This document shows, piece by piece, positions 1 through 64,000 of a stretch of 64,000 nucleotides of DNA (within the stretch, counting starts at the first letter, position 1; every line of letters starts with the position of its first letter). The notes under the pieces were generated by a model, which saw only the letters and a program-made list of their open reading frames with translations, was not told the origin of the DNA and ran no database searches. A program made the position numbers and the translations under genes. The DNA is from Gammaproteobacteria bacterium (lineage in GTDB: Bacteria > Pseudomonadota > Gammaproteobacteria > HK1): NCBI GenBank assembly GCA_965204915.1, contig OZ242023.1, forward strand, positions 1,138,840 to 1,202,839, read 5' to 3'.

Positions 1-2
1 GA

Positions 3-365
3 CGCGCCGTGGTCCTGACCTCGGATCACGGCCATGTCCTGGAGGCTGGCGGCGTCAAGCTGCCCGGCGACGGCGAAGGCCGGTGGAGGAGCGCCGCCGC
101 ATCGGCGACGGCGCGGGAGATCGAGATCGGAGGCGCCCGCGTGCGGGCCGCGACGGGCCTGGAGCGCATCGTTCTGCCCTGGAGCGAGACCGTGCGTTAC
201 GGCTCGAAGAGGAACGGCTACCACGGTGGGGTGTCCTTGCAGGAGGCGGTGGCGCCGGTGGGCGTGTACGTCGGGCCGGGCGAGACGCTCGCCGGCTGGG
301 AGCCTGCTCCGGCGTCGTATCCTCCGTGGTGGTTCGCCGAGGAGCCGTCCCGGGCCGCGTCTTGA
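3..365 (+). CDS. pglZ: PglZ-domain (BREX/Pgl alkaline-phosphatase-like) protein, 3' end only; resembles BREX-2 PglZ
   Basis: LTSDHGHVLE metal-binding motif followed by RWR, RY..KRNGYHGGVSLQEAVAP and the PxWW end block; open at the window edge. Confidence 0.75.
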   Translation, partial: RAVVLTSDHGHVLEAGGVKLPGDGEGRWRSAAASATAREIEIGGARVRAATGLERIVLPWSETVRYGSKRNGYHGGVSLQEAVAPVGVYVGPGETLAGWEPAPASYPPWWFAEEPSRAAS

Positions 366-581
366 CGAATGTGGACGTGCCTGCTTGCATAGGGCGGCCT
401 TTCGCGCCGGATCGCCGACGCGGACCGAGCCCCTGCCGGCGCGGGTGCAATGGCCGGGTGCCGGTGCAATGATTACGGGTCCGGGCGTCACGCCGGACCG
501 CCCACGGAGGCGCAGCCTCCCGACCCACGGCACAATCCCGGCGACCCGTTACGCGACCACCCACCATGGAGGAAGCAATCG

Positions 582-1649
582 ATGAAGAAAATGCTCACAT
601 TCGCAGCCGGCCTCGCGCTGGCGCTCGCCACCGTCGCCGCATCCGGCGCGGACAAGCTGAAGGTCGGCTTCATCTACGTCGGACCCATCGGCGACCACGG
701 CTGGACCTACGAGCACAACGAAGGCCGGCTCGCGATCGAGGAGGCGCTCGGCGACCGGGTCGAGACCGTCTACGTCGAGAACGTCTCGGAAGGGCCGGAC
801 GCAGAGCGCGCCATCACCCGTCTCGCGCGGGACGGCGCGGGCCTCATCTTCACGACCTCGTTCGGCTTCATGGACCCGACCATCAAGGTCGCCAAGCGCT
901 TCCCGGACGTGAAGTTCGAGCACGCCACCGGCTACAAGCGCGCCGACAACGTCTCGACCTACTCCGCGCGCTTCTACGAGGGGCGCTACGTCATCGGCCA
1001 GATCGCGGCCCGGATGTCGAAGAGCGGGGTCGCGGGCTACATCGCCTCGTTCCCGATCCCGGAGGTGGTGCGCGGCATCAACGCCTTCATGCTGGGCGCG
1101 CAGTCCATCAACCCGGACTTCAAGGTGAAGATCGTGTGGGTGAACTCGTGGTTCGATCCCGGCAAGGAGGCGGACGCGGCCAAGGTGCTGATCGGCCAGG
1201 GCGCCGACATCGTCTCGCAGCACACCGACTCCACCGCTCCGTTGCAGATCGCGGCCGAACAGGGCGTGCTCGGCTTCGGCCAGGCCTCGGACATGATCGC
1301 GTTCGCGCCGAAGAACCAGCTCACCGCGATCATCGACAACTGGGCTCCGTACTACGTCGCGCGCGCCAGGGCGGTGCTCGACGGCACCTGGAAGTCCGAG
1401 GACACGTGGGACGGCATGGCCCCGGGCATGGTCGAGATGGCGCCCTACACCAACCTCCCGGACGACGTGGTGGCGATGGCGAAGGAGACCCAGGCGAAGA
1501 TCACGTCGGGCGAGATGCACGTCTTCGCGGGCCCCATCCACAAGCAGGACGGCACCATGGCGGTCGGTGAGGGCGAGCACCTCGACGACGGCACCCTGCT
1601 CGGCATGAACTGGTACGTGAAGGGCGTCGACGACACGCTGCCGCAGTAG
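582..1649 (+). CDS. BMP-family ABC transporter substrate-binding protein (purine/nucleoside type)
   Basis: Signal peptide, KVGFIYVGPIGDHGWTYEH, FTTSFGFMDP, SQHTDS motifs; GGAGG before ATG 582. Confidence 0.92.
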   Translation: MKKMLTFAAGLALALATVAASGADKLKVGFIYVGPIGDHGWTYEHNEGRLAIEEALGDRVETVYVENVSEGPDAERAITRLARDGAGLIFTTSFGFMDPTIKVAKRFPDVKFEHATGYKRADNVSTYSARFYEGRYVIGQIAARMSKSGVAGYIASFPIPEVVRGINAFMLGAQSINPDFKVKIVWVNSWFDPGKEADAAKVLIGQGADIVSQHTDSTAPLQIAAEQGVLGFGQASDMIAFAPKNQLTAIIDNWAPYYVARARAVLDGTWKSEDTWDGMAPGMVEMAPYTNLPDDVVAMAKETQAKITSGEMHVFAGPIHKQDGTMAVGEGEHLDDGTLLGMNWYVKGVDDTLPQ

Positions 1650-1709
1650 AGGGGCGGCGCGGCGCATCATCGGGCAATCGGGCGCCGTCGCCGGCGGCTC
1701 TCCGGCCCT

Positions 1710-1737
1710 GCGCTCTCTCCGGACCAGGAGAGAGCGC
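1710..1737 (+). terminator. Perfect 11-bp stem hairpin downstream of the BMP gene (terminator or RNA-stability element)
   Basis: GCGCTCTCTCC-ggacca-GGAGAGAGCGC; no U-tract, so function uncertain. Confidence 0.4.
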
Positions 1738-1918
1738 GGAGCCTTGGGGAGCTTCCGGCTCCCCGCCATGTGCCCCGGCTCGAACGCGCCCCGAACGGCG
1801 CCTTCCGCGTGCCGGACGGGGATGACGCCGTCCGGGGCTCCCCGCGTACTCCATCCGTGATTCCCCCGGTACGCCCCGAGAGCTTTCGCGCGGCATCGGT
1901 TCGTACCGTTTCGGCCCG

Positions 1919-3112
1919 ATGATCGCGTTCGCCGCCGACTGGCTGAACCTGCTCCTGCGCTGGGCGCATCTGGTGGCGGGCATCGCCTGGATCGGGACCT
2001 CCTTCTACTTCATCGCCCTCGATCTCTCGCTGCGCCGCGCCAGGGACGCGCCCGAGGGAGTGGCCGGCGCCGCCTGGGAGGTGCACGGCGGCGGCTTCTA
2101 CCGGGTGGAGAAGTACGCGGTCGCGCCGCCGTCGCTGCCGGAGCATCTCACGTGGTTCCGGTGGGAGGCGTATCTCACGTGGATGACCGGCTTCGCGCTG
2201 CTCGTGGTGCAGTTCCACCTCGACGCCGAAGCGTGGCTCATCGACCCCGAGGTGATGCCGCTCGACGCCTGGCAGGCCGTCACCGTCTCCGTCGCGAGCC
2301 TCGCCGCCGGCTGGCTCGCCTACGATGCCATCTGCCGTTCGAGGGCCGGCGCGAACGCCGTCGTGCTCGCCTGCGTAGTCTTCGCGCTGGTCGTCTTCGC
2401 GGCCTGGGGCTACACGCGGGTCTTCTCCGCTCGCGCCGCCCTGGTCCACGCCGGCGCACTGATCGGGACGCTCATGGCGTTCAACGTGTTCGCGGTGATC
2501 ATCCCCAACCAGAAGAAGGCGGTGGCGGCGCTGCTCGCGGGCGAGGCGCCGGACCCGCGCCTGGGCGCGGTGGCCAGGCAGCGCTCGGTGCACAACACCT
2601 ACCTCACCCTGCCGGTCCTGCTGCTGATGGTGAGCGGACACTACCCGATGCTCACCGGGCATCCGCACGCCTGGCTGCTGGTCGCGCTGATCATCGTGGG
2701 GGGAGGGTGCGCGCGGCATTTCCTGGTCCACCACGAGGTCGGGACGCCGTTCGCCTCGATCGCGTGGACCCTGCCGGTGACGGCGGTGGCGCTGGCGGTG
2801 GCGGTCTGGCTGACGGCGCCGGCCTCCCGCGATTCGGGCACCGCACAGGCGCCGCCGGTGAGCGACGTCGAAGTGCTGGGAATCGTCGACGCCCACTGCG
2901 CGCAGTGCCATGCGGCGCAGCCGGCCCATCCCGCCTTCGGGACCGCGCCGAAGAACGTCGTGCTCGAAACGGTCGACGATCTGCGCCGCTACGCGGGCCT
3001 CATCGACCTGCATACGGTGCGCACCCGCACCATGCCTCTCGGCAACGAGACCGGCATGACCGATGCGGAGCGCTTGCGCCTGGGCGCTTGGCTCGCCGTG
3101 CAGCCGAGGTAA
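1919..3112 (+). CDS. puuD: Urate hydroxylase PuuD (membrane urate oxidase domain plus C-terminal cytochrome c)
   Basis: WLNLLLRWAHLVAGIAWIGTSFYF, WEVHGGGFY, WFRWEAYLTW, SVHNTYLTLP, and CAQCH heme motif. Confidence 0.92.
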   Translation: MIAFAADWLNLLLRWAHLVAGIAWIGTSFYFIALDLSLRRARDAPEGVAGAAWEVHGGGFYRVEKYAVAPPSLPEHLTWFRWEAYLTWMTGFALLVVQFHLDAEAWLIDPEVMPLDAWQAVTVSVASLAAGWLAYDAICRSRAGANAVVLACVVFALVVFAAWGYTRVFSARAALVHAGALIGTLMAFNVFAVIIPNQKKAVAALLAGEAPDPRLGAVARQRSVHNTYLTLPVLLLMVSGHYPMLTGHPHAWLLVALIIVGGGCARHFLVHHEVGTPFASIAWTLPVTAVALAVAVWLTAPASRDSGTAQAPPVSDVEVLGIVDAHCAQCHAAQPAHPAFGTAPKNVVLETVDDLRRYAGLIDLHTVRTRTMPLGNETGMTDAERLRLGAWLAVQPR

Positions 3113-3317
3113 ACCGGAGCCCCTCCCCGGCTACGTGATCCTGGGACAGGCGCAGGCCGCCGTGGACAGGTCGGGCCATCGCCCGGTTCCGGTGAGGCAC
3201 CTCGATCCGAAGTGACGCCACGCCCGCCGTTGGACGGCCCTGGATGCAACGATGCGGCAAGGCGTTGCGATGCTTCCCACCATCACCACCACGCACCGCC
3301 CGGCGGCCGACCTCGGC

Positions 3318-4046
3318 TCAAGGCGGCGGCACGCCTGACGCCCCGACGGTTCTGGCCGCCTCGCGCCCGGCAATCAGCGATTGGCGCAGCCCCGGGTCTT
3401 CGATGTGGATGCGGTGCTTCTCGATACGCAGCACGCCTTCGCGCTTGAGTCGGCCGAGGGCAGTGGTCACCGTCTGGCGGCTGGTGCCGATCATGTCCGC
3501 GATCTCCTGGTGGGTGAGCGGGATGTCGATGACGAACCGTGCCCCGCGTTGCTTTCCGTAACGCGCACCGAGCCGGATGAGCAGCTTCATCAGGCGGCTG
3601 TGCACGCCGTCGGCGGACAGGTCGTTCAGTATGTCCCCGAGCACCCGCAAGCGCGATGCGAGTACGTCGATCACCAGCATCGCGGTGTCGGGCCGCTCGC
3701 GAAGAAACGCGCGGAAGGCCCGATGGTGGATGACGATGACGTTCGAATTCGTGCACGTCCGCGCACATACGCCGCGCGGCCCGATGCGCGAGACCTCGGC
3801 GACGCCGAAGATCTCCCCGGGGAAGCAGAACCACTGGATGATCTCCCGGCCGGCGACGGAGTGGTGAAAGATCTTCACCCGCCCTTCTTCGAGAAGGTAC
3901 ACGTGCTCGCCGGGGCTGCCGGCGTGGAAGACCTCGGCGCCTTTCGGGATGGATTCCGCGCGGCCGAGCGCCAGTAGCGCGCGCCGATCCGTTCCGGGCA
4001 GACAGGCGATGAAATCGAACGGCGATGCGAACCAGGGGGAGATCAT
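3318..4046 (-). CDS. Crp/Fnr-family transcriptional regulator
   Basis: cNMP-binding fold (PGEIFG) and C-terminal HTH LTHQEIADMIGTSRQTVTTAL. Confidence 0.92.
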   Translation of the reverse strand: MISPWFASPFDFIACLPGTDRRALLALGRAESIPKGAEVFHAGSPGEHVYLLEEGRVKIFHHSVAGREIIQWFCFPGEIFGVAEVSRIGPRGVCARTCTNSNVIVIHHRAFRAFLRERPDTAMLVIDVLASRLRVLGDILNDLSADGVHSRLMKLLIRLGARYGKQRGARFVIDIPLTHQEIADMIGTSRQTVTTALGRLKREGVLRIEKHRIHIEDPGLRQSLIAGREAARTVGASGVPPP

Positions 4047-4210
4047 TCGGCCCCTCCCTCGTCCCGGAGCGCCGAGTATAGCCCGGACGAATTCGAGGCG
4101 ACGTCCGCGCGCGGGACGCGCCGGAACGCGGCCGGCTCAAGGCTTGCTTGGGTGATCGGATGCGCCGGTCATACGGTCCGGCCCGCTCGCGTCGCCGGCA
4201 TCCTCCGCCG

Positions 4211-6595
4211 TCACCGGAAGGTGATGAACATCGCGGAGGTCCACACCTTCGCATCGTCGATCTGGCGGGCCATGAGGTACACGGGACGGAACCCGAAAGG
4301 TGCGTTCTCGGCCTCGATCTCCAGCTCGCCGGAGACGTCCCTGGGCATCGGCCGGTCGCTCAGCCGTTCGGCGCCCACGAAGAGCTCCGCTCCCCCGAGC
4401 GCTTTGTGGATACGCCCGCGAGCAAGCAGATCGGCGCCCGTGAAGTGGAGCTCGAAGGCCGGACAGTGGGCGAAGGGGTTGCCTTCGAGGGGATTGCCGA
4501 CCTTCGCGTAGCCGTCGATGGTCCCCTCGATGCGGAACGCCGCCTTCTCCAGGTCGGAGACGTCCATCTCGATGCAGTCGGTGTCGCCGTAGGTGTCGGA
4601 GCGGAACCCGAGGGTGGTCGCGGACTCGCGCCAGCAGGCTTCCTCCGTATGCTCGAAGCCGCGCCCCTCGAAGTGGTTGACCACGCCGTTGACGACGGTG
4701 ATACGCCCTTTCCACTCGGCCCACCGGTAACGGTCCCTGATGCGGGCGCCCCCCCAGCTCACGCGGATCCGGCGTTCGGAAAAGCCCGCCTCTTTCTGAA
4801 GGTTGCGCCGCCGGATGATCCCGGTGTGGTCCACCGCCACAATCTCGTCGAAGCCGCGGTCCCCGAGAAACCGGTAGCGGATGCGGGCGGGACCGGAATG
4901 CTCGAACTCGTCTCCCTGGAGCTGCCCGGCGCATGAGGCCAGCCCGGCGATGCGCTCCCCGGTGGTGGCGAACGTATGGCGTGCCCGCAGCGCCGCCCCC
5001 ACCGAGGCGCGGTCCAGCGCATCGGCCAGGATCCCGGTCACCCCGCCCCGGGTGCCGAACACCGCGGTGCCGGGTACCCCGCCCCCGCAGCGTCCGCGGT
5101 GCTCGTCGCCGTTCGCCGCGGCGCCCAGCTTGTACCCGCGGCGCATCGCCTCTTCGTAGAGCCACGGAAAATGCCCCCACGCCGATCCGATCTCGACCAG
5201 GCGCTCCAGCACCGGGTGATGCCAGTCGAGGATGCAGCGCCGTCCCCCGACGTGGGGTATGAGCAGGTGGCCTTCCGGGTCGTGGATGTAGGTGGCCCAC
5301 AACTCTTCCAGCGGCCACGCCCCGGGCTCGATGGTGTCCGACGCCATGTCCTCGTTCCATTCGAAGGATCGGCAGACGTTGCCGTGGCGGTCGAAGGGGA
5401 ACTCGGGGTCGCCGTCGCGTAGGAACACCACGTTGTGGTCGCCCCCCGCGCACGAGCTTCCGCACCACTCCGTGCCGGGGTAGCAGACGAACGTCCCGGG
5501 CCGGTTCAGCGCGTGGATCAGGGCCACCGCCTTGTCCCACCGCTCCTTGGTGACGTTGAAGTCGTTGGCGGTGTAGCCGAGCACGTCGAGGCCCGCGACG
5601 TCGCGCCCGTAGGTCAGGTTGTACCGGGTGTCGTTGGTCCCGACGGTGTCGTCGGAGTGCACGTGCAGGTCGCCGAAGTAGTTGCGCGCGTATGCGAACG
5701 CCTCGTCCACCGTCACGTAGAAGGTGCGCGCGCCGACCCGGGGGGCGTCGCGGAGCCGGGCGGTGACCGCGAGCTCCCCGGCCTCGCCGGCCGGCAGGTC
5801 GTCGATCAGCGCCGTCGCCCAGCCCTCGGGCGCCAGCTCGACCGCGCGCTCGTAGACCGGCCTGCCGTCGAGGGCGGCGCTGACGTCCACGATCCCTCCG
5901 GTGTTCCAGCAGGTGTTGCCCCAGGCGTCCTCGGTCCGTACCCGCAGCGGGAACGCCGCGCCGCGCCGGACGATGCGCGAGGCCGCCATCTCGATCGCCT
6001 CGGGCCGGCCCGGGACGACGTCGATGCAGAGATCCGGCGCGACCGCCGCGAAGCGCGAGGTGCCCAGCGGATCGCAGTAGCAGCGGAAGCGGAATCCCTT
6101 CTCGACGAAGGTCTGCACCCGGGTGCCCGGACCGCCGAAGCGCCGGTCGCCCAGGCGGAGGACGATGTGGTCGCCGGGCTTGAGGTAGCCGTCGACGGTG
6201 TCGACGATGATCGCCTTCTGGAACGGCCGCTCGTGCCCTTTCTGGTCGAAGCGGACCTTGAGCGACTGCACCGTGGCCGGGCTCTGGCCGGGTACGCAGG
6301 GGCCGGCCTGGTACTCCGCGGAGACGTAGTTGGCCCCGGCAGGGTCCGCAGTCTGGAACAGCGCCCAGTCGGAGTAGAACTTGAAGGTGGCCTTGAACCA
6401 GGCGCCGTCCGCCATTCCCGCCGCCCCGACCTCGTAGTCGAGGACGATCCCGGTCCATTCGCCGGCGGTCAGGGTGTCCGTGTTGCAGGTGACGCGCCCG
6501 AGGAAGGGCATGTCCTTCGTCTTCCGGTAGAGCCCTTCCGGCGCGAAGTACTCGCCGAGCCGTTCGCGCAGCTCCTCATCCGTCATTCGTTTCAC
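4211..6595 (-). CDS. Large PHP-like metallohydrolase (DUF3604-like), function unknown
   Basis: GDLHVHS, GTEW, LIPHVGG and ANGDEH candidate metal ligands; GTG start with GGAGGT upstream. Confidence 0.6.
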   Translation of the reverse strand: MKRMTDEELRERLGEYFAPEGLYRKTKDMPFLGRVTCNTDTLTAGEWTGIVLDYEVGAAGMADGAWFKATFKFYSDWALFQTADPAGANYVSAEYQAGPCVPGQSPATVQSLKVRFDQKGHERPFQKAIIVDTVDGYLKPGDHIVLRLGDRRFGGPGTRVQTFVEKGFRFRCYCDPLGTSRFAAVAPDLCIDVVPGRPEAIEMAASRIVRRGAAFPLRVRTEDAWGNTCWNTGGIVDVSAALDGRPVYERAVELAPEGWATALIDDLPAGEAGELAVTARLRDAPRVGARTFYVTVDEAFAYARNYFGDLHVHSDDTVGTNDTRYNLTYGRDVAGLDVLGYTANDFNVTKERWDKAVALIHALNRPGTFVCYPGTEWCGSSCAGGDHNVVFLRDGDPEFPFDRHGNVCRSFEWNEDMASDTIEPGAWPLEELWATYIHDPEGHLLIPHVGGRRCILDWHHPVLERLVEIGSAWGHFPWLYEEAMRRGYKLGAAANGDEHRGRCGGGVPGTAVFGTRGGVTGILADALDRASVGAALRARHTFATTGERIAGLASCAGQLQGDEFEHSGPARIRYRFLGDRGFDEIVAVDHTGIIRRRNLQKEAGFSERRIRVSWGGARIRDRYRWAEWKGRITVVNGVVNHFEGRGFEHTEEACWRESATTLGFRSDTYGDTDCIEMDVSDLEKAAFRIEGTIDGYAKVGNPLEGNPFAHCPAFELHFTGADLLARGRIHKALGGAELFVGAERLSDRPMPRDVSGELEIEAENAPFGFRPVYLMARQIDDAKVWTSAMFITFR

Positions 6596-6700
6596 GAAGC
6601 ACCTCCCGGAAACGGTCGAGTGAATTCGATGCCCGCCACGCCTCCGGGTCCGCGGCGCCGGTGTCGCCCGCGGGGTTCGCGAGGCCGGTGACGTGCACGC

Positions 6701-7534
6701 TCAGGCGAGGCGCCAGACCTCGTAGCGCTTCTCGATGGGGCGGAACAGCAGCCGCTCGAACAGGTAGGAGAATCCGCCGATCAGCGCGATGCCGAGCAGG
6801 ACCTGCCGTGCGTTGCCGATCTCGCCCCCGACCTGCACCATCCAGCCGACCCCGGCCGCGGCGCCGATCATCTCCGCCGCGACCAGCGCCCGCCACGCCT
6901 GGGAGAAGCCGATGCGCAGCGCCGCGGTGACGAAGGGCAGGGACGCGGGCAGGTAGACGTAGACCAGGAGCTGCCACCGTTTCGCGCCCAGCACCCGGGC
7001 CGCGCGCACCTCCTGCCCCGTGATCTGCAGGACCCCCTCCATGATGGTGAGGATCATCGGGTTCACGGCCGAGATCAGCACCACGAGGATGATGGTGGTG
7101 TAGCCGATGCCGAAGACGATCAGCATCAACGGCGCCCAGGCGATGGGCGGGATGGCCATGAACAGGCCGTTCAGGGGCACGATGTATTCGCGGAACCCCT
7201 TGTAGAACCCCGCCAGGAAGCCGCATACGAGGGAGATGACGATGGCCAGCCCGAACCCGCCCACGATCTCCAGCAAGCTGCCTTGCAGGTGCGGCCAGAG
7301 GTCCCCCGAGACGATCCACTCGTAGCCTTCCTCGGCCACGTGCCAGACCTGCGGCAGGATGTAGGGCGGAAACTGGGTCGCGGTGACGATCCAGACCAGG
7401 ATCAGGGACGGGATCGAGAACCACGACCACGAGAACTCGAACCGCTTGATCTTCCGGTCGAGCTTGTTCGCCTCCGCGGCCGCCTGGGGGTTGCCGAGGA
7501 CGGGCTTCCGGGCGGTGTCGGTCGTATCGTTCAC
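6701..7534 (-). CDS. ABC transporter permease (SsuC/TauC/NrtB-like)
   Basis: Hydrophobic helices, IPPIAWAP, EAA-like AARVLGA loop, WRALVAAEMIG. Confidence 0.92.
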   Translation of the reverse strand: MNDTTDTARKPVLGNPQAAAEANKLDRKIKRFEFSWSWFSIPSLILVWIVTATQFPPYILPQVWHVAEEGYEWIVSGDLWPHLQGSLLEIVGGFGLAIVISLVCGFLAGFYKGFREYIVPLNGLFMAIPPIAWAPLMLIVFGIGYTTIILVVLISAVNPMILTIMEGVLQITGQEVRAARVLGAKRWQLLVYVYLPASLPFVTAALRIGFSQAWRALVAAEMIGAAAGVGWMVQVGGEIGNARQVLLGIALIGGFSYLFERLLFRPIEKRYEVWRLA

Positions 7535-7586
7535 GGTGCTCCTCCGGGTTCTCTCATTGCCCTCTCCCAGGACGGTCCCGTCCCTG

Positions 7587-8585
7587 CTACCCGCCTGCCG
7601 CCTTGTCCGCGAAGCTGCGGTCGATGAGCTCGCCGGTGGTCAGCCTCTTCTTGATGTAGCCGAGCTCCAGCGACCAGTCCATGAGCCGCTGGATGAAGGC
7701 GACGTCGGCGTCGTTCAGGCTCCACTCCCAGCCGAGCCGGGCGCGCGCCTGCCGCACGACCTCGGTGGCGGGATACACGGTGCCGTCCGGCCCGGTCACC
7801 TCGCCGAGCTTGAACGCCGCGGCAATGACGTCGTTCCCGGCGTCCTCTCCGGAATTCAGGAAGTCGACCGCCTTCCGGTGGGCGCGCAACGCCTTCACGA
7901 TCGCGTCCGGGCGGTTCTCCATCGCCTCCGGCATCGCGGAGATGATGTACCAGGGGTAGCGGGGCACGGCCTCGTTGATGTCGAAGATCACCCGGGTGTT
8001 CCCCCGCAGCAGGAACTGCGAGATGAACGGCTCCCACATGAAGGCGGCGTCCACCACCTTCGATTCGAGGGACGGCCCCATGTTGCCGGAGGGCATGGAG
8101 ATGATCTGCGCGTCCTCGTCGGGGACGAGTCCCGCCGCTTCGCCGAACACGAAGCCGCGCAGCAGCACGTCCATGCCGGACCCCTTGCGCACCCCGGCCA
8201 TCTTGCGGCCCTCGAGGTCGGCCAGAGCCGCGATGCCGGAATCCTTGCGGCTCACCACCGCCGCCTGGCCGTAGTTCACCTTGGCGAGGATCTTCGACTC
8301 CAGCCCCCGCGAGAACCAGTGGTACACCGGCGGGGAGCCGATGTACGCCAGATCGATCTCCCCGGCCACCATCGCCTGCTTCAGCAGCGGCCCGCTGGTG
8401 AACGACAGCAGCTTCGCGTCGAGACCCTGCTCCTCGAAGTAGCCGTTGCTGTCGGCGACCAGCACCGGCGCGTTCGCCATCGCGTACACCCAGCCGATGC
8501 GGACCTCGTCCGCCGCATGGGACGCCGCCCCGGCGGCGGCGAGCCAGCCGGCCGCCAGCGCGGCAAGAGCCTGCTTCGTCTTCAT
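7587..8585 (-). CDS. ABC transporter substrate-binding protein (SsuA/NMT1-like)
   Basis: Signal peptide, GYFEEQGLD, FTSGPLLKQAMVAGEIDLAYIG, DAAFMWEPF. Confidence 0.88.
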   Translation of the reverse strand: MKTKQALAALAAGWLAAAGAASHAADEVRIGWVYAMANAPVLVADSNGYFEEQGLDAKLLSFTSGPLLKQAMVAGEIDLAYIGSPPVYHWFSRGLESKILAKVNYGQAAVVSRKDSGIAALADLEGRKMAGVRKGSGMDVLLRGFVFGEAAGLVPDEDAQIISMPSGNMGPSLESKVVDAAFMWEPFISQFLLRGNTRVIFDINEAVPRYPWYIISAMPEAMENRPDAIVKALRAHRKAVDFLNSGEDAGNDVIAAAFKLGEVTGPDGTVYPATEVVRQARARLGWEWSLNDADVAFIQRLMDWSLELGYIKKRLTTGELIDRSFADKAAGG

Positions 8586-8662
8586 GATGGTGTCTCCTCC
8601 TTTGCTGAACGTCAGCGTCGTGGCCGCATGGCGGCCGTCCCCGGCGGAAGAGCTGCCCGGAG

Positions 8663-9529
8663 CTATCCCGCCGGATCGGATGATGGAGCCGGAGCCTCTT
8701 CCCTTCGTTTCAGGAGGGCGACCTCTTCCTCGCTGGTGGGGCGCGCGGCGGTCACCGCGGCGATGTCGCCGATCAGCTCCTTCTTGTAGCTCCAGAACGT
8801 TTCGCTGGTGCGGGTGGTCGGTCCGTGCCGCGGGCGTGGAAGATCGTTGGCCAGCACCCTGTGGATCCCCCCGGGCGGGCGCGACAGCACCGCGATCCGG
8901 TCCGAGAGGTAGATCGCCTCGTCGATGTCGTGGGTGATGAACAGGACCGTCTGCCCCAGCGAATCCCAGATGTGCAGCAGCTCGTCGTTCATGGTCTCGC
9001 GGGTGATGGCGTCCAGCGCCCCGAACGGCTCGTCCATGAGCAGGAGGGTGGGCTCCATCGCCAGCGCCCGGGCGAGGTTGACGCGCTGCTGCATCCCCCC
9101 GGACAGGCGTACCACCAGATAGTCCTCGAACCCCGCGAGCCCCACGAGATGGAAGTAGTGCAGCGCGCGTTTACGCCGTTCCTTCTCCCCCATGCCACCC
9201 ATCCGCAGTCCGAACTCGACGTTCTCGATCGCCGACAGCCACGGGAAGAGGGTCGGTTGCTGGAACACGTACCCGAGATGGGGGTCCTCGGGCCTGATCG
9301 GTTGCCCCCGCAGCGCGACCTCGCCCTGCTCGGGCTCGTAGAAGCCCGCGAGAAGGTTCAGCAGGGTCGTCTTGCCGCATCCGGAAGGCCCGATCACGGC
9401 CAGGAACTCGCCGGCGGGCACCTCCACCTCCAGCCCCCGGAAGATGGACAGCCTGCCGCCGTAGGAGAACCACAGATCGCTGATCGTCAGCGACTCCCCG
9501 CCGATGCGGTCGGTCGATTCACCGGCCAT
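8663..9529 (-). CDS. ABC transporter ATP-binding protein (SsuB/TauB-like)
   Basis: [35 protein letters not shown]; GGAGG before ATG 9529. Confidence 0.93.
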
Positions 9530-9622
9530 GGTTCCTCCCCGGCTCGATCCGGATCCGATCGAAGCGGCTGCCGTCTGCGCGGCATCGGTTCCGGCATTAT
9601 GAGCCCGCACCCGGTCGAATGC

Positions 9623-9638
9623 TGTCAGCCACCTGACA
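9623..9638. promoter_or_regulatory. Candidate Crp/Fnr-family operator TGTCA-N6-TGACA
   Basis: TGTCAgccaccTGACA, with palindromic half-sites and CRP-type spacing, ~95 bp upstream of the ABC operon and between divergent genes. Confidence 0.5.
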
Positions 9639-9811
9639 TTCGACATGGACGCCCGCGCCTGGGCAAGCCCGATCGGTGAACGTCGGGGATCCCGATCGGG
9701 ATCCGCGTCCGGGGAGTACATCGCAATGCCCCGGAGGCGTTGCGCTACGATCCGGGTCCGGGCGCACGCGACGGCGAGGCCCCGATCGTACGCACCACAG
9801 GAGGTGACGAC

Positions 9812-10225
9812 ATGACCGTGAACGCCAAGATCTCGGTCCTCGATCTGGTCGAGGAGGCGCGCAAGGCGATCGATACCGTGCCGGTGGCGGAAGCGGTCGC
9901 GATGCACGGGGATCCGGAGGTGGTCTTCGTGGACTTGCGCGACGTGCGCGAGCTGGAGCGCGAGGGCCGGATCCCGGGGGCCTTCCACATGCCGCGCGGG
10001 ATGGTGGAGTTCTGGGTCGATCCGGAGAGCCCGTATTACAAATCCGAGGTCTTCGAACAGGACAAGCGGTTCGCGTTCTACTGCAACCGGGACTGGCGCT
10101 CGGCGCTCGCGACCGAGGTGGCGCAGCGGATCGGGCTCGAACGGGTATGCCACGTCGAGGGCGGGTACACCGCCTGGAAGGAGGCGGGCGGCCCGACCGA
10201 GGTGTACGAGCGCAGGCGGAAATGA
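9812..10225 (+). CDS. Rhodanese-like domain protein
   Basis: VFVDLRDVRE, GRIPGA, PRGMVEFWVDP, FYC active-site loop, VEGGYTAW; GGAGG RBS. Confidence 0.9.
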   Translation: MTVNAKISVLDLVEEARKAIDTVPVAEAVAMHGDPEVVFVDLRDVRELEREGRIPGAFHMPRGMVEFWVDPESPYYKSEVFEQDKRFAFYCNRDWRSALATEVAQRIGLERVCHVEGGYTAWKEAGGPTEVYERRRK

Positions 10226-10469
10226 CGTAGCGCGGCTCCGGCCGCCGAACCGGGGAGAGGCGGCTCGGGCGAACGCCGATCGCGCCGGCGGCGGGCGTGC
10301 CGGGACGGCTTCGCCACCGCTCTGCTTGCGTGATCGAACAGTGCTTCCCGCACCTGCCGGACGAGGCGCCGCTTCCGCCGCGAGGGACGTCCCCGAAGCC
10401 CATCCGTCTACGCACCGCGTACCGCGGGCATCCCCGGCATCCGGACCATCGGCCGGCCCTCCCGGCCAC

Positions 10470-11783
10470 TCACCCCCGAACGCATCCCACTTGGCGTAGC
10501 GCCTCGCCGATGACCGCCGCATCGTCGCGACGTGCCGCCTCGGTACTCAGGTGCCGCCGCCAGCGGCGCGCGCCGCTCGTCGCGTGGAACAGCCCGAGCA
10601 TGTGGCGGGTGACGTGGTGGAGCCGCGCCCCGCGTTCGACCGCCCGGCGCGCGTACGTGAGCATGTGCCCGGCGACCTCCATGCGGTCCGGCGTCGTTGC
10701 CGTGCCGGCGCCGAACATCCGGCGATCCGCATCCGCGAGCGCGAAGGGGTTGCGGTACGCCTCGCGGCCCATCATGGAGCCGTCCACCCGCCGGTTGTGG
10801 GCGACGGCCTCGTCGAGCGAGGTGATGCCTCCGTTGACGATGACCTCCAGCGCGGGAAAGTCCGCCTTCAGCCTGTACACCACGTCGTAGCGCAGCGGCG
10901 GGATCTCACGGTTCTCCTTCGGGCTCAAGCCGGAGAGCCATGCCTTGCGGGCGTGCACGATGACGGTCCGGCACCCGGCCGCGGTGACGGTGTCGACGAA
11001 CCCGGCGAGATCTTCGTAGCGGTCCCGGTCGTCGATGCCGATGCGCGTCTTCACCGTCACCGGGAGGCCGCCGGCCGACGCCATGGCCTCCACGCAACGC
11101 GCCACCACCTCGGGTTCCGCCATCAGGCAGGCGCCGAACCGTCCGTTGCGCACGCGGTCGCTCGGGCAGCCGACGTTCAGGTTGACCTCGTCGAACCCGC
11201 GGTCCGCCGCGAAGCGGGCGCATCGGGCCAGCTCGGCGGGGTCGCTGCCGCCGAGCTGAAGGGCGATGGGGTGCTCTTCTTCCGAGAAGTCGAGCAGGTG
11301 GTCGCGCCGCCCGTGCACGAGCGCCGCGCTCGTCACCATCTCGGTGTAGAGCAGGGTATGCCGGGTGACGAGGCGGATCAGGTACCGGAAGTGCCGGTCC
11401 GTGCAGTCCATCATCGGCGCCACGCTGAGCCGGCGGTCGAGCGGAGATCCGTCCGGAACGAATCGCCCGCCGGCCGCGGTTCCGGGTTGTGCGCCACGAT
11501 CGGGGACGTGAACCGGCGCCACCGGCGAACCGCCGGGGCCTGTTCCACCGCCGGGGACGCGGACTGGTGCGGCCGGCGAGCCCCCGGTTCCGTCCGGAGC
11601 AGGGCGTTGCGGCGTCACGCGACCGGCAGGGAGGCGGCGGGTCCCGCCCTCGGGTTCGTCCCGGACAGGACTTTGCGGCATCACGTGACCGGAAGGGAGG
11701 CGGCGAGCTCCGTCCTCGGGGCCGTCCTGGGCACGGCGTTGCGGCGTGACCGCGGGCTTTACGTCGTGCGGATGCCGAATCAT
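10470..11783 (-). CDS. dusA: tRNA dihydrouridine(20/20a) synthase DusA with a long low-complexity N-terminal extension (start uncertain)
   Basis: SVAPMMDCTDRHFRY, QLGGSDP, NLNVGCPSDRV, VKTRIG, HARKAWLSGLSPKENR. Confidence 0.92.
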   Translation of the reverse strand: MIRHPHDVKPAVTPQRRAQDGPEDGARRLPSGHVMPQSPVRDEPEGGTRRLPAGRVTPQRPAPDGTGGSPAAPVRVPGGGTGPGGSPVAPVHVPDRGAQPGTAAGGRFVPDGSPLDRRLSVAPMMDCTDRHFRYLIRLVTRHTLLYTEMVTSAALVHGRRDHLLDFSEEEHPIALQLGGSDPAELARCARFAADRGFDEVNLNVGCPSDRVRNGRFGACLMAEPEVVARCVEAMASAGGLPVTVKTRIGIDDRDRYEDLAGFVDTVTAAGCRTVIVHARKAWLSGLSPKENREIPPLRYDVVYRLKADFPALEVIVNGGITSLDEAVAHNRRVDGSMMGREAYRNPFALADADRRMFGAGTATTPDRMEVAGHMLTYARRAVERGARLHHVTRHMLGLFHATSGARRWRRHLSTEAARRDDAAVIGEALRQVGCVRG

Positions 11784-11825
11784 CTTCCTCTCCGGTGACC
11801 GGCCGCGAGCGCCGCTTCATCCTTC

Positions 11826-11994
11826 CTTGAGTTTCGGGATTCAAAATACCTTGAATCAGGCGATGGATTCCCGCTTTCGTGGGCACAAGCTTCGCGGGAA
11901 TGACGGTCAGCCTGAAAGTAACGTGTCTCGCTGAAATGACGTCATTCCCGCGAAAGCGGGAATCCATTTCGGTCAGCGAATCCCGAAACTCGAG
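11826..11994. mobile_element. MITE copy 1 (169 bp), 17-bp terminal inverted repeats, 7-bp target duplication, internal REP doublet
   Basis: Left CTTGAGTTTCGGGATTC, right GAATCCCGAAACTCGAG; ATCCTTC at 11819-11825 and 11995-12001; homolog at 41768-41943. Confidence 0.8.
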
Positions 11995-12174
11995 ATCCTT
12001 CGACGGGACTCTACCCGGGCCGGCGCCGCTCATGCACGCGCCAGCGGTCGCCGCTCTGTCCGTCCACGGTGCTGATCCGGGCACCCGCGATTCCGCGTAG
12101 CGGAATCGCCAAGCGACCGCGGCAGCGGTCGCCGCTCTGCTACCCTGCCGCGCGTCCACGGGGAGGTCCGGCGG

Positions 12175-13515
12175 TTGGCGGAGCCACGTTCATCGGGGCG
12201 CGTGGCGGAGCCGCTCCGCCGCGATGCGTTTCCCGGACTGATGATCGGCGTGATGCTGGTGGCGTCGATCGCGCACGGGCTGGCGCCCGTGGTTCCGCGG
12301 GAGATCGGGGTGCTGGCCGCCTGGGTCGCGGGGTGCGCGGTGTGGGGCCGGTTGCCGCGCCGGGCCCGGATCCAGGTCGGGGCGATGCTCGGGCTCGGCC
12401 TGGGCTGCATCGTGGCGGTGGCCGCTCGCGGCGCCGAAGTCGAATGGGGGGACGTGGCGGGACGTTCGCTGCCGATCCTCACCCTGCTCGCCGGGACCGC
12501 GTTCCTCCGCCTCGTCTGGCGTGCCGGGATCGGAGGCGGTGACGACTCCGCCGCGCCGCGCGGGACCGGCGCGTACCTGCGCACGATGGCGGGGGTGCAC
12601 CTGTTCGGCGCCGTCATCAACATCTCCGCCCTGGTGGTGTTCGCGGATCGCATCGCCCGGTCTGCGCCCCTCGGCCGCCGCGAGGTCGTGATGCTCGGCC
12701 GCTCGTACTCGATGGTCGCCTACTACTCGCCGTTCATCGGCGGCGTCGCCCTTGCGCTGGGTCTCGTGCCGGGGGTGCGTTTCCCGGTGCTGGTGCTGGC
12801 CGGGGTTGCCCTCTCATGCGTGGGCTTCCTCGTGGCCGCCCTCCTCGGCCGTCTCGAAGAGGGCGAGGCGATCGCCGGGTTCCAGGGCTATCCCTTTCGC
12901 GCCGACGGTCTCTGGCAGCCGGTCGCCCTGCTCGGCTCGGTGGCGGCCGTGCACTGGACATGGCCGTCGCTGCCGGTGCTGCTGGTGATCGCGCTGCTGG
13001 CGCCGCTGCTCGCCGCGGCGGCGCTCCTGGTGCGGTCCGGCGCCGCCGGCGCGGTGCGGACGGTGGCGCGCTTCACGGTGACCGAGCTTCCCGGCATGAG
13101 CGGCGAGCTGACCCTCTTCCTCGCCGCCGGGGTGCTGGGAGGGGGGCTCACCGGCCTGGTCTCCGCGTATCCATCCGCGATACCGGCGTTCCCGCTCACC
13201 ACCGTGACCGCCACCGCGGCCCTCGCCGGCATCGTGGTCCTCGCCGCGGCCGGCGTGCATCCGCTGGTGTCGGTCACCACCCTCGTCGCGGTGGCCTTGC
13301 CGGCGTCACCCGATCCGACCCTGCTGGCGGCGGTATGCATCGTCGGATGGGGCATCGGCTCGGCCGTGAGCCCGTATTCCGGTATCAACCTGGTGCTGGC
13401 GGCGCGTTGCGGCGTATCGAGCTGGGTGTTCCCGCGCTGGAACGCGATGTTCTGCACGATCATGGTGCTCGCGGCAGGGCTGGTGTTCGCGGGGTATGCT
13501 GCGCTGACGCGGTGA
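12175..13515 (+). CDS. Multi-pass membrane protein, probable transporter; start uncertain
   Basis: About 12 hydrophobic segments; no family motif recognised. Confidence 0.6.
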   Translation: MAEPRSSGRVAEPLRRDAFPGLMIGVMLVASIAHGLAPVVPREIGVLAAWVAGCAVWGRLPRRARIQVGAMLGLGLGCIVAVAARGAEVEWGDVAGRSLPILTLLAGTAFLRLVWRAGIGGGDDSAAPRGTGAYLRTMAGVHLFGAVINISALVVFADRIARSAPLGRREVVMLGRSYSMVAYYSPFIGGVALALGLVPGVRFPVLVLAGVALSCVGFLVAALLGRLEEGEAIAGFQGYPFRADGLWQPVALLGSVAAVHWTWPSLPVLLVIALLAPLLAAAALLVRSGAAGAVRTVARFTVTELPGMSGELTLFLAAGVLGGGLTGLVSAYPSAIPAFPLTTVTATAALAGIVVLAAAGVHPLVSVTTLVAVALPASPDPTLLAAVCIVGWGIGSAVSPYSGINLVLAARCGVSSWVFPRWNAMFCTIMVLAAGLVFAGYAALTR

Positions 13516-13632
13516 TCACGGGCAACGGGAGCCGCCGGGGCACGGACCCGGTGCGGCATCGACGATGAGCGGTCGGGATGCTGCCGCGCTTCCGTATGAG
13601 GATCGAGGACGGAGAGCGGGAGCCGGCGGGGC

Positions 13633-15012
13633 ATGGGTGATATGCAAGAGCTGTTGACGGAGACGGTCCGGCGCACGGTCCGGTTCCTCGAATCCCTCCC
13701 CGAGCGCCGGGTCGCCGCGTCTCGCGAGGCAAGCGAGCTCGTGCCGGCGCTCGGCGGAGCGCTGCCGCACCACGGGATGCCCGCATCGGAGATCCTCGCG
13801 CGGCTGGACGAGATCGGCGGTCAGGGGGTGGTGGCGAGCGCCGGGCCGCGCTACTTCGGCTTCGTCACCGGCGGCGTTCTGCCGGCCTCGCTGGCCGCGA
13901 GCTGGCTCGCGGCGGCCTGGGACCAGAACGCCTTCAGCGAGGTGAGCTCACCGATCGGCGCCGCGATCGAGCGGGTGGCGATGCGTTGGGTGATCGAGAT
14001 CCTCGACCTGCCGGCGGACGCGGGCGCCGCGTTCGTCACCGGCGCGACCATGGCCAACTTCACCGCGCTCGCGGCGGCCCGGCGCGCGGTGTTGCTCGCG
14101 CACGGCCACGACGTGGATCGGGACGGGCTGGGTGCGGCGCCGGAGATCACCGTGGTGGCCGGCGAGCAGGCCCACGCCACGCTGTTCAAGGCGCTGGGCA
14201 TGCTCGGCCTCGGGCGCGGGCGGGTCGTCCTGGCGCCGGTCGACGGACAGGGCCGCATGCGTGCCGATGCGCTTCCCGCCCTGAACGGTCCCGCCATCGT
14301 GTGCACCCAGGCGGGGAACGTGAACACCGGAGCGTTCGATCCGGTGGGCGCGGTATGCGACGCGGTGCGCGCGGGCGACGTATGGATCCACGTGGACGGC
14401 GCCTTCGGCCTGTGGGCGAGGGCGTCGGGCCGGCTCGCGGCGCCGGCGGCCGGCGTCGAGCACGCCGACTCGTGGGCGACCGACGCGCATAAATGGCTCA
14501 ACGTCCCCTACGACAGCGGACTCGCCATCGTACGCGACGCCGGGATGCTGCGCGGCGCGATGTCGGTGCAGGCGGAGTACCTTCCCGACCGGACGAGCCG
14601 GGATCCGTTCGAGTTCACGCCGGAGACCAGCCGCCGCATGCGCGGCCTGGAGGTCTGGGCGGCGGTGGCGTCGCTGGGCCGCGACGGCATCGAGGAGCTG
14701 GTGGAGCGCAACTGCCGCCAGGCCCGGCGGTTCGCGGCCGGACTGCGTGACGCCGGCTGCGAGGTCCTCAACGACGTGGTGCTCAACCAGGTGCTCGTCG
14801 CGTTCGGGGACGATCGGGCCACCACCGAAGTGATCCGCGGCGTGCAGCGCGAGGGCACCTGCTGGTGCGGGGGGACGCGCTGGAACGGCCGCGCCGCGAT
14901 GCGGATCAGCGTCTCCTCGTGGGCGACCACCGATGACGACGTGGAGCGGAGCCTCGCCGCGATCCTCCGCGTCGCGGGCGACGTGCGCGGAGCGGGTCGG
15001 GCCGGACGGTGA
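13633..15012 (+). CDS. Group II PLP-dependent decarboxylase (aromatic amino acid/glutamate decarboxylase family)
   Basis: PRYFGFVTGG, FVTGATMANF, WIHVDGAFG, WATDAHKWLNVPY (PLP lysine). Confidence 0.92.
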   Translation: MGDMQELLTETVRRTVRFLESLPERRVAASREASELVPALGGALPHHGMPASEILARLDEIGGQGVVASAGPRYFGFVTGGVLPASLAASWLAAAWDQNAFSEVSSPIGAAIERVAMRWVIEILDLPADAGAAFVTGATMANFTALAAARRAVLLAHGHDVDRDGLGAAPEITVVAGEQAHATLFKALGMLGLGRGRVVLAPVDGQGRMRADALPALNGPAIVCTQAGNVNTGAFDPVGAVCDAVRAGDVWIHVDGAFGLWARASGRLAAPAAGVEHADSWATDAHKWLNVPYDSGLAIVRDAGMLRGAMSVQAEYLPDRTSRDPFEFTPETSRRMRGLEVWAAVASLGRDGIEELVERNCRQARRFAAGLRDAGCEVLNDVVLNQVLVAFGDDRATTEVIRGVQREGTCWCGGTRWNGRAAMRISVSSWATTDDDVERSLAAILRVAGDVRGAGRAGR

Positions 15013-15097
15013 CCGTGGTCGGCGGCCGGCGCGGGGAATCGACCGCCGCCTCCGGAGGGCGGGGTTCCGGTTTCGTCCGGTCGGACGGGCTCCGCAA

Positions 15098-15844
15098 TCA
15101 CGCCGCCGGCAGCACGTAGTCGATTCGGAACGTCTCCCGGATCACGTGCGCGACAGGCGCGCTGCCGCCGGCCATGCCCTGGCCGAGGCCGGCCCACCGC
15201 GCCTGCCAGTCCCCGGATTCCGCCACCTCGGGCCGCGCGCATTCCGCGAGCAGCAGATAGCGTTGCGAGCCCGGCCCACCCTCGTAGATGCCGCGTTCGG
15301 TCGTCTCGATGCCGGAGATGGCGGCGTCGATTCCGTAGAGCTTCACGCGGCCGACCTGGGGCAAGGCGGTCCATCCGGGAAGCAGATCGTCCCGGATCGA
15401 CGTCCGCAGCTCGTCCGCCGCCGCCGGCGCGAGGTCGAAACGGATGGACACCAGATAGGGCGACTCGCGCAAGGAGGTGTCGCCATGCGCGGCGATCAGC
15501 GTGTAGACGTTGCGCGAAGGTCGGCGGAAATGGCCGAGCGACTCCCTGGTCCATGGCGTTGGGTCGTCGAGCCGTTCCAGGTAGCCGTCGCTGCCGAGGA
15601 CACCCGCGTTCTCGGTGAGGTACGTCATCAGATACCAGGGAGCATCGCCGACGTCCCGATAGCGGCGGCCCTCCCGAAACCCCGGCACCGACACCCGTTC
15701 CGGCATGTGCTCGCAGTTGTGCCACTCCAGGAACCGCATCTCGTAGTCCGCATCGATTTCGGCCCAGAACGCCATCAGGCCGGCGGGCTCCGCAGGTGTC
15801 ATGGTCTTGTCTCCATCCATCGGCAGGAGCTTGCGTTTCGTCAT
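15098..15844 (-). CDS. Dimeric alpha/beta-barrel protein (DUF4286/EthD-like, tandem domains)
   Basis: FLEWHNCEHMPERVSVPGFREGRRY pattern repeated degenerately in the C-terminal half. Confidence 0.55.
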   Translation of the reverse strand: MTKRKLLPMDGDKTMTPAEPAGLMAFWAEIDADYEMRFLEWHNCEHMPERVSVPGFREGRRYRDVGDAPWYLMTYLTENAGVLGSDGYLERLDDPTPWTRESLGHFRRPSRNVYTLIAAHGDTSLRESPYLVSIRFDLAPAAADELRTSIRDDLLPGWTALPQVGRVKLYGIDAAISGIETTERGIYEGGPGSQRYLLLAECARPEVAESGDWQARWAGLGQGMAGGSAPVAHVIRETFRIDYVLPAA

Positions 15845-15980
15845 GAGCGCACGATAGCCCGCGTATCATGGACGGTCAAAGCCGGCCGGGACGTTGCTGC
15901 CGTCGTGCCGCGGCATGGGGTACGGGGCCGCCGTCACGAGGCAGTGATGGAAGGCGTGGCAAAGTGGAGCGGCGCGCGCG

Positions 15981-18900
15981 ATGAAGCTGCATCATTCGAA
16001 CCGGATGGAGGCGCTGGCGGGCGCGCTTGCCCGCCTCATGCGTGCGGAGCCCGGCGATCCCTTCGCCCCGGAGAGGGTCGTCGTGCCGCATCCCACCATC
16101 GGACGCTGGCTCTCGCTGGAGCTCGCGCACGCGCTCGGCATCGCGGCCAACGTCCGTTTCGAACAGCCGGCGGAGTTCGCCTGGTCGCTCATGCGCGAGG
16201 CGGTGCCGGACCTTCCCCGGGAGTCGGCGTATACCCCGGCGCGGCTGCGGTGGCGTATCCACGACGTGTTGCCGGAGCTGGCGGAGGGGCCGGCACGCGC
16301 GGTGCGGGGCTACCTCGGGGACGGAGACCCGCGCAAGCGCTTCGAGCTCGCGGACCGCCTCGCCCGGGTCTTCGACCGCTGCCTGCTCTACCGCCCGGAC
16401 TGGATCCGGGAATGGGAGCGCGGGGCGGCCCCGCACTGGCAGGCGCGGCTATGGCAGCGCTTGGTCGGGGAAGGGCGGGAAGCCGCGGCAGGCCACTGGG
16501 TCGCGGCCATCGACGCCTTCCGGGAACGGCTTGCCGCCGGCGTCCGCCCCCCCGGCTGGCCCCGTCGCGCGGCTTTCTTCGCGGTGTCCTCCTTCTCGCC
16601 CTCGTACCTCGACGTGCTGCGCCGGGCCGCGGAGGGGATCGAGATCCACCTGTTCATGCTCGTCCCGTGCCGGGAGTACTGGGGCGACATCCGCTCGCGG
16701 CGCGAGATCGCCCGTCGGGACGGAGGCGGTGATCCCGATGCGGGCTACTTCACCGAGGGCAACGAGCTGCTGGCGGCGTGGGGGCGGGCGGGGCGCGATA
16801 CGTTCGACGCTCTCGTCGAGGGCGAGAGCGTGGAGTGGGAGGAGCACTTCGTGCCGCCGGACGGCGCCTGCCGGCTCGCCGCGGTGCAGCGGGACGTCCT
16901 CGACCTCCGCCTCGCAAGCGAGGCGGCGCTCGCGAGCGAGGGGGCGGAGGCCGAAGCGGCGCCGGAGGACGTTCCATCGGCCTGCGCGGCAGGAGTGGTA
17001 GCGCCGGCAGGGGCGCCCTCCGACGATTCGCTCCGGATCCACGTCTGCCACTCTCCCTTGCGCGAGGCCGAGATCCTGCACGACCAGCTTCTCGCCCTCT
17101 TCGACGCCCACCCGGACCTCGAGCCGGCCGACGTCCTCGTGCTGACCCCGGACCTCGCGGTCTACGGACCCGCCGTCGAGGCGGTGTTCGGCGCGGCGGG
17201 ACGCATCCCCTGCCACGTCGCCGCACGGGGAGGGGAGTCGCGCACCCTGCGCGCGTTCCTCGACCTGCTCGATCTGCCGGGCTCGCGCCTGGCGGCGGAA
17301 GCGGTCCTCGCGCCGCTCGACGCGCCAGCGGTCCGGGCCAGATTCGGGATCGGCGAGGGTGACCTTCCCGCCCTGCGCGGACTGGTCCGGGAAGCCGGAA
17401 TCCGCTGGGGCGCGGACCAGGCCCACCGGGGGGCGGAGGGGCTGCCGGAAACGGCCGGCCATACGTGGCGGCAGGGGCTGCGCCGCCTCCTGCTTGGGTA
17501 CGCGATGCCGGACGCGGACGCACTCGTCGAAGGGCTCGTGCCCTGTCCGGCCGGGGCGGACGGATTCGGCGCCGGAGAGGTGGACGCCGAGCGGCTCGGC
17601 CGCTTCGTCTCGTACTGCGAGGAGGCGATCGGGCTGGGCGCCCGGCTCGCCGGGGAGCGCCGGCCGTTGGAGTGGGCGGGGGTGCTCCGGGGCGTGGTCA
17701 ACCGTTTCCTCGCGGATGGTCCCGGCCCCGCGCACGGGGCCGCTCCCGCACGCGGGGGTGCCGGGATCTTGGGGACCGCTGGGAGGGGTGGGGGGACCAG
17801 GACCGCCGGGGGGATCGGAGACCGGCGCTTCGCGAGGGAGCCGGCAGGTGAGGTCGACGCGGTGCGCGCACTCGTCCGGGACTTCGGGCACGAGGCCGGG
17901 CACGGCGAATCGCCGGTGCCGTTCGCGCTCGTGCGTGACGTCCTGCGCGAGCGGGCGCGCGACGTCTCCGGCGAGCCCGCGCGACTCGCCGACGGGGTGA
18001 CGGTGGCGGGCCTCGCACCCGGCCGCGTGTTCCCGGCCGCGGTGGTCTGCGTCGCCGGCATGAACGACGGAGCCTTCCCCCGCACTCCCTCGTATCCCTC
18101 TTTCGACCTGATGGCCGCCGGTCCCGCCCGCCGGGGCGACCGGGACGAACGGCACGAAGACCGGTTCGCGTTCCTGGAAGCGCTCCTCGCGGCCCGCCGC
18201 TGCTTCCTGGTGAGCTACACCGGACGCGGCCTGCGCGACGACGCCCCGATCCCGCCCTCGGTGCTGGTGGACGAGCTGAAGGACTACCTCGCGCTGCGTT
18301 TCCCGGGCGCCGCGATCGAGACCCGGCATCCCTTGCAGCCGTTCAGCCCGCGTTACTTCCTGGGCGGCCCGCCGCCGGCGCCAAGGGAGGCGGCAGGCGT
18401 CGCGGGCGAAGCCGCGCACCCTCCGGCGGACGGAGCGGTGGAAGGAGGCGGTGACGGGGCGATGCGGCCGGTGAATGGAGCGGCGGATGGAACGCCGGGC
18501 GGCCGTTCGCCGAAAGGCGAAGGGCTGTTCAGCTACTCCCGCGGCATGTGCGAGGCGGCGCGGGCGATGCTGGTCGGGGAGCAGGACCCCGCCCGACCCG
18601 GACGCTTCGCGCGGCCCCTGCCCGAGCCCGACGAGTCCCGGCGGGTCGTCGATCCGGCCGAGCTGGTCTCGTTCTTCGCTCATCCCGCCCGCTTCTTCCT
18701 CCGCCACCGGCTCGGCGTGCGGCTGGAAGTCGAGGACGCCACCCTCGACGAGGAGGAGCCCTTCGAGCTCGACGGCCTGGAACGGTATCAACTCCGGTCG
18801 GAGGTCTGGTCCCGGATGCGGGCGGGGGCTGCCCCCGAGCGGACGGAGGCGCTGATGTCGGGCCGCGGACGGCTCCCCCAGGCCGGTCTCGGGCGCGTCG

Positions 18901-19559
18901 TCCACGAGCGCGAGTGGCAGGAGGCGCAGCAGCTCGAGAAGCAGCTTGCCCCATACCGTGCGGCGCTGGACGCCCCCCCGCGCGAAGTGGACTTCGAGAT
19001 CGGCGGATTCCGGGTCGTGGGCGCTCTGGAGCGCATCGGCCCGGACGGGACGATGGCGTGGCCGCGGCTCGGCCGGCTTCGCGCGCGGGACCGGATCGAA
19101 ATCTGGCTGCGCCTGCTCGCATGGGCCGCGGCGGGCAACCGTCCGGTGGACGCCGTGGGCATCTCACGGGAGCGCAAGGGGAAGCAATACTCGTGGAAGT
19201 CCGAGCCGTTCCCGGCCCCCGAGCGCGCAGGGGAGCAGATCGAACGCTGGCTTCGCGCCTGGTGGCGGGGCCTCGCGGCGCCGCTTCCCTTCTACCCCGA
19301 GACCTCGTACGCCTACGCCCACGGGATCGCACTGCCTGGAAAAGTCGCCGGCGAGGCCGTGCAGGAGGCGGCCCTGGCCAAGGCTATGGACAAGTGGATC
19401 GGGAACGGCCACCAGTGGGGGGAAGGGGACGATCCCTGTCTCCGCCTCGTCCACGACGGCGAGTCTCCGCTCACCTCCGAGTTCGAGGACCTCGCGGTCG
19501 AGCTTCTCGTACCCCTCATCGATCCGCCCGAGGGCGGTCCGGCCCCCGCCGGTGAATAG
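15981..19559 (+). CDS. recC: Exodeoxyribonuclease V gamma subunit RecC, with low-complexity insertions
   Basis: HHSNRMEALA, VVPHPTIGRWL, GNELLAAWG, HVCHSPLREAEILHD, GMNDGAFPR, HPLQPFSPRYF. Confidence 0.93.
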   Translation: MKLHHSNRMEALAGALARLMRAEPGDPFAPERVVVPHPTIGRWLSLELAHALGIAANVRFEQPAEFAWSLMREAVPDLPRESAYTPARLRWRIHDVLPELAEGPARAVRGYLGDGDPRKRFELADRLARVFDRCLLYRPDWIREWERGAAPHWQARLWQRLVGEGREAAAGHWVAAIDAFRERLAAGVRPPGWPRRAAFFAVSSFSPSYLDVLRRAAEGIEIHLFMLVPCREYWGDIRSRREIARRDGGGDPDAGYFTEGNELLAAWGRAGRDTFDALVEGESVEWEEHFVPPDGACRLAAVQRDVLDLRLASEAALASEGAEAEAAPEDVPSACAAGVVAPAGAPSDDSLRIHVCHSPLREAEILHDQLLALFDAHPDLEPADVLVLTPDLAVYGPAVEAVFGAAGRIPCHVAARGGESRTLRAFLDLLDLPGSRLAAEAVLAPLDAPAVRARFGIGEGDLPALRGLVREAGIRWGADQAHRGAEGLPETAGHTWRQGLRRLLLGYAMPDADALVEGLVPCPAGADGFGAGEVDAERLGRFVSYCEEAIGLGARLAGERRPLEWAGVLRGVVNRFLADGPGPAHGAAPARGGAGILGTAGRGGGTRTAGGIGDRRFAREPAGEVDAVRALVRDFGHEAGHGESPVPFALVRDVLRERARDVSGEPARLADGVTVAGLAPGRVFPAAVVCVAGMNDGAFPRTPSYPSFDLMAAGPARRGDRDERHEDRFAFLEALLAARRCFLVSYTGRGLRDDAPIPPSVLVDELKDYLALRFPGAAIETRHPLQPFSPRYFLGGPPPAPREAAGVAGEAAHPPADGAVEGGGDGAMRPVNGAADGTPGGRSPKGEGLFSYSRGMCEAARAMLVGEQDPARPGRFARPLPEPDESRRVVDPAELVSFFAHPARFFLRHRLGVRLEVEDATLDEEEPFELDGLERYQLRSEVWSRMRAGAAPERTEALMSGRGRLPQAGLGRVVHEREWQEAQQLEKQLAPYRAALDAPPREVDFEIGGFRVVGALERIGPDGTMAWPRLGRLRARDRIEIWLRLLAWAAAGNRPVDAVGISRERKGKQYSWKSEPFPAPERAGEQIERWLRAWWRGLAAPLPFYPETSYAYAHGIALPGKVAGEAVQEAALAKAMDKWIGNGHQWGEGDDPCLRLVHDGESPLTSEFEDLAVELLVPLIDPPEGGPAPAGE

Positions 19560-19600
19560 CGCACCGCCCGTCGGCGGGCTGGCCGGCGTCGCGAATGCCC

Positions 19601-19692
19601 GTCATTCCCCGTCATCCTCGCGAAAGCGGGGAGAAAGCGGGAATCCACTTCAATCACAAGGGCCCCTGGATTCCCGCTTTCGCGGGAATGAC
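19601..19692. repeat. REP doublet (GTCATTCCCGCGAAAGCGGGAATCC family), left arm with a nested partial copy
   Basis: gtcattcccc-gtcatcctcgcgaaagcgggga-gaaagcgggaatcc ... ggattcccgctttcgcgggaatgac between recC and recB. Confidence 0.8.
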
Positions 19693-19696
19693 GGAT

Positions 19697-19808
19697 TGTG
19701 TTCGCGGAAGTCTGTGTTCGCGGAAGTCTGTGTTCGCGAAAGCCCGCGCCCGCGAAAGCCTGCGCCTGCGAAAGCCTGTGCCCGCGAAAGCCTGTGCCCG
19801 CGAAAATC
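19697..19808. repeat. Seven degenerate 16-bp tandem repeats
   Basis: tgtgttcgcggaagtc x2, tgtgttcgcgaaagcc, cgcgcccgcgaaagcc, tgcgcctgcgaaagcc, tgtgcccgcgaaagcc, tgtgcccgcgaaaatc. Confidence 0.85.
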
Positions 19809-19915
19809 GCCTGTTGACGAGCTGATCGAGGCCGCCCGCGATTCCGCTGTGCGGAATTGCCAAGCTCCCGCGCCGGCGGTCGCCGGGCGTCCTCCGCAGC
19901 GACGTTCGGTGAGCC

Positions 19916-22900
19916 ATGCAGGCTGACCGGACCCCGATCGATCTGCCGCTCGGTGGCGGCGGGACGACGTTCATCGAGGCGAGCGCGGGGACCGGGAAGA
20001 CCCGCGCGATCACCACCCTGGTGGCCCGCCTGGTGGTCGAGCAGGGTTGGCGCCTCGACCGGATCCTGGTCGTCACGTTCACCCGGGCGGCGACCGCGGA
20101 GCTTCGGGACCGGATCCGGCGGACCCTGGGCGGCGCCCTCGCCGCGGCAAGGGGGAGGGCCGCCCTGAGCGCGGCGGCCGGGGAGGTGATGCCCCGGAAG
20201 CCCGGACCGGGAGCCGCCGATCCTTTCCGGGGTCCTGACACCTCCGGTGCCGCCGGTGCGCAGCCGGAGTCGGCGATGCACGTTTCGGAGACGTCGAGGG
20301 AGTCAGAAGAGTCGGGGGAGCCGGAAGAGTCGGGGGAACCAGGAGGGTCGGGGAATCCGGGAGAATCGGGGAATCCGGGAAAGTCGGAGGATCCGGAACG
20401 GTCGCGGCATCCGCACGAACCGGAACATCCGGGAAGAAAGGGCGTCCCGCCCGCCCCGGTCATTCCCGCGAAAGCGGGAATCCGGACACCGGGGGAGCGG
20501 GAGACGGCGCAGGGAGATTCACAGGCGCAGGAGCTGGTCGCGGCATGGGAGCGGGGGGGCGGGGTCGATCTCGCCGACGCGGCCCGGCGTCTCGAAGCCG
20601 CCCTGCACGACATCGACCGGGCGGGGATCTGCACGATCCACGGGTTCTGCCAGCGGGCGCTCGCCGATCTCGCCTTCGAGAGCGGGTTTCCCTTCGGCTT
20701 CGAGGTGAGCGGCGGCGATGCGGGCATGGTCGCCGCGGCGGTCCGGGACTTCTGGCGTCGCCGGCTGTATCCGGCCTCGACCCTGCTGGTGCGCCATGCG
20801 GTCGAGAGCGGGTTCCTGCCGTGCGACGATCTGACCGAATGGACCTCGCGCCGGCGTGCCGGCGTCGCCGAGGTGCGGGGCGGCGAGCCGCTTGCGGAAC
20901 CCATCGAGGAGCAGGAGGCGGCATGGCGGGACGTGTTCGAGGCGGTCCGGGCCGAGTGGGAGCAGCACCGGGAGACGTTCCGAACCGAGATCCGGGATGG
21001 GCAGTGGCTGAACCGCAGTCGTTACCGGTCAAACCGGATCGAGGAGGATCTCGACGGGCTGGAGGTGCTGTTCGCCGCCGCCGAGCCGCGCCTCCCCCCG
21101 CCCGAGTTGATCGCCCGCTACGGCCGGACGCAGCTTTCCAAGTCCGTGAAGAAGCGCTTCGCCCTGCCCGAGCACCCGCTGTTCGACGCATTCGACCGCC
21201 TGGAGGAGGCGTCGGAGGCGTTGCGGTCGGCCTGTGACCAATGGCTCCGGTGGGCGCACCGGGACATGCTGGCCGACGTGCGCGAATCCGTCCGCCGCCG
21301 GGTGCGCGAGGATCGGCGCCTCGGCTACGACGACCTGCTGTCGGAGCTGGGGGACGCTCTTGCGGGACCGCACGGGGAGCGTCTTGCGGCCCGTATCCGC
21401 CACGAGTACCCGTGCGCCCTCATCGACGAGTTCCAGGACACCGATCCGGTGCAGGCCGCCATCTTCACGCGGGTGTACGGCGAAGGACGCCGCGGCGCGA
21501 AGCAGGAATCGGCCGACCCGGCGGTTGTCCGCGGCGAGCGCTACGGCGAAGACCACCGTGGCGCGGAGCAGGAATCGGCCGACCCGGCGGTCGCCCGCGA
21601 CGAGCGCTATGGCGAAGCCCATCGCGGCACGGAGCAGGACGCGGTCGACCCGGCGGTCGCCCGCGGCGAGCGTTACGGCGAAGCCCATCGCGGCACGGAG
21701 CAGGACGCGGCCGACCCGGCGGTCGCCCGCGACGAGTGCTACGGTGAAGCCCACCGTGGCGTGGAGCAGGACGCGGCCGACCCGGCGGTCGCGCGCGGCG
21801 AACGCTACGGCGAAGCCCGTCGTGGTGCGGAGCAGGAAGCGGCGGGCACGGATGACCTCTTCGTCGCAGGCCATCCGAAGACCGGACACTCGTCACAGCC
21901 AGCCTTCAGCGGCGCGGGCGGCTTCTTCGCGGTAGGCGATCCGAAGCAGTCCATCTACCGCTTTCGGGGGGCGGACGTCTACGCCTACTTGGCGGCCCGG
22001 CGCCCCGCCCGCGAGCGCCTTGCGCTCGGGCGGAACTGGCGCTCGGTGCCCGCCCTCGTCGAGGCGGTGAACGCGGTGTTCGCCGCCCCCGATGCGTTCG
22101 TGATCCCCGGGATCCCGTACCACCCGGTGGCCGCGGCCCGGCCCGGCGGCAATCCGCTGCGGATCGCCCCCGGCGGTGACGGAGACGACGCCCCGCTCGA
22201 ACTCCCCCCTGGGAGCGGCGCGTCCCTCCGGGACGCGGGCGTCCCGCCCGCAGGGGGTGCCGCGACCACCGGGCAAGGCCACATCTTCGATCCCGGAACC
22301 GCCGGCGACCCGCCCGCAACCGGCGGTGCCGTAGGCAACGCCCCCTTCGAATTCCGGCTCCTGCCGGACCCGGAGGAAGCCGGAAAGCATCACACGAAGG
22401 AGAGCGCGAGCCGGATCGCCGCGGAGGCGGCCGCGAACGAGATCGCGCACCTGCTGGCTCGGGCCGCGCACGGCGAGGCCACGATCGATAGAGAACCGCT
22501 CACCGGCGCGGACGTCGCGGTGCTGGTCCGCACCCGCGCCCAGGGCCGGCTGATCGCGGAAGCGTTGCGCGCGCGCAGGGTGCGCAGCGTCGAGATCGAC
22601 GACCGCAGCGTGTTCGAGACGGACGAGGCGGAGCAGGTCGAGCGCTTGCTGTGGGCGCTCGCAGAACCGGGGCGGGAGGCCAGGGTGCGCGGGGCGCTGG
22701 CCGGCGCCCTGTTCGGGCTCGACGCCGCCGCGCTGCACGCCCTGGGCGAGGACGAGGCGGCATGGAGCGGGTGGGCGGAGCGGGTCGCGGGCTGGCGCTC
22801 GGAGTGGGAGGCGCGCGGCATCGGCCCGGTCCTGCTGAAGCTGCTCGACGGGGAGGGCGGCGCGGAGCGCCTTCTCGCCCGGCCGGGCGGGGTGCGCAGG

Positions 22901-24886
22901 CTCACGAACTTCCGGCACCTCGCCGACCTCTTGCAGGAAGCGGAGACCGGGCGCCGGCTCGCGCCGGCGGAGCTCGCCGCCTGGCTGAGCCGCAGCCGGT
23001 CCGCCGCCATCGGGGGCAAGGCGGTGGACGAGAGCGCCCAGCTCCGGCTCGAGAGCGACGAGGCGCTGGTCAGGATCCTGACCGTGCACGCGGCCAAGGG
23101 CCTGGAGTTCCCCATCGTGTTCTGCCCCTTCGCCTGGGACGCCCCCGCCCGGAGGCGCGGCAACGAAGGGGACGTCGCCTACCACCTGGACGCGAAGGCG
23201 GGCTACCGGGAGGTCCTCGACCTCGACCCGGACGAGCGGGCCAGATCCATCGCGCGGGTCGAGGAGTTCGCGGAATCGGTGCGGCTCCTGTACGTCGCGC
23301 TCACACGGGCGAAGTACCGCTGCGTGGTCACGTGGGGACGGGTCGGCGGCGCCGAACATGCACCGCTCGCGTGGCTCCTCCACCGGGCCCGGCCCGGATC
23401 AGCTCCGGCGGCAGGGCCGGGCGGCGGTCCGGGGAGCATTCCCGGTGCGGAGAGGGCGGATGGCGGGCCGGAGGGCAGTCCCGGCGCGGAGGAGCCGGGT
23501 GATGGCTCGGAGGACGGCTTCGATACGGGGGAAGCGGACAGCGTTCCAGGGAGCGGCTTCGAGGCGGGGTGGCCGGAGGCGGCCGTCGCCGCGCTGAAGG
23601 CCGCCGCCGATCGGTTCAAGGCGTTGAGCGCTTCGGACTGGCGCGGCGAGGTCGAGGCGTTCGCGCGGCGTCTGCCGGATGCGGTCCGGGTCACCGTGCT
23701 CGATGCGGACCCGCCTCCGCTCCGCGCGCCGACGTTCCCCGAAGGCCCGCCCCCGGTGCTCACGGCGCGCGAGCCGGGCCGTCCCCTCCGGCGCATCCGG
23801 CAGTTGACCAGCTTCACCGCGCTCTCCGCCGAGGCGTTTGCCGTCGGCTCCGGCCGGCCGGCGGTCGAGGGTGGCGGCGCCGAGGTCGACCGGCCGGACC
23901 ACGACCAGCATGAGGCGCCGGCCGACGACACCGGGGAAGACACGGAGGCCGCGGACGGAGCGGGGCGCGGGCGCAGCGCGTTCACCTTCCCGCGGGGGCC
24001 GGTGGCGGGAAGCTGCCTGCACCGGATCTTCGAACGGCTGGACGAACCGCCGGGAATCGGTTCGAACGAGCCCGATCTCGACGCGATCTGCCGCGAAACC
24101 CTTGAAGACTTCGGGATCGGCGAGGAATGGAGTCCGGTGGCGCGCGCCATGGTCGAGCGCACCCGCGCGGTACGCCTTCACGAGCCGGGGCGGGAAGGCC
24201 CGGAGGAGGGCGACGGTTCGACGGGAAGTGCCGGTCCGGGGCAGCGCGCGGGGGCAAGGAGGGGCGCCGGCTCGAAGCAGGAGGCCGGTTCGAGCGAAGG
24301 AGTCGATTCAAGCGGAGCAGGCGGAGGCGGATCCGGCGGGGCGGGCGGCTTCCGCCTGGACGATCCGGCGACCCGCCGGCTCGTCGAGCTGGAGTTCCAC
24401 TTCCCGGTGGAAGGGCTCGACCGGGAACGCCTCGCCGCCCGGCTCGGCGAGCACGGCTACCCGCATCCCTTCGCACGGCCGTCGACGGACGGAGCGGGAG
24501 AATCCCAACCTCCGATCCACGGCTTCCTGCGGGGCTACGTCGATCTGGTGGTCGAGCACGCGGGGCGCTGGTACGTCCTCGACTACAAGTCGAACTGGCT
24601 CGGCCCGGCTCCCGCCGACTACGGGCCGGAGGCCCTCGCCGAAGCAATCCGCGCGGGCGGCTACCCGCTCCAATACCTCATCTACCTCGTCGCGCTGCAC
24701 CGCTATCTCGCGACCCGCCTCCCCGGATACGACTACGAGCGCCACGTCGGCGGGGCCTTCTACCTCTTCGTACGCGGCATCGACCCCGCCGCCGGCCTGC
24801 GCCGCGGCGTGTACTTCGACCGGCCACCGGCCGCGTGCCTGCACGCACTCGACGAATGCTTCAGAGGGATGGTTTCAGAGGGATGA
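19916..24886 (+). CDS. recB: Exodeoxyribonuclease V beta subunit RecB (1656 aa, enlarged by insertions)
   Basis: EASAGTGKT, VTFTRAAT, TIHGFC, LIDEFQDT, VGDPKQSIYRFRG, TVHAAKGLEF, YVALTRA; nuclease GYVDL and LDYKSN. Confidence 0.95.
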   Translation: MQADRTPIDLPLGGGGTTFIEASAGTGKTRAITTLVARLVVEQGWRLDRILVVTFTRAATAELRDRIRRTLGGALAAARGRAALSAAAGEVMPRKPGPGAADPFRGPDTSGAAGAQPESAMHVSETSRESEESGEPEESGEPGGSGNPGESGNPGKSEDPERSRHPHEPEHPGRKGVPPAPVIPAKAGIRTPGERETAQGDSQAQELVAAWERGGGVDLADAARRLEAALHDIDRAGICTIHGFCQRALADLAFESGFPFGFEVSGGDAGMVAAAVRDFWRRRLYPASTLLVRHAVESGFLPCDDLTEWTSRRRAGVAEVRGGEPLAEPIEEQEAAWRDVFEAVRAEWEQHRETFRTEIRDGQWLNRSRYRSNRIEEDLDGLEVLFAAAEPRLPPPELIARYGRTQLSKSVKKRFALPEHPLFDAFDRLEEASEALRSACDQWLRWAHRDMLADVRESVRRRVREDRRLGYDDLLSELGDALAGPHGERLAARIRHEYPCALIDEFQDTDPVQAAIFTRVYGEGRRGAKQESADPAVVRGERYGEDHRGAEQESADPAVARDERYGEAHRGTEQDAVDPAVARGERYGEAHRGTEQDAADPAVARDECYGEAHRGVEQDAADPAVARGERYGEARRGAEQEAAGTDDLFVAGHPKTGHSSQPAFSGAGGFFAVGDPKQSIYRFRGADVYAYLAARRPARERLALGRNWRSVPALVEAVNAVFAAPDAFVIPGIPYHPVAAARPGGNPLRIAPGGDGDDAPLELPPGSGASLRDAGVPPAGGAATTGQGHIFDPGTAGDPPATGGAVGNAPFEFRLLPDPEEAGKHHTKESASRIAAEAAANEIAHLLARAAHGEATIDREPLTGADVAVLVRTRAQGRLIAEALRARRVRSVEIDDRSVFETDEAEQVERLLWALAEPGREARVRGALAGALFGLDAAALHALGEDEAAWSGWAERVAGWRSEWEARGIGPVLLKLLDGEGGAERLLARPGGVRRLTNFRHLADLLQEAETGRRLAPAELAAWLSRSRSAAIGGKAVDESAQLRLESDEALVRILTVHAAKGLEFPIVFCPFAWDAPARRRGNEGDVAYHLDAKAGYREVLDLDPDERARSIARVEEFAESVRLLYVALTRAKYRCVVTWGRVGGAEHAPLAWLLHRARPGSAPAAGPGGGPGSIPGAERADGGPEGSPGAEEPGDGSEDGFDTGEADSVPGSGFEAGWPEAAVAALKAAADRFKALSASDWRGEVEAFARRLPDAVRVTVLDADPPPLRAPTFPEGPPPVLTAREPGRPLRRIRQLTSFTALSAEAFAVGSGRPAVEGGGAEVDRPDHDQHEAPADDTGEDTEAADGAGRGRSAFTFPRGPVAGSCLHRIFERLDEPPGIGSNEPDLDAICRETLEDFGIGEEWSPVARAMVERTRAVRLHEPGREGPEEGDGSTGSAGPGQRAGARRGAGSKQEAGSSEGVDSSGAGGGGSGGAGGFRLDDPATRRLVELEFHFPVEGLDRERLAARLGEHGYPHPFARPSTDGAGESQPPIHGFLRGYVDLVVEHAGRWYVLDYKSNWLGPAPADYGPEALAEAIRAGGYPLQYLIYLVALHRYLATRLPGYDYERHVGGAFYLFVRGIDPAAGLRRGVYFDRPPAACLHALDECFRGMVSEG
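21479..21845 (+). repeat. 66-bp (22-aa) in-frame tandem repeat, about 5.5 units, inside recB
   Basis: GEGRRGAKQESADPAVVRGERY / GEDHRGAEQESADPAVARDERY / GEAHRGTEQDAVDPAVARGERY and further units. Confidence 0.92.
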
Positions 24887-24923
24887 CCTGACCATGCCGG
24901 GCGGGCACCTGGTTCGTGGAAGC

Positions 24924-25928
24924 TCAACCGCGTAGCGACACCAACTGCCCGTACAGCGCCCTCGGAACGATCACGCCGTCCCGCTCGGCCTGTTCCCGCA
25001 GCGCGAACCGGCGCTGCCCCGGCAGGCGGGCGCCGGGCTGCTCCTCGATGGCGGCGAGGAGATCCTCCAGGCGGGCTCCGAACCGGCCCTCGGAGAAGGG
25101 GCCCGGATCGATGGCGAGGAGAAGCTGGCCCGCCCGCGGCGGTGCGCCCTCCGCCGTGAAGTAGGAGCTCGACTCGAAGCCGAAGCACGAGGCGGACAGC
25201 GCTCCGGCCAGGACCTCCACCATCAGCGCGAGCTGGGCGCCCTTGGCGTCGCCTATGGGCGCCATGGTGCCGGCCATGGCCTCCTTGGCGTCGGTGGTCG
25301 GATTGCCCGAGGCGTCGAACGCCCAGCCCGGCGGGATCGGCTCGTCCGCCTGCGCGGCCACGTTGATCCGCCCGCGCGCCACCTTGCTCAGGCTCATGTC
25401 GATGACCAGCGGCGGATGGTGGGCGCGGGGCGCGGCGAAGCCGATCGGGTTCGTGCCGAACAGCCCGCGGTGGCCGCCCCACGGCGCGATGGCCTGGGGT
25501 CCGTTGCAGAGGCTCATGGCGATGAAGCCGGCCCTCGCCAGCGGCTCGACGTGGTGGGCGGCGACCCCGGAGTGGTGCGAGTTGCGGATCGCCGCCGCCG
25601 CCACCGGGGAGGTCGCGAGGAGATCCCCGAGGGTCCGTTGCGCGAGCGCGATCGCCGGGTAGGCGAATCCGTCGCGGGCATCGACGACGGCGGCCGGGCC
25701 GTCGAGCCGGACCGCCTCCGGGGTGGCGTGCCCGTCCACCTTGCCGCTGCGCGCCTGCGCCGCGTAGGAGGGGACCCGGGATGCGCCGTGCCCCTTCTGC
25801 CCGTCGGCCTCCGCCCCGGCCAGTGCGTCCGCGACCCGCTCCGCGTTGCCGCGGGCGGTGTCGTGGGCGACCAGGATTTCGACGATGAGGGCGCGTAGCT
25901 CGTCGAGCTGAAGTCGTACGTCGGTCAT
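24924..25928 (-). CDS. Ldh2-family oxidoreductase (malate/L-lactate/sulfolactate or DpkA type)
   Basis: EADGQKGHG, NSHHSG, FGTNPIGFAAP, PLVIDMSLS, GDAKGAQLALMVEVLAGAL. Confidence 0.9.
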   Translation of the reverse strand: MTDVRLQLDELRALIVEILVAHDTARGNAERVADALAGAEADGQKGHGASRVPSYAAQARSGKVDGHATPEAVRLDGPAAVVDARDGFAYPAIALAQRTLGDLLATSPVAAAAIRNSHHSGVAAHHVEPLARAGFIAMSLCNGPQAIAPWGGHRGLFGTNPIGFAAPRAHHPPLVIDMSLSKVARGRINVAAQADEPIPPGWAFDASGNPTTDAKEAMAGTMAPIGDAKGAQLALMVEVLAGALSASCFGFESSSYFTAEGAPPRAGQLLLAIDPGPFSEGRFGARLEDLLAAIEEQPGARLPGQRRFALREQAERDGVIVPRALYGQLVSLRG

Positions 25929-26003
25929 GGATCGGTTCCGAATCGGCGGATCGGCCCGCGGGACGCGGCGCGGGGTGACGGTGGGAGGCGATGCGCGCGA
26001 CGT

Positions 26004-27332
26004 TCACGCCGTGGAAGGCTGCCCGACGACCGCACCGGTGCGGGGAAGCATCAGGACCGCCGCGAGGATCCCGCCCGCCGCGACCGCCATCACCACGAAG
26101 AGCATGCCGAAGCCCCGGCTCGCGTGGATCCCGGCGATGACCGGCAGGGTGGAAGCCATGACCGAGAAGGTCACGATGTAGCGGATGGAGTAGACGCGGC
26201 TGCGCCACCCGCTCCTGGTGATCCGGCCCACGAGCACGTCGTTGATCGGGATCTGCCCGAACACCACGAGCATGAAGGCGACCGCGACCATCAGGGCGGC
26301 AACCCCGGTGAGCTGGTACATGAGCGCGAAGAACACCGCCTGCAATCCCGCGACGAAGGCGAACACGGTGCGCACCGAGTGGTGGTCGACGAGGTACCCG
26401 ACCACGAGCTGCGCGAGGGCCGCGACCGCGAACACCAGGAAGGCGTAGCCGCCGACGGCGGTGGCGGACCCGGCGAGCTCGGTGAGCCGCTCGTCGAAGA
26501 TCTTCGGGAGCGCGAACGTGGTGCTCTGGAAGATCAGGCCGCCGACCGCGGTCGTGAACACGATGATCGAGAGCACGCGCACGAACGTCGCCCGCTCGAT
26601 GGCGGAGGCACCGGCCGCCGCCAGCTTTGCAGCCGGTGCCTGCTTCGCGGTCGTAGCGTTCCCCGTGGCCTCGGCCCGCCTCGTGGCCTCGGCCTGCCTT
26701 CCGGCCGCCGCCTGCTTTCCGGCCGTGCCGTGGTCGCCGCCGCCACCGGCGCCGCCCGCGGGATCGGCCGCCCGGCTCGTCCGCCCGGACCACAGGAACA
26801 GCGCGTAGGCCGCGCCGAGACCGATGGAGACGGCGCCGGGCAGGACGAAGGCGCTGCGCCAGCTCCCGGTGTCGATGAGCCAGCCGGTGAGCAGCGCGGC
26901 GGCGGCGACCCCCAGGTTGCCGAACACGCCGTTGACCGCGAGCGGGATGCCGGTCTTCTTCCGTCCGTGCACGACCATCGCGAGACCGACCGGATGGTAG
27001 ATCGCGGCGAACACCCCGATCGCGAACAGCCCCAACGCGATCTCGACGGGGGAGCCCGCCAGCGCCGTGGCGATCGAGCTCGCCCCGATGCCGATGAAGA
27101 AGATCACCATCATCCCTTCCCGGCTCCACTTGTCCGCGATCCATCCGGCCGGGATGGCGCAGATCCCGAACGCGACGAACCCCGGCGTGGCGTAGGGGAT
27201 GAGCGCCGCATAGCTCATTCCCCACTCCTCGGCAAGCCGCAACGCCGCCACCGTCGCGAAGATCAGCATGAAGAGATGGTCGAGGAAATGCCCGACGTTG
27301 AGGAACAGGAAGTTCAGGCGATCGCGTGTCAT
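26004..27332 (-). CDS. MFS transporter with a repetitive central-loop insertion
   Basis: FLNVGHFLDH, AGWIADKWSR (motif A), IYHPVG, 12-TM pattern. Confidence 0.88.
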   Translation of the reverse strand: MTRDRLNFLFLNVGHFLDHLFMLIFATVAALRLAEEWGMSYAALIPYATPGFVAFGICAIPAGWIADKWSREGMMVIFFIGIGASSIATALAGSPVEIALGLFAIGVFAAIYHPVGLAMVVHGRKKTGIPLAVNGVFGNLGVAAAALLTGWLIDTGSWRSAFVLPGAVSIGLGAAYALFLWSGRTSRAADPAGGAGGGGDHGTAGKQAAAGRQAEATRRAEATGNATTAKQAPAAKLAAAGASAIERATFVRVLSIIVFTTAVGGLIFQSTTFALPKIFDERLTELAGSATAVGGYAFLVFAVAALAQLVVGYLVDHHSVRTVFAFVAGLQAVFFALMYQLTGVAALMVAVAFMLVVFGQIPINDVLVGRITRSGWRSRVYSIRYIVTFSVMASTLPVIAGIHASRGFGMLFVVMAVAAGGILAAVLMLPRTGAVVGQPSTA

Positions 27333-27562
27333 CTCGGGCGAAGAGCTCCTGATCCGGTATGCGGCACCATCGAGTGCGCGGCGGCGGTTCCCGCCGGCGA
27401 ACGGCCCACGCGCCCCGTCCCGGCACGAGAAGCGTGCAGGCCGTCTTCTTGTGCTATCTTTCCCGCCACGTGGCAGATTCCTCCTTCCATCAACGGTCCG
27501 GAATGGCTGCGGAAGGGGCGGACGGCTCCGGAATCCATGCAGTCATCATCAAGGGGGTCCCG

Positions 27563-27808
27563 ATGACCGATCGAATGCGCGCCATGCTCCGCGGAGCGGG
27601 AAGTATCATGGATATCCATCCGGATCCAAGACGCTATGAACGTTTCATCTCGACCGCACCGGCCGAGGAGCGGATCGGAGACTACTGGAACCGCGTAGGG
27701 AAGCGTATCCGGGACGCAGCCGCAAGGGTTCATCATGAGCCGAAAACGTCGACCCGCTCCGAAGAAACCATCCCGCCCGCCGACGAAATCGAGGGGCGGG
27801 CCTCCTGA
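27563..27808 (+). CDS. Small hypothetical protein, partner upstream of DUF2335
   Basis: GAGSIMDI and DYWNRVG resemble small ORFs I associate with DUF2335; GGGGG before ATG; overlaps next gene. Confidence 0.45.
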   Translation: MTDRMRAMLRGAGSIMDIHPDPRRYERFISTAPAEERIGDYWNRVGKRIRDAAARVHHEPKTSTRSEETIPPADEIEGRAS

Positions 27809-28193
27809 CCAGTCCGGTCGAGTCATCACGCAGGTTCTTCACGAAGAGCGCCGTATTTCCGGGCCTCTGCCCACACCGGACATCCTGCTTGGGTACGACG
27901 ATGTGCTGCCGGGCGCCGCCGAGCGCATCATGCGCATGGCGGAGAAGGAGCAGGCCATGGTCGAGAGGGATCGGGCGAGTGCTCGGGAAGTTGAAGGGAT
28001 CGCGGTCCGGGCAGCCACCGCGGACAACAGGCGCGGGCAGATATTCGGCTTCCTGGTCGCGCTCGCGGCGTTTGGCACCGCAAGCTATCTCGGTTACCTG
28101 GGGCACGGGGCCGCTGCCGCAATCGTCGGCGGCGGGACGGTGGTGGCGCTGGTGACGGTCTTCGTCACGGGCCGGCGCCATCAAAGCCCTTGA
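27735..28193 (+). CDS. DUF2335 predicted membrane protein (often phage-associated)
   Basis: SGPLPTPDILLGYDDVLPGAAERIMRMAEKEQ followed by two TM helices. Confidence 0.8.
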   Translation: MSRKRRPAPKKPSRPPTKSRGGPPDQSGRVITQVLHEERRISGPLPTPDILLGYDDVLPGAAERIMRMAEKEQAMVERDRASAREVEGIAVRAATADNRRGQIFGFLVALAAFGTASYLGYLGHGAAAAIVGGGTVVALVTVFVTGRRHQSP

Positions 28194-28373
28194 TTCCCGT
28201 GGTGCGAACCGGTGGCGGTTTCGCCATGCACCGGCGCCATCGGAGAGACCGGCCCTCGCGGTCCGGGCCAACGCCGCGCAGTAGCGGCCTCATCCGCCAG
28301 CTCGAAACACGATGTCCGTGATCAGGCAGGCATCCGTAGATCCACGCCCGAGACCCGACCGGGGAGAGAACCC

Positions 28374-28766
28374 ATGAGCAACGACACCAAGGTGACGATC
28401 GCCCTGCTCGACACGATCCAGGATGCGTTCAACCGTCATGACGTGGACGCCATCCTGTCGTACTTCGCCGAGGACGGGGAGTGGCTGATGGCGCGGGGGC
28501 CGGACCCGTGGGAGGCGAGGCGGCTGCGCGGGAAGCAGGCCATCGGCGACGTGCTGCGCGCCCGCTATGCGGTCATTCCGGACATGCGGTGGGTGGACAT
28601 GCAGCACTTCATCGACGCGGGCGGCAGCCGGGCCTGCTCCGAGTGGACGGTGAAGGGCACGCCCAGGGAAGGCCCGCCCCTCGATTCCCTCGGCTGCGAC
28701 CTCTGGACCTTTCGCGACGGGCGGATCACGAAGAAGGATACGTACTGGAAGTTCATCGACGGCTGA
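28374..28766 (+). CDS. NTF2-like/SnoaL-like protein
   Basis: [44 protein letters not shown]. Confidence 0.88.
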
Positions 28767-28819
28767 GTGAAGCGATGCCGGAGAGCGGGTGTCGGAAGAG
28801 GGGTGGAGCGAATGGCAGA

Positions 28820-30259
28820 ATGGCGATGAGACACGAAGAGCTCGCGGAGCTCGACGCAACCGGGTGCGCCGCACTGGTGCGGGCCGGCGAGCTGGCCCCG
28901 CTGGAGCTCGTCGATGCCGCGATCGAGCGGGCCGGGCAGGTCAACGGGACGCTCAACGCGATCGTGACCACGATGTACGAGCGGGCGCGCGAGACCGCCC
29001 GCTCCCATCCCGGCGCGGGCATCTTCGCCGGGGTGCCCTTCCTGATGAAGGATTTTCTCGCCGAGGTCGAAGGAGTGCGCTTCACCGAGGCGAGCGCGTT
29101 CCTGAGCGACCACGTCCCGGCCGAGGACAGCGAGCTGGTGCGCCGCTTCCGGGCGGCGGGACTGGTGTTCATCGGCAAGACGAACACCCCGGAGCTCGCG
29201 ATCGGACCGACCACCGAGCCGCGGCTCTTCGGCCCCACCCGCAACCCGTGGGATACGACACGAACGCCCGGAGGATCGAGCGGAGGCGCGGCGGCGGCGG
29301 TATCGGCGCGCGTGGTGCCGATGGCCCACGGCAACGACGCCGGAGGCTCGATCCGCATCCCCGCCTCGTGCTGCGGGCTGGTGGGCCTGAAGCCGAGCCG
29401 GGGGCGGGTCTCCCTCGCCCCCCACTACGGTGACCTGTTCTCCGGCTTGGTCTGCGAGCTCGGGGTGACCCGCAGCGTGCGCGACACCGCGGCGCTGCTC
29501 GACGCGGTCGCCGGACCCGCGGTCGGGGATCCGTACTTCCCCGCGCCGCCGGCGCGCTCGTATACCGGCGAGGTCGAGCGACCGCCGGGCACGCTGACGA
29601 TCGGCTTCTCCGCCGAAACCCCGTTCGGCGAGGCCGTCGATCCCGAGTGCGGGCGCGCGGTGCGCGACGCGGCGGCGCTGTGCGAATCGCTCGGCCACGT
29701 GGTCGAGGAAGCGCGCCCCGACTACGACGCCGAGACGCTGTGGACGCAGTTCACCACGATGCTCTCGGCCGGCGCGGCCTGGGCGATCGCCGACTGGGAG
29801 CGGCGCACCGGCCGAACCGCGGAGCCCGAACACTTCGAGCCCTTCGTGTGGGCGTTCGCCGAACGCGGACGGGCGCTCGGCGCGCACGCCTACCTGCTCG
29901 CGGTTCAGGACTTGCAGCGCGCGGTGCGTGATCTGTCCGCGTTCTTCAGCCGCTTCGACCTCTGGCTGACCCCGACCCTGGGGCAGCCGCCGGTGGAGCT
30001 CGGCACCCTCGTCTACCGCGGCGGCGATCCCTTCGAGCTGCGCAGGCGCTCCGCGCGGTTCTCGCCCTATACCTACGTGAGCAACGCCAGCGGCCAGCCC
30101 GCGATCTCCCTGCCGCTGCACTGGACGGCCTCGGGACTTCCGGTGGGGGTGCATTTCACGGCCCGCTGGGGCGAGGAGGCGACCCTCATCCGCCTGGCGG
30201 CCCAGCTCGAACGCGCCCGCCCGTGGGCGGAGCGGCGCCCCGGCGTCTGCGCCGGCTGA
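28820..30259 (+). CDS. Amidase signature family protein
   Basis: [47 protein letters not shown]. Confidence 0.95.
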
Positions 30260-30497
30260 GCGGCGCACCTGTCGCATCGCCGGACGGACTTCGGGCCTCG
30301 GTGGGCGTGTGTTTCATGGTGGATTGCTGCAATACGGCTCTCCATCCATACGTATTGCATCAATGGCTCTGAACATTCGGAACCGGACCACTGAGGTGGA
30401 CCCGGTCGTCCGTAATCGGGCGGATTGTCGATGACCGGCGGTTCATCGGCCTGCGAACGGGCTCCGAAGCAGGCGCGACCGCGCTCGACCGGCGGCT

Positions 30498-31277
30498 TCA
30501 TCGCACGTCCGGCATCCGGAACGCCAGATGCCCCTCCAGAAAATCCCGCGTCCGCTGCTCGCGGGGGCGCAACAGCACGTCGTCGGGAGGCCCTTCCTCC
30601 AGAATCCTGCCCTCGTGCAGGAACAGCACCCGGGTTGCGGCATGGTAGGCGAAGCCGAGCTCGTGGGTCACCACCAGCATGGTCATGCCCTGCTGGGCGA
30701 GGGATTTCATCGTTTTCAGGACCTCTCCGACCAGCTCGGGGTCCAGGGCGGAAGTGACCTCGTCGAACAGCATGATGTCCGGACTCATCGCCAGGGCGCG
30801 GGCGATGGCGACGCGCTGCTTCTGTCCGCCGGACAGCCGCGCGGGATACTCGTCGGCCTTGTCCAGCAACCCGACACGCGAAAGCTGTTCGCGGGCGATG
30901 CCGGCCGCCTCGCTCTTTTTTCGGCCCAGCACCGTTGCCGGCCCCTCCATGACGTTGCGCAAGGCGGTCATGTGGGGGAACAGGTTGAAGTGCTGGAACA
31001 CCATGCCGACGCGCGCCCGCAGGCGGCACAGCTCGCGCTCCGTGCGGACGATTCTTCCGCCGACGTCGCGGCCCACCGCCTCTCCGCGCAGGAAGACCTG
31101 CCCCGCGTCCGGAATCTCCAGAAAGTTCACGCAGCGCAGCAGGGTGCTCTTGCCGGAGCCGCTCGCGCCCAGCAGCGCGACGACGTCACCCTCCTCGACG
31201 CGCAGGTCCACGCCCCTCAACACGTCCTGCGCGCCGAACGACTTCCGGATCCCCTCCATCCTCAGAATTTCACCCAA
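30498..31277 (-). CDS. Polar amino acid ABC transporter ATP-binding protein
   Basis: [35 protein letters not shown]; TTG start with purine-rich RBS (alternative ATG 31259). Confidence 0.92.
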
Positions 31278-31288
31278 TGCCTTCTTCC

Positions 31289-31954
31289 TCAGTCGCTCCG
31301 GCCGAGCTCGCGCTCCAGGCGGTAGGTGAGCCGCACCATCGGATACAGAAGCGCGAAGAACAGCAGTGCGACGACGGTATACACCTCGATCGGGTTGAAA
31401 TTCTCCAGCGCGATGGTTTTCCCCTGATGCAGCGTTTCCGCGTAGGCGACCACCGACGCGAGGGTGGACATCTTGAACACTTCCACGCCCCGGTTGGTGA
31501 GCGGAGGCAGCATCCGCTTGATCGCCTGCGGCAGGATGACCCGGCGCATCATCTGAGTGCCGCGCATTCCCAGCGCACGGGCGCCGTCCCATTGCCCGGG
31601 GTCCAGGGACTGGATGCCGCCGCGAAAAATCTCGGCCGAGAACGCGGCGGTATTGAGCGAAATGCCCAGGACCGCGGCGGCGAAGGCGCCGACGTCCACC
31701 GGCAGCAGGATCGGCAGCGCGAAGAAGAACCACATGATCTGCACCAGCACCGGGGTGTTGCGGAAGAACTCCACGAAAGCGGCGGACGGCCAGTTGATCC
31801 GGCGGTCGCGCGAGCAGCGGCACACGCCGACGACCAGCCCGCCGGCCATCCCCAGCACCATGGTGACGAGGAAGATCTTGAGGGTGCCTTGCAGTCCGGC
31901 CAGCAGGACCATCCAGTTTTCGGCGACCGTCGCGAAGTCCCAGCGGTAGCTCAC
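31289..31954 (-). CDS. Polar amino acid ABC transporter permease
   Basis: [30 protein letters not shown]; GTG start overlaps upstream stop. Confidence 0.9.
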
Positions 31955-32640
31955 AACGCCTCCTGCTGCGCGGTGGATTCCCCGGAACGGGCGAGGATCC
32001 TTTCCAGGCGCCGGACGGCGACGCTGGCGGGCCAGATCGCGAAGAAGTACATCATCGCGGCGACGGTATAGACCTCCAGCGGGCGGTACGTCTGCTGGGC
32101 GAGCTGGTTGGCCTGGAACAGGAGATCGGCGTAGGCCACGGCGGAGACGAGCGTCGTCGTCTTCATCAGCTCGATGGAACGCTCCAGAAACGCCGGGATC
32201 ATCCGCTTGACCGCCTGCGGGACGACAATCCGCCTCATCGTCTGCCAGTGGGTCATTCCGAGCGCCCCCGCTCCCTCCCATTGCCCGCGCTCCACGGAGA
32301 CGATGCCGCCACGAAAGACCTCCGCGAAGAAGGCCGAGGACTGGACGGAAAAGGTCGCGACCGCGGCCACGTACGGCGTCATGCGGACGTCGATGAGGAT
32401 CGGCAGGGCGAAGAAGAACCAGAACAACTGCACCAGCGGGGGCGTGGTGCGGAAGAATTCGATCACCACACCCGCCGGGATCGCGACCGCGCGGAGCCGC
32501 GACAGCCGCCCCAGCGACAGCACGAATCCCAGCGGAATGCCGAAGCCGAGCGCAAGCAGGGTCACGCGCAGCGTGTTCGCCATGCCCTGTGCGAGGACCC
32601 CGAAATCCGCGAAGACGGGGGAGAAATCCCACTCGTACAC
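31951..32640 (-). CDS. Polar amino acid ABC transporter permease
   Basis: [32 protein letters not shown]. Confidence 0.92.
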
Positions 32641-32679
32641 GAGCGGAACCCCTCCTGGCCGTCTTGCGGAGCCCGCCGG

Positions 32680-33513
32680 CTACTTGGGTGCGATGGGCGG
32701 CATCTTTGCCGGATCGGTGCCGGCGCCGACGAGGTATGCCTCGTACCAGCCCTGCACGCTGCCGTTCTCATGCCAGAACAGGGTGGCGGTGGACAGGAAG
32801 TCCCGCCAGGTCTTGTCCGCCTCGCGCCGCACGGCGATCGACGACGGGTTGGCGCGCGGCGGGCTGGGGCGCACCACCTTGCCGCTGCCCAGCTTCTGCT
32901 GGAAACGCATCAGCGGCGGCAGGAACAGCACCGCGCCGTCCACGCGCCCGGACTGGAAGGCGGCGATGGTTTCGGCGTTGCCGGGCAGCCGCAGCAGGGT
33001 CGCATTCGGCGTGTTCCTGGTCAGGAACGCTTCCATGGAGGTCCCCTGCGGTACCGAAAGCCGCACCTCCGGGCGGTTCAGATCTTCCCATCTGTCCGCC
33101 TGCACGTCGTCGCCGACCATGACCCCCAGAGGGTTGAACAGTAGCGGGTAGGTCATGAAGTCCACCGCGACGGCGCGCTTGGGGGTCGGGTCCAGCAGCG
33201 GCATCATGTCGATCTTGCCGCTCTGCAACGCGGCGATGGCGTTGCCCCAGGTGACCTCCACCAGCTCCAGCTCGGTGCCAAGCGCCTCGGCCGCGGCCTT
33301 GCCGACCTGGTAGCCGACGCCGCTCCATTCCCCGGTTCCGGAATCCTTGTCGAACCACGGCGTCGCCCCGGAGACGACACCGAGGCGGACGCTGCCGCGC
33401 TCCTTGACCGTATCCCAGGTGGACGTTTGCGCGTGCGCCGCCGGAACCGCCGCCAGGCAGCAAACCGCCAGCGCGGCGAGCGTGTGCTTCGTTTTCCGCA
33501 TGAAAGTACCCAT
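32680..33513 (-). CDS. Polar amino acid ABC substrate-binding protein (family 3)
   Basis: Signal peptide, VEVTWGNAIAALQSGKID, AAGGAG RBS. Confidence 0.88.
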   Translation of the reverse strand: MGTFMRKTKHTLAALAVCCLAAVPAAHAQTSTWDTVKERGSVRLGVVSGATPWFDKDSGTGEWSGVGYQVGKAAAEALGTELELVEVTWGNAIAALQSGKIDMMPLLDPTPKRAVAVDFMTYPLLFNPLGVMVGDDVQADRWEDLNRPEVRLSVPQGTSMEAFLTRNTPNATLLRLPGNAETIAAFQSGRVDGAVLFLPPLMRFQQKLGSGKVVRPSPPRANPSSIAVRREADKTWRDFLSTATLFWHENGSVQGWYEAYLVGAGTDPAKMPPIAPK

Positions 33514-33683
33514 GGTGCCCTCCTTCGATGTTGCGTGGTGTCGTGCCTGCACGAACGTGCGATCGTCCCCGGTGCGGATACGGCAAGCTGCCGTGCGAAC
33601 GGGGGGCGGCCGGAGGTCGGGACGGCCTCTTGTCCGCCGTCTCGTTCGGCGGCACGAATATAGCGTACTCGTGGGCAGCAACG

Positions 33684-33911
33684 ATGGCGGCCGACGAAGA
33701 CGTCGTGCCGGTCGGCAGGAAAGTCGTCTACGACGGCTACTTCCGCCTCGATCGTTACCGCTTGCGCCACCGGCAGTTCGCCGGCGGCATGGGACCGATG
33801 CTCACGCGCGAGATCCTCGAACGCGGCAGGGTGGCCGCGACGCTTCCCGTGGACCCCGCCCGGGACCGCCGTCGTGCTCATCAAGCAGTTCCGCCGCCCG
33901 GTGGCGGATGA
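33684..33911 (+). pseudogene. 5' fragment of a NudF-like ADP-ribose pyrophosphatase, frameshifted and truncated
   Basis: VYDGYFRL..YRLRHRQFAGGMGPMLTREILERG..A.LP.DP, then VLIKQFR in another frame; no Nudix box. Confidence 0.75.
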
Positions 33912-34002
33912 CGAATGCAGGACCTCGGATCACCGTCGGCTCCTCGGGTTCTCCCGGCGATGGCCGCCTGACTCAAGCCAATCACCCTCCGGGATTCCCG
34001 GG

Positions 34003-34517
34003 GCGGTTCAGTCCAGGACTTGCAGCGCGCGGTGCGTGATCTGTCCGCGTTCTTCAGCCGCTTCGACCTCTGGCTGACCCCGACCCTGGGACAGCCGCCG
34101 GTGGAGCTCGGCACCCTCGTCTACCGGGGCGGAGACCCCTTCGAGCTGCGCAGGCGCTCCGCGCGGTTCTCGCCCTATACCTGGATCGGCAACGCCAGCG
34201 GCCAGCCCGCGGTCTCCCTGCCGCTGCACTGGACGGCGTCGGGACTTCCGGTGGGGGTGCATTTCACGGCCCGCTGGGGCGAGGAGGCGACTGCGAGCGG
34301 ACCGTGGGTGGCCGAGACCCTCGGTCACGGCCCGCTGGGGCGAGGAGGCGACCCTCATCCGTCTGGCGGGGCAGCTCGAACGCGCCCGCCCGTGGGCGGA
34401 GCGGCGTCCCGGCGTCTGCGCGGCCTGAACCGCGCACCTGCCGCTTCGCCGGACGGACTTCGGGTCTCCCGGTGGGCGTGCGTTTCATGGTGGATTGCTA
34501 CAGTACGGCTCTCCATC
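34003..34517 (+). pseudogene. Diverged duplicate of the amidase 3' end plus downstream DNA (direct repeat of 29900-30346)
   Basis: Near-identical to 29900-30346 with scattered substitutions and an internal ~27-bp duplication around a ~30-bp insert that breaks the frame. Confidence 0.88.
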
Positions 34518-34814
34518 TACACGCAGAATCGGGCAGGATGAACCCGCCGGAGGACTCGATGGCGAGTCCCGTGCCGTCGCGCTCGGCCCACTGGCCCAAC
34601 TGGACGGCGATCCGCAGGTTGAGATGGCTGGTCCGAAATGACGCCGGCGCCGTGATCAGCAACTCTCCCTGTGTGGTCCGCTCGATCTCCAATTCGTCGT
34701 TGAGCCGCAGAATTCATGGAATCGATCGTCCGACAACGCGACCAGAGGACGGACGCGCAAGGGAAAGCACGCCAGGGGGTCCGGGGATTCGCGGCGCTTG
34801 ATCGCGGTGTTCAT
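34498..34814 (-). pseudogene. Uma2 (DUF820) endonuclease pseudogene, frameshifted and 3'-truncated
   Basis: LSDDRFHEFC / LNDELEIERTTQGELLITAP / SSGGFILPD; frameshift near 34705; ends at the repeat boundary. Confidence 0.75.
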
Positions 34815-34882
34815 GCCGTTACCACCCTCGCGTGGCGGAGTCCGTCGGCGGCGGGGTCGATGCAATCCGGCCACCGGGCCGG

Positions 34883-36265
34883 TCACTCCCCGTGCGCGTG
34901 ACGGAGCCGCTCGAGCAGCTCGCCGCCGGTGCGGCATTCCAGGATCCAGTCGCCCGCTTCGAGGAGATCCTCCGCATCCGCGACCTCCGCCAGAAGCTCC
35001 GAAACCTGCCGAGCCGTCTCGGCGCCGAAACGCCGCTCCGCCTGACGGCGCAGCAGCGCGCGCTCCTCCGCACGGCCCTGCGCGATACCCTGCTCCCGGC
35101 CCCGTTCGAGCACCCGCGCCTCCCACTCCATCGCTCGCGCATCCATCAACGTCTGCGCCTCTCCCCCTTCGCGTCCCGCATCCAACGTCCGCTCCAATTC
35201 CGCCAGCGCCTGCTCCCGACCCTGCTCCCGGCCCCGTTCGAGCACCCGCGCCTCCCACTCCATCGCCCGCGCATCCATCAACGTCTGCGCCTCTCCTCCT
35301 TCGTGTCCCGCATCCAACGTCCGCTCCAATTCCGCCAGCGCCTGCTCCCGACCCTGCTCCCGGCCCCGTTCGAGCACCCGCGCCTCCCACTCCATCGCCC
35401 GCGCATCCATCAACGTCGGCATCTCGCTCCCTCCTCGTCTCGCTTCCAGCACACGTTCCATCTCCGCCAGCGGCGGCAACCTCTCCCCGCCGTGCGGCGA
35501 CCGCGAATACCTCACCCGCGCATGATACCCCTCGCGCAACCCCTTCTCCTCCTCTCCCGCGTAACGCTCGAACGCCTTCCACAACAGCCCCGGCAACGCC
35601 TCCGCCGCACCCGTCTCCAGCCCAATCAGCGTGGTCAGCCGGTTGTCCGGCGGCAGCCGGTGAAGTTGGAGCCGGGTTCCGGGAAGCCGCCGACTTCCAT
35701 GAAGTCGGAGCCCGCTTCCCGCGGGTCCGCCGCCCCCTTCCGCCAACCCCCGCTCGTCGAGCACCACATGGGTGCGAAACCGGTTGCCCGTCCACCCCGG
35801 CCCCGACGGCCCCTCCACCACCGGCCCCGAACGCGCGTCCGACGCCGTCCACGGACGGTCCCCGTTGTACACCACCACCGCCAGCACCGGCGGCTCCCGT
35901 CCCTCCGCCTTCAGCGTCCCGTTGCCCCGCTGGTGGCGTTGCAGCAGGTAGACGTATTCGTGCATCCGCCACGCCATGTCGGGGTCCACGGCGGACTGGA
36001 ACTCGAACAGGACGAGCAGGTAGGGCCGCTCGCCGTTGGCCAGGGGCGGTTCGCCCAGGGGGCTGCCCTCACTGAACCCCACGCGCCAGAGCATGTCGCC
36101 GATCCGGTTGTACAGCTCGGGGCCGATGTACTCGGCGTTCATCCGGGCCAGGGTGGAGAAGTCCAGCTCGCCGTACCAGTCCGGCGCGACGTATCCGCGC
36201 AGGGTGTCTTCGACCATGCGGGGCTGGGAGAAGAGGATTTTGTAGGCGGGGTCGGAGGAGGCCAT
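34883..36265 (-). CDS. Rpn/YhgA-like (recombination-promoting nuclease family) PD-(D/E)XK protein with triplicated C-terminal module
   Basis: DPAYKILFSQPRMVEDTL, LDFSTL, GDMLWRV, LFEFQSAVDPDMAWRMHEY, VVYNG, and EQG-rich tail. Confidence 0.88.
   Translation of the reverse strand: MASSDPAYKILFSQPRMVEDTLRGYVAPDWYGELDFSTLARMNAEYIGPELYNRIGDMLWRVGFSEGSPLGEPPLANGERPYLLVLFEFQSAVDPDMAWRMHEYVYLLQRHQRGNGTLKAEGREPPVLAVVVYNGDRPWTASDARSGPVVEGPSGPGWTGNRFRTHVVLDERGLAEGGGGPAGSGLRLHGSRRLPGTRLQLHRLPPDNRLTTLIGLETGAAEALPGLLWKAFERYAGEEEKGLREGYHARVRYSRSPHGGERLPPLAEMERVLEARRGGSEMPTLMDARAMEWEARVLERGREQGREQALAELERTLDAGHEGGEAQTLMDARAMEWEARVLERGREQGREQALAELERTLDAGREGGEAQTLMDARAMEWEARVLERGREQGIAQGRAEERALLRRQAERRFGAETARQVSELLAEVADAEDLLEAGDWILECRTGGELLERLRHAHGE
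35050..35422 (-). repeat. 132-bp (44-aa) tandem repeat in the Rpn C-terminus
   Basis: cctgctcccggccccgttcgag recurs with a 132-bp period (near 35089, 35221, 35353); unit MDARAMEWEARVLERGREQG.. Confidence 0.92.
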
Positions 36266-36299
36266 GCAGGGCATGATGAGGGGCGCCGCGCCTTGGCCG

Positions 36300-37411
36300 A
36301 TAGCGACTTCCGCCTCGACACGTGCAAGACTACGGCTCGATTCGTGTGCGGTGTCGGACCGGAGCCGCCGTGCGAGATCGACCCGTTGAACCGTCCCGGC
36401 CTTTCCGAGGGCCGAGCCGCCCGGACCGTCCCGGAGTCCACCCGGACCGTCCCGGAATCCATCAGCGTCCTGGAAGCGCTCCGCATCGGCGCGGCCCGGG
36501 TGCTCGACATGCACCTCGACGACTTGCAGACCCTCGTCATCGGCCACGTCGAGCGCGCCGGGGTCGACGCCCTGCTGTGGGATCCGATGCCCGGCGGCTC
36601 CGGGCTGCTCGACCACCTGTGCGAGCGCTTCGGGGAGGTCGCGCAGGCGGCCCGCGAGGTCGTCGACGACTGCCCCTCGGTGTGCGCCTCATCCTGTATC
36701 GACTGCCTCCGGACCTTCCGCAACGCTTACTACCACCGCTACCTCGACCGCACGGCGGCCGCGAGCGCCTCGACGAACGGGGGCGGCTTCTCGCTCCCGG
36801 TCACGAGATCCCGCCGCGCCAGCCGGCCACCGCAACCGCCGCCCCGCGCACGGAGGCGATGCGAGTCCCGCCGTCTACCTCCCGCCGGACGCATTACCGC
36901 CGCCCCGCGCACGGAGGCGATGCCGGTCAACGACGCGGAGAGGAAGCTCCGCCACCTGCTGCTGGCCGCCGGGTTCGCGGAAGGTATCCGCGGCGAGCAG
37001 ATCCGCCTCGGCCGCGCCTTCGGCGCCGCCACCACGACCTCGGACGTGATCTACCGCACCGAGGACCACGAGCCGGACGAAGGGGTGTGCATCTACCCGG
37101 ACGGCTTGAGCCGGCATCTCCACGGCAATCCGGAGACCGCCGAGCGCGACCGCAGCATCCGTGCCTGGCTGCGAAGCCGCGGCTGCGAGGTGGTGGAGAT
37201 CCCCGCCCACGACCTCGACGACGAGGAAGCGATGGTCCGCCACTTCCGCCGGCTCGCGGGCTACCTGGGGATGCGGGAGCCGCGGAACCGGGTGAGCGAC
37301 GACCGTTCGTGGTTTCACGGCAGGGAGGAGCAGGGGGCGGCACAGAGCCATCGCCTTCCCGATCCGGCCGGACCGGGGCCGCGTGCACGCATCGATTCCA
37401 TTGCGAAATGA
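36300..37411 (+). pseudogene. C-terminal remnant of a DEAD/DEAH helicase: DUF1998 (4-Cys Zn) plus a DUF559/PD-(D/E)XK-like domain
   Basis: LWDPMPGGSGLL, CPSVCASSCIDCLRTFRNAYYHRYLDR, then IYPDGLSRHLHGN..ERDRSIRAWL; no helicase motifs upstream. Confidence 0.72.
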
Positions 37412-37510
37412 CCTTGGCGCGAAATGATCCTGGACGATTCTTCGTCGATACTTGCACCATTCCCCGGACAGGGGGTTGTACGAGAAGGACGGGAGAGCTG
37501 AGGACGAGCC

Positions 37511-38488
37511 ATGTATGCACCGTTCGAGCTGGAGATGCCGGGGGACCTCGCCGGCGCCCTGGATGTCCTCGCGGCCGGCCGGGACGCGAAGACCGTCCCC
37601 ATCGCCGGAGGGACCAACCTGATCGTGGACATGCGCGCGAAGCGCGAGCGCCCGGACCGGGTGGTCGGGCTCGGCGGGGTCGGCGAGCTGCGGGGGATGG
37701 AGTTCGGGGCCGGGCGCATCTCCATCGGCGGCCGTACCACCGTCACCGACCTGCTGCGCTCGCCCGGGATCGCGGAGGCGGCGCCTTCGCTCGTCGAGTC
37801 CGCGCGCCTCTTCGCCGGGCTGATGGTGCGCAACACCGCCACCGTGGCCGGCAACGTCGCCTGCGGCTCCCCGGCCGCCGACCTGGTGCCGCCGCTGCTC
37901 TCCCTCGACGCGGACGTGACCCTGGCCAGCGTCGCCGGGACGCGGACGGTGCCGCTCGACGAGTACTTCCTCGGCTACAAGCGCGACGTGCGCCGGCCGG
38001 ACGAGCTGATCATCCGCATCTCCTGGCCCCGCCTGCCCGTTCCGTCCGTCAACACCTTCTACAAGCTCGCCCGCCGCAAGGGCGACGCGATCACCGTCAC
38101 CGGGGTGGCGTTGACGCTCTCGGCCGCCGGTGGAGTCTGCACGAAGGCGCGCATCGCGCTCGGGGCGGTCGCGCCCGTCGTGCTTCGGGCCAGGGAGGCC
38201 GAGGCCCTGCTCGAAGGCCGGGCGCCGACCCCGGTGCTGATCGACGAGGCCGCGGCGGCGGCTGCCGCCGCATCCAGCCCCATCGACGACGTGCGGGCCT
38301 CGGCCGAGTACCGGCTCCATACCGTGGAGGCGCTGACCCGCCGGCTGGTCTCGCGGGCCTGGAACCGGCTCCACCGGCAGGGAGATCGAGGAACGGCGGC
38401 TTCCGCCAACGTCCCGGCACGCGATGGGGCGGCGCGTCCTGGGAGCGCGGGCGTCCCGCCCGCAACGGGCCGAAGGCCCGCGAATTGA
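37511..38488 (+). CDS. Xanthine dehydrogenase/CO dehydrogenase family FAD-binding subunit
   Basis: PIAGGTNLIV, RNTATVAGNV, SPAADLVPPL, PIDDVRASAEYR. Confidence 0.92.
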   Translation: MYAPFELEMPGDLAGALDVLAAGRDAKTVPIAGGTNLIVDMRAKRERPDRVVGLGGVGELRGMEFGAGRISIGGRTTVTDLLRSPGIAEAAPSLVESARLFAGLMVRNTATVAGNVACGSPAADLVPPLLSLDADVTLASVAGTRTVPLDEYFLGYKRDVRRPDELIIRISWPRLPVPSVNTFYKLARRKGDAITVTGVALTLSAAGGVCTKARIALGAVAPVVLRAREAEALLEGRAPTPVLIDEAAAAAAAASSPIDDVRASAEYRLHTVEALTRRLVSRAWNRLHRQGDRGTAASANVPARDGAARPGSAGVPPATGRRPAN

Positions 38489-38520
38489 TCAAGCGGGCGG
38501 GACGCCCGCGCGCTCCCAGG
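38438..38520. repeat. Second REP family doublet (CCTGGGAGCGCGGGCGTCCCGCCCGC ... GCGGGCGGGACGCCCGCG..CTCCCAGG)
   Basis: Inverted arms at 38438-38463 and 38493-38520; related copies at 20441, 22208-22251, 61599-61643 and 61811-61836. Confidence 0.8.
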
Positions 38521-38600
38521 AGGCTTGGCCCATGACCCTCGTTGGCGGTTGGCGGGAATTGCTGAACGTGACACAGGGATTACCAGGAGGGACGAAAACC

Positions 38601-39089
38601 ATGTCCAACGAGCGAACCATCACGTTGCACGTCAACGGGCGCGACGAACGGGGACGCTTCCCGGCGCATCGCACGCTGCTGGAGGCGCTTCGCGAGATCG
38701 GCCACACGGAGGTGAAGTGCGGCTGCGAGAAGGGCGACTGCGGCGCCTGCGCGGTGCTCGTCGACGGGATGGCGGTGGATAGCTGCCTGACCCTGGCCTG
38801 GATGGCCGAGGGCGCGGAGATCACCACCGTCTCCGGCCTCGGCGATCTGGAGTCCCTGCATCCCGTGCAGCAGGCGTTCGCCGACGGCGGCGCCGCCCAG
38901 TGCGGGTACTGCATTCCGGGCATGATCATCGCGGCCAAGGCGATCATCGACGAGCACCCGGAGCCGACCGAGGACGACGTCCGCCTGGGCCTGAGCGGCA
39001 ACCTGTGCCGCTGTACCGGGTACACGAAGGTGTTCGAGGCGGTCGGCGAGGCAGCCGCCGCCATGCGGGCGGGGAGGAGCGGACGATGA
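38601..39089 (+). CDS. Xanthine dehydrogenase family 2Fe-2S subunit
   Basis: KCGCEKGDCGACAV, QCGYC, GNLCRCTGY; GGAGG RBS. Confidence 0.95.
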   Translation: MSNERTITLHVNGRDERGRFPAHRTLLEALREIGHTEVKCGCEKGDCGACAVLVDGMAVDSCLTLAWMAEGAEITTVSGLGDLESLHPVQQAFADGGAAQCGYCIPGMIIAAKAIIDEHPEPTEDDVRLGLSGNLCRCTGYTKVFEAVGEAAAAMRAGRSGR

Positions 39090-41644
39090 GCGGCGCCACG
39101 AGCGGGACGAGCAGCACGACGAGCAGCGCGACCGGCGCCACGAGAACGATGACCGACGCCACCACCGAATCCCCTTCGCGGCCCAACGTTCGGTTCCGGC
39201 AGGTGGGCCGGCCGCTCACCCGCACCGACGCGCCCGGCAAGGTGGCCGGCCGCACTCCCTACGCCGGCGACTACACGATGCCGAACATGCTGCACATGCG
39301 CGTGGTCCGGGCGGACGTGGCCAGCGCCCGGCTCGTGCGCCTCGACGTCTCGAAGGCGCGGGCGCTCGAAGGGGTCGCCTGCGTGCTCACCGCCGAAGAC
39401 CTCCCCGACCGCACCGCGTCCACCGACATTCCGGGCCAGGTCGGCCGCAAGCGCCTCGACACCGGCCAGCAGATCCTGGTCAGGGAGCGGGTGCGGTACT
39501 TCGGGGAGCCGCTGGCCCTCATCGCGGCGGAGACCCGCGACGCCGCGGACCACGCCCTGGAGCGGGTGGAGGTCGAGCTGGAGCCCGTTCCCGGCGTCTA
39601 CGATCCGATGGAGGCGATGCAGCCCGGCGCCCCCGTCGTCACCGAGCCCGACAACGTCGTCGCGGAGCGCAGGATCAGGAAGGGCGACGTGGAGGCGGGC
39701 TTCGCCGAGGCCGACGTCATCGTCGAGAACACCTTCCGGACCCCGTTCCAGGAGCACGCCTTCCTCGAGCCCGAGGTGGGGCTCGCCTGGATCGACGAGA
39801 ACGACGTGGTCAACATCCGCGTCTCCACCCAGGTGATCGAGCACTTCCGGCCCATCGCCGACGCCATCGGGGCGCCCCACAACAAGGTCCGCATCCGCGG
39901 CGCCCTGGTCGGCGGCGGCTTCGGCGGCAAGGAGGATCTGACCGTCGAGGTCTACCTGGCCCTGCTCGCGAAGCGCACGGGCCGGCCGGTGCGCCTCGAA
40001 TACTCCCGCGAGGACTCCTTCGTGGGCCACGGCAAGCGCCATCCCTTCGTGCTGACGTATCGCACCGGGGTCACCCGGGACGGCAGGATCACCGCGCTGG
40101 ACGTGCGCATGGTGGCCGATTCGGGGGCCTACGTGTTCCTGAGCCCCTACGTGCTGCTCTACGCGCTGGTGGCCGCCCCCGGCCCCTACCGGATCGACAA
40201 TCTCAACGTCTTCGCCCGCGCGGTGGCCACGAACAACATGTTCACCAGCGCCTTCCGGGGCTTCGGCGCCCTGCAGGCCTGCGCCGCCTACGAGCAGCAG
40301 ATGGACGAGGTGGCGAAGGCGATCGGGCTCGACCGCATGGAGCTGCGGCGGCGCAACTTCCTGAAGACCGGCGAGCCGATGTCGACGGGCTTCGTGCCCC
40401 CGAGCGCGATCTGGACGGACCGCTGCGCGGAACGGGCCTGGGCCGCGCTCGGGGAGCGAGCAGGCGCCGAGCGCGGCCTCGGGGAGCGTGCGCCCGGGGA
40501 GCGAGCAGGCGCCGAGCGCGGCCTCGGGGAGCGTGCGCCCGGGGAGCGAGCAGGTGCCGAGCGCGGCTTCGGGGAGCGCGCGCCCGGCGAGCACGGCGGC
40601 CCCGCCGAGGGTGCCTCCGCCCGGGGGCCGATCCGCATCGGCCGCGGCATCGCCTGCTACCAGCAGAGCTACGGCCGGCTCACCTTCCTGCACGACACCT
40701 CGGAGGCCTGGGTCGGGGTCGAGATGGACGGCACCGTGATCGTGCGTTCCGGGGTCACCGACATCGGCGCCGGGCAGGTGTCGGCGCTGGGCCAGATCGC
40801 GGCGGAGGCGCTCGGCGTCACCCTCGACAACGTGGTGGTCTACAACAGCGACTCGGCGGTGACCCCGCTCGCCGGCACCACCACCGCGACCCGCGCGCTG
40901 TACATGACCGGCAACGCGGTGAAGCAGGCGGCGGAGGCGGTCCGGGCGCGGCTCGCGGAACGGGCGGCGAAGGAGCTCGGCGTGGCCCCGGGCGAGGTCG
41001 ACATAGGCTTCAACGAGGTCTTCGTGGCCGATCGCCCGGAGCGGTCCATGCCCCTGGTCGATCTGGTCCGGATCTGCGGTTCGGAGGGGATCCACCGCTC
41101 CGAGCTCGCCATGTTCCGCGCCCCCTTCACCGACTCCCTCGACCCGGAGACCGGCCAGGGCCAGGCCCATCCCGACTACGCCTACGGCGCGCACGCGGTC
41201 GAGGTGGCGGTGGACGTCGAGACCGGCGAGGTGGAGGTCCTGAAGAGTGTCGCCGCCCACGACGTCGGGCAGTGTATCAATCCGGCCGCGGTGGAGGGCC
41301 AGATCCAGGGCGGCGCCCAGAACGGCCAGGGCTACGCGCTCAGCGAGGAGATGCTCTACGAGGAGGGGCGGCTGATCACCCCGTCGTTCAGCGAGTACCT
41401 GATGCCCACGGCCATGGACATGCCGAAGGTGGAGTGCATCATCCTCGAATCCCGCAGCGGCGTCGGCCCCTACGGCGCCAAGGGCATCGGCGAGCCGGCG
41501 ATGACCCCGGTGGCGCCGGCCATCGCCAACGCCGTCGCCGACGCGATCGGGGTGCGGGTGTTCGAGCTGCCGATCACGCCGGAGCGCATCGTGAAGGCGT
41601 TGCAGCAGCGCGGCGGGACCGGGCGGGATGATCCACCGGCATGA
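39086..41644 (+). CDS. Xanthine dehydrogenase family molybdopterin-binding subunit (substrate unknown)
   Basis: QEHAFLEPE, GGGFGGK, AFRGFGALQ, HDVGQCINP..VEGQIQGG, GAKGIGEP; 45-bp repeat x3 at 40451-40592. Confidence 0.93.
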   Translation: MSGATSGTSSTTSSATGATRTMTDATTESPSRPNVRFRQVGRPLTRTDAPGKVAGRTPYAGDYTMPNMLHMRVVRADVASARLVRLDVSKARALEGVACVLTAEDLPDRTASTDIPGQVGRKRLDTGQQILVRERVRYFGEPLALIAAETRDAADHALERVEVELEPVPGVYDPMEAMQPGAPVVTEPDNVVAERRIRKGDVEAGFAEADVIVENTFRTPFQEHAFLEPEVGLAWIDENDVVNIRVSTQVIEHFRPIADAIGAPHNKVRIRGALVGGGFGGKEDLTVEVYLALLAKRTGRPVRLEYSREDSFVGHGKRHPFVLTYRTGVTRDGRITALDVRMVADSGAYVFLSPYVLLYALVAAPGPYRIDNLNVFARAVATNNMFTSAFRGFGALQACAAYEQQMDEVAKAIGLDRMELRRRNFLKTGEPMSTGFVPPSAIWTDRCAERAWAALGERAGAERGLGERAPGERAGAERGLGERAPGERAGAERGFGERAPGEHGGPAEGASARGPIRIGRGIACYQQSYGRLTFLHDTSEAWVGVEMDGTVIVRSGVTDIGAGQVSALGQIAAEALGVTLDNVVVYNSDSAVTPLAGTTTATRALYMTGNAVKQAAEAVRARLAERAAKELGVAPGEVDIGFNEVFVADRPERSMPLVDLVRICGSEGIHRSELAMFRAPFTDSLDPETGQGQAHPDYAYGAHAVEVAVDVETGEVEVLKSVAAHDVGQCINPAAVEGQIQGGAQNGQGYALSEEMLYEEGRLITPSFSEYLMPTAMDMPKVECIILESRSGVGPYGAKGIGEPAMTPVAPAIANAVADAIGVRVFELPITPERIVKALQQRGGTGRDDPPA

Positions 41645-41767
41645 GCGGCGCCGAGGCCGTGACCGGGGGTCCGGGGCCGTGACCGGGGGACCCTGGCCCC
41701 GGACTGGATCCGGCCCCGGTTCCGGGGGACCGGGGGCGCAGCCTCGGCCCTGGTCGAGACCTGCATT

Positions 41768-41943
41768 CTCAAGTTGCGGGATTCAGAATACCTTGAATCA
41801 GGCGATGGATTCCCGCTACCCGCTTTCGCGGGCACAAGCTTCGTGGGAATGACGTCATTTCAGCGAGACACGTTACCTTTACGCTGGGCGTCATTCCCGC
41901 GAAAGCGGGAATCCATTTCGGTCAGCGAATCCCGAAACTTGAG
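41768..41943. mobile_element. MITE copy 2 (176 bp)
   Basis: Left CTCAAGTTGCGGGATTC, right GAATCCCGAAACTTGAG; flanks CTGCATT / CTACATT (6 of 7 match); body matches 11826-11994. Confidence 0.8.
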
Positions 41944-42181
41944 CTACATTCACTACTACCCGGATGGTGAATGGCCATGACCGGGGGTCCGGTGCTCCGG
42001 CCCCGGACCCGGCTTCGGTTCCGGGGGTGATGCGGGCCGGCTGGCGTGCTCCGAGCCGATGCCCGCGGATCGTCATCGTCGCCGTCTTGCCGGGTGGGTG
42101 GAGACGCGGCGGAATCCGGCCGGCGACGGCCATACCGGAGGCCGGCGGAGCGGCCTCGCCAATCCACAGAGAGGGAAGACC

Positions 42182-43219
42182 ATGAACGGACATCTGAAGC
42201 TGGGGGCCGTGGTCGTCGCGCTGGCGTTCGCGGCCGGTGCGGCGCAGGCCGCGGGGAAGCTCTCGATCTACCACTGGTTCGAGTACATCCCGCAGGAGCT
42301 GCTCGACAAGTTCTCCGCCGAGCACGGGGTCGAGGTGACCATGGACACCTACGATTCCAACGAGGCGATGCTGGCCTCGCTCAAGGCGGGCAAGCTCGGC
42401 GCCTACGACGTGGCGGTGCCGGGCGACTACATGGTCGAGATCATGGCCGGCGAGGGGATCCTCGACGAGGTCGCGCCCGGCGAGCTCGCCAACATCGGCA
42501 ACGTCGAGCCGCAGTGGATGGACGTGCCCTTCGATCGGGGCCGCAAGCACTCGATCCCCTACCAGTGGGGCTCGACCAGCTTCTCGGTGAACCGCGACGT
42601 CTACACCGGCGACATCGACACCACCGGCATCATCTTCGACCCGCCCGAGGAGTTGCGAGGAAAGATCAACGTGCTCGACAGCCAGGGCGAGGTCATGCTG
42701 ATGGCGTCGCTGCATCTCGGCATCCCGCAGTGCACGACCGACCGCGAGCAACTGAAGGCGCTCGACGCGCTGCTGCAGGATGCGAAGCGGCACTGGGCCT
42801 CGTTCGGCTCGGACATCGCCAAGGACGTCCTGGTCTCCGGCGACGCGGCGGCAGGGATGATCTACAACGGCTTCTCCGCCAAGGGCCGCGCGGAAGGCGC
42901 GAACATCGAGTACGCCTACCCGAAAGAGGGCTACGTGGTGTGGATGGACAACGTCGTCCTCCTGGAGGACGCCCCCAACCGCGCGAACGCCATCAAGTTC
43001 ATGGACTTCCTGCTGGAGCCGGAGAACATCGCGGCGGTGACCAACTACGCGCGCTACGCGGCGGGGGTGAAGGGAGTCACCGATCTGCTGGACGAGGAGC
43101 TGAAGACCTCGCCCGAGTCCGTGCCTCCGGCGGACGCCCCGCCGGGCACCTTCATCGCGGTGTGCGACCAGGAGACCCAGGAGGTCTACGACGCGATCTG
43201 GACGCGGCTGAAGAAGTAG
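42182..43219 (+). CDS. PotD/PotF-like polyamine ABC substrate-binding protein (orphan)
   Basis: IYHWFEYIPQELL, YDSNEAM, YDVAVPGDY, PYQWG, YPKEGYVVWMDN. Confidence 0.92.
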   Translation: MNGHLKLGAVVVALAFAAGAAQAAGKLSIYHWFEYIPQELLDKFSAEHGVEVTMDTYDSNEAMLASLKAGKLGAYDVAVPGDYMVEIMAGEGILDEVAPGELANIGNVEPQWMDVPFDRGRKHSIPYQWGSTSFSVNRDVYTGDIDTTGIIFDPPEELRGKINVLDSQGEVMLMASLHLGIPQCTTDREQLKALDALLQDAKRHWASFGSDIAKDVLVSGDAAAGMIYNGFSAKGRAEGANIEYAYPKEGYVVWMDNVVLLEDAPNRANAIKFMDFLLEPENIAAVTNYARYAAGVKGVTDLLDEELKTSPESVPPADAPPGTFIAVCDQETQEVYDAIWTRLKK

Positions 43220-43273
43220 GGCGTCCGAAAGGAGGCTGGCCGCCTGAAGAAGCGGGCCGTCCCCGGCCTCGTC

Positions 43274-43462
43274 ATGGAGTTCCGGCAGAGAGAGCCCCGG
43301 GGGCGCCCGCGCCCCGGGGCTTTCGGTCTGCGAAGTCGAAGGGCGCGGACCGCCGTTCCGGACCCGGCGGACCGCCCGGTCACCGTCGAAGTGGAGGACG
43401 AAGCCTTCCGCCACGTCTCCGCGCGCAAGGCAACCCCGCCGGGAGCGGATCGAGCACGTAGC
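43274..43462 (+). pseudogene. Degenerate BrnT-like toxin remnant
   Basis: VEVEDEAFRHVSARKATP resembles the BrnT C-terminal RIISARxAT; frameshifted tail; N-terminus unrecognisable. Confidence 0.55.
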
Positions 43463-43470
43463 TTGAAGCG

Positions 43471-43740
43471 TTGAAGAAGCGTCTGGACAAGCGCCGCCCG
43501 ACGACCGCGATCTCCATGCGCTTTCCGGCGGACGTCATCGAGGACCTGAAGCGGGTGGCGCTCCTGCGGGGCTTTACCGGCTGTCAACCCCTGATCCGCG
43601 CCTACGTGGGCCAGGGGCTTCGCGAGGATCTGGAGCAGCTTGAAGAGGACCCGGTGACCGTCCTGGTGGAGAGCCTGAAACGCCGGGGGGTGAGCGAGAC
43701 CGTCATCGAGGAGGCGCTTACCGAGGCCGCCCGGAAGTGA
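43471..43740 (+). CDS. CopG/RHH-type antitoxin; original start appears mutated
   Basis: KKRLDKRRP..ISMRFPADVIEDLKRVA..GF.G.QPLIRAYVGQGLREDLE; upstream ACGTAGCTTGAAGCG looks like decayed ATGAAGCTTGAAGCG. Confidence 0.7.
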   Translation: MKKRLDKRRPTTAISMRFPADVIEDLKRVALLRGFTGCQPLIRAYVGQGLREDLEQLEEDPVTVLVESLKRRGVSETVIEEALTEAARK

Positions 43741-43854
43741 CCGGCGAACGGCCCGGACTCCATCGCTTATCGGCCGAAATCGGGCTGATGAGGGCTATAT
43801 GACCCGAGTTCCAGCATTCTCGTGGGACCTTGCATGGGGCATGGAGGGAGACCC

Positions 43855-44622
43855 ATGACAATTCAGTCGGACGTGGCCCTGTACTTTGCACGACAGATGC
43901 GGGGAGCACGTGCGCAGGTCCAGGCGGACGCGGAAGGGTACGTGGCGGTCGCCATCGCCGTTGAGCAGCTTGCGGCGGCGCTGGGCGCCAAGGGCGGGGC
44001 ATGTGCGGCTTGGAAAGTCATCGTTGACACCCTTTCCCTCGATGGTGACTGGACCGGGGACGGCGGAGCGCCGTCCCTCGGCTCCGCCTACTACCGGGTA
44101 CGCCGTGCGCGCAACATCGCCGTCCATGAAGGCGCCATGTCGCGTGCCGTGGCGACGCACGCCATCGATCTCACCATAGGACTGGAGGTTGCCTTGATGA
44201 ATGCTGTGGACACTGACGCTGCGCACGCCTGGATGGTGCCCGATCCCACTGTCGCACATCCCTGGATGACCGTTGCACAAGTGCGCAGCGCGCTCCTTGC
44301 AGGCGGGTTCAGCGCCCTTCCTATCTGGTGGAAGGAGGCTTGTGCTTGGCACCTCGTCCGAGACGTCGACGTAGTCGCCTATCTGGCATATGGCGGCAGT
44401 GTGAGGAAGCTGGAGCGGAAACGGGTCGAGGATGTCGCTCGCGCAGACGGTGGCGCCACACTGCAAATCCATCGGGCCCCGCTCGTCGTCCGACCAAACA
44501 AGTGCGTACAGGCATTGAAGGGAACCTATTGGGAGTCCGGGTGGCCGGCGCTCGTTGTCTCCGACCAGGACTCCGCGTGTTTGGTGGGTATCCTCACGCC
44601 GCACGACTTGCTGACCAAGTGA
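43855..44622 (+). CDS. HEPN-like (RxxxxH) domain fused to a CBS pair, copy 1
   Basis: Helical N-domain with VEQL and RNIAVH (44110-44127); CBS1 MVPDPTVAHPWMTVAQVRSALLAGGFSALPI; CBS2 LVGILTPHDLL; GGAGG RBS. Confidence 0.72.
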   Translation: MTIQSDVALYFARQMRGARAQVQADAEGYVAVAIAVEQLAAALGAKGGACAAWKVIVDTLSLDGDWTGDGGAPSLGSAYYRVRRARNIAVHEGAMSRAVATHAIDLTIGLEVALMNAVDTDAAHAWMVPDPTVAHPWMTVAQVRSALLAGGFSALPIWWKEACAWHLVRDVDVVAYLAYGGSVRKLERKRVEDVARADGGATLQIHRAPLVVRPNKCVQALKGTYWESGWPALVVSDQDSACLVGILTPHDLLTK

Positions 44623-44689
44623 CGGCATGATGACGAATTCCGCGCTGGATCGACCTCCCAGGAGCCAACGAACTCGGGGGAGTAGCAGA

Positions 44690-47416
44690 GTGAAGCTGAA
44701 AGCAGCAGTGGTTGCGGTGGTAGCCATAGGTGCCAGTGGAACAGGAGTAACTGAGACGGGCGGCCGTTGGTCAGTCGCAGAGATGCGCCAAGACGGGCGA
44801 TCCGGCGTGGTCGCCTCCTCACCACCCGTCAAGGGCGCTACGCTGAGCGTCGCCTGCTCAAGCCTGGATACCGACAGGGAGGAGCTGTCGATTGCCCTTG
44901 CCAACGTGTCGCCTCCAGCAGGCAGGTCGCATGCCGAGGACGCAATGTTATTGTGGAGGAAGGGTGGCCGCCTTGAGGGGTTTCTCTTTGCCCGTGCCCG
45001 GAGGCTTGGGGAAGGATCATACCAAGCCTTCCGCGACCACCGGAACGCCTACAATGCATGGGTCTTCGACTCCGTGCTGGATGCCATCATTGAAGGGAGG
45101 GCCATTGATGTCGGAGTGGATGTCTTCGGGGAGCTGTATCGTTGGGATGTGTCCTATTCGTTCCCGTTGGACGGGTCCGCCGTTGCGGTTCGGGAGGTCA
45201 TACGAGCCTGTGAGCACGTTCAACAGAGCGGGGCGCAGGATGTCAACGGCTCCTCCGCAGGGCGGCCTGCAGTAAAATCAGCGGGAAGGCACGCCCGGTT
45301 CGGGCCGTGTGCAATGCCGCGGCAGCGCATATCGGAAGCTGACGAAGAAGCGGCATCATGGTTGGACCCCGCGGCTTTGCACCGCCAGAGCATAGCGCGG
45401 TGGCAAAGCAGCGTGTGTGACGAACCGGACGGGCTGTCCAAACTGTTCTCGGATGGAGGTCCCCCTTTTGTACTACCGGGCCTAGCGACAGCCAGCGCCT
45501 TGGAGCACGGGCCATCACAAGCACTAATCCGAGATGCGTATGGAGCACTGCATGCCGACGGAGACCTGTCGCACTTAGATGACGCCGATGCCAAGGGAGT
45601 GTTCGAGACGGCTTACTTCGAGAACAACGCGGACGCTCAATACCGTTTGGGGAGGTGGTACCAGAAAGACGAAACCAAGCCAGGGGACCTCAGTAGCCTA
45701 AGCCAGTTCTGGTGGCAGCAGGCAGCTATACAGGGGCATCCCAACGCACAAGCGTGGCTCGGGCGGTCGCTCGCAGGCATCACTTTGACCGGTGGAACAT
45801 CATGCGCACGGGCGAAGAATTGCTATGGGGGGGATAATGGGAGATACAGGGAGATACACGCCAAGGGGTGGGAGTGGATTGAGCGGGCGGCAGCCCAAGA
45901 AAGCCCCTTTGCCGTCTTCGACCTGGGCGTCCGTCTCATCCTGCCTGAGTGGTCCGACTCCATGGGGCGCGTCCGCAACCACGCGGGGGCGGCATACGAC
46001 AGCCCGGCGGCGGTCCGCGATGCGTTGCGCGGGGTCGGCATGCTTCGGCAAGCGGTGCCGAAGATCGAGGGTCACGATGGCGCTCGGTATGCCTTGAGCT
46101 TGGCCCACCTGCTTGCCTGGAACCTAGCCTACTTGGGGCACCCTCCGGATTACAGTGCCACGGACGAAACCCCTTTCGAACATCGCTTACTCTGGGATGC
46201 GTTTCGGAGGCTCACGAAGGACGGTCCTCCTCCCCTGCGTGTCGCCGACCAGCTCCGGCCGGTTCGCGAGGCCGTCCACGACCCGGATGAGGCTTTGGAG
46301 TGGTACCGTTACGCTGGCTCCCGTGGTGATGTCCAGATTTGGAAGGAGGTGTCGAGCGCCCTCTACGGGGATTGGGAGAGGGTGTGGCATGCCGGCACGG
46401 TTCCCGGTTCGTTCCGTGGATACCAGAACCATCGGGAAGCGACCCGCTGGTTACGAGCCGCTGCGCTACAAGGTGACCTGTGGTCCCAAGTCCATCTTGG
46501 ACGACGGTACGCCGACGGGATCGGAGTCCCGAAAGACAACGTGCAGAAGTACGCGTGGTGGAACATCGCAGCTACCGCCTCCGTTTCACCCGATAATTTT
46601 CCTCGGTTCGCGGAACCCGAGTTCGCAGACTTCCTGTCCTTCCTCCGGAAGAACCTGGAGTTCGACTTCGGCGTCTCGCGTTCCGAGGCGGTGCAGGGCC
46701 AAGCCTTGGCCCGCGAGCTGTACGCGCGCATGTCTGCAGATACCGAACGCCCTCCGCAGACGAAGACCGCAAGCCAGGGGACCGGCATCCTGTTTGCGGT
46801 GGGCACTGCGGTGGTGACCAACCACCATGTGGTGGAAGGGTGCCCGCAGGTCGCCGTCGCCCGCGACGGGCAGGTGCGCAGCGCGATCGTCTCGGGGAAG
46901 GATGACGGCAATGACCTCGCCTTGCTCGAGCTCGAACGTCCATTGCGCGGCGGCGACGCCCACCTCCGCCCCCGCTCCAAGGTCTCTGTAGGGGAGCGCG
47001 CCGTGGTCGCCGGCTTCCCGTTTACGAGCGGCGACGGGTTCACCGTGACCACCGGGAACATCAGCGCCACACGTGGCCCCGCGGGGCGTACCGGGCTGTT
47101 CCAATTCACCGCGCCCATTCAGCAGGGGAACAGCGGCGGCCCCGTTATCGGAGACGATGGGGCGATCCTCGGGGTCGTCGTCTCGAAGCTCGACGCGATA
47201 GCCGTTGCTGCGGCCACCGGCGACCTTCCCCAGAACGTCAACTACGCTGTCCATGGGGCGGTCCTCCGTACGTTCCTCGACCTCAATGGCGTGGACTACC
47301 GGGCTCTGGCACGGTCTGGCCAGCGGTCCGATGCGGAGCTTGCGGATGAGGCCCGCCGGTTCACGGTGCTGGTGACCTGCACGCCGGATACGCAGCCATC
47401 CGGGACGGATCCATGA
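44690..47416 (+). CDS. Secreted Sel1-repeat protein with a C-terminal trypsin-like (S1C-type) serine protease
   Basis: Hydrophobic N-terminus after GTG 44690; Sel1 repeats (AQYRLGRWY, LQGDLWSQVHLGRRYADGIGVPKD); triad TNHHV, NDLAL, GNSGGP. Confidence 0.85.
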   Translation: MKLKAAVVAVVAIGASGTGVTETGGRWSVAEMRQDGRSGVVASSPPVKGATLSVACSSLDTDREELSIALANVSPPAGRSHAEDAMLLWRKGGRLEGFLFARARRLGEGSYQAFRDHRNAYNAWVFDSVLDAIIEGRAIDVGVDVFGELYRWDVSYSFPLDGSAVAVREVIRACEHVQQSGAQDVNGSSAGRPAVKSAGRHARFGPCAMPRQRISEADEEAASWLDPAALHRQSIARWQSSVCDEPDGLSKLFSDGGPPFVLPGLATASALEHGPSQALIRDAYGALHADGDLSHLDDADAKGVFETAYFENNADAQYRLGRWYQKDETKPGDLSSLSQFWWQQAAIQGHPNAQAWLGRSLAGITLTGGTSCARAKNCYGGDNGRYREIHAKGWEWIERAAAQESPFAVFDLGVRLILPEWSDSMGRVRNHAGAAYDSPAAVRDALRGVGMLRQAVPKIEGHDGARYALSLAHLLAWNLAYLGHPPDYSATDETPFEHRLLWDAFRRLTKDGPPPLRVADQLRPVREAVHDPDEALEWYRYAGSRGDVQIWKEVSSALYGDWERVWHAGTVPGSFRGYQNHREATRWLRAAALQGDLWSQVHLGRRYADGIGVPKDNVQKYAWWNIAATASVSPDNFPRFAEPEFADFLSFLRKNLEFDFGVSRSEAVQGQALARELYARMSADTERPPQTKTASQGTGILFAVGTAVVTNHHVVEGCPQVAVARDGQVRSAIVSGKDDGNDLALLELERPLRGGDAHLRPRSKVSVGERAVVAGFPFTSGDGFTVTTGNISATRGPAGRTGLFQFTAPIQQGNSGGPVIGDDGAILGVVVSKLDAIAVAAATGDLPQNVNYAVHGAVLRTFLDLNGVDYRALARSGQRSDAELADEARRFTVLVTCTPDTQPSGTDP

Positions 47417-47516
47417 CCGATGGTGAGTGGGATGGATTCTGCATCAGCCGGGTGGGCTACATGACTCCAGCTCCAGTATTCTCGCGGGACCTTGCACGGT
47501 GCATGGAGGAAAACCC

Positions 47517-48302
47517 ATGACAATCCAGCGGGAAGAAGCCGTGTACTTCGCACGGCAGCTCCGCACGGCACGTGCACAGGTCCAGGCGGACGCCGAGGGC
47601 TATGTGGCGGTCGCCATCGCCGTCGAGCAGCTCGCGGCGGCGTGGGGGGCGAAAAAAACCGGAATGGACGCGGCCATGGAGGTGATTGTCAAAGCCCTCT
47701 CTCCTCTCAGTGACGGCTGGGCGCACGGGCACAATGGCTCGCCTTCCCTCAATGCCGTCTGCCACCGCGTGCGCAAGGCGCGCAACGTCGCCGTCCATGA
47801 AGGCGCCATGCCGCGTGCCGTAGCCGCCCATGCCATCGACCTCACCATCGGACTGGAGATTGCCCTGATGACTGATGCCGACACCCACGCTGCACACGCC
47901 TGGATGGTGCCCCATCCCACGGTTGCGCATCCCTGGATGACCGTCGCGCAGGTGCGTGGCGCGCTCCTCGCAGGCGGGTTCAGCGCCCTCCCCATCTGGT
48001 GGGAGGATGCTTGTGCTTGGCGCCTCGTGTGCGACATCGATGTGGTGGCGTATCTGCAGAAGGCCCCAAAAAACATCAAACAGAAACAGGAATGGGAGCG
48101 GAAACGGCTACAGGACGTGGCGGGCACGAAAGACCAAATGCTACCGCTGCATCCGCCTCCGCTCGTCTGCCACCCGGGAGACGATGTGCGAGAGCTGGAT
48201 TTGTCCCTCTTGCGCGGCGGATTGCCTGCCTTGGTGGTCTGTGGAAGTGACTCCGGACGCCTCCTCGGCGTTCTGACGCCGCACGACTTGCTGACCAGAT
48301 AA
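47517..48302 (+). CDS. HEPN-like (RxxxxH) domain fused to a CBS pair, copy 2
   Basis: Paralog of 43855-44622; RNVAVH at 47781-47798; LLGVLTPHDLL; GGAGG RBS. Confidence 0.72.
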   Translation: MTIQREEAVYFARQLRTARAQVQADAEGYVAVAIAVEQLAAAWGAKKTGMDAAMEVIVKALSPLSDGWAHGHNGSPSLNAVCHRVRKARNVAVHEGAMPRAVAAHAIDLTIGLEIALMTDADTHAAHAWMVPHPTVAHPWMTVAQVRGALLAGGFSALPIWWEDACAWRLVCDIDVVAYLQKAPKNIKQKQEWERKRLQDVAGTKDQMLPLHPPPLVCHPGDDVRELDLSLLRGGLPALVVCGSDSGRLLGVLTPHDLLTR

Positions 48303-48372
48303 CGACATGGACACGAATCGCCCGGGCGGCTGCCGGAATCGACCCCGGACCGGACCCGGAGCCCGGATGGCT

Positions 48373-48768
48373 TCAGGGCATCGTCCAGTTCTCGATGGCG
48401 ATGCCCGGGATTGCGCCGAAATCCTTCTCGTTGTTGGTGACCACGACGAGTCCCAGCGAGATCGCCTGGGCCGCGATCTGGCGGTCGTAAGCATTGCGCC
48501 TCGAAGGGGCCGCCGCCTGTATCCGGCCGAAGACTCGCGCCGCGGCGTCGTCGAACGGCATCACGACGACGTCGGCGAGAACCGGGGCCGCGTCCCTTCT
48601 CGCTCCATCCTGATCGCCGCTCTTCGCAAACCAGGTTTCCAGCTCCCCGAGGGTGACGGCCGACATGACGAGGTCGCCTGCCTCGCATTCGCCGAACCGC
48701 CGGTCGAGGTGCTCGTTTCCGCCCTGGATGGCATACACGCAGATATTGGTGTCGAGCAGGTACTTCAA
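48373..48768 (-). CDS. vapC: VapC PIN-domain toxin
   Basis: YLLDTNIC, SAVTLGEL, YDRQIAAQA, VVTNNEKDF. Confidence 0.92.
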   Translation of the reverse strand: MKYLLDTNICVYAIQGGNEHLDRRFGECEAGDLVMSAVTLGELETWFAKSGDQDGARRDAAPVLADVVVMPFDDAAARVFGRIQAAAPSRRNAYDRQIAAQAISLGLVVVTNNEKDFGAIPGIAIENWTMP

Positions 48769-48781
48769 CGAACCAATCCCT

Positions 48782-49096
48782 TCAGCCATTCCCGTCCGGG
48801 AGGCGGAAGGCGCCGTCGGCCGGCCAGTCGCGTTCGTCCTGAACCGGCTGGTCGCGCCGGAAGTCCCTGAAACGGGGCCGCAGCTTGCGGAACGCGGCGC
48901 CGAGTCCGGTGAGCTTTCGCCTCGCGGGGCGCACGATCAGCTCTTCTCCCCGCCGCTCTATCTCGACCTCGACGTCGACGCTGCCGAAGGCGAGCGCTTT
49001 CGGGATCCGAACCGCCTGGCTGTTCCCGTTCTGAAACAACCGGGTTCGTCTGGGGGCGCCGTATGCACCGGGTTGCCGTGGCCTGGGGGTCTCCAT
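48782..49096 (-). CDS. vapB: VapB (AbrB/SpoVT-type) antitoxin
   Basis: RLFQNGNSQAVRIPK..EVEIERRGEELIVRP; directly upstream of vapC. Confidence 0.9.
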   Translation of the reverse strand: METPRPRQPGAYGAPRRTRLFQNGNSQAVRIPKALAFGSVDVEVEIERRGEELIVRPARRKLTGLGAAFRKLRPRFRDFRRDQPVQDERDWPADGAFRLPDGNG

Positions 49097-49578
49097 GGAC
49101 ACTTGGGGTCGCCTCCCTTGGGTCGTGGCTCGACGTTCGTCCGGCCGTCCTGGAAGCTCGAACCGGCCGTGCCGGGACTCTACCCATGCTCTCCGATGTC
49201 TGTAAACACGTCCATATCTACATCGACGATGGCTGCCCCGGTCCCGACGGGTCTCCCCGGCACGCTCGAAGCTCCCGGTGGACGGCCGACGACGGTGCAC
49301 GACATCCGCCGCTCCGGGGCCGCCGTCCGGCACCACGGCATAGGTCGTGACAGCGCAGGCGGGTCATCCGGCCATCTCCGATCGAAGCGAAGACAGGGCA
49401 TTGGGAGGAGAGGGTCTTCCGGCGCGGGGAATCGTCCCCGGACGATCGGACGATCACCGTATGGCGGTATGGCGGGACGTGGGGCTGACGCCGGCCGAGC
49501 GGGGGCGGTCCCCGCCGGCGGGAATCGTGCGGGGTCGTTGACGGCCAGGGCCGGCCGCCGGTGCGGTAAGCTGTGCTC

Positions 49579-51150
49579 ATGAGTTCCAGACGCAAGCTGC
49601 CCATCGGCATCCAGACCTTCCGCACCATCCGTGAGGAGGGCTGTTACTACGTCGACAAGACCGCCTACATCGATCTGCTGCTCGATGAGGGCACCCACTA
49701 CTTTCTGTCCCGTCCGCGGCGCTTCGGCAAGAGCCTGTTCCTGGACACCCTGAAGGAGCTCTTCGAGGGCAACGAGGCGCTGTTCGAGGGGCTGGCCATC
49801 CACGGACGCCGGGACTGGTCGGTGCGTCATCCGGTGCTGCGGCTCAGCTTCGGCACCGGTGATTTCAAGCAACCGGGTTTCCTGGAAGCGAGCTTCATGG
49901 AGAAGCTGGCCGCCGCCGAGGCCGAGGCGCAGGTGGTCACGGACTACGCCACGGCCCCCGGACGCTTCGCGGCGCTGCTCGCGGCGCTGCATCGCCGGAC
50001 CGGCCAGCGGGTGGTGGTGCTGGTGGACGAGTACGACAAGCCGATCCTGGATGCGCTCGCCGTGCCGGACATGGCCCGCGCGAACCGGGACTTCCTGCGC
50101 GGCGTGTATTCGGTCGTGAAGGACAGCGACGCCCACGTCCGGTTCACGTTCATCACCGGAGTCAGCAAGTTCTCCAAGGTCAGCCTGTTCTCCGGCCTCA
50201 ACAACCTCAAGGACATCACTCTGAACCCGCGTTACTCCGCCATCTGCGGCTACACCGACGCGGACCTCGACACCGTGTTCGCGCCGGAGCTTCCGGGGTT
50301 GGACCGCGACGAGATCCGCCGCTGGTACAACGGCTACGACTGGCTGGGCGGGGAGAGGGTCTACAACCCCTTCGACATCCTGCTGCTGTTCGACACCCGC
50401 GAGTTCGCCGCCCACTGGTTCCGGACCGGCACGCCGACGTTCCTGGTCGAGACGCTGGTCAGGCGCGGGGTGAGTCCCCTGGCGCTGGAGAGGATGGCCG
50501 GCACCGACGACCTGCTCTCCACCTTCGACGTGGACGACATGGCGACGGAGGCGCTGCTGTTCCAGACCGGCTACCTGACCATCCGGGACCACAGGCGCCT
50601 GGGCGGCCGGACCGTGTACCGGCTCGGCTATCCGAACCAGGAAGTGCGCCAGAGCCTCAACGACAGCCTGTCGCGCTACCTGGCCGGGGATTCGACGCGC
50701 CAGATGGCCAACAGCATCCGGCTTTACGAACTGCTCGAAGCCAACGACTTCGCGGGCCTGAAGACCCTGTTCCACGTCTTCTACGCGAGCATCCCCCACC
50801 AGTGGTACACCAACAACGACATCGCCAACTTCGAGGGCTACTACGCGAGCGTGTTCTACTCCTACTTCGCGGGTCTCGGTCTGGACGTGACGGTGGAGGA
50901 CAGCACCAGCCACGGACGTCTGGACATGGCGGTGTGCTTCAACGCCAACGTGTACCTGTTCGAGTTCAAGGTGGTGGAGCTGGAGCCTGCGGGAGAAGCG
51001 GCGCCGCGGAACGCGGCGATGGCGCAGTTGAAGGAACGGCGCTACGCGGACAAGTACCGGCACTTGGGGCAGCCGATCCACCTGGTTGCGGTGGAGTTCA
51101 GCAAGGAGGCGCGCAACGTGGTGGCGTTCGAGGTGGAGTGTGCGGCATGA
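49579..51150 (+). CDS. AAA-ATPase-like N-domain plus C-terminal PD-(D/E)XK nuclease (PDDEXK_9 type)
   Basis: KLPIGIQTF, YYVDKT, SRPRRFGKSL, LVDEYDKP, GRLDMAV..YLFEFK. Confidence 0.92.
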   Translation: MSSRRKLPIGIQTFRTIREEGCYYVDKTAYIDLLLDEGTHYFLSRPRRFGKSLFLDTLKELFEGNEALFEGLAIHGRRDWSVRHPVLRLSFGTGDFKQPGFLEASFMEKLAAAEAEAQVVTDYATAPGRFAALLAALHRRTGQRVVVLVDEYDKPILDALAVPDMARANRDFLRGVYSVVKDSDAHVRFTFITGVSKFSKVSLFSGLNNLKDITLNPRYSAICGYTDADLDTVFAPELPGLDRDEIRRWYNGYDWLGGERVYNPFDILLLFDTREFAAHWFRTGTPTFLVETLVRRGVSPLALERMAGTDDLLSTFDVDDMATEALLFQTGYLTIRDHRRLGGRTVYRLGYPNQEVRQSLNDSLSRYLAGDSTRQMANSIRLYELLEANDFAGLKTLFHVFYASIPHQWYTNNDIANFEGYYASVFYSYFAGLGLDVTVEDSTSHGRLDMAVCFNANVYLFEFKVVELEPAGEAAPRNAAMAQLKERRYADKYRHLGQPIHLVAVEFSKEARNVVAFEVECAA

Positions 51151-51164
51151 GCCTCGATCCATCA

Positions 51165-52968
<1,804 letters not shown>

Positions 52969-52972
<4 letters not shown>

Positions 52973-53475
52973 TGGAGATCGCGGAAGGGGGCCTCACGTT
53001 TTCGTTCCCGGACCAGTGCGAAGCCGGCAAGTACGACGACTGGTCGTTCTACCGCAGCCAGTTCCAGTCCATGGCCGGCGGATCGATGGCGGTTGACATC
53101 CTCTGCCTTGCAGGCGGCGTTGCCTGGCTGGTCGAGATCAAGGACTACCGGCAATATCCCCGGATGAAGCTGAGCGATCTCTGCGACGAGGTGGCGCAAA
53201 AAGTACGCGATACGCTGTCGGGCTTGGCGGCGGCGAGCGCAAACGCCGACGATGCCAACGAGCAGGCACTCGCATGCCGAGCGCTGGCGATGCGCCGGTG
53301 GCGGGTCGCACTGCACCTCGAACAGCCGAGCGTGTCGTCACGACTCCGGCGATGGGCAGTCGATCCCGCCAGCATGAAATCGAAACTGCGCAAGGGATTG
53401 AAGGCCATCGATCCCAACCCGGTGGTTGTGGATAGCCAAAGGCCGCATCCCGACATCCCCTGGACCGTTCGATAG
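52969..53475 (+). CDS. Small putative PD-(D/E)XK nuclease, translationally coupled to the ATPase
   Basis: ATGA overlap; VDILCLAGGVAWLVEIKDY fits D-x10-11-E-x-K. Confidence 0.62.
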
Positions 53476-53620
53476 CAGCACCGAACTCACCAACCATCGC
53501 GGGACAACTTCAGCCCCCACGACCGATCGGCCGTCCCCCGCGTGCCCACCCGAGCCTGATCGGCGACAGATTGCACCGGCCGGACTTGTATCCGGCGGGT
53601 GCTGTCAAGACGTCGCGCCT

Positions 53621-55861
53621 TCACCCGAGCCGGATCGGCAGCGATTCCACCGGCTCGCCGGTCAGGGCAAGGATGGCGTTGGCGATGGCCGGGGCCATGG
53701 GCGGCAGGCCCGGCTCTCCCACGCCGGTCGGCGGATCGCCCGAGGGCACGATGTGCACGTCGATCGGCGGCATGTCCGGCATCCTCGGCACGATGTAGTC
53801 GTGGAAGTTGCTCTGCCGGACCTGCCCGTCCCGTAGCGTGATCTCCGCGCCGTCGAGCGTCATCCCGATCGCCATCAGCGCCGCGCCCTGCACCTGGGCT
53901 TCGACCGAGCGCGGGTCCACGGCCAGGTTGCAGTGGATGGCGCTGGTCACCCGGTGCAGCTTCGGCCTGCCGCCTTCGATGGACAGATCCACGACGTGGG
54001 CGACCACCGAATTGAACGACTCGTGCACCGCAACGCCCCATGCCCTTCCCGGCGGCAACCGCTTCACACCGTATCCGGACTTCTCCACCACCAGATCCAG
54101 CGCGGCCAGGTGGCGCGGATGCCCGGCCAGCAGCTTGCGGCGCAGAGCGACCGGATCCTGGCCGCTTTCCCGCGCGATCCGGTCGATGAGGGTCTCCATG
54201 ACGAACGCCGAATGGGTATGCCCCACCGAGCGCCACCACAGGATCGGTACCGGCGTCTCCGGGTGGTGCACGGTGGCCGCCACCGGCAGGTCGTATGCCG
54301 TGTCGGCCACGCCCTCCACCGCCGTTGCATCCACGCCGTCCTTGACCAGGAACTGCTCGAACGCGGTGCCCTTGAGGATCGAAGGGCTGACGATGGTGTG
54401 CTTCCAGGCGCCGACGTTGCCGGCCTCGTCGAGGCCGATCTCGGCCCGGTGCATGGTGAACGGGCGGTAATACCCCCCGCGCACGTCGTCTTCCCGGGTC
54501 CAGACCACCTTCAGGGGCTCGCTCCGCCCGGCCGCCAGCCAGGCCTTCATCACCCGCGCGGCGTCGGCCAGGTAGTCGGCGGTAGGGGTCGCGCGCCGCC
54601 CGAATCCGCCCCCGGCGAACATGGTGTGGATGTGCACCTGTTGCGGCTGCAACCCCAGGATGCCCGCGACGGTGGCCTGGTCGATGGTCTGGAACTGGGT
54701 GCCGGTCCAGATGTCGCAACGCCGTTCGCTGCCGGCTCCGGTGACCTCGACCAGCGCGTTCAGGGGCTCCATCGGCGCGTGGGCCAGAAAGGGAAAGCGG
54801 AAGTCGGCGGAGATCTTCCTTGCCGCGCCGGCCAGCCCCGACACGTCGCCGGGCCGGGCCGTCACGCCGTCCCGGCCCAGCAGTTGCCTGAACTGCGCTT
54901 CGAGCTCTCCGGTGTCGGCCCGAGCCTCCGGCGCCCGCCACTCGACCCCGAGCCTGTCCCGCGCCATCTTCGCCGGCCAGAAGCCGTCCGCCACCACCGC
55001 CACGCCGGTGGCGCCGCGGTCGAGGTCGACCTGCATCACGTGGTCCACCCCCCCGACCCCTCGCGCGTCCCGGTCGTCGAATCCGGCCACGGTTCCGGCA
55101 AAGTGCGGCGGGCGGGCGATCAGCACCGTCTTCATGCCGGGACGGCGCGCGTCCATGCCGAAGGATTGCCGGCCGGTGGACTTGGCGGGGGTATCGAGCC
55201 GACCCGCCGCTTTGCCGATCAGCCGGAACCGGTCCGGGGTCTTGAGGGCCACCTTTGCGGGCACCGGCAGGGCCATGGCCGCCGTGCTCATCTCCCCGTA
55301 GTCCGCGCTCCTGCCGTCGGCGGACAGCAGGCGGCCTTCCCGGGTCTCGATGGTATGGGCCTCCACGCCCCAGTGCCGGGCGGCGGCCTCGACCAGCATG
55401 GCGCGCGCCCGCGCGCCGAGCTCGCGATACTGGGTGAAGCTGTTCTGGATGGAGTTCGAGCCGCCGGTCATCTGGATGCCGAAGATCGGGTCCTTGTACG
55501 CCTCGCCGGCCGGGGCCAGCTCGGCGCGGACCTTGAGCCAGTCCGCGTCCAGCTCGTCGGCCAGCACCCGGGCGAGTCCGGTATGGGAGCCCTGCCCGAA
55601 TTCCAGGCGGTTGATCCGGATGGTCACCGTGCCGTCCGGGTCGATGCGCAGGAACTCGTCCGGTTGCTGGTTCGGCTTCAGATCGGCGCCGTCACCACCG
55701 CCCGAGGCGGCGGCCCGCACCGCGCCGGCAGGAGCGAGGCCGAGGGCGAGGCCGGAGGCGCCGGCGAGCTTGATGAACCCGCGGCGGCTGATGCCCTGGC
55801 CCTGGCCGGCGCCCGCCTGCCAGGCGAATCCGAGCTTGTTCAGAAGTGATGGATGTTTCAT
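53621..55861 (-). CDS. IorB-like molybdopterin oxidoreductase beta subunit with Tat signal
   Basis: ISRRGFIK twin-arginine, RLEFGQGS, TGGSNS, AHAPMEP, GGGFGRR, WWRSVGH, GVGEPGLPP. Confidence 0.93.
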   Translation of the reverse strand: MKHPSLLNKLGFAWQAGAGQGQGISRRGFIKLAGASGLALGLAPAGAVRAAASGGGDGADLKPNQQPDEFLRIDPDGTVTIRINRLEFGQGSHTGLARVLADELDADWLKVRAELAPAGEAYKDPIFGIQMTGGSNSIQNSFTQYRELGARARAMLVEAAARHWGVEAHTIETREGRLLSADGRSADYGEMSTAAMALPVPAKVALKTPDRFRLIGKAAGRLDTPAKSTGRQSFGMDARRPGMKTVLIARPPHFAGTVAGFDDRDARGVGGVDHVMQVDLDRGATGVAVVADGFWPAKMARDRLGVEWRAPEARADTGELEAQFRQLLGRDGVTARPGDVSGLAGAARKISADFRFPFLAHAPMEPLNALVEVTGAGSERRCDIWTGTQFQTIDQATVAGILGLQPQQVHIHTMFAGGGFGRRATPTADYLADAARVMKAWLAAGRSEPLKVVWTREDDVRGGYYRPFTMHRAEIGLDEAGNVGAWKHTIVSPSILKGTAFEQFLVKDGVDATAVEGVADTAYDLPVAATVHHPETPVPILWWRSVGHTHSAFVMETLIDRIARESGQDPVALRRKLLAGHPRHLAALDLVVEKSGYGVKRLPPGRAWGVAVHESFNSVVAHVVDLSIEGGRPKLHRVTSAIHCNLAVDPRSVEAQVQGAALMAIGMTLDGAEITLRDGQVRQSNFHDYIVPRMPDMPPIDVHIVPSGDPPTGVGEPGLPPMAPAIANAILALTGEPVESLPIRLG

Positions 55862-55874
55862 GGTGCGCCTCCCG

Positions 55875-56333
55875 TCAGGACAGGCGATCCGCGGCCGACT
55901 TGACGGCCGTGCGGATCCGCCCGTAGGTGCCGCAGCGGCAGATGTTGCCGGCCATGGCCGCGTCGATGTCGGCATCGCCGGGGGCGGGGTTGCGCTGCAA
56001 CAAGGCCACCGCGCTCATGACCTGTCCGCTCTGGCAGTAGCCGCATTGCGGTACGTCGTTCTCGATCCAGGCTGCCTGCACGGCGGCTCCGATCCGGCCT
56101 TCCCCGATCTGCTCGATCGTGGCCACCGACCGGCCTTCCACCGCCGACACCGGGGTCACGCAGCTTCGCACGGCCTGGCCGTCCAGGTGCACCGTGCACG
56201 CGCCGCACTGCGCCATGCCGCAGCCGTACTTGGTTCCAACCAATTCCAGCGAATCGCGCAACGCCCACAACAGCGGCGTGGAATCGTCGACATCCACGGT
56301 CACGGCCTTGCCGTTGACGTTGAAACTGGCCAT
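55875..56333 (-). CDS. IorA-like 2Fe-2S alpha subunit
   Basis: [34 protein letters not shown]; GGAGG RBS. Confidence 0.95.
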
Positions 56334-56544
56334 CGGATTGCCTCCTTCGATGCAGGGCAGCAGCTCGGATCCAAACTTCCCGGAGGGCCAGGGTAACACC
56401 TTTCATCGCGGAAACAGGGGAATGACGGTCTTCGGATGTACGCTACGATAGGAGTGCTCCGCATCGTATCCGAGGTTTCATCCCGGACCGTGCTTCCCAG
56501 GTACGGCCCCGACCCCACCACCCACCGACAGGAGACAACCCCCG

Positions 56545-58050
56545 ATGGCAAGCACGATGCCCGTTCCCGGCCCCCTCGAGAAGCTCGACATGTACATCGA
56601 CGGCGAGTTCGTCGAGCCTGCCTCCGGGGAGTACTTCCAGAGCTTCGACCCCTACACCGCCCGCCCCTGGGCGCTGGTCGCCCGCGGCGGCGCCGAGGAC
56701 GCGGACCGCGCGGTCGAGGCCGCGCACCGGGCCTTCGGCTCCCCCGAATGGCGGGGGATGCACCCCTCGCAACGCGGCGCCCTGATGCGCCGGCTCGCGG
56801 AGCTCGTGGCGGAGAACGCGCAGCAGCTCGCGGAGCTGGAGGTACGCGACAACGGCAAGCTGCTGGGCGAGATGGGGGCGCAGCTCCGCTACGTCCCGAG
56901 CATCTACCACTACTACGCCGGGCTCGCGGACAAGATCGAGGGCTCGGTCGTGCACGCCGACAAGCCGGCCTTCACCTTCACCCGGCACGAGCCGCTGGGG
57001 GTCTGCGTCGGGATCATCCCGTGGAACTCCCCCCTGATGCTCATGGCGTGGAAGCTCGGGCCCGCGCTGGCGGCCGGGAATACGATGGTGCTCAAGCCCT
57101 CGGAGTACACCTCGGCCTCGGCCCTGGAGTTCGTGAAGCTGGTCGAGCAGGCGGGGTTCCCGCGGGGCGTGGTGAACGTGGTGACCGGGTTCGGCCCGGA
57201 GGCGGGGCAGCCGCTGGTCGAGCACCCCCTGGTGCGCAAGGTGGCGTTCACCGGCTCGGACCGCACCGGGGCCCACCTGTACGCGACCGCGGCGCGGGAC
57301 GTCAAGCGGGTGAGCCTGGAGCTCGGCGGGAAGTCCCCCAACATCGTGTTCGCGGACGCGAACCTCGACAACGCGGTCAAGGGCGCGGTGGCGGGGATCT
57401 TCGCCGCCACCGGGCAGACCTGCATCGCGGGGTCGCGCCTGCTCGTCCAGCGCTCGATCCACGACGAGTTCGTCGAGCGGCTGGTGGCGTTCGCCGGGAC
57501 CGCGAAGATGGGCAACCCGATGCTGCTGGAGACCCAGGTGGGGCCGGTCACCAACCTGCCCCAGTTCGAGAAGGTGCTCGGCTACATCGACGTGGCGAAG
57601 GGGGAAGGCGCGGAGACGGTGCTGGGCGGCGGCCGGGCCGAACGCCCGGAATGCGGCGAGGGGTGGTTCGTGGAGCCCACCATCTTCACCGGGGTGCGCA
57701 ACGACATGCGGATCGCGCAGGAGGAGGTGTTCGGCCCGGTGCTCTCCATCATCCCCTTCGAGGACGACGACGAGGCGGTGGCCATCGGCAACGACGTGGT
57801 CTTCGGCCTCGCGGCCGGGGTGTGGACGGAGAACATGCGCCGGGCCATCACGATGTCGGAGCGGCTCCAGGCCGGCACGGTGTGGGTCAACATGTACCGG
57901 GCGGTCAGCTACACCATGCCCTTCGGCGGCTACAAGCGCAGCGGCCTCGGGCGCGAGCTGGGACAGCAGGCGGTCCTGGAGTACATGCAGACCAAGAGCG
58001 TGTGGATCTCCACCGCGGAGGAGATGGCCAACCCCTTCGTGATCGGCTGA
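56545..58050 (+). CDS. NAD-dependent aldehyde dehydrogenase
   Basis: PWNSPL, FTGS, LELGGKSP, GQTCIAG (catalytic Cys), EEVFGPV, PFGGYKRSG. Confidence 0.96.
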   Translation: MASTMPVPGPLEKLDMYIDGEFVEPASGEYFQSFDPYTARPWALVARGGAEDADRAVEAAHRAFGSPEWRGMHPSQRGALMRRLAELVAENAQQLAELEVRDNGKLLGEMGAQLRYVPSIYHYYAGLADKIEGSVVHADKPAFTFTRHEPLGVCVGIIPWNSPLMLMAWKLGPALAAGNTMVLKPSEYTSASALEFVKLVEQAGFPRGVVNVVTGFGPEAGQPLVEHPLVRKVAFTGSDRTGAHLYATAARDVKRVSLELGGKSPNIVFADANLDNAVKGAVAGIFAATGQTCIAGSRLLVQRSIHDEFVERLVAFAGTAKMGNPMLLETQVGPVTNLPQFEKVLGYIDVAKGEGAETVLGGGRAERPECGEGWFVEPTIFTGVRNDMRIAQEEVFGPVLSIIPFEDDDEAVAIGNDVVFGLAAGVWTENMRRAITMSERLQAGTVWVNMYRAVSYTMPFGGYKRSGLGRELGQQAVLEYMQTKSVWISTAEEMANPFVIG

Positions 58051-58116
58051 ACCGGATCCCGCAACGGCAGACCGCATCACCCAAGCGGCAGGGGTGCTGC
58101 CGCGAGGAGTGACTGG

Positions 58117-58395
58117 ATGGAATTCGAATGGGATCCGGACAAGGAACAATCCAACGTCAAGAAACACCAAGTGGACTTCGCCGAAGCGAAGACGGTGTTC
58201 AACGATCCCCTGGAGGTCACCATTCCGGACCCGACTCATTCGCTCGGTGAAAACCGGTTCCTGAGTTTGGACAGATCGGAGACGGACAGACTGGTTGTGG
58301 TGTCCTACACCGAACGACACGGCGACAGGATCCGCATCATCAACGCCCGATTGGCATCACGAAAGGAACGAAGACAGTATGAACGGAGAGATTGA
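58117..58395 (+). CDS. brnT: BrnT-family toxin
   Basis: MEFEWDPDKEQSNVKKHQVDF.EA..VF.DP, ENRF, RIRIINARLASRKERRQYE. Confidence 0.92.
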   Translation: MEFEWDPDKEQSNVKKHQVDFAEAKTVFNDPLEVTIPDPTHSLGENRFLSLDRSETDRLVVVSYTERHGDRIRIINARLASRKERRQYERRD

Positions 58396-59119
58396 AGACG
58401 ACGCCATGCTCCCGGAGTACGACTTCTCAGGGGGGGTGAGAGGAAAGCACTATCGGGCGTACCGCCGTGGGACGACCGTGGTTCGTTCGAAAGGAGGACA
58501 CGGGCACGGCGGCAGTACGGTGGATGTGGAACAGGCACTGAAGATCATCGCGGAGCATCGCAACGACGCAGGGGACGGACAATGGCTGGAAACGCTCACG
58601 CGCGACATCGCACCGCACCTGACCGAATGGCAGATCGAACAAGCATGGAGATGGGCGGAATGGCCTGAACGCGTCGCGACACTCGGCAAGGATTCCCGGG
58701 CGGACGACGACGGCATCGACGTGGTGGCGAAGCGCAAGGACGGCGGGCTGGTGGCCATCCAGTGCAAAGCCCGCGGTCGAACGGAGCAAGGACGCGAAGG
58801 AACCGTCACGGGCGACGACTTCGACGAATTCATCGCGGCCACCGGGAACCCGGCATGGGCCGAACGATGGGTGGCGACGACGGCACAGCCGAGCAGCCAC
58901 GTGCTCCAGAAGCTGGGCCCGCTCGCAGATCCGGAAAAGCCAATCCGGTGGGTGGTGATCTCCGAAGCCGTCGGCCGCGAGCTGATCCGTCGCAAGACGG
59001 AAGGAGAAGGACAGCCAGGGGATCAGGGTATGGCTCCGCGAGCAGGCGAACCGTCGCGGACGACCGGTCATCTTCTCGACGTACCAGTCGGACCACCAGA
59101 CGGCGCAGGCACTGCGTGA
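58379..59119 (+). CDS. Chimeric ORF: BrnA-like antitoxin N-terminus fused to an Mrr-like restriction endonuclease domain
   Basis: MLPEYDFSGGVRGKHY (antitoxin-type) followed in frame by DDGIDVVAKRKDGGLVAIQCK; overlaps the brnT stop. Confidence 0.7.
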   Translation: MNGEIEDDAMLPEYDFSGGVRGKHYRAYRRGTTVVRSKGGHGHGGSTVDVEQALKIIAEHRNDAGDGQWLETLTRDIAPHLTEWQIEQAWRWAEWPERVATLGKDSRADDDGIDVVAKRKDGGLVAIQCKARGRTEQGREGTVTGDDFDEFIAATGNPAWAERWVATTAQPSSHVLQKLGPLADPEKPIRWVVISEAVGRELIRRKTEGEGQPGDQGMAPRAGEPSRTTGHLLDVPVGPPDGAGTA

Positions 59120-60183
59120 GAGCGGGACGCGCGCAACACTCCTCATCTGCGACGAAGCCCACCGCACGGCGGGGATCCGAAAGGCGAAAGGAAAGAAGCT
59201 GACCGAGAGGATCCGCTCGTTCACGACATGTCACCGCAGTGCGGAATTCCCGGCACGGACACGGTTGTACATGACGGCCACCCCGCGGGTCTTCGCGATG
59301 GGCGAAGGGCGGAAGAACGCCAAATGGGACGTCCACACGATGGACGACGAGACCACGTTCGGGGCCGAATGCCACCGGCTTTCCGGGTCCACGATGGGCG
59401 GATCGAACGCGAGCTCGGCAAGCTCATGCACATCGTGGTCCCGGTCCAGGGCGAAACGGCGGAACACCTGGTCGTCACTCGCGACGCGGAAGGCGTGCAC
59501 GCAGACCTCTGGCTGGGCCCCATGGACGAACTGGAGGACGTCGTGGCCGACTCCACCGGAGAGATGTCGGTCCGGGAACGGCTGGAGGAACAGGGCAGTC
59601 TCAGGGACGCGAAAGAGGCGGAAACAGTGGACGCGATCCCTTGCGGGACATGGATCGTGGACGATCGGGAGGCAACCCGGCCGCTCATCGCCGCAGTGCC
59701 CACGTACAGGGAGTGGAGAGCGGGGGAGAACGGCTACGCGACGGAGCCGGCGGTAGAACACGCGAAAGAAGTCCTGAACAAGGAGCTCCGCAAGCCCAGG
59801 CAGGATCGGAGGAAGCTCCGGCGAGCGAAGAAGCGGACGAAGGAGAAAAGGAAGAGCAAACCCGACCGGGCCACGCAACGCTCCCTCGAGTTCCTGCAAT
59901 CGCTCCAGGGCGAGGACTTGCGGGCGGAGGCAATCAGGGTGAACGTGCTTGAACGCTCGGGTCTGCTGAGCGGGCCGGAGCGCGACTTCAACGTACTGCG
60001 CGAGAGCGTGGAAGCCGCTGCAGCGCGGCTGAGAGAGGATGAGCTCGAAGACGATCTCAAGACACAGCTCGGCATGCAACGCATCGCCAGCGACGGAAAG
60101 AAAAGGGCCGATGCCTGCACGGTGACGGCACTGCTGCTGATGACCGCGTCCATCGTGCACGCCCGGATCGAGCGCGCCGGCAG
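58500..60183 (+). pseudogene. Internally deleted, frameshifted type ISP-like (Mrr-helicase-methyltransferase) RM gene
   Basis: Mrr motif, then FSTYQS, LICDEAHRTAG, RLYMTATPR and MDDETTFG in shifted frames; Walker A and methyltransferase motifs missing. Confidence 0.72.
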
Positions 60184-61542
60184 CTCAAGCGCGGCGAGAT
60201 GGACGAGGAGATCCTCTCCATCATCCTGTCCAACATCCGCATCGCGGACCAGCGCATCGGCGACATCGAGGCGCAGGCCGCCGCCCTTGCCGCCGGCGAG
60301 CGCCGCCTGACCGCCCTGCTCGACCGCTACGGCCGCGACACCGTCGAAGCCGGCATCGAAGAGCTCGAGGCGCGCGCGGAGCGGCAGATGCGCGCGCGTA
60401 TCGCCACCATCCCCGACGGCCGCTACCACGGGCGGGCCTGGGTGGACTCCGACGGCGTGGTCGACGAGCCCCTGACCGTCGACATGCGCATCGAGAAGCG
60501 GGGCACGGACCTCTTCTTCGACATGTCGGGGTCCAGCCCCCCCTGCGCCGGGCCCATGAACAGCGTCATCGCCACCACCCGCTCCTCGATCTACCTCGCG
60601 ATGAAGCACGTCTTCCCGGAAGTGCCGATCAACGCGGGCACGTTCGCGCCGCTGCACGTGGCGGACCCGGAAGGCACCTTCCTCTACGCGCGCTATCCGC
60701 GTCCGGTCTCCGGCTGCGCGGCGGAGGTGAGCCAGCGCATTGCCGAGGCGGTGTTCAACGCCCTCACCCCGGCCATTCCGGACCGGCTCTTCGGCGCCCC
60801 CGCCGGCACCAGCGGCAACTTCGCCCTCGGCGGCCACGACCCGGAGCGGAGCCGGGCCTACGTGATGTACGTGATCTCCGGCGGCGGCTACGGCGGCTCG
60901 CCGGCCGGCGACGGGATCTCGAACGGGTGCTCCACCATCGGCATCTCGAAGTCCACCCCGGTCGAGGTCTTCGAGCAGCACTACCCGGTGCTGTTCGAGG
61001 AGTACGCGCTGCACGAGGGGTCCGGCGGCGCGGGCGAGCACCGCGGCGGCTTCGGGCTGCGCTACCGGGTGAAGCTGCGGCGCGGGACGGCCAGCGCCTC
61101 CTTCGTGATGGACCACGGCCGCACCGGCCCCTTGGGCGCCCTGGGAGGCGAGGACGGCGGCGTCAACGTCGTGACCGTCACCCGCGGCGGGATCCCGTAC
61201 CGCCCGCCCCACCTCTCGAAGGACCAGGGGCTCGTGCTGCGCCCGGGCGACACCGTGGAGGTGCGCACCCCCGGCGGAGGCGGATATGGCCCGGCCGCCG
61301 CCCGTTCGCCGGAGCGGGTCGCGCGGGACGTGCGGCGCGGGTACTACACGGGGGAGCAGGCCCGCGAGCGGTTCCTGGTCTGCCTCTCGCCGGAGACGGG
61401 CGAGGTCGATGCCGCCGCCACCGCCGCGCTTCGGGACGCTGGTTCCGCTGCCCGCGCCGGTCCCGGTGGGGCTGGTCCCGCCGCTACCGCCGCGCTACGG
61501 GAGAGCCGCGGGGAATGTAGACTTTCACCCGTGAAATCCTGA
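60184..61542 (+). pseudogene. Hydantoinase B/5-oxoprolinase family gene, 5'-truncated
   Basis: Begins mid-domain (LKRGEMDEEI..NIR..GDIEAQ); GGGYGGS..DG, PVEVFEQHYP, SGGAGEHRGG, TPGGGGYG intact downstream. Confidence 0.78.
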
Positions 61543-62149
61543 GCAAAGTGACGAAGAATCGTTCGTCGACCGGCGGTTGGGTAGGCGCCGCCGGCCCTCT
61601 GGGAGCGGCGTGTCTCTTCGGACACGGGCGTCTCGCCCGCAAGTGGGCCGGAGGTCCGCCAGACAACAAAGCGGGCGGGGAGGTCCGCGTCCGGAAGATG
61701 CGTCGTCGGCAGGACGCGACGGCCTCGGGCGGCGCACCATCACGGCAGCCGCAAGTCTTGTAGTAGACAAGGGTCGGGATGCCCGAAAAGCCCGCGCCTC
61801 CGGCGCGTTGCGGGCGGGACGCCCGCGTTCCCAGGTTCATGACAGGCGCTTGGTTCCGGCTATGCCGGGTTGGGGACGAATTCATCGTCGGCGACCGGCA
61901 CGGCGGGCGATGGGGGCGGATTCGCCGCCAATGACCGGGCCGGCGGGCAACAGGGACGGATTCGCCGCCGGCGACCCGTCCGGCGCCGCCGGCTTCCGGA
62001 TCACTCCGGTCCGGACGTGACGGAAGGCGGTCTCCGGCCCGGCCGGACGCTCGCCCGCAGTGGCGGAAGCATGGGCCGGGAACGGAACGGAGCGGCCCGC
62101 GCCGAAACCTCCCCGGCGCGGCGGAGGGGAACGAGGCATCATTCCGGCC

Positions 62150-63085
62150 ATGGCCACGCATCGCGCCCTCATCATCGAAGACAGCCGCGAGATCGCCGAT
62201 CTCCTCAGGCTGCACCTGCGCGACGTCGGGTGCGAGGCGGACGTCGCCGCCGACGGGAAGCGCGGCCTGGCGCTCGCGGCCCGCGGGCGCTACGACCTCG
62301 TGGTGCTCGACCTGATGCTCCCGGAGATGGACGGCCTCGCGGTCTGCCGCGAGATCCGCACCCTGCCCGGCTACGTGCCGATCCTGATGCTCACCGCGAA
62401 GTCGACCGAGCTCGACCGCGTGCTCGGGCTGGAGATGGGCGCGGACGACTACCTCACCAAGCCCTTCAGCGTGCGCGAGCTCCAGGCGCGGGTGAAGGCG
62501 CTGTTCCGGCGCGTGGAGGCCCTCTCCTCCCAGGCGTCCGGCGCCGGGGATGCAGGCGCCGGCGAGACGATCGAACGGGGCGCGCTCAGGATCGAGACCG
62601 GCAAGCGCCGCGTGAGCATCGGCGGACGCGAGGTCGCCCTCACCGCCAGGGAGTTCGATCTGCTGACGCACTTCGCGCGCCGGCCGGGGCAGGTGTTCAA
62701 CCGCGCGCAGCTTCTCGACCAGGTCTGGGGCTACAACCACGAGGGGTACGAGCATACGGTGAACTCGCACATCAACCGCCTGCGGGCCAAGATCGAGCCC
62801 GATCCCTCCAAGCCGGAGTACGTCCTCACGGTGTGGGGGGTGGGCTACCGGTTCTCCGACCGCCTCGAGGACGGCGGGCCTGAAGGCGGTTTCGGCGGCG
62901 GCCCCGATAGCGGTCCCGGACACGGCTCCGATGGCGGTCCCGGCCGCGGCCCCGATGGCGGTCCCGGCCGCGGCCCCGATGGCGGTCCCGGACACGGCCC
63001 CGATGGCGGTCCCGGACACGGCCCCGATGGCGGTCCCGGACACGGCTCCAGTGACGATCCCGGCCGCGCCCCAGACGGTTCCTGA
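62150..63085 (+). CDS. OmpR-family response regulator with a 24-bp tandem-repeat C-terminal tail
   Basis: LIIED, LDLMLPEMDG, MLTAK, GADDYLTKPF, TVWGVGYRF; GGPG(R/H)GPD repeats at ~62900-63050. Confidence 0.95.
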   Translation: MATHRALIIEDSREIADLLRLHLRDVGCEADVAADGKRGLALAARGRYDLVVLDLMLPEMDGLAVCREIRTLPGYVPILMLTAKSTELDRVLGLEMGADDYLTKPFSVRELQARVKALFRRVEALSSQASGAGDAGAGETIERGALRIETGKRRVSIGGREVALTAREFDLLTHFARRPGQVFNRAQLLDQVWGYNHEGYEHTVNSHINRLRAKIEPDPSKPEYVLTVWGVGYRFSDRLEDGGPEGGFGGGPDSGPGHGSDGGPGRGPDGGPGRGPDGGPGHGPDGGPGHGPDGGPGHGSSDDPGRAPDGS

Positions 63086-63106
63086 GCGGCGGGCGGGCTC
63101 CCCGCG

Positions 63107-64000
63107 ATGTTCCGCACCCTCTACGCGAAGCTCTCGGTCGCCCTCGTCGCGATTGTTCTCGCCATCGGAGTCCTCTATGCGGTCTTCGCCCTCGTCACCA
63201 CCCGGCACTACCTGGAGGCGGCCGAGCAGCGCCTGAACCGCGATCTGGCCCGCGATCTGGTCGCCGACCGCAACCTGGTCGAGGAGGGGCGCATCAACGA
63301 GCCGGCGCTGAAGGAGCTGTTCCACGACTACATGGTCGTCAACCCGAGCATCGAGATCTACCTGCTGGATCTCGAAGGCCGGATCCTGTCGTTCTCCGCC
63401 GACCCCGGCGCCGTCAAGCGCAAGCACGTGTCGCTGGGGCCGGTGGGCGCGTTCCTCGCCGGCGAGGACGACTACCCCCTGCTCGGGGACGATCCGCGCA
63501 GCCACGACGGGCAGAAGGCGTTCTCCGTCACCGAGGTGCCGAACGAGCAGAGCCCGGAGGGCTACCTCTACGTCGTGCTCCTCGGAGAGCGCGTCGATTC
63601 GATCGCCGCGCTGCTGGACACCAGCCACATCGCGCGCTACAGCGGGTTCGCCCTGCTGGTGAGCCTCGGCGTGGGGGCGCTGGCCGGGCTGGTGGTGCTG
63701 CGCGCGATGACCCGCCGGCTGCGCCGCCTCACCGGCCACATCGACCAGTTCCGGGGCCAGTTCCGGGTGGAGGACTTCCGGGCCTCCGAGCCGTTCGAGC
63801 CCCCCGCGCCGGGCGACGGTGACGAGATCGCCCAGCTCGGGCGCGCATACGACGAGATGGCGGCCCGGATCCGCGAGCAGATCACGGCCCTGGAGAGGAC
63901 GGACGCGCTGCGCCGGGAGATGGTGGCGCACGTCTCGCACGATCTCCGCACCCCGCTCGCGACCCTGCACGGCTACATCGAGACGCTGAAGCTCAAGGAC
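63107..64000 (+). CDS. Sensor histidine kinase, partial at the window edge
   Basis: Two TM helices, HAMP (GDEIAQLGRAYDEM), H-box VSHDLRTPL. Confidence 0.93.
   Translation, partial: MFRTLYAKLSVALVAIVLAIGVLYAVFALVTTRHYLEAAEQRLNRDLARDLVADRNLVEEGRINEPALKELFHDYMVVNPSIEIYLLDLEGRILSFSADPGAVKRKHVSLGPVGAFLAGEDDYPLLGDDPRSHDGQKAFSVTEVPNEQSPEGYLYVVLLGERVDSIAALLDTSHIARYSGFALLVSLGVGALAGLVVLRAMTRRLRRLTGHIDQFRGQFRVEDFRASEPFEPPAPGDGDEIAQLGRAYDEMAARIREQITALERTDALRREMVAHVSHDLRTPLATLHGYIETLKLKD

What the first reader, a model, noticed from the sequence alone, without database searches (positions are those of the whole stretch)
34883..35436. Rpn gene with a strong internal RBS and a triplicated C-terminal module: possible nested antitoxins
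Seen: GAGGAGGG (35436-35429) lies 6 nt before an in-frame ATG at 35422 (MPTLMDARAMEW). The 132-bp unit repeats, and later units carry their own purine runs (GAAGGAGGAGAG, GAAGGGGGAGAG) before in-frame TTG-ATG codons. Known: Rpn/YhgA proteins have been reported as anti-phage toxic nucleases inhibited by a small protein translated from an internal start in the variable C-terminus. Inference: this locus may make up to three nested small inhibitors, with repeat number tuning the dose.
Basis: partly seen in the sequence, partly recalled or inferred. Interest (0 to 1): 0.65.

Follow-up and report, generated by a model that had tools for sequence, protein, structure and literature searches.

The report
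Rpn toxin gene with triplicated antitoxin-start module
This is an Rpn-type DNA-cutting defence gene that almost certainly also makes a shorter self-inhibitor from a strong internal start, and the 44-residue piece carrying that start has been copied three times, a large-scale version of the small repeat variation already known in this family.

Summary
The minus-strand gene 36274-34883 (463 aa) is an Rpn/YhgA-family PD-(D/E)XK nuclease (Pfam PF04754).

First internal start:
- GAGGAGGG (35436-35429) lies 6 nt before the in-frame ATG at 35422.
- Its pairing with the 16S tail ranks in the top 0.34% of internal in-frame ATGs in this genome.
- It is built from rare codons, and paralogs down to about 42% identity keep it at synonymous sites.
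- Variable 4-residue repeats (REQG/IAQG) follow about 20 residues later. This matches the published RpnS intragenic antitoxin.

The repeat:
- A 132-bp (44-aa) module is present three times (35470-35075).
- Close relatives carry 1, 2 or 3 copies, including at the same chromosomal locus.

In copies 2 and 3 the homologous start codon is GCG. The remaining TTG/ATG starts have unremarkable ribosome-binding scores (top 6-14%). Across homologs the first module keeps Met in 104 of 106 cases, and later modules in 37 of 70.

Most likely one 179-aa RpnS is made that contains all three modules and so matches RpnL. Nested products are more plausible in some homologs and in other paralogs of this genome, where every module keeps SD+ATG.

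This is a new variant of a known kind, of moderate interest.

The parts
34883..36274 (-). rpnL coding sequence (463 aa, 51.8 kDa; ATG 36274, alternative ATG 36265; stop TGA 34885-34883). Its own start has essentially no Shine-Dalgarno (dG -2.5 / +1.5).
35837..36253 (-). N-terminal YhgA-like PD-(D/E)XK nuclease domain (residues 8-146 match PF04754). D60, E91 and Q93 are invariant in 103 homologs. The AF2 model is confident (pLDDT ~90) over residues 10-180.
35672..35726 (-). Length-variable, rare-codon, disordered linker (about residues 181-205) containing an imperfect hairpin (RNA -28.3 kcal/mol, z -2.1)
35429..35436 (-). Shine-Dalgarno GAGGAGGG of the internal start, encoded by rare codons CGA GGA GGG (joint expectation 0.0015 from genome codon use)
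34883..35422 (-). Predicted rpnS (intragenic antitoxin) reading frame: ATG 35422 to the shared stop, 179 aa, 20.3 kDa, containing all three modules plus the C-terminal helical bundle
   Evidence: homology of the site
35339..35470 (-). Module 1 (44 aa, LAEMERVLEARRGGSE-M-PTLMDARAMEWEARVLERGREQGREQA): type-A head with intact SD+ATG
35207..35338 (-). Module 2 has a type-B head (LAELERTLDAGHEGGE-A-QTLMD...). GCG (35290-35288) replaces the start codon. TTG is at 35281 and ATG at 35278. The last 79 nt are identical to module 1, and all 18 differences lie in the first 53 nt.
35075..35206 (-). Module 3 has a type-B head. GCG (35158-35156) replaces the start codon. TTG is at 35149 and ATG at 35146. It ends in the 4-aa repeats REQG IAQG (35098-35075), which vary in number among homologs.
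34895..35077 (-). C-terminal helical domain shared by RpnL and RpnS: the end of a long helix plus three short helices (AF2 pLDDT 88 on its own). DUF4351 matches only below threshold.
36398..37408 (+). Flanking relic: C-terminal fragment of an MZB/DUF1998-type helicase (PF09369, E 2e-9), with no helicase core
   Evidence: L032 gene table
34501..34692 (-). Flanking relic: Uma2-family endonuclease fragment (PF05685, 22.9 bits, below the cut-off), frame-disrupted

Best explanation
The locus is a gene-within-a-gene Rpn toxin-antitoxin/defence module of the RpnL/RpnS type.

- Full-length RpnL (463 aa) is a YhgA-like PD-(D/E)XK DNA endonuclease. It is translated from a start with essentially no Shine-Dalgarno.
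- A strong internal site (GAGGAGGG-6 nt-ATG at 35422) directs translation of RpnS, which is the C-terminal 179 aa of the same frame. By analogy with E. coli RpnA/B/C/P2, RpnS pairs through the shared helical C-terminal region with RpnL and blocks its nuclease until infection or stress upsets the balance.
- The 44-aa segment holding the start site and the first part of the RpnS pairing helix has been tandemly duplicated, giving three modules. Each module is predicted to be one long helix plus a Gly-rich loop.
- In this gene only the first module keeps a functional-looking start. Modules 2 and 3 have ATG changed to GCG. The main product is therefore one long RpnS carrying the same three modules as RpnL.
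- Module number (1-4 in relatives) and the number of 4-aa REQG/IAQG repeats together act as a length/identity code. This code would keep each RpnS specific for its own RpnL among the seven Rpn paralogs of this genome, and it would diversify quickly by unequal recombination.

Shown: family membership, the anatomy, the strength and conservation of the start site, and the copy-number polymorphism. Inferred: translation of RpnS, inhibition, toxicity, the defence role and the specificity function of the modules.
For: Family:
- PF04754 matches residues 8-146 at E 3e-11, above the cut-off.
- D60/E91/Q93 are invariant in 103 homologs.
- The genome holds 7 PF04754 genes.

Internal start:
- The 16S tail ends in CACCUCCUUA.
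- dG is -12.3, the top 0.34% of internal ATGs. GAGGAGGG occurs before only 9 of 17090 internal ATGs.
- It is encoded by CGA (4.8% of Arg codons), GGA (10.9% of Gly) and GGG (28.9% of Gly). The surrounding 12-codon windows are in the rarest ~2% of the genome.
- GGA GG[AG] ... ATG is kept in paralogs and orthologs down to ~42% identity. Where the peptide changes to K-G-A-R-E, the DNA is still AAAGGAG-N7-ATG.
- G281, G282 and M285 are at least 90% conserved in 103 homologs.
- In L013 a split version has a TAA stop five codons before the homologous Met, followed by a free-standing 95-aa ORF that starts at that Met.
- RpnL's own start has dG -2.5, which fits an excess of antitoxin.

RpnS hallmark:
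- 4-aa repeats (REQG/IAQG/ITQG...) begin about 20 residues after the Met. They differ among homologs by multiples of four residues, as described in PMC10400941.

Modules:
- There are three units.
- AF2 gives helices 288-322, 328-368 and 372-416, broken at the Gly-rich heads.

Polymorphism:
- At the same locus, with flanks 96-99% identical, L030 and L032 have 1 copy and L031 has 3.
- A contig in run X9 joins 35086 to 35351, skipping 264 bp.
- Homologs have 1-4 modules with periods of 27-52 aa.

Single essential start:
- First modules keep Met in 104/106 cases and later modules in 37/70, p = 6e-14.
Against: - There is no expression data of any kind; no usable RNA or ribosome-profiling run was found.
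- The C-terminal domain does not reach the DUF4351 threshold. Neither sequence-profile nor fold searches recover the solved RpnAS structure.
- The module helices have low model confidence (pLDDT ~50-55).
- No sigma-70-like internal promoter was found. This is weak evidence in a 68% GC genome.
- The immediate neighbours are gene fragments and metabolic genes rather than a clear defence island.
- Homolog counts are not phylogenetically independent.
- In a second Rpn lineage, later modules keep Met in 60/62 cases. 'Only the first start matters' may therefore not be a family-wide rule.
Confidence: 0.72

Rival explanations
1. Nested antitoxins. All three modules initiate translation and give about 20-, 15- and 10-kDa C-terminal proteins. 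Module number would then raise or tune the antitoxin dose, or produce isoforms with different pairing properties.
For: - Units 2 and 3 keep purine-rich AAGGAGG-like runs and rare codons in their heads, with in-frame TTG ATG downstream.
- Homologs L056 and L058 have two identical full SD+ATG sites.
- Type-B heads in other homologs (L057) have GGGGGAG-5 nt-TTG.
- Paralogs at 1530621 and 1906529 of this genome have GGAGGG-7 nt-ATG in every one of their 3-4 modules.
- That lineage keeps Met in 60/62 later modules even though the heads have diverged.
Against: - In this gene the homologous start codon is GCG in both later units.
- GGAGG-to-start spacing is 13 nt (TTG) or 16 nt (ATG).
- SD scores are in the top 6-14% only, which is ordinary for Glu/Gly-rich coding sequence.
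- Later modules of this lineage lose Met in 47% of cases, against 2% for first modules.
- Published data say an RpnS whose repeat number differs from RpnL's fails to neutralise it. Truncated isoforms would therefore be expected to be poor antitoxins.
- Identical later starts in some homologs may simply be young duplicates.
Confidence: 0.17
2. No internal translation. The purine-rich run simply encodes a conserved Arg-Gly-Gly loop, and the repeats are a structural coiled-coil or spacer expansion of a single full-length protein.
For: - Glu/Gly/Arg-rich peptides give SD-like DNA by themselves. For example, W-E-A yields GGGAGG before a GTG in every unit (dG -10.2).
- No expression data exist.
- DUF4351 and the RpnAS fold were not recovered.
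Against: - The SD depends on rare synonymous codons. GGC, which makes up 54% of Gly codons, is never used at this site in any lineage examined.
- The nucleotide motif survives where the peptide changes (K-G-A-R-E).
- Spacing to the ATG is a constant 6-7 nt.
- The Met is kept in 98% of first modules.
- A free-standing ORF starts at the same Met in L013.
Confidence: 0.08
3. The triplication is an assembly artefact of a repeat, or the gene is a decaying pseudogene within a patch of gene fragments.
For: - The gene sits between MZB and Uma2 fragments.
- Short-read contigs break inside the repeat.
Against: - The frame is open over 463 codons with invariant catalytic positions.
- A second, independent assembly has 3 units with different substitutions.
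- Unit-2/3-specific words occur in several runs.
- Multi-module architecture is seen in 56 of 121 homologs and in 6 of the 7 paralogs of this genome.
Confidence: 0.02

Closest known systems
E. coli RpnA-E and plasmid RpnP2 long/short (RpnL/RpnS) gene-within-gene toxin-antitoxin defence systems (Zhong et al. 2023, PNAS, PMC10400941)
   Same: - YhgA-like PD-(D/E)XK N-terminal domain.
- In-frame internal SD+ATG in the variable C-terminal part.
- Helical C-terminal domain shared by both products.
- 4-residue repeats (one hydrophobic residue plus charged/Gly residues) that begin about 20 residues after the internal Met and vary between strains.
- Several paralogs per genome.
- The long form has a weaker start than the short form.
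   Different: - The unit of variation here also includes a 44-aa (132-bp) module that carries the start site itself, present in 1-4 copies.
- The predicted RpnS is 179 aa (20 kDa). E. coli RpnAS is 5.4 kDa.
- The C-terminal domain is too diverged for DUF4351 or the RpnAS structure to be detected.
- Nothing has been tested experimentally.
- The host is an uncultured, 68% GC gammaproteobacterium found in sponge metagenomes.
Free-standing RpnSs / DUF4351 small genes such as ypaA (rpnESs) downstream of rpnE
   Same: The homologous Met can head an independent small ORF: L013 7247-7534, 95 aa, directly after a stop that ends the nuclease part.
   Different: In the window the small frame is nested inside the long one, not separate, and there is no second copy downstream.
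TAEL 4-aa repeat variation in the EcoR124I/EcoR124II type I restriction specificity subunits (cited in PMC10400941)
   Same: Tandem in-frame repeats in a helical spacer change length and thereby change specificity.
   Different: Here the repeats are 44 aa rather than 4 aa. The presumed target is protein-protein pairing rather than DNA half-site spacing.
Cas11d translated from an internal start within cas10d (type I-D CRISPR; cited in PMC10400941)
   Same: A small protein made from an internal in-frame start of a larger gene works together with the large product.
   Different: The role there is complementary, not inhibitory. The fold is unrelated and there are no repeats.

Membership tests
Rpn / YhgA-like recombination-promoting nuclease (PF04754, COG5464) | N-terminal YhgA-like PD-(D/E)XK domain detected by the family model above its curated cut-off | tested here: met
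   PF04754 matches at 43.8 bits (cut-off 21), E 3e-11, residues 8-146. The genome search gives 44.2 bits at this locus. TIGR01784 matches only at 15.8 bits, below its cut-off.
Rpn / YhgA-like recombination-promoting nuclease (PF04754, COG5464) | Acidic/catalytic core residues conserved (D ... E-x-Q/K arrangement; the motif is recalled from memory) | tested here: met
   D60, E91 and Q93 (LVLFEFQS) are invariant in 103 aligned homologs. The AF2 nuclease domain has pLDDT ~90. Weak fold hits go to restriction-type nucleases only.
Rpn / YhgA-like recombination-promoting nuclease (PF04754, COG5464) | DNA endonuclease activity and toxicity / SOS induction on expression | not testable with these tools
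   Needs expression in a laboratory strain.
RpnS intragenic antitoxin (Zhong et al. 2023) | In-frame internal ribosome-binding site plus start codon in the variable C-terminal region | tested here: met
   GAGGAGGG-6 nt-ATG at 35422. dG is -12.3, the top 0.34%. The site is conserved at synonymous positions, and Met is present in 104/106 first modules.
RpnS intragenic antitoxin (Zhong et al. 2023) | Hypervariable 4-amino-acid repeats beginning 8-20 residues after the initiating Met | tested here: met
   REQG/IAQG-type repeats start about 20 residues after the Met (position 21). There are 0-6 copies among homologs, and the indels are multiples of 4 residues.
RpnS intragenic antitoxin (Zhong et al. 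2023) | Compact helical C-terminal domain (three-helix bundle with a long first helix; DUF4351/PF14261 in some species) | tested here: inconclusive
   AF2 gives a long helix plus three short helices at pLDDT 88. PF14261 matches only below threshold: none for the window protein, 4 of 21 relatives at E >= 0.013, and a related C-terminal region elsewhere in the genome (no PF04754 match at that place) at 17.7 bits. Neither the PDB profile search nor Foldseek finds the RpnAS structure.
RpnS intragenic antitoxin (Zhong et al. 2023) | The small protein is actually made and blocks the cognate long protein | not testable with these tools
   No RNA or ribosome-profiling data were usable.
RpnS intragenic antitoxin (Zhong et al. 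2023) | Internal promoter giving a short transcript | tested here: inconclusive
   No sigma-70 consensus match in 34300-36800. The scan has low power in a 68% GC genome.
Anti-phage defence gene (context criterion) | Lies among defence or toxin-antitoxin genes | tested here: inconclusive
   Here the flanks are an MZB helicase fragment, a Uma2 fragment and metabolic genes. Homologs sit next to PIN/PhdYeFM, HicAB and Uma2 and next to an N6 methyltransferase. No PADLOC model matches.

The most novel reading that the evidence does not exclude
In this clade of Rpn genes the piece that is tandemly amplified is the translation-initiation module itself (SD, start codon and the first pairing helix).

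Some family members would then be true multi-start genes that make a ladder of nested RpnS isoforms. Candidates are homologs with two identical SD+ATG sites, and the 3- and 4-module paralogs of this genome in which every module has GGAGGG-7 nt-ATG.

Module number and start retention or loss would together form a fast-evolving code. That code would set both antitoxin stoichiometry and L/S pairing specificity, and it would insulate the seven paralogs from one another and from phage-encoded mimics.
Probability: 0.25. Interest if true: 0.7.

Novelty: new variant of a known kind. Interest (0 to 1): 0.5.

Why it matters
The RpnL/RpnS gene-within-a-gene principle is known. Its reported variation is limited to 4-residue repeats.

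Here whole 27-52-residue modules that include the internal start are duplicated, lost and reshuffled. This is seen between strains at one chromosomal locus, in 56 of 121 homologs, and in 6 of the 7 paralogs of a single genome.

That provides a natural series of 1-, 2-, 3- and 4-module alleles, with the later starts either intact or destroyed. The series can test two things directly:
- how the length of the shared helix sets toxin-antitoxin pairing specificity;
- whether multiple internal starts are ever used.

It also extends the RpnS model to uncultured, high-GC bacteria found in sponge metagenomes. Finally, it shows that gene annotation there misses a likely 20-kDa nested product.

Tried and rejected
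- DUF4351 membership of the C-terminus: no Pfam hit for the window protein at E <= 10. Relatives match only below threshold.
- PADLOC: no model matches.
- PDB by sequence: the full protein hits only designed armadillo repeats, a periodicity artefact. The C-terminal profile hits nothing meaningful.
- Foldseek against the PDB with the full model and with the C-terminal model: no match at E <= 0.001, and RpnAS was not recovered.
- JGI metagenome scan: no relative found.
- RNA evidence: all runs holding the locus are of unknown kind and kept only as short contigs. Their depth profiles are confounded by paralogs, so nothing can be concluded about an internal transcript.
- Promoter/terminator consensus scan: nothing found.
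- GTG codons 300/344/388, preceded by GGGAGG (dG -10.2), were considered as alternative starts in each unit. I rejected them because the motif is forced by the W-E-A codons and the Val is not conserved in paralogs.
- An assembly artefact was considered and rejected.
Full report
**What is there**

On the minus strand an open frame runs from ATG 36274 (second ATG at 36265) to TGA 34883 and encodes 463 aa.
- Residues 8-146 match Pfam PF04754 (Transposase_31, YhgA-like) at E 3e-11, above the curated cut-off. The NCBIfam Rpn model matches only weakly, and no PADLOC model matches.
- In an alignment of 103 homologs, D60, E91 and Q93 (LVLFEFQS) are invariant.
- An AlphaFold2 model built from that alignment is confident over the nuclease domain (pLDDT ~90, residues 10-180). 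It shows a disordered linker (181-205), a helical middle part, three long helices (288-322, 328-368, 372-416) of low confidence, and a confident C-terminal helical bundle.
- The gene is therefore an Rpn-family PD-(D/E)XK nuclease gene. The genome (5.37 Mb, 68% GC, one contig) has seven of them.
- The closest named records are uncultured Gammaproteobacteria MAGs. The runs that hold the sequence are sponge and marine metagenomes.

**Checking the observation**

- Unit 1 reads ...GCG AGA CGA GGA GGG AGC GAG ATG CCG ACG TTG ATG.... GAGGAGGG is at 35436-35429 and the ATG at 35422.
- Tandem Repeats Finder gives a 132-bp period, 2.5 copies, 98% matches.
- In codon register there are three 44-aa units: 35470-35339, 35338-35207 and 35206-35075.
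- Units 2 and 3 carry GAA GGA GGA GAG and GAA GGG GGA GAG, followed by GCG CAG ACG TTG ATG.

**Is the internal site more than chance?**

- The 16S rRNA 3' tail of this genome is ...GGAUCACCUCCUUA.
- I scored pairing of that tail with positions -18 to -4 for all internal in-frame starts in high-GC3 long ORFs of the genome. ATG 35422 scores -12.3 kcal/mol, the top 0.34% of 8473 internal ATGs.
- GAGGAGGG precedes only 9 of 17090 internal ATGs at 4-9 nt.
- The motif is made of rare codons: CGA (4.8% of Arg), GGA (10.9% of Gly) and GGG (28.9% of Gly), a joint expectation of 0.0015. The 12-codon windows around it are among the rarest ~2% in the genome.
- By contrast, RpnL's own start has no Shine-Dalgarno (dG -2.5 and +1.5).

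**Conservation**

- I extracted the homologous site from 30-odd distinct loci. The two Gly codons are always GGA GGG, GGA GGA or GGG GGA and never GGC, which is the majority Gly codon. The ATG follows at constant spacing.
- In the most distant group (42-45% identity) the peptide has changed to K-G-A-R-E, but the DNA is still AAA GGA GCA AGA GAG ATG, which keeps AAAGGAG.
- G281, G282 and M285 are at least 90% conserved in 103 homologs.
- In locus L013 a related rpn gene is split. A TAA stop ends the nuclease part five codons before the homologous Met. A free-standing 95-aa ORF with its own GGAGAGGAAGGAG run starts exactly at that Met.

**Comparison with the literature**

Zhong et al. 2023 (PMC10400941) showed the following:
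- RpnS binds and blocks the toxic full-length nuclease.
- RpnS carries hypervariable 4-residue repeats beginning 8-20 residues after its Met.
- An RpnS with a different repeat number no longer neutralises RpnL.
- One system protects against T-even phages.

Here, REQG/IAQG/ITQG-type 4-residue repeats begin about 20 residues after Met 285. They differ among homologs by multiples of four residues. The site at 35422 therefore matches the published RpnS start in position, in signal and in what follows it.

**The repeat**

- Unit 1 and unit 2 differ at 18 nucleotides. All 18 lie in the first 53 nt, the 'head': LAEMERVLEARRGGSEMP versus LAELERTLDAGHEGGEAQ. The remaining 79 nt are identical.
- So the gene is head A + core, head B + core, head B + core.
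- In head B the codon homologous to the start is GCG. GGAGG then lies 13 nt from the next TTG and 16 nt from the next ATG.
- SD scores for those starts are -9.3 and -8.4 (TTG, top 6-8%) and -6.4 (ATG, top 14%).
- Among 121 retrieved homologs, 50 have one module, 44 have two, 10 have three and 2 have four. Periods are 27, 31, 35, 40, 44, 48 and 52 aa.
- The first module has Met at the start position in 104 of 106 proteins. Later modules have Met in only 37 of 70, and otherwise Ala, Pro or Thr (Fisher p = 6e-14). The sequences are not independent.
- This asymmetry says that a start upstream of all modules is maintained, while later starts are dispensable in this lineage.

**Copy number is polymorphic**

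- Three independent contigs cover the same chromosomal locus, with the same neighbours and flanks 96-99% identical. They carry 1 (L030), 1 (L032) and 3 (L031) modules.
- P0003, at 90% identity, has two modules with the same head B.
- In one public run a 509-bp contig joins 35086 to 35351, skipping exactly 264 bp. That run shows essentially no depth (0, up to 2.25 at the edge) over the unit-2/3-specific part, 35099-35326.
- L031 has its own substitutions (Cys for His/Arg in head B). The triplication is therefore not an assembly echo.

**Beyond this gene**

- Six of the seven Rpn paralogs of this genome are multi-module.
- Two of them belong to a diverged 'MTLEER' lineage and have 3 and 4 modules. 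Each of those modules has GGAGGG-7 nt-ATG.
- In 120 homologs of that lineage, 45 have 2-4 modules with periods of 39-59 aa. Later modules keep Met in 60 of 62 cases.
- Two close homologs of the window gene (L056, L058) have two identical full SD+ATG sites.

**Most likely mechanism**

- RpnL (52 kDa) is poorly initiated.
- RpnS (179 aa, 20 kDa, from ATG 35422) is strongly initiated and shares all three modules and the C-terminal bundle with RpnL. The two pair, and the nuclease is held inactive.
- Module number and 4-aa repeat number set the length of the shared helix region, and hence cognate specificity among paralogs. Unequal recombination between the near-identical cores changes that length quickly.
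- Translation, inhibition, toxicity and defence are all inferred by homology. None is shown here.

**Weak points**

- The C-terminal domain does not reach the DUF4351 threshold.
- Neither sequence nor fold searches recover the solved RpnAS structure.
- The module helices are modelled with low confidence.
- No promoter-like site was found.
- The direct neighbours are an MZB helicase fragment, a Uma2 fragment and metabolic genes rather than a defence island. Homologs do sit next to PIN/Phd, HicAB and a methyltransferase.
- No expression data could be obtained.

**Verdict**

This is a member of the known RpnL/RpnS kind with a new form of variation: tandem amplification of a 44-aa module that contains the internal start. 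No such large-module variation is mentioned in the main text of Zhong et al. 2023 or turned up in two searches of the held library; the supplement and the commentary were not read. Interest is moderate.

Noticed in passing
window 35672-35726 (minus strand), residues ~181-205: The linker between the nuclease domain and the helical part is disordered in the model, made of very rare codons (windows in the ~1% tail) and variable in length among homologs (RLHGSRRLPGTRLQLHRLPPDN versus RLHPLPPDN and others). It contains an imperfect hairpin (-28.3 kcal/mol, z -2.1). It could be a small in-frame palindromic insertion.
   Followed up: partly
window 35539 (minus strand), codon 246: A second strong SD-like run, GGAGAGGAGGAGAAGGGG, precedes an in-frame TTG (dG -12.0, top 0.5% for TTG). 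It lies inside the nearly invariant peptide GEEEKGLREGYHARV. It may be just the Glu-rich coding sequence, or a further upstream internal start.
   Followed up: no
genome C1:1905716-1907119 and 1529937-1531211 (loci L005/L011, L004/L009): Two diverged Rpn paralogs have 4 and 3 tandem modules of 47-51 aa (MTLEERVAEWPKQWFREGREQG...). Each module has GGAGGG 7 nt before an in-frame ATG. Module number varies from 1 to 4 among 120 homologs.
   Followed up: partly
L013 7247-9154 (minus strand; OY282353.1, uncultured Gammaproteobacteria MAG): A split rpn. The nuclease ORF ends at a TAA five codons before the conserved internal Met. A free-standing 95-aa RpnS-like ORF with its own SD follows immediately. 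It resembles the published separate rpnSs genes.
   Followed up: partly
G040:C1:693496-701678 (loci L034, L042, L048, L049 and others): An array of at least four or five rpn genes and fragments lies within about 8 kb in a genome of another genus of the same family. It recalls the tandem rpn arrays described in the literature.
   Followed up: no
window 36398-37408 (+) and 34501-34814 (-): The rpn gene is flanked by an orphan MZB/DUF1998 helicase C-terminal fragment, preceded by a 21-bp tandem duplication at 36420-36461, and by a frame-disrupted Uma2 endonuclease fragment. It looks like a decayed patch in which only rpn is intact.
   Followed up: partly
homologs P0046, P0047, P0050: Some database homologs run into a different reading frame after the first module, with tails like 'PGAGAGGVGADVG...'. 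These are frameshifted alleles or sequencing errors inside the repeat. The same alternative frame is open in the window as ORF 34656-35972.
   Followed up: no

Follow-up and report, generated by a model that had tools for sequence, protein, structure and literature searches.

The window, by which we mean the whole 64,000-nucleotide stretch of DNA analysed here, contains two paralogous genes on the plus strand, designated A and B, with a protease gene between them. Gene A (43855-44622, plus strand) is an ORF of 255 aa composed of a HEPN-like N-domain (aa 1 to about 119) and a CBS pair (aa about 120 to 255), and gene B (47517-48302, plus strand) is an ORF of 261 aa with a HEPN-like N-domain (aa 1-122) and a CBS pair (aa 123-261). 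The two products are 64% identical (BLASTP 5e-106), and the ORFs and their motifs were found where the initial annotation had placed them. A catalytic-type Rx4H motif, identified from the homolog alignment, reads RNIAVH in A (aa 86-91; 44110-44127, plus strand) and RNVAVH in B (aa 89-94; 47781-47798, plus strand), where it lies at the C-terminal end of predicted helix 3; the VEQL sequence occupies aa 36-39 in both proteins. The ribose/phosphate-site signature of the second CBS domain (CBS2) is GVLTPHD in B (aa 251-257; 48267-48287, plus strand) and, as recognised by conservation at the equivalent B positions, GILTPHD in A (aa 245-251; 44587-44607, plus strand).

Each of the two genes is preceded by a conserved leader of about 65 nt (43790-43854 for A and 47452-47516 for B, both plus strand). 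The leaders are roughly 85% identical and contain a GGAGG ribosome-binding site before the ATG in both cases, confirming the common upstream stretch that had been noticed earlier. The same leader of about 65 nt was retained upstream of relatives at the unrelated loci L003 and L006, with complete divergence further upstream. A structured RNA in this leader was considered and dropped, the support for folding being weak (-8 kcal/mol) with little covariation (term +0.47). The Rfam scan of the window returned 0 matches, and no sigma-70-like promoter or terminator signal rose above shuffled expectation.

The gene between A and B (44627-47416, plus strand) encodes a protein of 929 aa with Sel1 repeats and a Trypsin_2 domain (Pfam 1e-11 and 1.6e-22, respectively). 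It sits tightly between the paralogs, as initially described, starting 4 nt past the stop codon of A and ending 100 nt before the ATG of B. The protein is laid out as an N-terminal segment (aa ~14-42), a region without known fold, the Sel1 repeats (~aa 335-655) and an HtrA-like trypsin domain (aa 718-850), in which a candidate triad was assigned by motif to H734 (TNHHV), D763 (NDLALL) and S836 (GNSGGP). Its PDB sequence matches were DegS, DegQ, DegP and Sel1 proteins, the best being DegQ/DegS at about 1e-15. It shares with HtrA, DegS and DegQ a trypsin-fold domain with H-D-S triad motifs, and its N-terminus resembles an export signal, but it differs from them in having no Pfam match for PDZ; instead, Sel1 repeats of roughly 320 aa precede the trypsin domain, together with a 330-aa N-terminal region of unknown fold. 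The scores with HtrA-type NCBIfam models (43-75 bits) were far under the cut-offs of 250-800, and among the defence-associated protease models of PADLOC, RT-Protease_XI (3.4e-16) and LmuA (7e-5) were matched. At the N-terminus a basic region is followed by the hydrophobic LKAAVVAVVAIGASGTGV (Kyte-Doolittle 1.63), an arrangement that is signal-peptide-like, and the window protease is probably exported. In the homologs at L003 and L006 this hydrophobic segment is weaker; the distant neighbours L028, L048 and L073 show it clearly.

The three genes lie in a stretch of lower GC content (0.60-0.67 over 43.5-53.5 kb versus 0.69-0.76 in the flanks) and are bordered by genes of toxin-antitoxin type, both as first reported. 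Downstream is a vapBC pair (48373-49099, minus strand) comprising a PIN-domain VapC (48373-48789; Pfam PIN 2.9e-14) and a MazE/AbrB-type VapB (48782-49099; MazE_antitoxin 1.3e-7), and upstream of A is an 89-aa RHH/CopG-like ORF (43471-43740, plus strand) with weak matches to RHH_5, CopG_antitoxin and BrnA. Both were treated as context only. The RHH/CopG-like ORF, which we place outside the cassette discussed below, precedes the SBP-locus copies (L002, L004, L080, L082) and is missing at the Abhydrolase_10 locus (L003, L006, L081). A HEC-02 ATPase gene also lies in the low-GC island, and no nucleotide-signal synthase was found among the island genes scanned.

The identity of the N-domain was assessed from conservation and from a predicted structure. 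In 108 diverse homologs with a mean column identity of 26%, the residues R89, N90 and H94 (B numbering) were invariant in 108/108 sequences, as were G96, R100 and E114, and E37 was retained in 107/108; RN...H was found in every full-length family member among the matches listed. An AlphaFold model built from 29 close homologs was of low quality (pLDDT 61.6), while the AlphaFold2 model of B made with the 108-sequence alignment reached a pLDDT of 93.2 and a pTM of 0.87. It consists of four helices (H1 5-24, H2 26-42, H3 78-95, H4 99-121) followed by beta-alpha CBS elements, with a poorly conserved insert (43-77) between H2 and H3, the motif (89-94) within H3, E37 in H2 and E114 in H4. This predicted topology agrees with the published definition of HEPN, namely a four-helix up-down bundle with a variable H2-H3 insert and the motif ending helix 3 (PMC3710099). 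E37 would supply the conserved acidic residue that HEPN domains carry in helix 2. In neither sequence nor structure did the N-domain significantly match a recognised HEPN family (Pfam, NCBIfam, PADLOC, PDB profile, Foldseek), and the HEPN assignment thus rests on the motif and the predicted topology. When 40 isolated N-domains were compared with Pfam, two of the nine weak matches were HEPN families (DUF4145, 0.0023; HEPN_Swt1, 0.053); the N-domain profile found only coiled-coil or designed-helix noise among PDB sequences; Foldseek with the full B model against PDB and BFVD gave CBS proteins or noise only, all matches falling in the CBS half; and scans of A and B with Pfam, NCBIfam, PADLOC and PHROGs gave weak CBS matches only, with no HEPN or defence model. 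Loss of RxxxxH among homologs, or a fold other than HEPN, had been named beforehand as evidence against the assignment; RxxxxH turned out to be conserved and the fold HEPN-like on the predicted model. Taken from motif, model and profile together, a HEPN-type four-helix domain with a CBS pair behind it is well supported, as the initial annotation had proposed.

The CBS pair was recognised by both profile and structure. Residues 116-254 of B matched the CBS pair of MJ1225 in the PDB profile search (6e-5), Foldseek aligned roughly 140 columns of the B model to AMPK-gamma, AcuB and CBSX2 (about 1e-5), and the Pfam CBS match was 6.4e-6 in B and weak in A. The Foldseek matches are AMP/ATP/Ap4A-binding CBS proteins; CBS pairs classically sense AMP, ATP, Ap4A or c-di-AMP. 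The claim that the CBS motifs are intact held for one half of the pair: CBS2 has the canonical G-h-h-T-x-x-D, with G251 invariant, T254 present in 91/108 and D257 in 105/108 sequences (B numbering), but CBS1 carries the non-canonical W168-x-L-V-(S/C/R)-D173. Since CBS1 deviates in this way, one canonical ligand site per protomer is likely.

Comparison with related loci bears on whether A, the protease and B belong together. Besides the window, a single assembly (L005) has the order A-protease-B, and it is not an independent occurrence because its protease is 99.8% identical to that of the window. An A-like gene with a protease and without B is present at another locus, the Abhydrolase_10 locus, in three assemblies (L003, L006, L081), and in L003 and L006 the A-like genes are followed by full-length protease homologs of 70% identity. 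Protease-less single copies occupy the same SBP locus as in the window in three assemblies (L002, L004, L080); weak protease fragments in L004 (E 7e-4) were discounted as unreliable. B-type copies stand alone in sister genomes, and in L001 and L007 they are intact beside a 43-codon protease remnant, A and most of the protease gene having been lost in association with an IS. Two full family copies at one locus were seen in 0/68 distant loci. Judged by gene arrangement, A and the protease gene make up an operon, found by itself at a second locus, and A, protease and B are no fixed three-gene unit, contrary to what had been suggested for the three genes as one system.

The family to which A and B belong comprises at least 674 clusters at 50% identity (E<1e-10) with the HEPN domain at the N-terminus and the CBS pair at the C-terminus, and it is large, unnamed and without a Pfam, NCBIfam or PADLOC model. 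It spans many phyla, the contig profile scan having been made with sub-alignment A3, which represents the RNDAxHQGA subclade only; Acidobacteriota, Chloroflexota, Cyanobacteria, Planctomycetota, Binatia and Burkholderiales plasmids were among the groups recorded. Members were present on 14 plasmids, several paralogs occur per genome, and a pair of hypervariable modules (aa 46-80 and 181-238) has been exchanged in mosaic fashion between near-identical relatives. The search for relatives encoded by phages, the PHROGs scan included, came back empty, and the best 120 matches contained no member from E. coli. A 263-aa E. coli 'CBS domain-containing protein', WP_001532511.1, is listed as a predicted defence gene (PMC13092281). 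The family gene is usually solo, and all-against-all clustering of ORFs within 5 kb at 68 distant loci gave no conserved partner. Some members have Mrr, type I and type III restriction-modification, HEC-05, HipA or integrase genes as neighbours; many distant homologs lie beside housekeeping genes such as those for enolase, RecA and aminotransferases, and because housekeeping neighbours are common the defence-island enrichment of the family is probably modest. Family size, range of phyla, absence of a conserved neighbour, the restriction-modification and similar neighbours of some members, plasmids, paralogs, hypervariable modules and the low-GC island were the features counted as hallmarks of conflict systems.

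Genes of the protease type reappear beside distant members. In 965 kb covering 68 distant loci, 5/7 trypsin or Sel1 matches directly adjoin a family gene, these neighbours being TPR plus Trypsin_2 (L028), Trypsin_2 plus TPR (L048), Trypsin_2 (L041) and Sel1 (L061 and L073). Given this recurrence of TPR/Sel1-trypsin genes, the link between family and protease looks functional at the level of gene neighbourhood. No protease-type neighbour was present at about 61/66 distant loci, and since most members do without one the protease is not generally required. Neither the phylum nor the gene order is constant among these repeat and trypsin neighbours.

The initial annotation had regarded the system as a candidate undescribed one, which did not stand. 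HEPN-CBS fusions were noted in 2013 and proposed to be ligand-regulated RNases, the examples being the HEPN-CBS(-HD) fusions alr3009 and gi 118580987 of Pelobacter propionicus (Anantharaman et al. 2013, PMC3710099), and DS-11 (WP_000257686.1), a one-protein CBS + HEPN system, was since validated as protecting E. coli from phage (DefensePredictor, Science 2026, PMC13092281). The logic of a CBS-gated RNase, as suggested for A and B, is that of the 2013 proposal and would be backed, by analogy, by the DS-11 mutants R330A and H335A (HEPN) and Y157A (CBS), all of which lose defence (PMC13092281). The 2013 fusions were compared by description only, and alr3009 carries an HD domain that is absent from A and B. 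DS-11 resembles the A/B family in combining a CBS pair and an RNxxxH HEPN in one polypeptide encoded by a stand-alone gene, and in the proposed logic of an adenine-ligand-binding CBS that would control a dimeric HEPN RNase. The CBS pairs of the two are homologous at the profile level (hhalign 94.5%, alignment A2 vs DS-11 family alignment A8), but for the HEPN domain hhalign aligned just 19 columns around the motif at 20% probability. DS-11 has an N-domain, then CBS, then a C-terminal HEPN in 365 aa, whereas the A/B family has HEPN followed by CBS in about 255 aa; the DS-11 HEPN is reported to be SAV2148-like (PMC13092281), whereas the A/B N-domain matches no Pfam HEPN model; and DS-11 has no protease partner. 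Its activity is experimental, whereas the A/B family is known from sequence and predicted structure. Membership of A and B in the DS-11 family was rejected, full-length homology being absent, with hhalign matching the CBS pair and, in HEPN, the motif only, whether DS-11 entered as a single sequence or as a family, and the domain order being reversed. By these comparisons the A/B family appears distinct from DS-11, with reversed order and HEPN domains that are not demonstrably related.

Other HEPN systems were also compared. Csm6 and Csx1 are ancillary nucleases of type III CRISPR systems that act as dimers and cause dormancy or abortive infection. Like A and B as read here, these CARF-HEPN proteins fuse a sensor of an adenylate-derived ligand to a HEPN RNase, but their sensor is CARF and their ligand a cyclic oligoadenylate from Cas10, whereas the sensor of A and B is CBS; the island scanned (Pfam, NCBIfam, PADLOC) contained no CARF, Cas, CRISPR or synthase genes, and no sequence similarity of A and B to Csm6/Csx1 was detected. 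Operons pairing an AbiU2 HEPN gene with a gene for a Sel1-repeat protein have been described (Anantharaman et al. 2013, PMC3710099), a likeness to the HEPN gene adjoining a Sel1-repeat-protein gene here; AbiU2, however, belongs to another HEPN family and lacks CBS, its Sel1 partner is not said to have a trypsin domain, and neither A nor B gave an AbiU2 Pfam match. As to HEPN-MNT toxin-antitoxin pairs, whose antitoxin is a minimal nucleotidyltransferase encoded next to the HEPN gene, no nucleotidyltransferase domain turned up in the window flanking genes, nor in the 25 most frequent neighbour families of 66 distant loci.

We propose, with moderate confidence, that A and B are paralogs in a large unnamed family of cytoplasmic HEPN-CBS proteins of about 255 aa that act as ligand-gated RNases, with A and the protease forming a mobile two-gene cassette and B being solo. 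The analysis itself shows how the genes are built, how far the motifs are conserved, the predicted fold, the size and spread of the family, its varied gene settings and its repeated protease neighbours. The ligand-gated-RNase part is based on analogy with DS-11 and with CARF-HEPN enzymes; we infer the RNase activity, the ligand and its gating effect, as well as a role in defence and whatever part the protease may play. The HEPN-CBS protein would dimerise, and an adenine-containing ligand would bind the one canonical CBS site (G251, T254, D257). Once bound, the ligand would move the paired HEPN domains into a position in which their Rx4H motifs make up an active, metal-independent RNase, which may degrade cellular and/or invader RNA and so cause growth arrest, either as an abortive-infection-type defence or as stress-induced dormancy. 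Each HEPN-CBS copy would be self-contained with its own conserved leader; A would be co-transcribed with the Sel1 + HtrA-like serine protease, which is probably exported, and this mobile cassette would lie beside solo B in a horizontally acquired, defence-island-like stretch. A partner protease that looks exported does not sit easily with an RNase acting in the cytoplasm.

Whether the N-domain is a nuclease at all can be questioned, as it gave no significant match to HEPN profiles or structures and inactive HEPN-like domains exist (PMC3710099); it might be a helical dimerisation or regulatory domain with a fortuitous RNxxxH-like motif, making the protein a non-catalytic CBS regulator. This we hold to be most unlikely, for R, N, H, G and the second R are invariant across sequences that average so low an identity, E114 is invariant and E37 nearly so in helices 4 and 2, and the conservation has the pattern of a catalytic site at the exact HEPN position. 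HEPN domains act as dimers, and this, with the leaders common to A and B that would allow co-regulation and the A-protease-B order in the window and L005, could point to a tripartite system in which the protease lies between two HEPN-CBS proteins that cooperate, a heterodimer being one form this might take. The order in L005 is nevertheless not independent, A-like genes with a protease do without B at the other locus, single copies do without the protease at the same locus, B-type genes stay intact where A and the bulk of the protease are gone, and no distant locus has two full copies; such a system is very unlikely in our judgement and, from the comparative genomics, appears already largely refuted.

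Two further readings were weighed. Protease-activated bacterial gasdermins and the CalpL and Csx29 protease cascades are comparison cases for an effector in which the Sel1/TPR part would sense an invader or stress and the trypsin-like protease would cleave the HEPN-CBS protein, for instance removing an inhibitory CBS pair. The spacing of only 4 nt between the stop of A and the protease ATG, the repeat and trypsin proteases beside five distant members, and the resemblance of the trypsin domain to the RT-Protease_XI and LmuA models fit this. We nevertheless consider it unlikely: the window protease and its homologs at L028, L048, L073 and L061 begin with signal-peptide-like or transmembrane-like segments and their closest solved relatives are periplasmic HtrA proteins, whereas the HEPN-CBS proteins have no export signal, and the great majority of distant loci have no such neighbour. 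Unlikely, too, is a physiological rather than immune role, in which an RNase sensing energy charge or an alarmone would tune RNA turnover or dormancy under stress, possibly linked to envelope stress where the exported HtrA-like protease is present. CBS pairs do sense AMP, ATP, Ap4A and c-di-AMP, many neighbour genes are metabolic and the partner protease is of the envelope-stress HtrA type; ligand control of RNA stability has moreover been proposed (PMC3710099). A patchy, multi-copy, plasmid- or island-borne distribution with mosaic hypervariable modules is, however, atypical for housekeeping regulators, and the sole tested CBS + HEPN protein, DS-11, is a defence protein (PMC13092281).

Through DS-11, CBS-regulated HEPN RNases are newly among the validated anti-phage systems, and the family of A and B would represent the same two-domain solution in a second form, with reversed order, a different HEPN lineage and a far wider presence in environmental phyla. 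With a family profile, hundreds of proteins now called 'hypothetical' or 'CBS domain-containing' could be annotated, and the 255-aa protein would offer a compact model in which to study the gating of a HEPN nuclease by a Bateman module. That exported-looking, repeat-containing serine proteases repeatedly adjoin the family is a testable link. As a speculative extension, to which we give a low probability, the family would be an independently assembled class of ligand-gated RNases, a recurrent subset of which is coupled to exported TPR/Sel1-HtrA-like proteases that relay an envelope event to the cytoplasmic RNase. If true, this would be a two-compartment module, through which phage adsorption or injection, or envelope damage, would act on a cytoplasmic RNase, perhaps via a nucleotide ligand read by the CBS pair.

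The two paralogous, co-oriented genes named in the initial annotation were recovered in the ORF list as gene A (43855-44622, + strand, 255 aa) and gene B (47517-48302, + strand, 261 aa), which are 64% identical and, as in all homologs, begin with an ATG, here preceded by GGAGG. Between them lies a protease gene (44627-47416, + strand, 929 aa), whose product combines Sel1 repeats with a Trypsin_2 domain at the C-terminus, the gene starting 4 nt past the stop of A and ending 100 nt short of the ATG of B. The VEQL, RNIAVH/RNVAVH and G(I/V)LTPHD motifs were all found at the positions claimed, and the surroundings were as described, with a GC content of 0.60-0.67 over ~43.5-53.5 kb vs 0.69-0.76 outside, a PIN/MazE-type vapBC 3′ of B on the opposite strand and a small RHH-like ORF 5′ of A. 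The upstream stretch said to be shared comprises ~65 nt 5′ of each ATG (43790-43854 and 47452-47516, + strand) with ~85% identity. A leader of ~58-65 nt is kept by every family copy of the clade, whatever the locus (L001-L007 and L080-L082, from close relatives), which fits autonomous expression of each copy; as an RNA fold of the leader was not supported, a role as promoter or 5′ UTR is probable.

Database models returned a weak CBS domain as the sole match to A and B, and a word-indexed search gave 40 close clusters, none of them named. An exhaustive profile search retrieved 887 representatives at E<1e-3 (674 at E<1e-10), almost all of 245-270 aa and matched over their full length, and thus the HEPN-CBS architecture is that of a family and not a local oddity. 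Its members are called 'hypothetical' or 'CBS domain-containing' in all sources, a few of them having a HicB-like domain as fusion partner. Profile search identified the C-terminal half as a CBS pair (MJ1225, 6e-5), in agreement with Foldseek (AMPK-gamma, AcuB with AMP/ADP/Ap4A and CBSX2 with AMP, ~1e-5); the canonical G-h-h-T-x-x-D signature is kept in the second CBS motif only. N-terminal extensions, namely a HicB-like domain (JGI name), ankyrin repeats or ~300-aa domains without Pfam match, were seen in some distant members (P0074, P0355, P0112, P0093, P0114, P0166, P0175) and may be alternative sensor or partner modules.

The N-domain gave no significant match to a recognised HEPN family: the Foldseek output was saturated with CBS matches, an N-domain-only profile found nothing meaningful among PDB sequences, and 40 isolated N-domains had only sub-threshold matches to nine Pfam families, two of them HEPN (DUF4145, 0.0023; HEPN_Swt1, 0.053). 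The HEPN assignment is thus based on the motif, the conservation pattern and the predicted topology. RN...H occurs in every full-length family member listed, and in an alignment of 108 sequences with a mean column identity of 26% (residues numbered as in B) R89, N90, H94, G96, R100, E114, M130, R147 and G251 were invariant and R16, R19, E27, E37, W140 and D257 nearly so. The AlphaFold2 model built from this alignment was confident (pLDDT 93.2, pTM 0.87), with helices at 5-24, 26-42, 78-95 and 99-121 and a beta-alpha CBS pair from ~residue 123 to the C-terminus; residues 43-77 form a variable insert. RNxxxH (89-94) closes helix 3 and E37 lies within helix 2, so that model and conservation pattern fit all three HEPN points of Anantharaman et al. 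(PMC3710099). By these features the N-domain appears to be a HEPN domain, and the domain logic proposed initially, a HEPN RNase-type domain joined to a CBS pair, appears right.

The description of the system as undescribed was mistaken, since fusions of HEPN to CBS, at times also to HD, were noted in the 2013 HEPN survey and proposed to respond to nucleotide ligands and so regulate RNA stability (PMC3710099), and a one-protein CBS + HEPN system of E. coli, DS-11, was validated by DefensePredictor (Science 2026; PMC13092281). Defence by DS-11 was lost in R330A and H335A (HEPN) and Y157A (CBS), and its authors concluded that the CBS part regulates the nuclease by binding an adenine derivative of undefined identity (PMC13092281). 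The DS-11 sequence was taken from the supplement of that paper and its family (3643 proteins) was compared with the A/B family profile to profile. The CBS pairs aligned at 94.5% probability, whereas the alignment of the HEPN domains covered only a 19-residue stretch around RNxxxH (20% probability), and the domain order is opposite. On paper, A and B would work like DS-11, yet they are not members of its family. A 263-aa E. coli 'CBS domain-containing protein' (WP_001532511.1), listed as a predicted novel defence gene in Table S10 of PMC13092281, fits the A/B family in size.

Whether A, protease and B form one system was judged from the gene contexts of close relatives and tblastn with the protease, and four states were seen. 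The arrangement of the window recurred in L005 only (protease 99.8% identical); in L003, L006 and L081 an A-like gene is directly followed by a 70%-identical full-length protease without B, at a different locus (Abhydrolase_10 ... DctM). At the window's own locus (SBP, 94-aa ORF, family gene, PIN/MazE, AAA-ATPase_like) a single family gene stands without protease in L002, L004 and L080 and is followed by a Sel1 protein in L082. Finally, in L001 and L007 an intact B-type gene follows only the last 43 protease codons (97.7% identity; 7769-7897 in both), which lie beside a DDE transposase, pointing to an IS-associated event that deleted A together with most of the protease. The three-gene system was thus not borne out, and the units are A + protease on one hand and B on the other. 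Within the clade two hypervariable segments (aa 46-80 and 181-238) recombine independently; the homolog P0017 matches A at 100%, 97% and 100% identity in the three segments that make up residues 1-122 and at 27% over 181-238. Mosaic patterns of this sort are common in conflict genes. The L003 genome (contig 5,421,787 bp) carries, besides its A-like + protease cassette, a third, divergent paralog, P0311, of the P0041 cluster, whose representative is ~51% identical to B.

The protease has an HtrA-like catalytic domain (DegS and DegQ matches, ~1e-15) with candidate catalytic motifs H734/D763/S836 and Sel1 repeats in place of PDZ; its 330-aa N-terminal region gave no match. Trypsin or Sel1 genes also neighbour the family gene at distant loci: TPR + Trypsin_2 in L028, Trypsin_2 + TPR in L048, Trypsin_2 across a 6-nt gap in L041, and Sel1 in L061 and L073. 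As an internal control, the 965 kb of these loci held only seven trypsin/Sel1 matches, five of them in genes directly beside a family gene (binomial probability ~6e-4 by our own estimate, if ~13% of genes count as 'adjacent'), and the association looks real. Signal-peptide-like N-terminal segments in the window protease and in the distant neighbours make it doubtful that the protease would act directly on a cytoplasmic HEPN RNase.

When one genome per species was scanned with the RNDAxHQGA pattern, 68 loci were obtained, from Chloroflexota, Cyanobacteria, Acidobacteriota, Myxococcota, Planctomycetota, Verrucomicrobiota, Binatia, Deinococcota and Proteobacteria. Clustering of all ORFs within 5 kb at these loci revealed no conserved partner, so the family gene is basically solo. 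Immediate neighbours were mixed, housekeeping genes occurring together with mobile or defence-type genes (929-aa N6/N4 methylase, Mrr, type I restriction-modification, HEC-05, mad2, mad6, integrase, DUF6361). Family members were found on 14 plasmids of Burkholderia, Cupriavidus, Acidovorax and Deinococcus, some near HipA or a phospholipase-D-like gene; phage records and PHROG gave no family match.

Besides A and B, the window island contains vapBC, an AAA-ATPase_like (1.3e-62) + PDDEXK_9 nuclease (8.6e-22) gene (49573-51150), conserved beside vapB in all related assemblies and without PADLOC match, and an ATPase (51908-52972) matching the PADLOC candidate defence model HEC-02B (1e-149). The latter overlaps by 4 nt the gene of a 168-aa partner without Pfam match (52969-53475), and the pair also lies 3′ of the island in L005. 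A 48-nt direct repeat (42140-42187 and 51254-51301, 90% identical) brackets a periplasmic-binding-protein gene, whose RBS and ATG lie in the first copy, and most of the island. Separately, a 45-bp in-frame tandem repeat (40445-40592; 3.3 copies, 95% matches) encoding GERAGAERGLGERAP units lies in a xanthine-dehydrogenase-like molybdopterin subunit gene, orthologs of which vary in length in related assemblies (827, 898 and 871 aa).

Taken together, we consider it reasonably probable that A and B each encode, as autonomous copies, a ligand-gated HEPN RNase of an unnamed, widespread family analogous to DS-11, and that they act in defence or in stress-induced growth arrest. A shares its operon with a Sel1-HtrA-like protease that is probably exported, and this link between protease and family gene is a recurrent one.
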